From contig JAUXCK010000001.1 of the NCBI GenBank assembly GCA_030618925.1, forward strand, positions 1 through 29,613: a stretch of DNA of 29,613 bases. The letters are read 5' to 3'. How positions within the stretch are numbered: position 1 is the first letter of the stretch; the number at the start of each line of letters is the position of its first letter. A program made the position numbers and the translations under genes. The notes beneath the pieces are model-generated. The model ran no database searches, had not been told where the DNA came from, and saw nothing but the letters and a program-made list of their open reading frames with translations. Shown piece by piece: positions 1 to 29,613 of the stretch. Source of the stretch: Desulfobacteraceae bacterium (lineage in GTDB: Bacteria; Desulfobacterota; Desulfobacteria; Desulfobacterales; SURF-7).

Positions 1-343
1 AATCATCGGGATTCATATCAACGATATTATAATCAACATTTTGATTGCCTATTTTTAACCGTCTGTTTTCGATTTCAACAATGTTGATGTCCTCGTCTGG
101 AAAACTTCTGACAATTTCATATATCTTTCTTGAATTAATCGTAATCATACCACCTGAATGAATTTCCGCCGGATAAGATCCTTCAAACCCGGTTTCAAAA
201 TCAGTGGCAGAAATGGTAATGCCGGAATCATTTGATTGAATCAGAATACTTTCCGTTATTGCTAGACTGCTCTTCCGGTTGGTGATTCCCTGAACTTTTG
301 ATAGAACATCAAGAATGTCATTTTTTTTGATTGTCAATTTCAT
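1..343 (-). CDS. dnaN: DNA polymerase III beta sliding clamp, N-terminal part (truncated by window edge)
   Basis: Not in the ORF track. Manual translation from ATG at 343 gives MKLTIKKNDILDVLSKVQGITNRKSSLAITESILIQ...ISATDFETGFEG...GMITINSRKIYEIVRSFP, a typical beta-clamp N-terminus (ATDxE motif). The frame stays open to position 1. Confidence 0.93.
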   Translation of the reverse strand, partial: MKLTIKKNDILDVLSKVQGITNRKSSLAITESILIQSNDSGITISATDFETGFEGSYPAEIHSGGMITINSRKIYEIVRSFPDEDINIVEIENRRLKIGNQNVDYNIVDMNPDD

Positions 344-388
344 TTTTTTTCCAGTGGATAGCATTTATAAGGGGTTTGTTTTGAATAA

Positions 389-416
389 AAATTAACCTTT
401 ACCTCTTTAAGGTCAA
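389..416 (-). promoter_or_regulatory. Candidate sigma70 promoter of dnaN
   Basis: TTGACC (416-411), 16-nt spacer, TAATTT (394-389), about 45 nt upstream of the dnaN ATG. Confidence 0.35.
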
Positions 417-599
417 GAGAACTGAAAAAACGATGTTTAACCTTTTATGAATAGACTTTTATTTAAAAAATATCAATCATTAAATTATATACTCAAGTTT
501 AACATCCCCTGGTGAACGAAATGAGTTGTGTGGCAAGGATGGCGTTTTACAGATATAATGGAAAACCCCTCACAGCCAATTAAGCTTGAAGGCGTGTGA

Positions 600-800
600 C
601 ACATGGATGTTATAAAACTATTTTATTTATTATATATTTATTAATAGGGTGTTCATAAGTCTAATAACTTTTTAACAATATGAAATTAAAGATAAAATTA
701 TTAATATGACTTGCGGAAAACTATTCTCTTCATTGTTCAGTCATCTTCAGTTATATACCCATGAACCCTTTTTGTTGATAAGTGGTATGTTATGAACAAT
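600..800. other. AT-rich region with DnaA-box-like 9-mers (possible oriC element)
   Basis: One-mismatch matches to TTWTNCACA at 650-658(-) TTATGAACA, 669-677(+) TTTTTAACA, 712-720(-) TTTTCCGCA, 773-781(-) TTATCAACA and 790-798(+) TTATGAACA. Nearly pure A/T tract at 611-645. Lies upstream of dnaN. Confidence 0.3.
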
Positions 801-829
801 TTATGAGAAATTTATAAAAGAGAAGTATT

Positions 830-2332
830 TTAATTTTGAATCAACACATCTATTCTGCGATTTTTTTTCTGACCCGCCACGGTCTCATTACTGGCAACAG
901 GTCGCGACTCACCAAAACCAACTGCATTAATTCTGTCCCAGGAAATGTTGGAGTTGGCAATAATATATTGTCTGACAGCCTGTGCCCGGGCGTTTGATAA
1001 CCTTTGGTTAATTTCTTTGCTCCCGACAGCATCAGTGTGACCCTCTATTGTGATCATGCTGTTTGGAAATTCAGAAAAGGCACTTTTTAATTTGGAGAGA
1101 AGGGGAAAATAGCGTGGGGGAATAATCGATTTTCCGGAGGGAAAATTGAGCCCGAACAATCTGATAATGACGTTCTTCCCCTCTATAAAAGTCCGTCCTT
1201 CTGTGGTTGAAAACAAGGCATTAATACGGGCAATTTTTTCATCGTACTTTTTTTGCTCCATTACTTTAAGTTCAAGCTTTTCCCGGGTAGAGGCCAGGCG
1301 GTTTAACTGTTCTTCCAGCAGATGGTTCTGCTCCCTGAGACCCACTATTTCATAATTTTTTTTATCTGTAATGGTCAGCAATTCACTTCTTTCACTTTTT
1401 AACACCCCGGCAAGCCTGGTGTTTTCATCTTTTAGTGCAGTAATGCCGGCGACAATATGATTGACGGGTATATCAATCCCCTTATTAAATTCCTCAGGGG
1501 CATCAAGGTTGATGGCTATTCTTTGGAGGTGTTTTTCCGTGTCGAGCAAAAGGATTTCAAACGGTCGATCATTCTTTTTCAATCGTTTTATTTTTCTTGA
1601 TAAATAGATTGAATGGCCGGCTTCATATTCCGCCTGTTTTGCAAGCTGGGCAGCATCTTTTTGATCGTATCGGTGCAATTCAAGAAGGGACGCCGATTTT
1701 GCAGCCAGGACCTCTGCTTTTTTTAAAGTGATTGGGGCGTATTTTTTTACCCCGACGTTTTTTGTTCTTTGTAAAAGTGTCCAGGTTTCTTTCAACAATT
1801 TACCCTGAATCCCTTTTAATTCAACTTTTCGATACAGGTTTTCCGCATCTTTCGCCTTTTTTTTTGAGCCATTGGTGTGGCCGCCTTCTAAAAGTTCGGC
1901 CGCAGAGGCCAATTTTTTTTCGGCTTTATCCCAGTTTTCAGGATCAAAGGCCCGTCCATTCGCCTGTATGGCATCATGACGGGACAGAATTGTTTTATTA
2001 AAAACAACAGAAGCTGCCTCTGCAGCATCAATGGCTTTTTGAAAATTTTCACTTGCCGGTTGAATATACTTTTCGACTTCTGATTCGGGTTTGTTTTTTT
2101 GATATCTGTCTTCGGCTTTATTATAATTCTTTAACGCTTGTTTAAATGCTTTTGGTGCGTAAATGTCCGCCTGTTTTTCTTTGGCCGTTTTCATCAGTTG
2201 ATCAACGGTTTTAAAAAGAAGATCCCGGGCTGGAAGAGAATCGTCGGCACTGAAGGCGGTATGACGCATAAAAAAAAGAGAGACGACAAAAAATAAAACA
2301 GGGACAGCAATTTTAAAATAAGGGGGTTTCAT
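830..2332 (-). CDS. Secreted OmpA/MotB-like peptidoglycan-binding protein with helical (DUF4398-like) repeats and a coiled coil
   Basis: C-terminal OmpA_C-like motifs EGHTDAVGSKEINQRLSNARAQAV and GQKKNRRIDV; N-terminal signal peptide. Start moved from 2395 to the ATG at 2332, which follows an AGGAGG Shine-Dalgarno. Confidence 0.85.
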   Translation of the reverse strand: MKPPYFKIAVPVLFFVVSLFFMRHTAFSADDSLPARDLLFKTVDQLMKTAKEKQADIYAPKAFKQALKNYNKAEDRYQKNKPESEVEKYIQPASENFQKAIDAAEAASVVFNKTILSRHDAIQANGRAFDPENWDKAEKKLASAAELLEGGHTNGSKKKAKDAENLYRKVELKGIQGKLLKETWTLLQRTKNVGVKKYAPITLKKAEVLAAKSASLLELHRYDQKDAAQLAKQAEYEAGHSIYLSRKIKRLKKNDRPFEILLLDTEKHLQRIAINLDAPEEFNKGIDIPVNHIVAGITALKDENTRLAGVLKSERSELLTITDKKNYEIVGLREQNHLLEEQLNRLASTREKLELKVMEQKKYDEKIARINALFSTTEGRTFIEGKNVIIRLFGLNFPSGKSIIPPRYFPLLSKLKSAFSEFPNSMITIEGHTDAVGSKEINQRLSNARAQAVRQYIIANSNISWDRINAVGFGESRPVASNETVAGQKKNRRIDVLIQN

Positions 2333-2429
2333 AATAACCTCCTGAAAAACGGACAACAATCGTAAAAGATAAAGCAAAAGACTGAAGAATTTCACCTTGG
2401 TGGGAGAGTAGCGTCAGGGGCCGGCTGCA

Positions 2430-2954
2430 TTAAACAGAGATCCATTTTTTTACAAGAGGTACAATAGTCTTGTGCCATGATGGTGATAGTCTCAATTTAA
2501 CAAACTGAAAATAAAGGGTTTCAATTAAATGGACGACTTTTTCACAAAGAAATATTTTTTCAAGAACAGCACCGTCCAGGTCTTCCTCCTGTTCAATTGT
2601 CCCGGTCTCCGACACCTTAATGGCCGAAATAGTCAGACTTTCCCCCTTTAAATTAAATTTAAACCCGATGTTTCCGGATTTACAGGAAAAATTAAGCTCA
2701 GTCACCAGGCCGCCCTTTCTCAAGCAAAGTTTTCCTTCCTCGAGGTCAGCTTCATCCCCATTGATGATAATACGTTCCACAGCCTCATGCCGGGTATTTT
2801 CAAGAACAATTCGGTTATCGATCGTAAGAAATATCAACTCTTTTTCAATGTGGTGAAACCGATCCTGGTCCTCTTCCATAATAAACCACAACCAGGTTAG
2901 AAACTCGTGTCCTAAAAATTTATATCGATTGTATGAAATTGAAACATCAAGCAT
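2430..2954 (-). CDS. RdgC C-terminal-half-like protein
   Basis: EFLTWLWF...LRKGGLVTELNF...FKFNLKGESLTISAIK resembles the C-terminal part of RdgC (LTxWL...GKxVxKLAL...FxL), recalled from the family pattern. Starts 14 nt after the RdgC N-half gene. Confidence 0.55.
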   Translation of the reverse strand: MLDVSISYNRYKFLGHEFLTWLWFIMEEDQDRFHHIEKELIFLTIDNRIVLENTRHEAVERIIINGDEADLEEGKLCLRKGGLVTELNFSCKSGNIGFKFNLKGESLTISAIKVSETGTIEQEEDLDGAVLEKIFLCEKVVHLIETLYFQFVKLRLSPSWHKTIVPLVKKWISV

Positions 2955-2968
2955 TTTTTTAATCCGAA

Positions 2969-3583
2969 TTAATCCGTAAATTTTGTGGGAGAAAGGGTTG
3001 CCAGCCGATCATGCTCTGCATTGGAAATATCTGAAACCAAATCAGTCATTGTGTATGGAAAAAGCCGGATCAAGGTTAGCCTGAATGAACTTGAAAAGAG
3101 CGTTTCCAGTTCTTCGTTAGCGGCTTTAAGGGTTGAAAAAAACCACAAAGAAGATTTTTCATAATTCCACACAATATCGTAAATATTCAGAGTTGCCGGA
3201 ACACGTAAACTCAACGAATCTGTAATGTTAAGAGAGATAGACCTTTTTTCGCTTTGGGAAAGGAATTCCCGACCGGTCGTTGCCTTTTTTTTGGCTATTT
3301 CCAGGGCACATTTTTTTTTAATTATTTTTGAGGAGATGTTTTTTTTGTCGAGTCTGAGGGAAAAAATCAGATAAGACCCGATAACACAGGAAGACGTTTC
3401 AAAATCAGGTGCAAAGGGATCATTAAAAGAGGTCCATCCTGACGCGATTTGAACTGATTCATTATCAATGTCTTGAATTGTATTTTTTTTAAGGCCGTCT
3501 AGTACGGTATCCAGTAAAGAACCTTCTATTTTCCCCTTTACGAGATAGCGGGTTAAAGAAACGGAAGTTGATAGTAAACCCAT
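2969..3583 (-). CDS. rdgC: Recombination-associated protein RdgC-like (N-terminal part)
   Basis: SLTRYLV...SGWTS...FSLRLDKKNIS...TGREFLSQSEKRSI...LSLRV...YDIVWN...AANEELETLF follows the RdgC N-terminal pattern (GW; R-x-E/D-x-K; GR...EK; LLPR). Confidence 0.7.
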   Translation of the reverse strand: MGLLSTSVSLTRYLVKGKIEGSLLDTVLDGLKKNTIQDIDNESVQIASGWTSFNDPFAPDFETSSCVIGSYLIFSLRLDKKNISSKIIKKKCALEIAKKKATTGREFLSQSEKRSISLNITDSLSLRVPATLNIYDIVWNYEKSSLWFFSTLKAANEELETLFSSSFRLTLIRLFPYTMTDLVSDISNAEHDRLATLSPTKFTD

Positions 3584-3686
3584 GGTTTTGTTTCCAGTAT
3601 TAAAAAAGATGGCATCAGATATGATTGTTGGTGTCCATCCATAAGTGAAAAATTTGAAAAAATAGCCATTTGTGGAAGGCCACTGG

Positions 3687-3715
3687 TTGACTGAAGCGAC
3701 ATAAGCATATAGCTT
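3687..3715 (+). promoter_or_regulatory. Candidate sigma70 promoter for the EndoQ-UvrD gene
   Basis: TTGACT (3687-3692), 17-nt spacer, TAGCTT (3710-3715). Confidence 0.45.
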
Positions 3716-3721
3716 GATTAT

Positions 3722-3735
3722 CTTGTCGTGACAAG
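3722..3735. promoter_or_regulatory. Palindromic candidate operator CTTGTC-GT-GACAAG
   Basis: Perfect 6+6 inverted repeat at the predicted transcription start, nested inside a second inverted repeat ATAGCTTG (3709-3716) / CAAGCTAT (3732-3739). Confidence 0.4.
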
Positions 3736-3864
3736 CTATTTTTTAATCCTGTCTAATGCCTGAGCGAAAAATCTTGTTTTGGTCGGACACCATCAAAAGT
3801 TTCGACCCTCTTTGCCGGTAAAGTTGAATATCAGACAAATTACAGATCAAACAAGGGCGACAAA

Positions 3865-6800
3865 ATGGATTTTATAGCAGATCTCCACATTCATTCCAGA
3901 TTTTCAAGGGCCACGGCCAAAAATCTTGACTTTGAAAATTTATATGTCGCTGCCCAGCAGAAAGGGATCACTGTTTTGGGTACAGGGGATTTCACACACC
4001 CGGGCTGGTTTTCTGAAATCAAAGAAAAACTGATACCCGCCGAAGCCGGATTATTTAAATTAAAGGAAGGGGTCGCCGGCCAATGTGACAAATACATACC
4101 CCCCACATGCCGGGGATCGGTCCGGTTCATGCTGGTATCTGAAATCAGCAATATTTACAAAAAAAATGGGCGAACCAGAAAAAATCATAATCTCGTATTT
4201 ATGCCGGATCTTGATGCAGCAGAGCGTTTGATTTCAAGGCTTGATAAAATTGGAAATATTAAATCAGACGGCAGACCGATACTGGGTCTGGATGCCAAGC
4301 ACCTTCTTGACATTGTGCTTGAAATTTCTTCCCGGGCATTTCTGGTACCCGCACACATCTGGACGCCCTGGTTTTCAGTACTGGGTTCAAAATCCGGTTT
4401 TGATTCCATTGAAGAATGTTTTGAGGATCTCACACCTCACATTTTTGCTGTTGAAACCGGATTGTCATCAGACCCGGCGATGAACCGGAGGGTTTCCATG
4501 CTGGATGGACTGACGCTGATATCGAATTCTGACGCCCATTCCCCATCCAAGCTTGGCCGTGAAGCCACTCTTTTTAATACGGATCTTGAATATGCAGCCA
4601 TAAAATCGGCCATGGAAACCGGTGATCCTCACCATTTCAGAGGGACCTATGAATTTTACCCGGAAGAGGGAAAATATCATCTTGACGGGCACAGAAAATG
4701 CGGGGTTCGCTTATCCCCGGAAGAATCCATGAAAAACAGCGGGAAGTGCCCGGTGTGTGGAAGGGGTTTGACGCTTGGCGTGCTGTATCGTGTTGAGGAA
4801 CTGGCGGACCGGCCCCACAATGAAACACCGGAAAAATATCATCCGTATGAAACGCTTATACCGCTAACAGAGATTCTTTCAGAAATATTAAAAGTGGGAC
4901 CCAAATCCAAAAAGGTGCAGAAAAACTACAACACCGCCCTGGAAACCCTCGGTCCGGAATTTGGAATATTGCAAACGCGTTCTATAGAGGAACTTCATCT
5001 GGCTGGAATCCCCCTGCTGGGAGAAGCGATAAACAAAATACGTCAGAATAGAATTACCCTTTTCCCGGGTTTTGATGGAGAATTCGGAAAGATTCAAATT
5101 TTTTCCAAAGAAGAACGACAGGCGCTGGAGGGCCAGAGACCGCTTTTTATCAATCCCGGACCCCCCCCAAAAAAAGCAGTTGAAAACACCCACGACAGGG
5201 GCCGTACACCAAAACACAGGGTAACAAAAAGTCCATTAAAAAATAAACGGCCCCAAAACGCGAAGGCAGCAGCTTACCTTAACAGCCGGCAGAAGAAGGC
5301 AGTTCAACATCAAGGAACACCGCTTCTGATCGTTGCCGGACCAGGTACGGGAAAAACATTGACCCTGACCCATAAAATCGCTCACCTCATTAAAGAAAGG
5401 CGTGTTGACCCGGGCCATATTCTTGCCGTCACATTTACAAATAAAGCCGCACAGGAAATGAGAGAGAGACTCGAGTTGTTATTGGGGGCATTGGACTTGA
5501 TGCCTTATGCAACCACCTTCCATTCCCTCTGCTTTCGGATATTAAAATCACTGGACCGTCATGCCGGGCGTGTTGTCATTGACGAGAATGATCGGGCCAC
5601 TCTCATTGACGGGGCGGTAAAGCATGTAAAGAAAAAAACAGGTGTGTCTATTCCGGCAAAACACAATTTTACAAATGCGATCGTCAGTGCAAAACAACAG
5701 ATTCTTGGCCCCACAGATAATCTTGAAAAAATTGCTGCCCAAGGGGGCTGTGATGCCGCCCTTTTGCGCCAGGTATATGAGGTGTATCAGAAGCAGCTCT
5801 CCCTGCAGGAGGCCTATGATTTTGAGGATTTGATTTTTAAGGTTGTAAAACTTTTTGAGTCCAGCGAAAAAGTTCTTTTCACATATCAGGATCTTTTTAA
5901 ATATATATTTGTGGATGAATACCAGGATTTGAATCTGGGGCAGTATCGCATTGTCAAGGCCCTCGCTTCTGCAGACAAAGAAATCTGTGTGATCGGTGAT
6001 CCGGATCAGTCTATTTACGGGTTTCGAGGCTCTGATGTTCGCTATTCCAACCAGTTTATAGAGGATTATCCAGAGGCCGGGGTCATCAATCTGACGCGAA
6101 ATTATCGTTCCACGGAAACCATTCTCGAAGCATCACATCAGATCATCAGTGATCAGCATGTCAGTGTTTCCGGATCCAGGGTGTATTCTGGAATAGATGG
6201 AAAAAAAACCATTACCGTTCTTGAGCAGGAATCCGAAAAGGCGGAAGCCGTGGCGGTTGGGAAGATGATAGAAAGTATGATCGGCGGGCTAGGATTATAT
6301 TCAATCGATTTTGACAAAATAGATGATTCGGATGGGGACGGGGACAGGGGGTTTTCGGATTTTGCCGTGCTCTATCGCACAAAAGCCCAAGCGCCTGTTT
6401 TTGCAGAAATGTTTGAAAAAGCAGGCATCCCCTATCAGGTGGTCAGCAGGGAAAATTATTATTCAAAAAAAGGGATACGGGAACTTCTTTCGTTTTTGAA
6501 GATTGTGTGTCGGCGGGGAACCTATTCAGACCTCGAAAGAGTGATTCAAACCAGGGGGAAGGGCGTCGGGAAAAAAACGGTTGATGTGTTTAAAGAAAGG
6601 TGTTTTGAAAAAAATATTCCCCTAAATGATGTATTATTCCAGGATGGCGGCCACGCAATACAGGGATTAAGCAAGGTGCAGCAGCAGAAATTTGAGGGGG
6701 TGTTTGAGGATGTGTCAACACTTGAAAAACAGATGAAATCCATGAGTGTTGAACAAAAACTGATATTTTTAAAAGAAAATATCAAAAAATTAGGGCAAGC

Positions 6801-7281
6801 ACTCACCATTGATTCAAAAATAGAGGACATCTTTTCCCGCCTGATCAAGACAGCATCAAAATATGCTGAAAACCCTGCCGGGTTTTTTGAAATGATTTCC
6901 CTTCAGGAAGAAACAGATGCATATGAATTTAAGGCTGAAAAAGTCGCCTTAATGACCATGCATGCTGCAAAAGGACTGGAATTTCCCGTTGTCTTTATCG
7001 TGGGCTGTGAGGATGGGTTTATTCCATATAAACGGTCACCAGCAGGGGTTCAGGATATTGATGAAGAAAATCGTCTTTTTTATGTGGCCATGACCCGTGC
7101 AAGAGAAAATCTGTACCTGACGTATGCGAAAAAAAGAAAAATTTACGGAAAGAGTGAGGACAGAGACCTGTCGCCGTTTGTTGAGTATATTGAAGAAGGG
7201 TTGCGGTCCCATGAAAAATCACGGGCCAGGAGCAAAAAAAAACAGAAAAAAGAGAAGCATGTACAACTGGATCTTTTTTAA
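3865..7281 (+). CDS. Fusion of a PHP-domain endonuclease Q (TIGR00375-like) with a UvrD/PcrA superfamily 1A helicase; C-terminal beta-clamp-binding motif
   Basis: N-terminal DLHIHS, PAHIWTPW, ETGLS, SNSDAHS and the Zn ligands DGHRKC/CPVCG match EndoQ. Helicase motifs AGPGTGKT, DEYQD, GDPDQSIYGFRG, LMTMHAAKGLEF and RLFYVAMTRA. Protein ends in QLDLF. Confidence 0.92.
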   Translation: MDFIADLHIHSRFSRATAKNLDFENLYVAAQQKGITVLGTGDFTHPGWFSEIKEKLIPAEAGLFKLKEGVAGQCDKYIPPTCRGSVRFMLVSEISNIYKKNGRTRKNHNLVFMPDLDAAERLISRLDKIGNIKSDGRPILGLDAKHLLDIVLEISSRAFLVPAHIWTPWFSVLGSKSGFDSIEECFEDLTPHIFAVETGLSSDPAMNRRVSMLDGLTLISNSDAHSPSKLGREATLFNTDLEYAAIKSAMETGDPHHFRGTYEFYPEEGKYHLDGHRKCGVRLSPEESMKNSGKCPVCGRGLTLGVLYRVEELADRPHNETPEKYHPYETLIPLTEILSEILKVGPKSKKVQKNYNTALETLGPEFGILQTRSIEELHLAGIPLLGEAINKIRQNRITLFPGFDGEFGKIQIFSKEERQALEGQRPLFINPGPPPKKAVENTHDRGRTPKHRVTKSPLKNKRPQNAKAAAYLNSRQKKAVQHQGTPLLIVAGPGTGKTLTLTHKIAHLIKERRVDPGHILAVTFTNKAAQEMRERLELLLGALDLMPYATTFHSLCFRILKSLDRHAGRVVIDENDRATLIDGAVKHVKKKTGVSIPAKHNFTNAIVSAKQQILGPTDNLEKIAAQGGCDAALLRQVYEVYQKQLSLQEAYDFEDLIFKVVKLFESSEKVLFTYQDLFKYIFVDEYQDLNLGQYRIVKALASADKEICVIGDPDQSIYGFRGSDVRYSNQFIEDYPEAGVINLTRNYRSTETILEASHQIISDQHVSVSGSRVYSGIDGKKTITVLEQESEKAEAVAVGKMIESMIGGLGLYSIDFDKIDDSDGDGDRGFSDFAVLYRTKAQAPVFAEMFEKAGIPYQVVSRENYYSKKGIRELLSFLKIVCRRGTYSDLERVIQTRGKGVGKKTVDVFKERCFEKNIPLNDVLFQDGGHAIQGLSKVQQQKFEGVFEDVSTLEKQMKSMSVEQKLIFLKENIKKLGQALTIDSKIEDIFSRLIKTASKYAENPAGFFEMISLQEETDAYEFKAEKVALMTMHAAKGLEFPVVFIVGCEDGFIPYKRSPAGVQDIDEENRLFYVAMTRARENLYLTYAKKRKIYGKSEDRDLSPFVEYIEEGLRSHEKSRARSKKKQKKEKHVQLDLF

Positions 7282-7318
7282 TGTTTTTTTTTCACACGTT
7301 TAAAAAAATTTCATTTTG

Positions 7319-7327
7319 TGGTAAAAT
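7319..7327 (+). promoter_or_regulatory. Candidate extended -10 promoter for slt
   Basis: TG-G-TAAAAT about 90 nt upstream of the ATG at 7417. Confidence 0.3.
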
Positions 7328-7416
7328 AGCAGGTGGTAAATAAAGTCATTCGAAGTCATCACAATTTTAATTGGTTTCAGACACGCAACCATTTGTAAAA
7401 TATATTCATTCCAGAA

Positions 7417-8052
7417 ATGATTCGAAATTTAAAAACAGCTGTATGGACATTACTATTCCTCTTTGGGCTGGTTTGGGGATCCCATGCGGATATCTACCGG
7501 TACATCGACAGCAATGGCGTCCTCCATTTTACAAATGTGCCTGTTTCATCCGGCTATCAGATATATTTAAAGGAAAAATCTGCTAAACCCTCAGATTCAT
7601 ATGCATTAAAAACCACTTTGGGATCATATGTCTTACAGAAACCAGCAGCGTCATCAAATAAATATGATGGTTATATTTATCAGGCATCAAAAAAGCACGG
7701 CATTTCATTTTCACTGTTAAAGGCGGTGATTAAAGTGGAATCAAACTTTAATCCCCGGGCGGTTTCAAAAAAAGGAGCCAAGGGCCTGATGCAGATTATG
7801 CCGGAAAATTTGAGTGCATTGAACATAAATGATCCCTTTAATCCCAGGGAAAACATCATGGGGGGGAGCTGGTATTTAAAGACGCTCCTTACACGGTTTG
7901 ATGGACAACTTCCCCTGGCCCTGGCCGCCTATAACGCAGGCCCGACGGCCGTCGGTAAATATCGCAGGATACCCCCTTATTCCGAGACAAAGAATTATGT
8001 CAATAAGGTGATGACGCTTTATCATCAGCTGAGCAAGGATATTAACCCATAG
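7417..8052 (+). CDS. Lytic transglycosylase (SLT domain, DUF4124-like N-terminus)
   Basis: Signal peptide; DIYRYIDSNGVLHFTN; catalytic VESNFNPRAVSKKGAKGLMQIMP; AYNAG; ETKNYV. Confidence 0.92.
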   Translation: MIRNLKTAVWTLLFLFGLVWGSHADIYRYIDSNGVLHFTNVPVSSGYQIYLKEKSAKPSDSYALKTTLGSYVLQKPAASSNKYDGYIYQASKKHGISFSLLKAVIKVESNFNPRAVSKKGAKGLMQIMPENLSALNINDPFNPRENIMGGSWYLKTLLTRFDGQLPLALAAYNAGPTAVGKYRRIPPYSETKNYVNKVMTLYHQLSKDINP

Positions 8053-8172
8053 GGGGTGTCATTATCCTGGTTCGGCCCTTACCGGCCGGCAGATCGGTCC
8101 CTGCAGTTCAAAATTTTAGTTCGGGTGTTATCCCGGCGACCCGGCAGGAGAGAGCTCTATTGAGGTAAAAAG

Positions 8173-9066
8173 ATGAGGATTGTTACCCGACCTGATTTTG
8201 ACGGCATTGTCTGTGCGGTACTTTTGCTTGACGCATTACACATCCACACACCCATAAAATGGGTGGGGCCGGATGACATACAGAAGGGACGGGTGGATAT
8301 TCTGCCTGGTGATATTATCGCAAATTTGCCGTACAGCGACAATTGTTTGTTGTGGTTTGATCACCATTATTCAAATCAACTGGACAAACCATTCAATGGC
8401 GCCTTCAGCATAGCGCCCTCTGCTGCAGGGGTTGTTTACGATCATTACAGGGATAAACTAGTCCGTGATTACAGTGAACTGATAAGGGAAACAGATAAAA
8501 TTGATTCAGCAGACCTTTCGATGGATGAAGTCGTCCATCCTGAAGAATACCCATATGTACTGCTGTCAATGACCCTGTCCCCCCACAAGAAGCAGGATGA
8601 ACCCTTTTGGAACAGACTTGTTGATCTATTGCAGACAAAAGAAATTCCCGTCATTCTCGAAGACCCGGATGTTGCCCGGCGGTGCAGGGCGGTGATAGAA
8701 GAAAATCAAGCGTATAAAGCCATCCTGATAAACAATACGACCATGAATCAGCATGTGTCTGTTACCGATTTCAGATCTTTTGATGTCGAACCCCCCGGGA
8801 ATCGATTTCTGGTGTATTCCCTGTTTCCGGATTCCATCGTTAATGTAAAAATAAGATTTGATGACAATGACAGGGAAATGATCCGGATCAGTGTCGGGCA
8901 CAGTATTTTTAATCGAAATTGCAAGGTAAATGTGGGGCGGATGCTGTTAGAATTTGAAGGCGGGGGGCACGCCGGTGCAGGTGCTTGCAGAATTCATGGC
9001 AACAGGGCGGTAAGGGTTATCAAAAAAATCATCACCATTTTAGTTAATAATAAAGAAAACGGATAA
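8173..9066 (+). CDS. DHH/DHHA1 phosphoesterase (exopolyphosphatase-like annotation class; resembles the pGpG phosphodiesterase PggH)
   Basis: RPDFDGIVCA (DxD motif), NLPY, WFDHH and C-terminal GGGHAGAG. GAGG Shine-Dalgarno at 8162-8165. Confidence 0.8.
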   Translation: MRIVTRPDFDGIVCAVLLLDALHIHTPIKWVGPDDIQKGRVDILPGDIIANLPYSDNCLLWFDHHYSNQLDKPFNGAFSIAPSAAGVVYDHYRDKLVRDYSELIRETDKIDSADLSMDEVVHPEEYPYVLLSMTLSPHKKQDEPFWNRLVDLLQTKEIPVILEDPDVARRCRAVIEENQAYKAILINNTTMNQHVSVTDFRSFDVEPPGNRFLVYSLFPDSIVNVKIRFDDNDREMIRISVGHSIFNRNCKVNVGRMLLEFEGGGHAGAGACRIHGNRAVRVIKKIITILVNNKENG

Positions 9067-9119
9067 ATGCAGCAGTGAATAAACCGGGGCGGTAAAGCAT
9101 TAATAATGGCCGGCTCAGA

Positions 9120-9434
9120 TCAGTGTTGTTCTGCAATTTGAACGTTTACCCTGTAGTAAAATGTGTAGTTGTCCAGTATCTCTCGACACCGCATCACTTT
9201 GGCACGGTAGTTCCTGGATTCTCCAATCACAATACCGTTTTGCGAGCAATCGTCCATCTGGATATGAATGTCTGATCCTGGTCGCGCATCAAAGGCGGAT
9301 TCGAAATACATGTTTTTTCCACCGAAATTATACATCCTGGCCGGGTGATAAAATTCAGTGTCCTCCTTGGCGATCATGATCGGGACTTCATAAGCGATTC
9401 CTTTATCATATTCGGTGAGGGCTTGAGGCTGCAT
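9120..9434 (-). CDS. Degenerate stand-alone PilZ-like protein
   Basis: Pattern P-I...ARMYN-x-x-x-x-MYFES...PGSDIHI...AKVMRC...YRVNVQ fits a PilZ barrel, but RxxxR and D/NxSxxG are not intact. Start set at ATG 9434, 6 nt after AGGAGA. Confidence 0.6.
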   Translation of the reverse strand: MQPQALTEYDKGIAYEVPIMIAKEDTEFYHPARMYNFGGKNMYFESAFDARPGSDIHIQMDDCSQNGIVIGESRNYRAKVMRCREILDNYTFYYRVNVQIAEQH

Positions 9435-9500
9435 TTTCAATCTCCTTTTCTGTAAAAAAAGTACAACTATCTCTTTTTAAAAGGGTTAAATGCAGGTGTA

Positions 9501-9545
9501 AATCCGTATAACTACCTAACGTATAATCCGTATAACTACGTAAGC
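9501..9545. repeat. 15-bp direct repeat AATCCGTATAACTAC x2 with extra CGTA cores
   Basis: Exact copies at 9501-9515 and 9525-9539. CGTA at 9505, 9520, 9529 and 9539. Confidence 0.85.
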
Positions 9546-9735
9546 GAATAAAAATATAAAGTAAGTTAAGCAGGTTACAAAATAATTTGTTTTAGCGCAG
9601 GGTCAAAAAAAAATTTATTTTATCAAAAAAAGCGGTTTTCAGCCACAGGAAATTCCTGGTTCGTGTTCATCCAGAAACGGGGAATTTTCCGCAAGGCGTC
9701 GTTGGGCGGGAAAATATCGGCCGGCATTTGAGTGG

Positions 9736-10809
9736 CTAAAGTGATGGGGCGATCGTTTCAATCCAACCCTCCGGGGCGTCTTTCATGCCATATTGAATAT
9801 CCGTCAGGGCCGCAAAAAATTTATTGGCTACCGGACCCACTTCGCCGGTGCCGATATGAATAATTTTATCCTCGTATTTAATGACCCCCACCGGTGAAAC
9901 CACCGCAGCTGTGCCTGTCCCGAAAATCTCCTGCAGCTTTCCTGCGCTGTGGGCCTCAAACACCTCGTCAATGCTGATTCGGCGTTCAGAAACTTTCATA
10001 TTCCATACTTTTGCCAGGTTAATGATGGAGTCCCGGGTAATGCCGGGCAGAATACTGCCCTGGAGATTCGGCGTGATCAATTCGTCGTCTATGAGAAAAA
10101 AAATATTCATGGAGCCGACCTCCTCCACATACTTTAAATCAACCCCGTCAAGCCATAGGACCTGTGTATATCCGTTTTTACTGGCCAGTTCTCCTGCAAA
10201 AAGACTGGCTGCATAGTTGCCGGCGGTCTTTACATATCCCACACCACCGCGGACCGCCCGGACATGATCCTTTGTTACCCAGATTTTGACCGGGTTGAAG
10301 CCTTCTGAATAGTAGGCCCCCACCGGTGACAATATGATGAAAAATCGATAGGTGTGGGAGGCTCGAACACCTAAAAAGGGATCCATGGCAATGATGGTGG
10401 GCCGGATATACAGAGAGGTCCCGAGAGAGTGGGGGACCCATTCTTTTTCAATGATCAACAATTGTTTTAACGCATCCAGAGCAAGGTCTTCATCGATTTC
10501 AGGGATACACATGACCCGTGCAGACTGGTTGAAGCGCTTAAAATTTTCCCTGGGACGAAAAAGCTGTATGTCACCGCTTTCGGTTCTGTAGGCCTTCAGG
10601 CCTTCAAAAATCGCCTGGCCATAATGAAGGACCATGGTTGACGGGTCCATCTCGATGGCATGATAGGGATCAATTCTCGGGTTGTGCCACCCTTTATCAG
10701 GATGATAATCCATATTGAACATATGGTCGGTGAATAACGTCCCAAAACTGAGTTCAGAATCCTTTGGGCGTGGTTTCAACGTTTCTGTTTTTTGAATCTT
10801 CAGTTTCAC
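9736..10809 (-). CDS. ilvE: Branched-chain amino acid aminotransferase (PLP fold IV)
   Basis: FGTLFTDHM, HYGQAIFEGLKAY, YIRP, KTAGNY (PLP Lys), EEVGSMN, LPGITR, GTGTAAVVSPV. GTG start at 10809 follows GGAGG. Confidence 0.96.
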   Translation of the reverse strand: MKLKIQKTETLKPRPKDSELSFGTLFTDHMFNMDYHPDKGWHNPRIDPYHAIEMDPSTMVLHYGQAIFEGLKAYRTESGDIQLFRPRENFKRFNQSARVMCIPEIDEDLALDALKQLLIIEKEWVPHSLGTSLYIRPTIIAMDPFLGVRASHTYRFFIILSPVGAYYSEGFNPVKIWVTKDHVRAVRGGVGYVKTAGNYAASLFAGELASKNGYTQVLWLDGVDLKYVEEVGSMNIFFLIDDELITPNLQGSILPGITRDSIINLAKVWNMKVSERRISIDEVFEAHSAGKLQEIFGTGTAAVVSPVGVIKYEDKIIHIGTGEVGPVANKFFAALTDIQYGMKDAPEGWIETIAPSL

Positions 10810-10875
10810 AACTCCCTCCAAATTTATGGAATAAATTGGCCTGGTTTGGTTTTCCCAAAAGGCGTACAGGCGAAA

Positions 10876-10895
10876 ATTGAATGATAGTATTCAAT
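10876..10895. promoter_or_regulatory. Palindrome ATTGAAT-N6-ATTCAAT between divergent ilvE and ykgJ-like gene
   Basis: Perfect 7+7 inverted repeat in the intergenic region. Confidence 0.45.
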
Positions 10896-10967
10896 AGATC
10901 AATTTTTTTTAATCGTCAAGCATTCATACCGGCTTCCGTCAAAACATCTGACATTCTTTTGAATTGT

Positions 10968-10996
10968 TTGACAATATAGCGATGCATGATTACTAT
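10968..10996 (+). promoter_or_regulatory. sigma70 promoter of the YkgJ-like gene
   Basis: TTGACA (10968-10973), 17 nt, TACTAT (10991-10996). GGAGG Shine-Dalgarno before ATG 11040. Confidence 0.7.
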
Positions 10997-11039
10997 TTCC
11001 CAACAGAAAGAAATCTATCCAAAGGGGGAGGTGTGAAAC

Positions 11040-11855
11040 ATGGATTTACCTGAGAATGAGGCCGGTATAGAACCTGTAAAATTCGGGCCGGAGAACAGAT
11101 TCCGATTTCGTTGCCACAAGGGGGTCAAATGCTTCACCACTTGCTGCAGAGGGATCAATATTATTTTAACGCCCTATGACATCGTCAGGCTCAAGAACCG
11201 TCTGGGGTTGTCTTCCGGGGAATTTCTGGCCGTTTATACCGTTCCACAGCTCCTGGAGAAAACGGATCTGCCGGTTGTGACACTGAAACTTCTGGATGAT
11301 GAACTGGAATCCTGTCCTTTTGTGAAGGAAGATGGATGCATGGTTTATGAGGACAGGCCCACCACCTGCCGGTACTACCCCCTGGGCGTTGCTTCGCTGA
11401 GCCATAAGGAAGGTGCGGATGGGGAAGGGTTCTATTTTTTTGTGAATGAACCCCATTGTCTTGGCTTTGAAGAGGAAAAAGAATGGTCGGTCACAGAATG
11501 GCGCAAGGATCAGGGCGTCGATATTCATGATGACATTAATGCCGGGTGGACCGATCTGGTGGTTCGAAAGCGGTCCTTCCCAAAGAATGTACGGCTGACG
11601 GAACAGAGCAAAAAGATGTTTTTTACAACCAGTTATGATATTGACCAGTTCAGAGAGTTTGTTTTTAACAGCTCGTTCTTGAGCCTGTATGATATTGATG
11701 ACGCCGAGATTGAAAAACTCAGGACAGATGAAACAGCGCTTTTAACGTTTGGTTTTAAATGGATGAAATGGGTGTTTTATAAAATCGGGAATTTCAAAGT
11801 AAATCAAGATGCAGCGACCAAAAGGCAGACGGAGAAGGGCGGTGAAACAGGTTAA
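11040..11855 (+). CDS. YkgJ/FliB-family cysteine-cluster (putative Fe-S/Zn) protein
   Basis: Eight Cys in the pattern FRC-x5-C-x3-CC ... CPF-x5-C ... RPTTCRYYP ... EPHCLG. Confidence 0.85.
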   Translation: MDLPENEAGIEPVKFGPENRFRFRCHKGVKCFTTCCRGINIILTPYDIVRLKNRLGLSSGEFLAVYTVPQLLEKTDLPVVTLKLLDDELESCPFVKEDGCMVYEDRPTTCRYYPLGVASLSHKEGADGEGFYFFVNEPHCLGFEEEKEWSVTEWRKDQGVDIHDDINAGWTDLVVRKRSFPKNVRLTEQSKKMFFTTSYDIDQFREFVFNSSFLSLYDIDDAEIEKLRTDETALLTFGFKWMKWVFYKIGNFKVNQDAATKRQTEKGGETG

Positions 11856-11888
11856 GACCCCTCCTCAAATCGTTTTTGGACATTTTGC

Positions 11889-11936
11889 AGTTCCCAATTC
11901 ATAAATGCGGGAAAGGGTCATTTATGGATGGGAACT
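11889..11936. terminator. Long hairpin between convergent ykgJ-like and dapA genes
   Basis: AGTTCCC-A-ATTCATAAATG / CATTTATGGAT-GGGAACT: 18 bp with one bulge and one G-U pair, 11-nt loop, no U tract. Confidence 0.55.
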
Positions 11937-12969
11937 AGTAAGCGCCATAGTGCAATCCCTTCCTATAGATCGGATCATTTAACCGATCCTCAATGTCGAT
12001 GTTAAAAAATTCGGCCGCAGGCTGCAGTATTTCAGGGGTTTCGTACAGAATTTTTTTTGCGGCGGCAACCACCGTGTCCCCCCCTTTTTCCGTCATTTTT
12101 CCCACCGGTTGTCTACACCCCCCGGAGGGCAGCCCCAGAATGGACATCAGGGTTTTTATGGCCAGGGGATTTCGGGCCCTGCACTCAACCTCACCATAAG
12201 GTGTGGTTTCTTTTGTTTTTATAGTCACAATACGGTAAAGCGGCGCAAGTGCGGCATTGATTTTTTCCGCACCAACGCGGTCACCGTCCTCAAGGCGTTG
12301 GACACATTCAGCCACTGCTTTGGGGGCAATATTCGACACCACGGAAATAACACCTGCAGCCGATATATCAGGATCGGTCATCATCTGGAACGTCATCTCA
12401 TCATCTCCGGACAAAATGGAAAAATGTGTGCCGCAGCAGGTGCGGGTGCGTCTCATGTTTTCCAGATTGCCGGTGGCTTCCTTGACGGTCTGGACGTTTT
12501 GAACTTCTTTTGAGAGGAGGGCGAGGTCCTCGGGCAGCATCTGGGCCCCGGTTCTGCCCGGAACAATATACGGAATTATTTGAATGTCCGGATAAGACGC
12601 CGCAATGGGTTGGATATATTCCCTGCGGATTTCCAGAGAACTCGGGCCGTTATAGTAGGGGTCAACCAGAAGGACCGCGTCCACGCCTGCTTCTGCTGCA
12701 TGCCGGGTGGCTTCAAGGGATTCACGGGTATTGTTGCTTCCGGTTCCTGCAATGCACATACAATTGCCGTTTGTTTTTTGTGCCGTGATCTCAATAATCC
12801 GGTTGTGCTCATCCCATCCCAGTGTCGGGCTCTCACCGGTTGTTCCCACAGCCAGAATCCCGGTGATGTTGTTCACCATCTGGAATTCCAAAAGTCGGTC
12901 GAGTCCGTCATAATCTATCGTATTATTAATAAATGGTGTAATCAGAGCCGTAAAGGAACCCTTGATCAT
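11935..12969 (-). CDS. dapA: 4-hydroxy-tetrahydrodipicolinate synthase (long form, 344 aa)
   Basis: GSFTALITPF, VGTTGES, GTGSNNT, PYYN, VPGRTG, VKEATG (Schiff-base Lys), ILSGDD, GVISVVSN. Confidence 0.93.
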   Translation of the reverse strand: MIKGSFTALITPFINNTIDYDGLDRLLEFQMVNNITGILAVGTTGESPTLGWDEHNRIIEITAQKTNGNCMCIAGTGSNNTRESLEATRHAAEAGVDAVLLVDPYYNGPSSLEIRREYIQPIAASYPDIQIIPYIVPGRTGAQMLPEDLALLSKEVQNVQTVKEATGNLENMRRTRTCCGTHFSILSGDDEMTFQMMTDPDISAAGVISVVSNIAPKAVAECVQRLEDGDRVGAEKINAALAPLYRIVTIKTKETTPYGEVECRARNPLAIKTLMSILGLPSGGCRQPVGKMTEKGGDTVVAAAKKILYETPEILQPAAEFFNIDIEDRLNDPIYRKGLHYGAY

Positions 12970-13238
12970 GATGCCTCCTTTTATAATGATAATTCTAAAC
13001 TTGAGCCCTTTACCTGGTTTTGTCCGACATCAGAAGTCCAAAGAATGATAAAAAATGCAGGGCAAGGCTGTTCTGTTTTTTCTTGACAAAAAAAACAGGT
13101 CACATTATTTATAAAGGTTTATATGGTTAGTGTCTGAACGAAAACCCTTGTTCTTAGATGGTCTGGTACGGAAAGGGTAATATTAATCAATTTAAAAGTA
13201 AACAGAAAATTTTTAGGAAAACATCTTAGGAAAATATT

Positions 13239-13862
13239 ATGGGAAAATCAAAAAATGTAGAGGAATATATCGCGCAGCAGCGGATGGCTGTGGCATCCAA
13301 TCCGGAATGCGGCACATCCCATTACAACCTGGCGATTGGGCTGCTTGGACTGAAAAAATATGATGAAGCGGAAAAGGTGCTTTTCGAAGCCATTGAATGC
13401 AGCCCGACTCTTGCCGAAGCCTATGTTCAGGTAGGCGGCATCTGCCTTCAGCGCGGAGATCTTGACGGTTGCCTGGACTGGAACCAGAGAGCCGTAAAAT
13501 CCAGGGCCGGATTTTCCGAAGGCTATGGGAATATCGGGTTTGTGCAGCTTCAAAAAGGAAATATAGATGAGGCGATTACGGCCCTTAAAAAGGCGATTGC
13601 GTTTAATTCAAATTTTGTTCAGGCATTCACCACACTGGCCAATGCCTATTTGATGACAGGCCTGGTGGAAGAAAGTATTCAGGCAAATATAAAGGCCCTG
13701 AGCATTGAACCTGATTTTGCCATCGCCCATAATAACCTGGCCATCGGGTATCTGGAACAGGGGAAATATGATAAAGCGATTGAACATTGTGATCGGGCGG
13801 TTGAATTTGGGTATGATGTCAATCCCGAGATATTGAAAGAGCTGGCACCTCACAGGAAGTAG
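13239..13862 (+). CDS. Tetratricopeptide repeat protein
   Basis: About five 34-aa TPR units (HYNLAIGL..., AYVQVGGI..., GYGNIGFV..., AFTTLANA..., AHNNLAIG...). Confidence 0.9.
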   Translation: MGKSKNVEEYIAQQRMAVASNPECGTSHYNLAIGLLGLKKYDEAEKVLFEAIECSPTLAEAYVQVGGICLQRGDLDGCLDWNQRAVKSRAGFSEGYGNIGFVQLQKGNIDEAITALKKAIAFNSNFVQAFTTLANAYLMTGLVEESIQANIKALSIEPDFAIAHNNLAIGYLEQGKYDKAIEHCDRAVEFGYDVNPEILKELAPHRK

Positions 13863-13883
13863 AAGGACGCTATTACGGTTGAC

Positions 13884-15050
13884 ATGGCAAATGACCCGTT
13901 TAAATTTTTTTTGTTCTCTGAAGAAACGCCCATCACACAGAACCACAAAATCTGGGGGGACGCCATACCCGTCAGCCGGAACAATCAGCAGAAAACAGCC
14001 GGTACCCCCGTGAGTTATGGGGACTATTTTCACGCCATCCGAAAATTCCTTGAAAAAAACCGGTTTGACCCCCTGTTGACCGCTGCCGCCTCACATTTAC
14101 AGACCCGCGTCACGAACCAGGAGATCAAAGACATCCATGTGATTCTGGAAAAACACGGGGCATTCTACCATCCCTCAAGAATTAAAACAAAAATAAGAGA
14201 TCGGGCGGTTCAATTCGTGGTCAATGCAGCTGTGTCTGATTCCGGCAGGGAGAGCATTGAACGAGAATACGGTCTATTGAAAAAGCTGGGCGATAAAATG
14301 TCGCCTTCTTTTATCCCCAAAGTGTATGCAAGGGATGAGGTTCAGGCAGGCAGCGGCGTTGAAATCAAGCTGTTTCTCGGACAATGGTTTGAAAATTATA
14401 GTGAATTTCATTACACCCAGCACCCGGACGGTGGTAAAAAAATCATTGTCTGGGATACTGCAAAGGGCAGTTATTTTTTATCAAACGATCAAACAAGAGC
14501 GCTGTACCAGGAGGCAGCCAGGATTCTGACTTATTATTACAACCCTGAGACATTTGAGCAAATATATCCCTGGCACCATGCAGCCGGGGATTTTGTTTTA
14601 ACCCTTCAGGACAACCGGGTGGATTTAAAGCTTGTCACCGTTCGAAGCGTATTGTCTCCCCTTGAAAAAACCGATATGGAAAAAAATGATCAGGATCTTC
14701 AGTCCATACTGGAGGCCATGCTTGTTTTTTTTCTGAATCTTTCCATTAGAACGCGCCTTGATCGAATTGATGGCGTCGGTGAAGTCGTGTGGTCTGACGA
14801 CACAGCGATCCAGGGGACTGTGGAAGGGTTCTTCACCAGCCTGGCATCAAAGCCGCAGATCAGGTTGACACCGGTTCCCCTTTCTGACTGCTTTCAATAT
14901 TATCTGTCCACCTATAATGAACAGGATCTATATGATCTCGCAGAAGATATTGTGAAAGCTTACCCCCTCCTGGCGCCAGAGGTTCCGGTGATAAAGAAAA
15001 ACCTGGAGAGGCATATTCATGATTTGATTCCTGCGGTAAAAAACAGGTAG
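13884..15050 (+). CDS. Hypothetical protein with a protein-kinase-like scaffold and non-canonical catalytic residues (pseudokinase candidate)
   Basis: Kinase-like subdomains in the expected order: KHGAFY (G-loop), FVVN (VAIK position), EREYGLLKKL (helix C), IPKVY, LFLGQW (hinge), PWHHAAGDF (HRDxxxxN position), KLVTVR (KLxDFG position). Confidence 0.6.
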   Translation: MANDPFKFFLFSEETPITQNHKIWGDAIPVSRNNQQKTAGTPVSYGDYFHAIRKFLEKNRFDPLLTAAASHLQTRVTNQEIKDIHVILEKHGAFYHPSRIKTKIRDRAVQFVVNAAVSDSGRESIEREYGLLKKLGDKMSPSFIPKVYARDEVQAGSGVEIKLFLGQWFENYSEFHYTQHPDGGKKIIVWDTAKGSYFLSNDQTRALYQEAARILTYYYNPETFEQIYPWHHAAGDFVLTLQDNRVDLKLVTVRSVLSPLEKTDMEKNDQDLQSILEAMLVFFLNLSIRTRLDRIDGVGEVVWSDDTAIQGTVEGFFTSLASKPQIRLTPVPLSDCFQYYLSTYNEQDLYDLAEDIVKAYPLLAPEVPVIKKNLERHIHDLIPAVKNR

Positions 15051-15180
15051 GGGTGTGTCTGGATTTTGAACAATAATACAATATAGAGGTCCATTCTATG
15101 GGTCAAACCCAAGATGCGGGACATTATAATAGGGGTTGTTTTTGGGTTCCATGAACGGCCCAAAAAGTGTTCCTTTTCTA

Positions 15181-15209
15181 TTGACAAACATAATGTTTAA
15201 TTTTATATT
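15181..15209 (+). promoter_or_regulatory. sigma70 promoter of dsrABDN
   Basis: TTGACA (15181-15186), 17 nt, TATATT (15204-15209). Implies a leader of about 175 nt before dsrA. Confidence 0.75.
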
Positions 15210-15390
15210 CGCTAACTTAGTCTTTTGACAGCCGTCATACCCGGTCATATTCGGGCTTTTCCTTTGCCTGCCGGTATGATTTTAAAGATTATATAAAGAG
15301 CAATACGGAATTGAATTTTATAAATAAGCGGATAGATTAGATCATTAGTGGTTTTTAGGTTGAGAAAATTTTAATAAATGGAGGTAAGAA

Positions 15391-16707
15391 ATGGCAAAGC
15401 ATGAAACACCTTTGTTGGATCAGCTTGAATCTGGGCCATGGCCGAGTTTTGTGTCCGACCTCAAACAAGAGGCTGAAAAACGGGCAAAAAATGAAAAAGG
15501 CGTTGAATTCCAGATTCCGGTTGATGTTGTAGATGATCTTCTGGGCGTTCTTGAGCTGTCGTTCAAGCACAAACGAACACATTGGAAGCATGGTGGAATC
15601 GTGGGGGTATTTGGCTATGGCGGTGGTGTTATTGGAAGGTATTGCGATCAACCCGAGATGTTCCCAGGCGTTGCGCACTTTCACACCATGCGTATCAATC
15701 ATCCGTCCGGGAAATTTTATACGGCGGAATACCTGAGACAATTGTGCGACCTCTGGGATTTCCGCGGAAGCGGCATTACCAACATGCACGGGTCAACCGG
15801 GGATATTATTTTTATTGGTACAACAACGCCGCAGCTCGAGGAGATTTTTTATGAGCTGTCCCACAATATGAATCAGGATCTGGGCGGGTCAGGGTCAAAC
15901 CTCAGGTCGCCTTCTGACTGTATCGGCACAGCGCGTTGTGAATATGCGTGTTATGATACGAATGCGCTTTGTTATACACTTACCCAAGACTACCAGGATG
16001 AATTGCATCGTCCGGCGTTTCCTTATAAATTCAAGTTTAAATTCGATGGGTGCCCCAACTGCTGTGTGGCATCCATTGCCCGGTCAGATCTGGCATTTGT
16101 GGGCACATGGCGGGATGAAATCAGAATAGACGCAGAAGCCGTAAACGCCTATGTGGGCGGAGAGTTTCCGCCCAATGGCGGCGCCCACGCCGGGCGTGAC
16201 TGGGGGCCGTTTGATATTCAGAAAGAGGTCACGGACCTCTGTCCGACCAAGTGCATGAAATATGAAAAGGGTAAGCTTTATATCAACGATAGGGAATGCA
16301 CCCGCTGCATGCACTGCATCAATGTCATGCCAAGGGCCCTGAGGATCGGCAATGACAGGGGATGCTCCATTCTGGCAGGAGCCAAGGCCCCGATCCTTGA
16401 CGGTGCTCAGATGGGAAGTCTTATCGTGCCGTTTATAAAGGTTGAAGATCCTTATGATGAGATCAAGGACAATGTCATCGAACCGATTTGGGACTGGTGG
16501 ATGGAAGAGGGCAAAAACCGTGAGCGGCTCGGCGAATTGATGAAGCGTCAGGGTTTTCAGAGGATGATTGAGGTGTTGGGCGTAGATGCCGTTCCTCAAA
16601 TGGTTCAGGAACCGCGGTCCAACCCCTACATTTTCTGGAAAGAAGATGAGGTTGAGGGTGGATGGGAACGCGATATCGATGAATTCAGAAAACATCATAA
16701 AAGATAG
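15391..16707 (+). CDS. dsrA: Dissimilatory sulfite reductase alpha subunit
   Basis: LDQLESGPWPSFV, HWKHGGIVGVFGYGGGVIGRY, siroheme/Fe-S motif C-x5-C...GCPNCC, ferredoxin domain CTRCMHC. GGAGG Shine-Dalgarno. Confidence 0.99.
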   Translation: MAKHETPLLDQLESGPWPSFVSDLKQEAEKRAKNEKGVEFQIPVDVVDDLLGVLELSFKHKRTHWKHGGIVGVFGYGGGVIGRYCDQPEMFPGVAHFHTMRINHPSGKFYTAEYLRQLCDLWDFRGSGITNMHGSTGDIIFIGTTTPQLEEIFYELSHNMNQDLGGSGSNLRSPSDCIGTARCEYACYDTNALCYTLTQDYQDELHRPAFPYKFKFKFDGCPNCCVASIARSDLAFVGTWRDEIRIDAEAVNAYVGGEFPPNGGAHAGRDWGPFDIQKEVTDLCPTKCMKYEKGKLYINDRECTRCMHCINVMPRALRIGNDRGCSILAGAKAPILDGAQMGSLIVPFIKVEDPYDEIKDNVIEPIWDWWMEEGKNRERLGELMKRQGFQRMIEVLGVDAVPQMVQEPRSNPYIFWKEDEVEGGWERDIDEFRKHHKR

Positions 16708-16719
16708 GGGGTAAAAACA

Positions 16720-17865
16720 ATGGCTTTTATATCTTCAGGTTACGATCCAAGCGAACCGATGAAAGACAGGATGTCAGACATCGGTCCGAGAAAATACGAT
16801 GAATTTTACCCTCCGATTATTGCGAAGAACAAGGGTAAATGGTTATATCACGAGATTCTGGAACCCGGTGTTCTGGTCCATGTTTCAGAAACAGGCGATG
16901 AGGTGTTTACGGTAAGGGTCGGTGGCTGCCGGTTGATGAGTACCACTCATATCCGCGAAATATGCGAGATTTCGGAAAAATATTGCGACGGATATCTCCG
17001 GTTTACCACAAGGAACAACATCGAGTTTATGGTGGACAGCAAGGACAAGGCCGATGCCCTGAAAAAGGACCTTGAAAGCCGGAAATTTGATGCCGGCAGC
17101 TACAAGTTCCCTGTGGGCGGAACCGGTGCCGGGGTTACGAATATTATACACACCCAGGGATGGATTCATTGCCACACACCGGCAACAGATGCATCCGGTC
17201 CGGTTAAGGCCACAATGGACGACCTGTTCAAAGATTTCCAGGACATGCGGCTGCCGGCACAATTGCGTGTCTCCCTGGCCTGCTGCTTGAACATGTGTGG
17301 CGCCGTTCACTGCTCTGATATTGCCATTCTGGGGTATCACCGTAAACCGCCGCTGCTGGACCACGAGTATCTTGACAAGATGTGTGAGATTCCCCTGGCC
17401 ATCGCAGCTTGCCCGACTGCGGCCATCAAACCGGCCAAAGTTGATTTTAAGGGAACCGAGGTCAAAAGTGTTGCGGTAAAAAATGAACGGTGCATGTTCT
17501 GCGGAAACTGCTACACCATGTGCCCGTCCATGCCCCTTGCAGACACTGAAGGAGACGGAATCGTCCTCATGGCAGGTGGAAAGGTGTCTAACCGGATCAG
17601 CGCACCCAAGTTCTCCAAGGTGGTGGTTGCATTTATTAAAAATGAGACGCCGCGCTGGCCGACCATGACAAAAGTGATCAACCAGATGGTCGAGGCATAT
17701 GCGAAAGATGCCAACAAGTATGAACGGTTGGGAGACTGGGCGGAAAGAATTGGATGGGAGAGGTTTTTCGACAAATGCGAACTTGATTTTACGCATCATC
17801 TGATCGATGACTTCCGTGATCCTGCTTATTTCACATGGCGCCAGACAACCAACTTTAAGTTCTAA
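16720..17865 (+). CDS. dsrB: Dissimilatory sulfite reductase beta subunit
   Basis: [70 protein letters not shown]. Confidence 0.99.
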
Positions 17866-17878
17866 TAGGATTGAATCT

Positions 17879-17908
17879 GTGCAGGGAACACATCCGTGTT
17901 CCCTGCAC
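17879..17908. repeat. Perfect 13-bp hairpin between dsrB and dsrD
   Basis: GTGCAGGGAACAC-ATCC-GTGTTCCCTGCAC, with no U tract on either side. Confidence 0.9.
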
Positions 17909-17936
17909 GATAGACACGATATAAAGGAGTACCCTC

Positions 17937-18176
17937 ATGGAACAGGCAGAAGCGCAGGAAAAAATCGTAACCGCGCTCACCAAAAAGTTGAAAACCAAAT
18001 CAAAATTCTACTTCAATGATCTTGCTAAAATTCTTGAACTCAAACCCAGGGTAGCAAAGAAGTATATTACTCAAATGGTCGTGGACCAGGCCCTGGAGTA
18101 CTGGTCAAGCGGGAGTACTTCCATGTACGGGCTTCCCGGTACCGGTAAACAGGCTGGGGCTGAACACGAAGAATAG
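17937..18176 (+). CDS. dsrD: Dissimilatory sulfite reductase accessory protein D
   Basis: KSKFYFNDL...EYWSSGSTSMYGL signature; position after dsrB; AAGGAG Shine-Dalgarno. Confidence 0.97.
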   Translation: MEQAEAQEKIVTALTKKLKTKSKFYFNDLAKILELKPRVAKKYITQMVVDQALEYWSSGSTSMYGLPGTGKQAGAEHEE

Positions 18177-18234
18177 TCACCGCAGTTTTGACGTGTCATT
18201 TTCATTGAGATAATCTTTAATGCGACAATAACAC

Positions 18235-19656
18235 ATGGCTGTTCCCGGCATAGTGATTTCAGCCCTGCGGGGTGGGGATGGAAAGACCATCCTTAGTATT
18301 GGAATCATTGCTGCCTGGCTGGCATCTCAAAAAATTGTCGCCCCCTTTAAAAAGGGTCCGGATTATATAGATGCTGGCTGGCTGGCTCTTGCGGCCGGCC
18401 AGGCCTGCTACAATCTAGACTCCTTTCTGATAGAACCGGACAAGGTTCAACTTTCCTATCATACACACAGCTTAAATTCCCATGTTGCAGTTGTCGAGGG
18501 GAATCGAGGTCTCTACGACGGCATTGCCGTTGAAAGCCGGACGAGCACGGCGGAAATTGCAAAATTGCTGGATCTGCCGGTTGTGCTGTGCGTCGACTGT
18601 ACAAAGACCACCCGTACCATGGCAGCGGTGGTGTCGGGGATGATTCATTTTGATCCAGACGTTCAGATTAAAGGCGTTGTACTGAACCGGGTGGCGGGTG
18701 CAAGGCACGAAAATATTCTTCGAAAAAGCATAGAATATCATAGCGGCGTTCCAGTTCTTGGGGCCATTCCCAAACTGACCCGATCGGATTTTCCGGAACG
18801 GCACATGGGGCTTGTGCCCACACCTGAACATAAATGGGCAAAAGAGTCTATTACAGCGGCTGCCGGCATCGTGTCCAGGCATACAGACCTTTCTGCGCTG
18901 TTTCAAATTGCCGGGGAGGCGGTAAAACCGTTCTTCGGGGGGGAAAAAGCAGCATTGTTTCCACCCCCCCCTGAAAAGAAAAGCCGTATAACAGAAGATA
19001 CGGCCCCAAGGATCGGTGTTATCAGGGATTCGGCATTTCAGTTCTACTACCCCAGTAATATTGAGGCCCTTGAAAACGCTGGTGCGGAAATCGTGTTTGT
19101 GAGCCCCCTCAAGCAAAAGTCGCTTCCGCAGGTTGATGCGCTTTATATTGGCGGCGGGTTCCCGGAAACCCATGCACAGGAACTTGCCGGAAACCTGAAA
19201 TTCCGGGAGGATGTCAAATCGCTCGTCGAGCAGGGTCTTCCGGTCTATGCAGAATGCGGCGGGCTCATGTACCTGGGTGAAAGATTGATCATGGCGGGCA
19301 AATCCTATCAAATGACCGGCATACTGCCCATCGTTTTTGGATTGTCAAAAAGGCCCCAGGGCCACGGGTATACGATATCAACCGTTGATACAGCCAATCC
19401 CTATTTTGACGTGGGCACGGAAATCAGGGGACACGAGTTCCGGTATTCAACCATCGTTGAGTGGCGGGGGCAGGACCGGGACATGGTTTTTTCCACCACA
19501 AGGGGAACCGGATTTCAGAACAAAAGAGACGGGATCTGTTATAAAAATGTTCTGGCCAGCTACACCCACCTTCATGCCCTGGGCACGCCGGCCTGGGCAC
19601 CCGCCCTTGTGCGGAATGCATTGGCATATAAAAAAAGGGCAGGCATCGTTGAATGA
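18235..19656 (+). CDS. dsrN: Cobyrinate a,c-diamide synthase-like siroheme amidase DsrN
   Basis: GGDGKT, FKKGPDYID, EGNRGLYDG, ERHMGL, AFQFYY, GGGFPE, AECGGLMYL, GHEFRYS. The dsrN call rather than cbiA/cobB rests on the dsrABD context. Confidence 0.9.
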   Translation: MAVPGIVISALRGGDGKTILSIGIIAAWLASQKIVAPFKKGPDYIDAGWLALAAGQACYNLDSFLIEPDKVQLSYHTHSLNSHVAVVEGNRGLYDGIAVESRTSTAEIAKLLDLPVVLCVDCTKTTRTMAAVVSGMIHFDPDVQIKGVVLNRVAGARHENILRKSIEYHSGVPVLGAIPKLTRSDFPERHMGLVPTPEHKWAKESITAAAGIVSRHTDLSALFQIAGEAVKPFFGGEKAALFPPPPEKKSRITEDTAPRIGVIRDSAFQFYYPSNIEALENAGAEIVFVSPLKQKSLPQVDALYIGGGFPETHAQELAGNLKFREDVKSLVEQGLPVYAECGGLMYLGERLIMAGKSYQMTGILPIVFGLSKRPQGHGYTISTVDTANPYFDVGTEIRGHEFRYSTIVEWRGQDRDMVFSTTRGTGFQNKRDGICYKNVLASYTHLHALGTPAWAPALVRNALAYKKRAGIVE

Positions 19657-19671
19657 GGATGCCGGCCCTTT
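19630..19671 (-). terminator. Intrinsic terminator for the cytochrome c3 gene (possibly bidirectional)
   Basis: AAAGGGC-A-GGCATC / GATGCC-G-GCCCTTT stem. The dsrN stop codon lies in the loop. A run of 7 A (19630-19636) gives a U tract on the minus strand. Confidence 0.7.
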
Positions 19672-19696
19672 CTGTAAATGACGGTGGTGGATACGA

Positions 19697-20176
19697 TTAT
19701 TTTTTCTTGGGGTGACACTGTTTGCAGGTGACCGGTGCCGCGCCCTTATCTTTTGATTTAAATCCCTTTTCTTTATTGAATTTTTTATGGCAGTCTTTGC
19801 AGTTGTAGTGGATGGCTTCAGCGTGATAGTCCAGCCGTTCTTCTTTTGAAAGTTTTGGCGCCCCTTTTCCCTTGGGCCGTTCGCCGGGCTTGGCGTGGCA
19901 TTCAATACAGTTTTGGACATCATCGCCCAATTTCAGATTCGCAAGGGGTTTTCCCTTTTCATCATGGTGGCACTCGCCGCATCCTGCCTTGTACGCCTCG
20001 GTGTGCTTTTTATGAGAAAACATGACAATACTTTTTTTGTGCTCGGGATAGGCCTTGTTTTCCATTTTGATGACATCCTCTACTTCGGTACCGGCATACA
20101 GGGCGCTGCCGGTAACCCACAAGGTTAAAATGCTGATGCCGGCCATTAGGACCAATGATTTCATTATTGTAGACAT
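19697..20176 (-). CDS. Periplasmic tetraheme cytochrome c3 (class III)
   Basis: Signal peptide, FSHKKH, four CxxCH motifs (CGECH, CIECH, CKDCH, CKQCH), Lys-rich. AAGGAG Shine-Dalgarno. Confidence 0.95.
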   Translation of the reverse strand: MSTIMKSLVLMAGISILTLWVTGSALYAGTEVEDVIKMENKAYPEHKKSIVMFSHKKHTEAYKAGCGECHHDEKGKPLANLKLGDDVQNCIECHAKPGERPKGKGAPKLSKEERLDYHAEAIHYNCKDCHKKFNKEKGFKSKDKGAAPVTCKQCHPKKK

Positions 20177-20216
20177 AGAGTTCTCCTTTGACGATAACTA
20201 TTTTTGTGAAAACCGG

Positions 20217-20232
20217 TGCAAGCCATGAGCCG
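20217..20232 (-). promoter_or_regulatory. Possible sigma54 (-24/-12) promoter of the cytochrome c3 gene
   Basis: Minus strand CGGCTCATGGCTTGCA has GG-N10-GC with TTGCA. The -24 part matches TGGCAC at only 4 of 6 positions. Confidence 0.3.
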
Positions 20233-20298
20233 CAGGGAACTTACCAATACCATCAGAGAAAGTCAATGCCAAAGCATTAGAATTTTTTAAAAACACTT

Positions 20299-22467
20299 CT
20301 AGGCTTTCCTGAGCTTTTGGTCAAGGCCTGAAAAACGGTTTCGGGGTTTATCGTTATTGAGGGCGATGGCAAATGCTTTTTTTGTCCCGACAAGGACAAC
20401 AAGGTTTTTGCCCCTTGTAATGGCCGTATAGAGAAGGTTTCGTTGGAGCAGCGCGTAGTGCTGGGTCATCAGCGGGACAACAACAGCCGGGTATTCCGAG
20501 CCCTGAGATTTGTGAATGGAAATGGCGTAGGCAAGAGAGAGTTCATCCATTTCTTCCGGTTCATAGATGGCGGTTCTTCCGTCATAATCCACGGCGACCT
20601 CACGGGTTTCCTCATCAATGGCATCAACGATGCCAATGTCGCCATTAAATACGTCTTTTTGATAATTGTTTTTCAGGTGCATCACTTTATCCCCGATTTT
20701 ATAAACATATCCCAACCCTTTTAACCGGGTTGGATTTTTGTTTAACACCTGCTGAAGCACTTTGTTGAGGTTCAATGTCCCCACTTCACCCTTATGCATA
20801 GGGGTCAGTACCTGAATTTCTTTCATTGAATCAAGGTAAAACCGATCCGGTATGGATCGGGAGCACAATTTGACAATGGTTGCCACCACCGCCTCTGGCG
20901 TGTGTTTTTCAATAAAATAGAATTCTGAAAGTTCTTCTCCGCTTTCCCGGGGATTCAGGTCAGGAAACTCCCCCTCCCTTATCATGTGTGCATTGATGAT
21001 AATGGGACTTTCCCGGGCCTGTCTGAAAATAGTCGTCAGGTAGAAAACAGGAACGGTTTCCGAGGCGATGATGTCTTTGAGAACATTGCCCGGTCCCACG
21101 GAGGGGAGTTGAAAAACATCTCCCACAAGAATCAGAATCGATGTCAATGGCACGGCCTTGATCAAATGATACATTAATACGGTGTCTACCATGGAGGCCT
21201 CATCGACAATGATTGTATCGGCATCAATGGGGTTTCCCGGGTTTTTTTCAAAACTATCGTCTCTAAAATTATATCCCAGGAGACGGTGGATGGTTTTCGC
21301 CTCCTTGTTAACAATTTCGGACAGCCTTCTTGCGGCCCTGCCGGTGGGCGCTGCCAGAACGACTTTTTTTCCCAAGGCTTCGAACGTGGCGTTTATTGCC
21401 CGGATCAGGGTGGTTTTTCCGGTACCCGGACCGCCGGTGAGGATCGCAACACGTCGGGTCAGGATCGATTCCAGGGCATGGAGCTGCTCCGGGGAAAGCT
21501 TGATGGCAATTTTTTTTAAAACATTGTGAGACAGCTGCTCCGGGTCCATCTCCGGTAATGCAGCCGGTACCGACAGCAGGGCCTTCAGCCTTTTTGCAAG
21601 GCCGGTTTCGGCCAGATGCATGTCTTTTGAATAGATTGCCCGGGGTTCATTCGGATCATCCGGCTGCACCAGGACCACGTCATTTGAAACACCCAGGGTA
21701 TGGAGTGCTTTTTGAACATCATCCAGGTCCAACCGAAATGTGTCAGCACAATATTGCAGCAGGAGGTTCTCGGGTAAAAATGTATGACCGTCTCTGGCGG
21801 ACTGTTGAATGAGATGGCGGATGCATGCCTTTATTCTGTTCGGGTCATTTGCAGGCATCCCCCGGGATTGTGAAATGGTGTCGGCTATCAAAAACCCGAC
21901 ACCGGGAATATCCTCTGCCAGACGAAAGGGATGAGTTTCCATAATATGGATCGCCTCTTCGCCATACGCCTTTAGTATTTTTGCACCATAGGAGATTTTC
22001 ACACCATGGGACTGGAGATAATCCATTAACGCATTAATATAATGGTGTTTTTTCCAGGAAGCGGTGATCAGGGCGGCCTTGGCGTTTCCGATGCCTGCCA
22101 CTTCTGTGAGCCGTCTCGGCGTTTTCTCTATGATTTCAAGTGTTTTTGATTTGAAATGGGCAATTAACCGGCTGGCCATTATGGGGCCAATGCCTTTGAT
22201 AAGGCCTGATTCAAGATATTTTCTGATGCCGTCAATCGTCTCGGGCAGTGTTACCTCATATGAACTGGTTTTGAATTGCGGGCCGTATTTTGGATGATTT
22301 TCCCATGATCCGGTGACTTTCAGACCCTGGCCCGGACGGATGCCGGCCATGTACCCGACCACCGTAATTTGACTTGACGGGTGTCCGGTTTTGAACCTGG
22401 CGATGGTGTAGTGGTTTTCTTCGTTGGTATAGGTAATTCTTTCCAGGTGTCCTTCAATAGTAATCAT
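20299..22467 (-). CDS. recD2: ATP-dependent RecD2-like SF1B helicase
   Basis: N-terminal GxLERITY.NEENHYTIAR, HhH region GIGPIMA, TGGPGTGKT, VDEASMVD, GDVFQLPSVGPG, AYAISIHKSQGSEY, LLYTAITRG. Start set at ATG 22467 (MITIEGH). Confidence 0.95.
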   Translation of the reverse strand: MITIEGHLERITYTNEENHYTIARFKTGHPSSQITVVGYMAGIRPGQGLKVTGSWENHPKYGPQFKTSSYEVTLPETIDGIRKYLESGLIKGIGPIMASRLIAHFKSKTLEIIEKTPRRLTEVAGIGNAKAALITASWKKHHYINALMDYLQSHGVKISYGAKILKAYGEEAIHIMETHPFRLAEDIPGVGFLIADTISQSRGMPANDPNRIKACIRHLIQQSARDGHTFLPENLLLQYCADTFRLDLDDVQKALHTLGVSNDVVLVQPDDPNEPRAIYSKDMHLAETGLAKRLKALLSVPAALPEMDPEQLSHNVLKKIAIKLSPEQLHALESILTRRVAILTGGPGTGKTTLIRAINATFEALGKKVVLAAPTGRAARRLSEIVNKEAKTIHRLLGYNFRDDSFEKNPGNPIDADTIIVDEASMVDTVLMYHLIKAVPLTSILILVGDVFQLPSVGPGNVLKDIIASETVPVFYLTTIFRQARESPIIINAHMIREGEFPDLNPRESGEELSEFYFIEKHTPEAVVATIVKLCSRSIPDRFYLDSMKEIQVLTPMHKGEVGTLNLNKVLQQVLNKNPTRLKGLGYVYKIGDKVMHLKNNYQKDVFNGDIGIVDAIDEETREVAVDYDGRTAIYEPEEMDELSLAYAISIHKSQGSEYPAVVVPLMTQHYALLQRNLLYTAITRGKNLVVLVGTKKAFAIALNNDKPRNRFSGLDQKLRKA

Positions 22468-22494
22468 TTGTGGGCAATAGTAATCATTTATGGG
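22455..22494. repeat. 20-bp tandem duplication over the recD2 start
   Basis: CAATAGTAATCATTTGTGGG followed by CAATAGTAATCATTTATGGG (one mismatch). Confidence 0.9.
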
Positions 22495-22561
22495 GTCGTG
22501 CAATAGTTAGTGTCGGTCTATACATGAGAAATCGGGAAAAATAGTCATTTATGGACCGGCA

Positions 22562-23122
22562 TCAGTTGATTATCCAGTCTGCGGCGTCCAGGAGATTCCG
22601 AACAACAACATCTGGAAATAGCTTTGCTGCTGCAAGCTGTTTTTCAGCTGCAGCGCCGTTGCCGGTTTTAACGAGGATGGTCTTACCGCATCCCGCCCGT
22701 TTAGCACATTCAATATCCTTGGCGCTGTCACCCACCATGACGGTTGTTGAAAGATCGATATGATGGGTGAGTTGTGCCTGTCTGATTAAACCGGGCAGGG
22801 GTTTTCGGCAAAGGCACCTGTCTTCCGGGACATGGGGGCAATAGTATATGGCCGTAATCCTCCCGCCTTCTGATTCAATGGCCGCTTTCATCCTGGAAAA
22901 AATGTGATCCAGTTCCTGCACCGAGATCATCTTGCGGTTGATAATGGACTGGTTTGAAATAATGATGATTTTAAATTCGTTTTGAGTCAGGGTTTTAATG
23001 GCTTCGAGGCTTCCCGGCAGGAATGTAAACTCAGACCAGCTTTTGATGTAGTCGGGTGAATCCTTGTTGATGACCCCGTCCCTGTCCAAAAAAACGATTT
23101 TTTCCTGGTTTTTTTTATTCAT
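22562..23122 (-). CDS. gmhB: D-glycero-D-manno-heptose 1,7-bisphosphate phosphatase (HAD IIIA)
   Basis: FLDRDGVIN, SNQS, CPH-x5-C-x-CRKP, MVGDSAKD. Confidence 0.9.
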   Translation of the reverse strand: MNKKNQEKIVFLDRDGVINKDSPDYIKSWSEFTFLPGSLEAIKTLTQNEFKIIIISNQSIINRKMISVQELDHIFSRMKAAIESEGGRITAIYYCPHVPEDRCLCRKPLPGLIRQAQLTHHIDLSTTVMVGDSAKDIECAKRAGCGKTILVKTGNGAAAEKQLAAAKLFPDVVVRNLLDAADWIIN

Positions 23123-23887
23123 TTACTCGGCAACGATAAAGGCGTTTTTAAATCCTTTCCGGACCATGACCTCTTCATCCTTGAGAATTTGCTGCAGGGT
23201 TGTATATTTTCCGACCCGAACCCGGTAGTAAGTTTCCCGGCCGTCATTAAAAATCGATATATGGGCATTCTCAAGGGATTCAGCAAGTTTTTTTCTGAGC
23301 TGTTCGGCATTGTTGATGTCTTTAAATGCGCCGACCTGGAAGGTAAAATTTCCGCTCTCATAGTTCACAGGAATATAGTTTGTTGAAGAGGGGGTGGATT
23401 TTTTTGAATTGGGCGTGCCCAGCGCAATGATTTCAACCCGGGCTGTCCCCGGCCCGACAACACCCAGTTTTTTTGCCGCTGTATAGGAGAGATCGATGAT
23501 TCTTTTTTGGACGAAAGGCCCCCGGTCATTAATTCTGACCACGGTTTCCAGGTTGTTATCCAGGTTTTTGACCTTTACATGGGTCTCGAAGGGGAGGGTT
23601 TTGTGTGCCGCGGTCATGGCATACATATTATATGTTTCACCATTGGATGTTCTTTTACCATGGAATTTTTTTCCATACCAGGAGGCCAATCCTTTTTGCT
23701 GGAAACCTTGGGCACTGGATATGGGTTGATACCATTTGTTGAACACTTTATACGGTTTTGGCATGCCGGGGGCGGCTGGGGGGGGCGGGGGTTTTGAGCA
23801 CCCAACAAAAAATGCAGCAAGCAGCATCCAGACAAACAGCCCGGGGTACCATATGTTTGTTTCTGCTGTGAAATTCATAAAATCCAT
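23123..23887 (-). CDS. rlpA: Septal ring lytic transglycosylase RlpA (lipoprotein, DPBB + SPOR); exact start uncertain
   Basis: Lipobox FVGC, GLASWYG, TAAHKTLP, RINDRGPF, RIIDLS, SPOR-like QVGAF...YRVRVG. Confidence 0.93.
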   Translation of the reverse strand: MDFMNFTAETNIWYPGLFVWMLLAAFFVGCSKPPPPPAAPGMPKPYKVFNKWYQPISSAQGFQQKGLASWYGKKFHGKRTSNGETYNMYAMTAAHKTLPFETHVKVKNLDNNLETVVRINDRGPFVQKRIIDLSYTAAKKLGVVGPGTARVEIIALGTPNSKKSTPSSTNYIPVNYESGNFTFQVGAFKDINNAEQLRKKLAESLENAHISIFNDGRETYYRVRVGKYTTLQQILKDEEVMVRKGFKNAFIVAE

Positions 23888-26251
23888 TTACCTCGGCGGG
23901 ACAATGCCTAACGCGATTTTCAATACATCCATCATGTTATCTAAAAAATGAAACTTAATAGAGGTTCGAACATTTTTGGGAATATCTTCCAGGTCTTTTT
24001 TATTCCAGCTCGGGAGAATGAGTATTTTTATTCCGGCGCGATGGGCGGCCAGAACTTTTTCCTTGATACCGCCAACCGGAAGCACCTGTCCCCGTAATGT
24101 TATTTCACCGGTCATGGCCAGTTTGCTGTGAATGGCTTTTCCGGTTAAGAGGGAGGACAATGCGGTCAGCATGGTGACGCCGGCGGAGGGCCCATCTTTC
24201 GGGATGGCCCCGGCCGGCACATGGATATGAATATCCCGGGTACTAAAAAAATTTTCATCAATCCCGATGGCCCCGGCATTCGACCGGATAAAACTCAATG
24301 CGGTGGTTGCAGACTCTTTCATTATATCACCCAGCTGTCCGGTAAGTGTCAGGCCCTTGTTTCCTTTCATGGCAGTGGCTTCAATAAAAAGAAGTTCGCC
24401 CCCCGCCTGGGTCCAGGCGAGTCCCATGGCAACACCCGGTGTCGAGGTTCTTGCAATTTCCTCGGAAGTAAAGCGCTGGGGGCCAAGATATTCAGCAAGA
24501 TGGTCTATGGTGATGGCGATTGATTTTTTCTTTTTTTCTGCGATCTGACTGGCCACGCCACGGCAGATATTGGCGATTTCCCGCTCAAGGTTTCTAAGTC
24601 CGGCCTCCCTTGTGTATCCGGAAATGATACGTCTGACGCTGCCTTTGGTCATTTTTAACTGCCTGGCATTAAGTCCATGCTCTTTTCTCTGGCGTGGAAT
24701 TAAATAACGGTTGGCGATATCGATTTTTTCATCTTCCGTGTATCCGTGGAGCGGCAGGACTTCCATTCTGTCTCTCAGGGCCGGAGGGATTGTATCAAGG
24801 ATATTGGCAGTGGTAATAAACATCACTTTAGACAGGTCAAAGGGGACATCCAGATAATGGTCGGAAAAAGAAAAATTTTGTTCCGGATCAAGCACCTCCA
24901 GGAGGGCGGATGATGGGTCGCCCCGAAAGTCATTGCCGACCTTGTCAATTTCATCAAGCATAAATACCGGATTGTTCGACTCTGTCCGCCGGATTCCTTG
25001 GATAATCCGCCCGGGAAGTGCGCCCACATATGTTCGCCGGTGCCCCCTCACTTCCGCCTCGTCCCTTACCCCGCCCAGGGCCATGCGGGTAAATTTTCTT
25101 CCCAGGGCCCGGGCGATGGAGTGGCCCAGGGAGGTTTTCCCCGTTCCCGGAGGCCCGACAAAACACAGGATCGGTCCCCTTGAATCTGATTTCAGTTTTC
25201 GAACAGCCAGGTATTCGATGATGCGCTTTTTGGCCTTCTCAAGTCCAAAATGATCCTCATCGAGAATTTTACGTGCTTTTTTTATATCCAGGTTATCTTC
25301 CGTGCTGTCGTTCCACGGCAGAGCGGTGATCCAGTCCAGGTAAGTGGATGCAACGGTATATTCGGAAGAAGACGGGTGCATGCGGGAAAGACGATGAAGT
25401 TCCCGTTCCGCTTCTTTCAAGGCTTCTTCAGGAAGGTTTTTCTCGTTGATTTTGGTGCGGTACTCTTCCACCTCGACACTGATTTCATCTGTTTCGCCCA
25501 GTTCTTCCTTGATGGCTTTTAACTGCTGACGCAAATAATATTCTTTTTGTTTTTTGTCCATGTCCCCTTTAACCTGGGTCTGAATTTTGCTTCCCAGTTC
25601 CAGGATCTCGAGCTGGGAGTTCACCAGGCGGGTGACCAGGGTGAGTCTTTTTTTGACATCCTGAATTTCCAGTACTTTCTGTTTTTCAATGACAGGGATA
25701 TTGAGGGTGGATGTAATCATGTCCGCCAGAATTCCGGGCTCTTCAATGGACTTGGCCATGGATCCGATATCCTGCGGCAGACTGGGAGACAGCTTGACAA
25801 TATTGTTATAGAGGTCAAGAAGGTTGGATTTAAGGGCTTTAACCTTCTTGCCAAGCATCCCTTTTTCGGAAATCGGTTTCACATTGGCCTGAAGGTAGGG
25901 TGTGCCGGAAAGGTAGGTGTCTATTTTAAACCGGTTGAGCCCCTGGACCATCAGTTGCGCCCTGTTTTCATCACTTTTTGCCATTTTGAGAATGACAGCA
26001 CTCGTTCCAACCGTATAAAGGTTTTCGGGGTTATATACCCCCTCTTCCGCCCCCTGCGGCTCCTTTGATGAAATGAGACCGATAATACGGTTTGTCTCCA
26101 TTGCATTGTCGATCAATGAGATCGATTCGCTTTCCATCACCACAAGCGGCAGCACCATCTTGGGAAAACAAACAACATCGAACAGGGGAAGTATGGGTAG
26201 AGTCGTTGGTATCGTATCCGGTTGAAAACCCGCTGACAGTTGCTGGTCCAT
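23888..26251 (-). CDS. lon: ATP-dependent protease La
   Basis: LON N-domain, [32 protein letters not shown] (catalytic Ser), VGGIKEK. ATG 26251 follows GGAGG. Confidence 0.97.
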
Positions 26252-26357
26252 GATTACCTCCAAAATAACGAAACGCTTAAATTTGAAATGTCTTATCCGC
26301 AGGGACGAAGAAATTGATTAAAAGCCTTGTTGATGGAAAACCCTTCCAGAAAAATCA

Positions 26358-26801
26358 TTATCCGTCTTGAATGGGTATGGATTGGGTTGTATTTTTCTGC
26401 TTGGCCATTCTGATTTTTAAAAGGCCGTTTGTATAGGTTGCCGTCACACGTTCTGTATCAATGGGGGACGGCAAAAACAGAATACGGTCAAACGGGCCAT
26501 GCTGGATTTCGGCAAGACAGTATCTGGCATTTGCCACAGGCGGGATCCCGCTGCGATTTCCATATATCTTGACCGCTTTTGTATTGATTTCCAGCTCCAG
26601 ATCCTTTTTGTCCACCCCGGCCATTTCGGCCAGAATGAAAATTTCGTCAGGGGTTTCATAAATATCCATCATGGGTTTCCATGAGTGTTCAGAAAATGTG
26701 AACATGGGGCTTATGGAGTGAAACATTTCTTTGATGTTTTTCTCAAATTCAGAACCGGACTCACCCAAATCACTGGAAAACCGAATTTTTATAATATCCA
26801 T
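26358..26801 (-). CDS. Hsp20/alpha-crystallin small heat-shock protein
   Basis: PMMDIYET...AEMAGV...EIQHGPFDR..LP...ATYTNGLLKIRMAK; lies directly upstream of lon. Confidence 0.9.
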   Translation of the reverse strand: MDIIKIRFSSDLGESGSEFEKNIKEMFHSISPMFTFSEHSWKPMMDIYETPDEIFILAEMAGVDKKDLELEINTKAVKIYGNRSGIPPVANARYCLAEIQHGPFDRILFLPSPIDTERVTATYTNGLLKIRMAKQKNTTQSIPIQDG

Positions 26802-26844
26802 TTTTTGACTCCTGCATAGAATATCTGATAAGGTACAATTGAAA

Positions 26845-26873
26845 AATTTAACACCACTGCCGGGGTTTGTAAA
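26845..26873 (-). promoter_or_regulatory. sigma70 promoter of hsp20-lon
   Basis: TTTACA (26873-26868), 17 nt, TAAATT (26850-26845), with a TGn extension. Confidence 0.55.
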
Positions 26874-26924
26874 TACCTTATTCAGAACCTGGCTTATTTA
26901 TTGGAGATATGAGTCTGATTCAGT

Positions 26925-28082
26925 ATGGCTGACATTAAAAAGCACAATTATTCTCCCTTTTTTGTTTTGGGCCCACAATATTTTTTATATTTTGGTGTTC
27001 TCGGGATTTTTTTACCCTATTTCAATCTATACTGCTATCATATTGGATTCAGTGGGTTTCAGATCGGAATTCTATCTGCCGTAAGAACGGTGTCAACGAT
27101 TGTGTTCCCCCTGCTCTGGGGGGCGGCGGCAGACCGGTTTCAGATGAGACGGTCCATATATATTTTCTGTAATGGGATCAGCTCGGTGATCTGGGCGTGT
27201 CTCTTATACACAATCGATTTTAACGCCATGCTCGTGATTTGCATTGTTTACGGCATTTTTTATTCTCCGGTCATATCGTTTCTGGAAGCCATTACCATGG
27301 ATGCGCTGGGCAGGAAAAAAAAACAATATGGCCGAATAAGGGTTTGGGGGTCCATTAATTTTGTTATTATTGTTGTCGTTCTCGGACGGCTTATCGACAT
27401 TTATTCTATTGAAATTATTATTTTGATGATATTGATCGGCTCTTTGCTGCAGGCAATGCTTTCCTTTAGGATTCCGGATGTGGCTGCTGAAAAGGGCACC
27501 CCCTTCATTCCCGGTATCAGGCGGTTTTTGAAGCCTCGCTTGATTATTTTTCTGGGAGGTGCTTTTTTGATGCTGCTGAGCCACGGCACATACTATGGGT
27601 TTTTTTCGATTCATCTCGAAAATTTTGGATATGACAAGACGTTTATCGGTTTCACATGGGCTCTGGCGTCTGTGGCTGAAATTCTGGTGATGATCAAATC
27701 GGACGCCTTATTCAAATATACGTCTATTGAAAAAATTTTGATTTTTTCCTTTGTTGCGGCCGCTTGCCGATGGGGGGTTCTTTTTTTTGCGGAATCGCCC
27801 TGGGTGATCCTTTTTTCGCAGGGGTTGCATGCGTTCACATATGGCACATTTCATATTGCAAGTATTCTGTATATTGACAAACTGATTCCCGCCAGGGCCA
27901 AAACTTTTGGGCAGGCAGTGAACAACGCCGTCTCTTACGGGCTCGGGTTGACCGCCGGTTTTATGTTGAACGGAGTTTTGTTTGAACAGGTCGGCACATC
28001 AAGCCTGTTTCTGATAAGCAGTATGACCGCTGTCCTGGGCGGAGGCCTGCTGGCAGTCAGTTTGATAAAAAGGGACACATAA
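26925..28082 (+). CDS. MFS transporter (MFS_1_like / HcaT-like)
   Basis: About 12 hydrophobic segments, LPYFNLY, WGAAADRF, YGRIRVWGS, YYGFFSIHL, AEILVM. Confidence 0.88.
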   Translation: MADIKKHNYSPFFVLGPQYFLYFGVLGIFLPYFNLYCYHIGFSGFQIGILSAVRTVSTIVFPLLWGAAADRFQMRRSIYIFCNGISSVIWACLLYTIDFNAMLVICIVYGIFYSPVISFLEAITMDALGRKKKQYGRIRVWGSINFVIIVVVLGRLIDIYSIEIIILMILIGSLLQAMLSFRIPDVAAEKGTPFIPGIRRFLKPRLIIFLGGAFLMLLSHGTYYGFFSIHLENFGYDKTFIGFTWALASVAEILVMIKSDALFKYTSIEKILIFSFVAAACRWGVLFFAESPWVILFSQGLHAFTYGTFHIASILYIDKLIPARAKTFGQAVNNAVSYGLGLTAGFMLNGVLFEQVGTSSLFLISSMTAVLGGGLLAVSLIKRDT

Positions 28083-28087
28083 GGTTT

Positions 28088-28119
28088 AAGTTTTGCACCA
28101 ATTCAAGGGTGCGAAACTT
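28088..28119. terminator. Hairpin between convergent MFS gene and clpB
   Basis: AAGTTTTGCACC / GGTGCGAAACTT, 12 bp with one G-U pair, 8-nt loop, weak U tract. Confidence 0.5.
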
Positions 28120-28120
28120 G

Positions 28121-28150
28121 GATTACGATTAAGATTACGATTAGGACTAT
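28121..28150. repeat. Degenerate hexamer repeat GATTAC GATTAA GATTAC GATTAG GACTAT
   Basis: Read directly from the sequence; immediately follows the hairpin. Confidence 0.8.
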
Positions 28151-28222
28151 CTGGCGCCAAAGACAGTGGTTTCGTTGTTCCGAAGCCAAGACACCCATGC
28201 CCTCTGGGCCAGGATCTTTATT

Positions 28223-29613
28223 TTATGGCCGGACACTGAAAACAATTTTATCTTTTTCAACTTCAGCAAGCACCCTCGTTTCCGGTTCAATCGTCCCCTT
28301 CAGGATTTCCATGGAAAGGGGGTTTTCAATATACTGCTGGATTGCGCGTTTTATCGGACGGGCACCAAAGGCGGGGTCGTATCCCTTTTTTGCAAGCAGC
28401 TTTTTAGCATTGTCAGAAATTTCAAGCGATATTTTTTGATCGGACAGTCTTTTTGCCAGCCGTTGAAACTGTATATCGACGATATCAATGATTTGCGCCT
28501 CTGTGAGATTGTGGAAGATGATGGTTTCATCAATCCGGTTTAAAAATTCAGGCTTAAAACTTGCCCGCAGGGCGCTGACCACAGCGGCCTCCATTTCTTC
28601 ACGGTTTGAGGCATCCAGGTCCTGAATAAACTGACTCCCGACATTTGATGTCATAATAATAAGGGTGTTTTTAAAATCTACCGTCCTTCCCTGGCCGTCG
28701 GTCATCCGGCCGTCATCCAGAATCTGCAGCAGCACGTTAAAAACATCTGGATGCGCTTTTTCTATTTCATCAAACAGGAGTACGGCATACGGCCTTCGGC
28801 GGACACTTTCCGTTAGATAGCCGCCCTCTTCATATCCCACATACCCCGGGGGGGCGCCGATCAACCGGGCAACGGAATGCTTCTCCATGTATTCCGTCAT
28901 ATCGATCCTGATGATGGCCTGTTCGTTGTCAAAAATGAATTCTGCCAGTGCTTTTGCAAGTTCGGTTTTTCCAACACCTGTAGGGCCCATAAAGATGAAA
29001 GACCCTATGGGCCGGTTCGGATCCTGCAATCCGGATCGGGCCCGGCGGACTGAATTTGAAACAGCGGATACGGCCTCTTCCTGTCCGATGACCCGCCTGG
29101 CCAGACGGTCTTCCATTTTGATCAGTTTTTCTTTTTCCCCCTCGAGCATTTTCGCTACCGGGATTCCGGTCCAGTGGGAAACAACTTCGGCAATATCTTC
29201 ATCATCTACTTCTTCTTTCAGCATTTTGTTTTCCGACTGAAGTGCCAAAAGATCTTTATTGGCCGTCTCCAGGTGACTATTGAGTTCCGAGATATTTCCG
29301 TATCTGATTTCTGCAACCCTTGCCAGGTCTCCTTCCCGTTCAGCCTGTTGTTCTTCTATGTGCAGTTGTTCAAGTTCTTCCTTGATGGTTCGTATGGTTT
29401 GGATCGTATCCTTCTCATTGGTCCAGTGCGCTTTCATTTCAGTTATCTGTTCATTCATCACAGCCAGTTCATTTTTTATCACGGCCAGCCGTTCTTTTGA
29501 GGAAGGATCCGTCTCTTTTTTTAATGCTTCCCGTTCGATTTCCGTTTGCACGATTTTTCGCTGGATCTCATCAATGTCAGCAGGCATGCTGTCAATTTCG
29601 ATTCTGAGTTTTG
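28223..29613 (-). CDS. clpB: Chaperone ClpB, C-terminal part (5' end outside the window)
   Basis: KLRIEIDSMP.DIDEIQRK, coiled-coil M domain, GPTGVGKT, LIGAPPGYVGYEEGG, FDEIEKAH, FGARP. Frame is open to the window end. Confidence 0.96.
   Translation of the reverse strand, partial: KLRIEIDSMPADIDEIQRKIVQTEIEREALKKETDPSSKERLAVIKNELAVMNEQITEMKAHWTNEKDTIQTIRTIKEELEQLHIEEQQAEREGDLARVAEIRYGNISELNSHLETANKDLLALQSENKMLKEEVDDEDIAEVVSHWTGIPVAKMLEGEKEKLIKMEDRLARRVIGQEEAVSAVSNSVRRARSGLQDPNRPIGSFIFMGPTGVGKTELAKALAEFIFDNEQAIIRIDMTEYMEKHSVARLIGAPPGYVGYEEGGYLTESVRRRPYAVLLFDEIEKAHPDVFNVLLQILDDGRMTDGQGRTVDFKNTLIIMTSNVGSQFIQDLDASNREEMEAAVVSALRASFKPEFLNRIDETIIFHNLTEAQIIDIVDIQFQRLAKRLSDQKISLEISDNAKKLLAKKGYDPAFGARPIKRAIQQYIENPLSMEILKGTIEPETRVLAEVEKDKIVFSVRP

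Follow-up and report, generated by a model that had tools for sequence, protein, structure and literature searches.

What happens to DNA after endonuclease Q (EndoQ) has nicked it, and does the protein encoded at this locus carry part of the answer? The EndoQ incision leaves a 3′-hydroxyl and a 5′-phosphate, and its discoverers proposed that either strand displacement by a polymerase or helicase-dependent removal comes next (PMC4357722). In the window analysed here, a stretch of 29,613 nucleotides from a Desulfobacteraceae bacterium (assembly GCA_030618925.1, contig JAUXCK010000001.1), one gene joins an EndoQ nuclease to a UvrD/PcrA-type helicase and ends in a sequence resembling the binding motif for the bacterial sliding clamp (DnaN). 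The preliminary description of the locus knew of no biochemical characterisation of such a protein, and our search of the literature likewise found no experimental or biochemical study of an EndoQ-helicase fusion. The fusion argues that unwinding belongs to the EndoQ pathway, and it allows this question to be addressed with one protein. Judged from its sequence, it is probably a "nick-and-unwind" repair enzyme, tethered to the sliding clamp and acting on deaminated or abasic nucleotides.

Overall architecture of the fusion protein

The gene is a single open reading frame, and alignments with homologues start at residue 1 of its product. The protein consists of two modules, a linker and a short tail, with the following features, all on the plus strand:

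3865..7281, EndoQ-UvrD/PcrA fusion protein (P0001), whole open reading frame, 1138 amino acids, uninterrupted
3877..5106 (residues 5–414), endonuclease Q module comprising the PHP, Zn-binding and C-terminal helical domains, assigned from PDB 5zb8/7k30 and TIGR00375
5134..5148 (residues 424–428), internal clamp-binding-like motif QRPLF, a looser match to the consensus, which opens the disordered linker
5149..5271 (residues 429–469), hypervariable Pro/Ala/Lys-rich linker, delimited by column identity and pLDDT
5272..7194 (residues 470–1110), SF1A UvrD/PcrA-type helicase core, assigned from PcrA 1pjr, PF00580 and PF13361
7195..7263 (residues 1111–1133), short, variable Lys/Arg-rich tail, delimited by column identity and pLDDT
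7264..7278 (residues 1134–1138), C-terminal clamp-binding-like motif QLDLF, an exact match to the QL[S/D]LF consensus

The architecture first described, an intact EndoQ and a complete SF1A helicase in one polypeptide, is confirmed as a sequence-level observation, since both domains are matched within the 1138-residue frame; the functional interpretation that accompanied it is partly supported. The predicted model (pTM = 0.83) contains the two modules and a 45-residue disordered linker. Conservation was assessed in 114 full-length close homologues, 108 full-length fusions among the representatives of 50%-identity clusters (the diverse set), and 91 fusions of 37–77% identity, which served for column identity and invariant residues.

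The EndoQ module retains the catalytic set

Residues 5–414 match PfuEndoQ (PDB 5zb8 and 7k30; E about 1e-46, chain positions 5–384 of 400) and the EndoQ family profile (TIGR00375/COG1379; E 2e-50, positions 2–374 of 374), and these alignments cover the full EndoQ fold end to end. The C-terminal helical domain appears in the AF2 model as helices at residues 334–393 with pLDDT >90. The metal ligands of PfuEndoQ, His8, His10, Glu76, His84, His139 and Asp193, correspond to H8, H10, E93, H108, H164 and D223, which are kept in 114/114 close homologues. The lesion pocket is preserved apart from one position: PfuEndoQ His139, Thr142, Glu167, Gly169, Leu170, Ser171, Asn191 and Asp193 are identical to H164, T167, E197, G199, L200, S201, N221 and D223, and T167, E197, G199, L200, S201 and N221 recur in all 114 close homologues. 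The sole pocket change replaces Leu168 of the Pfu enzyme, a main-chain contact, with T198. The whole catalytic set is therefore retained, as the preliminary description of an intact nuclease implied.

The C4 zinc site of PfuEndoQ (Cys249, Cys252, Cys268 and Cys271) aligns to H276, C279, C295 and C298. The three cysteines never vary, and at least 90% of fusions have His at the first position; by alignment these four residues plausibly form an HC3 zinc site. The TIGR00375 score of 172.2 bits lies under the NCBIfam curated cut-off of 326.6 bits, which is a threshold and not a catalytic feature; this places the module in a divergent bacterial EndoQ branch rather than as an equivalog of the archaeal-type model.

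The helicase module is a complete SF1A core

Residues 468–1110 match PcrA (1pjr; E 1.8e-105, chain positions 8–642 of 724), and the Pfam models UvrD-helicase (PF00580, E 5e-74) and UvrD_C (PF13361, E 1e-55) match the same half of the protein. All SF1A motifs, Q, I (GxGxGKT), Ia, II (DEYQD), III, IV, V and VI, are present and aligned to PcrA, which bears out the earlier statement that the helicase is complete. Specifically, G492, G494, G496, K497, T498, D684, E685, Q687, D688 and R1078 are invariant in the 91 fusions, and an aromatic residue is conserved at the position of PcrA F626. The C-terminal region of PcrA is absent, the alignment stopping at position 642 of 724 with only 28 residues after the core. 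Against the equivalog models for PcrA, UvrD and Rep, every cut-off was missed, the best being PcrA (504 vs 911 bits). The same genome has a separate, stand-alone UvrD-like helicase, and the C-terminus of this paralogue holds no clamp-motif-like sequence.

The helicase could instead be a search or turnover motor, whose ATPase moves the enzyme to lesions or strips EndoQ from the nicked product, the lesion being removed by ordinary polymerase strand displacement. UvrD plays such a part in nucleotide excision repair, where it releases UvrC and the excised oligomer and so turns over UvrBC. This explanation draws on an architecture identical to that behind the nick-and-unwind reading, and the pTM of 0.83 hints at two modules packed together as a single body, which could share a DNA site. 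The full motif set and the F626-aligned aromatic residue fit true unwinding, yet they fit translocation equally. We consider a motor of this kind unlikely, and continue to favour a nuclease whose helicase unwinds from the nick.

The conserved neighbourhood is limited to one order

Upstream of the fusion gene, the window contains the following features:

2..364, minus strand, first 121 codons of dnaN, cut by the contig start (TIGR00663, E 3.6e-21, profile positions 1–113)
2430..2954, minus strand, conserved 174-residue partner of the RdgC-like gene, with no family match
2969..3583, minus strand, short RdgC-like gene of 204 residues, divergent from the fusion gene (Pfam RdgC, E 0.031; Atlas clusters)
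3584..3864, no strand, divergent intergenic region between the RdgC-like and fusion genes, with an 8-bp inverted repeat

The 204-residue gene is weakly RdgC-like: its Pfam RdgC match (E 0.031) is below the cut-off, and in the Atlas clusters nearest to it 70–90% of members carry PF04381. It co-occurs with the 174-residue gene in nine loci. The inverted repeat in the intergenic region spans 3709–3716 and 3732–3739 and is followed by a T run. The dnaN fragment lies 3.5 kb from the fusion gene, and the gene order with the RdgC-like gene and nearby dnaN-gyrB is kept in nine loci, all from the same taxonomic order. Neither dnaN nor rdgC was found next to the fusion in any of 35 loci from other orders of the phylum, searched up to ~8 kb on the upstream side. 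Their proximity is thus an inherited gene order limited to one taxonomic order and lends little functional support. Accordingly, the positions given earlier for dnaN and a divergent rdgC hold, while the identity of rdgC is weak and the functional weight of both neighbours is slight.

These neighbours bear on a second explanation, that the protein controls forks or recombination as a clamp-bound UvrD-like anti-recombinase with an RdgC-like neighbour, its PHP nuclease acting on branched DNA or on stalled forks. Both UvrD and RdgC antagonise RecA, and the divergent RdgC-like gene and dnaN-gyrB stay nearby in the nine same-order loci. The synteny is seen in 0/35 fusion loci outside the order, however, and the invariant pocket residues T167, E197, G199, L200, S201 and N221 point to selection for a flipped-out damaged base, which makes a role at forks or in recombination very improbable.

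Two clamp-binding-like motifs are conserved within disordered segments

The two motifs lie exactly where the preliminary description placed them, QLDLF at the C-terminus and QRPLF after the nuclease. The segments around them diverge freely. In the 91 fusions the linker varies from 27 to 167 residues (median 47) with a mean column identity of 0.16, and its commonest residues across homologues are P, A and K, in keeping with the Pro/Lys-rich character noted before. The tail before the terminal motif comprises 13–24 residues in homologues. Mean column identity is 0.77 for the terminal motif against 0.23 for the tail, and 0.59 for the internal motif against 0.16 for the linker. The AF2 model has pLDDT <50 at residues 425–469, 1125–1132 and 1135–1138. 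Both QxxLF motifs thus form conserved islands in segments modelled as disordered.

The terminal motif is the better kept. Its Q, L and F each occur in 114/114 close homologues, and Q1134 is invariant among the 91 fusions; the internal motif retains Q in 114/114, L in 111/114 and F in 112/114. A terminal clamp-motif-like sequence is present in 101 of the 108 diverse fusions, 82 of these 101 being strict QxxLF, and in 28/30 species-level fusions of the phylum. The conservation of the terminal QxxLF, proposed as a check when the motif was first noted, therefore holds among close and diverse homologues alike. Within the diverse set, 61 fusions have the internal motif, 56 have both and two have neither; the internal motif, missing from ~44%, is not essential to the family.

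Could the true partner of these motifs be something other than DnaN, or their role structural, with the resemblance to the clamp consensus a coincidence? A complex prediction for the tail with the DnaN dimer of a relative scored 0.69 against 0.67 for one control and is non-specific, and some family members end in the variants LL, LW or FF. On the other side, QLDLF fits QL[S/D]LF exactly and forms the very end of a disordered basic tail, a placement shared with known clamp ligands; the motif is conserved while its flanks vary freely, and in the archaeal homologue PCNA is bound through the corresponding position. A different partner, a structural role or a chance resemblance is very improbable on this evidence, and we take clamp tethering as part of the nick-and-unwind reading. 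If clamp binding is true, the protein would be an SF1A helicase with its own clamp-binding motif, of which we found no report in the literature searched.

A common bacterial fusion family, consistent with a single origin

Of 201 genomes of the phylum, 141 (~70%) contain an EndoQ homologue, with rarely more than one match per genome; in a global library 3649 clusters at 50% identity match. Fusions of this family are frequent among bacteria, where EndoQ is by no means rare, contrary to the early literature. Fusion and clamp tag have been kept together in thousands of bacterial lineages. In a tree of the phylum sample, 43/43 labelled fusions fall in one clade (support 100/99), which is consistent with a single origin. 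Additionally, a QxxLF-type motif closes 11 of 20 stand-alone EndoQs of the phylum, 10–20 residues past the last EndoQ strand, and the internal motif of the fusion occupies the position of this C-terminal motif of stand-alone bacterial EndoQs. The fusion probably descends from a stand-alone bacterial EndoQ with a clamp motif already at its C-terminus; this motif probably became internal, and the new C-terminus retains a second one.

A nuclease-helicase directed against phage or foreign DNA, acting for example on uracil-containing phage DNA in the manner of Gabija or other UvrD-based defence, is extremely unlikely: the PADLOC GajB models do match the helicase half (E 5.8e-92), and an antiviral role of bacterial EndoQ is suggested in a review (PMC8307549) that cites a 2017 Bacillus EndoQ paper, but the GajB match reflects generic UvrD homology (PcrA 504 vs GajB 307 bits), no neighbour matched any PADLOC model and a GajA-like (OLD-family nuclease) partner is absent, genomes rarely give more than one match to the gene, its chromosomal neighbourhood is stable, it occurs in ~70% of the phylum's genomes, and clamp tethering is a trait of replication and repair proteins.

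Proposed mechanism of the clamp-tethered enzyme

In the nick-and-unwind reading, one or both QxxLF motifs would bind the DnaN dimer in its hydrophobic clefts, enriching the enzyme on clamp-bearing DNA that is newly replicated or repaired, much as the PIP box of archaeal EndoQ does on PCNA. The EndoQ module would then flip out dU, dI, dX or an AP site and cut the phosphodiester 5′ of the lesion, giving a 3′-OH and a lesion-carrying 5′-phosphate. The helicase would engage the intact complementary strand and travel 3′–5′ past the lesion, peeling the lesion-bearing 5′ end into a flap, and it may also strip the nuclease off the product. The loading strand, and hence the displaced strand, is assigned purely from the 3′–5′ polarity of PcrA/UvrD. 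Finally, a clamp-bound polymerase would extend the 3′-OH, a 5′ flap nuclease or exonuclease would trim the displaced strand, and ligase would seal the nick.

More tentatively, the fusion might be the core of an undescribed alternative-excision pathway, in which the clamp-docked protein locates dU, dI or AP sites in DNA behind the fork and makes its nick 5′ of each, its motor on the intact strand peels the lesion strand, and a polymerase on that same clamp takes over the 3′-OH; both DnaN clefts would be filled by the two QxxLF motifs until incision is complete. The pathway might then be the main route of hypoxanthine repair where EndoV is not found, as in the family of the window. In 19 of 21 relatives no EndoV was found, so that a hypoxanthine pathway based on EndoQ would have room there. 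These genomes also encode a UDG as well as a UvrD-like helicase apart from the fusion, so the fusion pathway may be redundant.

Comparison with known systems

One of the closest known systems is archaeal EndoQ with PCNA (PfuEndoQ PF1551 and TkoEndoQ TK0887; PDB 5zb8 and 7k30–7k33). The same three-domain nuclease aligns end to end despite low sequence identity, with identical metal ligands and a pocket identical bar one main-chain position, and in both proteins a short clamp-docking motif directly follows the last nuclease domain. The fusion differs in the ~640-residue SF1A helicase added after the nuclease, in its two bacterial QxxLF motifs in place of the PIP box, and in its first zinc ligand, which is His (H276) rather than Cys. 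In TkoEndoQ, the C-terminal PIP box binds PCNA with a KD of 55 nM, and PCNA stimulates cleavage (PMC4858679).

Stand-alone bacterial EndoQs, such as those of Bacillus pumilus and B. subtilis and the ~420-residue EndoQs of the phylum, have the same nuclease without the helicase. Shiraishi is said to have sorted EndoQs in 2017 into three families by domain organisation, with the Bacillus enzymes as "family 2". According to PMC5961232 and PMC6202378, the Bacillus EndoQs nick DNA containing dU, dI or AP sites; ten stand-alone bacterial EndoQs that end in a QxxLF-type motif are given in Suppl. Fig. S1 of PMC4858679.

The same figure of Shiraishi et al. 2016 lists terminal clamp motifs on long bacterial EndoQ homologues (PMC4858679, Suppl. 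Fig. S1). These are the same protein family as the fusion, with ~950–1240 residues, an N-terminal EndoQ and a terminal QLxLF; in Desulfobacterium autotrophicum WP_015906045, for instance, QLDLF lies at 1152–1156 (PMC4858679, Suppl. Fig. S1). The idea of a clamp motif on bacterial EndoQ homologues is therefore already published and not new. Consequently, the earlier proposal of a bacterial counterpart of EndoQ-PCNA stands as far as the clamp motifs are seen, but not as a novelty, having been published in 2016 in the main text and Suppl. Fig. S1 of PMC4858679. That list gives the terminal motif only; the paper describes no internal motif, helicase module or single-clade pattern, and the main text mentions neither a helicase nor a fusion (PMC4858679).

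With PcrA, UvrD and Rep (PDB 1pjr, 2is1 and 1uaa), the fusion has the full core and all motifs in common, while a ~23-residue basic tail and the five-residue clamp motif stand in place of PcrA's C-terminal ~80 residues. In PcrA and UvrD, this C-terminal region binds RNA polymerase. Gabija sets a GajB-type helicase beside the OLD-family nuclease GajA, an arrangement not seen here.

EndoMS/NucS is an archaeal-type mismatch endonuclease that depends on PCNA in archaea and on the beta-clamp in Actinobacteria, its C-terminal clamp tag taking the form of a PIP box in the archaeal proteins and of a beta-clamp motif in the bacterial ones. It follows the same evolutionary logic as the fusion, that of a nuclease shared by archaea and bacteria with a C-terminal clamp tag, yet it has an unrelated fold and substrate (mismatches, with a double-strand cut) and carries no helicase. 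If clamp binding is true, the EndoQ fusion would be the second archaeal-type repair nuclease re-tagged for the bacterial clamp, after NucS/EndoMS.

Architecture and functional residues of the EndoQ–helicase fusion

The fusion gene encodes an endonuclease Q (EndoQ) nuclease followed by a UvrD/PcrA-type SF1A helicase in one protein.

3865-7281, + strand: fusion gene, 1138 codons in one open reading frame

The nuclease module (residues 5–414) is a full-length match to endonuclease Q, covering chain positions 5–384 of 400 of PDB entries 5zb8 and 7k30 (E ~1e-46) and profile positions 2–374 of 374 of NCBIfam TIGR00375 (E 2e-50), with a TIGR00375 score of 172 bits that lies below the curated cut-off of 326.6. 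The functional residues of PfuEndoQ, as defined by structural papers (PMC5961232; PMC8307549), were transferred onto the window protein via HMMER alignment. All tabulated positions are retained in 114 of 114 close homologues, which are full-length proteins with 67–85% nuclease identity. Additionally, residue T198 of the window protein replaces L168 of PfuEndoQ, a main-chain contact to the base.

Functional residues of PfuEndoQ and their counterparts in the window protein
Metal ligands: PfuEndoQ H8, H10, E76, H84, H139, D193; window protein H8, H10, E93, H108, H164, D223
Lesion pocket: PfuEndoQ T142, E167, G169, L170, S171, N191; window protein T167, E197, G199, L200, S201, N221
Zinc site: PfuEndoQ C249, C252, C268, C271; window protein H276, C279, C295, C298

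The helicase module (residues 468–1110) matches SF1A helicases, with PcrA (1pjr) aligned over chain positions 8–642 of 724 at E 1.8e-105 and further matches to UvrD, Rep and the Pfam families PF00580 and PF13361. Helicase motifs Q, I, Ia, II (DEYQD), III, IV, V and VI were all found, and an aromatic residue aligns with F626 of PcrA. Since the alignment ends at PcrA residue 642 and just 28 fusion residues remain after it, the C-terminal region of PcrA is missing from the fusion. None of the equivalog cut-offs is reached by the helicase, the best being that of PcrA (504 bits versus 911). The single reading frame, the full-length nuclease match and the complete helicase motif set agree with the preliminary description, which had reported an intact EndoQ–UvrD fusion with two motifs.

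We built an AlphaFold2 model of the whole 1138-residue chain from an alignment of 91 fusions, which reached a mean pLDDT of 89.6, with values below 50 at residues 425–469, 1125–1132 and 1135–1138. The pTM of 0.83, reached in spite of the 45-residue disordered linker, hints at a predicted packing in which nuclease and helicase keep a constant orientation to each other.

Two conserved clamp-type motifs lie in disordered segments

The preliminary description had placed QLDLF at the last five residues (1134–1138; window 7264-7278) and QRPLF at residues 424–428 (window 5134-5148), and both coordinates match. When conservation of the terminal QxxLF was checked as that description had proposed, all 114 close homologues proved to have its Q, L and F; the internal motif keeps Q in 114, L in 111 and F in 112. 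The nuclease half was also searched against a global cluster library (50% identity), giving 3649 clusters at E ≤1e-3, 1080 of these at E ≤1e-30, and the best 150 clusters yielded a diverse set of 108 full-length fusions. Within the last 14 residues, 101 of the 108 carry a clamp-motif-like sequence, in the strict form QxxLF in 82; the internal QxxLF is found in 61, both motifs in 56 and neither in 2. A species-level sample of the phylum (30 fusions) has the terminal motif in 28 and the internal motif in 17. The separate UvrD-like helicase of the same genome ends without a clamp-type motif.

In the alignment of 91 fusions, the internal motif is followed by a Pro/Ala/Lys-rich linker of 27–167 residues with a column identity of 0.16, and the Lys/Arg-rich tail before the terminal motif spans 13–24 residues with a column identity of 0.23; the internal and terminal motifs themselves reach 0.59 and 0.77. 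Short conserved motifs inside segments that are hypervariable and predicted to be disordered form the pattern expected of clamp ligands, and a partner other than the clamp is the less likely reading of both motifs. A complex prediction of tail residues 1104–1138 with two full-length DnaN chains gave 0.69 in all three runs, but one unrelated 35-residue control was nearly as high at 0.67; the DnaN was taken from a same-family relative (genome G012, L004:721-1842), as the fusion's own contig holds only 121 residues of DnaN.

Origin of the fusion

Stand-alone EndoQ genes of the phylum (n = 20, 413–438 aa) terminate in a QxxLF-type motif in 11 cases, 10–20 residues past the last EndoQ strand, which is the position of the internal motif in the fusion. 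Ten stand-alone examples with such a motif are also listed in a 2016 supplement (PMC4858679). When 66 nuclease domains were placed in a maximum-likelihood tree, midpoint-rooted for drawing only, all 43 labelled fusions formed a single clade (support 100/99). This clade also includes five genuine stand-alone genes, in which the helicase seems to have been lost secondarily, and two proteins of ~950 aa wrongly labelled stand-alone by the motif filter; 16 other stand-alones fall outside. These relationships fit a single fusion event that started from a bacterial EndoQ with a clamp tag, and the motif positions fit persistence of the old EndoQ tag as the internal motif with a new tag at the new C-terminus.

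Two close relatives carry stand-alone EndoQs of 419–421 aa (locus L024, G008:C128, 3798-5057; locus L065, G093:C68), with nuclease identities of 65% and 72%. Both end just short of the internal motif, and have neither the helicase nor either clamp motif. Since they are nested in the fusion clade, they look like secondary truncations. In one relative (locus L022, G013:C1:717093-719301) the fusion is divided over two frames: query residues 1–375, with the nuclease, lie in one of 400 aa, and the rest, helicase included, in one of 775 aa. A frameshift, a natural split or an assembly error could each explain this.

Genomic neighbourhood

The source genome bin comprises 2.7 Mb in 380 contigs and is 73% complete, and the nearest homologues come from sources named Desulfobacterales and Thermodesulfobacteriota. 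Genes upstream of the fusion include the following.

2-364, - strand: dnaN, first 121 codons, ending at the contig edge
2430-2954, - strand: 174-aa gene without a family match
2969-3583, - strand: 204-aa gene, divergent from the fusion, with weak RdgC likeness

The 174-aa and 204-aa genes are co-oriented and 14 nt apart. Nine loci within the order have this pair beside the fusion, and fusion loci of other orders lack it. In relatives, one strand carries gyrB, dnaN, sometimes ompA, the 174-aa gene and the RdgC-like gene, while the opposite strand carries the fusion gene, an SLT transglycosylase gene and a 297-aa gene. This core order is repeated in six relatives, with gyrB seen in the one locus examined, and a further three genomes from that order share it at least partly. 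The preliminary description had noted dnaN 3.5 kb away and a divergent rdgC. Of 35 fusion loci in the phylum's other orders, none had dnaN or the RdgC-like pair in fetched sequence reaching up to ~8 kb upstream. Proximity was therefore rejected as functional evidence, and that of dnaN is read as inherited gene order, conserved within one order only. A recombination or fork role of the fusion together with RdgC is a less likely reading.

The divergent intergenic region contains a perfect 8-bp inverted repeat (window 3709-3739: ATAGCTTG, a 15-nt spacer and CAAGCTAT, then five T on the + strand) 125 nt 5' of the fusion start codon, which may serve as an operator or form an attenuator-like hairpin. 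In a promoter and terminator scan of 3400-7700, promoter counts did not exceed those of shuffled sequence. Elsewhere, window 13239-15050 and the downstream region encode a TPR protein together with a 388-aa protein that matched no family in a Pfam scan.

Distribution, repair context and proposed mechanism

Of 201 sampled genomes of the phylum, 141 have EndoQ homologues, about half of them as fusions. The gene is an ordinary representative of a very widespread EndoQ branch that is fused to a helicase. A defence role, of the Gabija type or other, is less likely and was rejected on the grounds of generic homology, no partner gene and a housekeeping-type distribution. A whole-genome search of the own genome and 20 relatives, several of them incomplete, found no EndoV (PF04493) in 19 of 21, including the own genome and the rest of the 13 in the window's family, and detected UDG in 19 of 21. 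The principal hypoxanthine endonuclease of this lineage may be EndoQ. The fusion as the sole UvrD or sole uracil repair route of the cell was rejected, since the own genome and relatives also have UDG and a separate UvrD-like gene (open frame of ~660 aa).

What the data establish is the domain architecture, the completeness of the catalytic sets and the presence of two conserved motifs in segments modelled as disordered. We infer that the fusion would dock on DnaN and nick 5' of dU, dI, dX or AP sites, and that the helicase would translocate 3'-5' on the intact strand, displacing the lesion-bearing 5' end; a clamp-bound polymerase would then extend, the flap would be removed and ligation would follow. 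EndoQ products end in 3'-OH and 5'-phosphate, and the discoverers' scheme includes one pathway with a helicase removing the damaged stretch (PMC4357722). In the main rival explanation, the motor is used for lesion search or product release, not strand displacement; the complete helicase motif set is common to both readings.

Comparison with known EndoQ systems

The C-terminal PIP box of TkoEndoQ is bound by PCNA with a KD of 55 nM, and cleavage is stimulated (PMC4858679). The same paper already stated that bacterial EndoQ homologues have beta-clamp consensus motifs at their C-termini. Its Suppl. Fig. S1 gives motifs for 44 proteins, about 34 of them 945–1244 aa long, from genera spanning many bacterial groups (Geobacter, Desulfovibrio and Zymomonas among them), and includes Desulfobacterium autotrophicum with QLDLF at 1152–1156; the words helicase and fusion are absent from its main text. 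According to its citation in PMC5961232, a later paper distinguishes three EndoQ families sorted by domain organisation. The literature searched yielded no paper that characterises an EndoQ–helicase fusion or treats it as a nuclease-helicase. The preliminary description's proposal of a clamp-coupled repair enzyme for deaminated bases is supported at the sequence level, with clamp docking and enzymatic activity as predictions, and its clamp-motif part was anticipated in 2016 (PMC4858679).

Compared with PfuEndoQ, in which the first zinc ligand is Cys, the window protein has His at this position (residue H276, window 4690-4692). The three zinc-site Cys are invariant, and H276 is retained in at least 90% of 91 fusions with 37–77% identity, which suggests that an HC3 zinc site is typical of the helicase-fused EndoQ branch.
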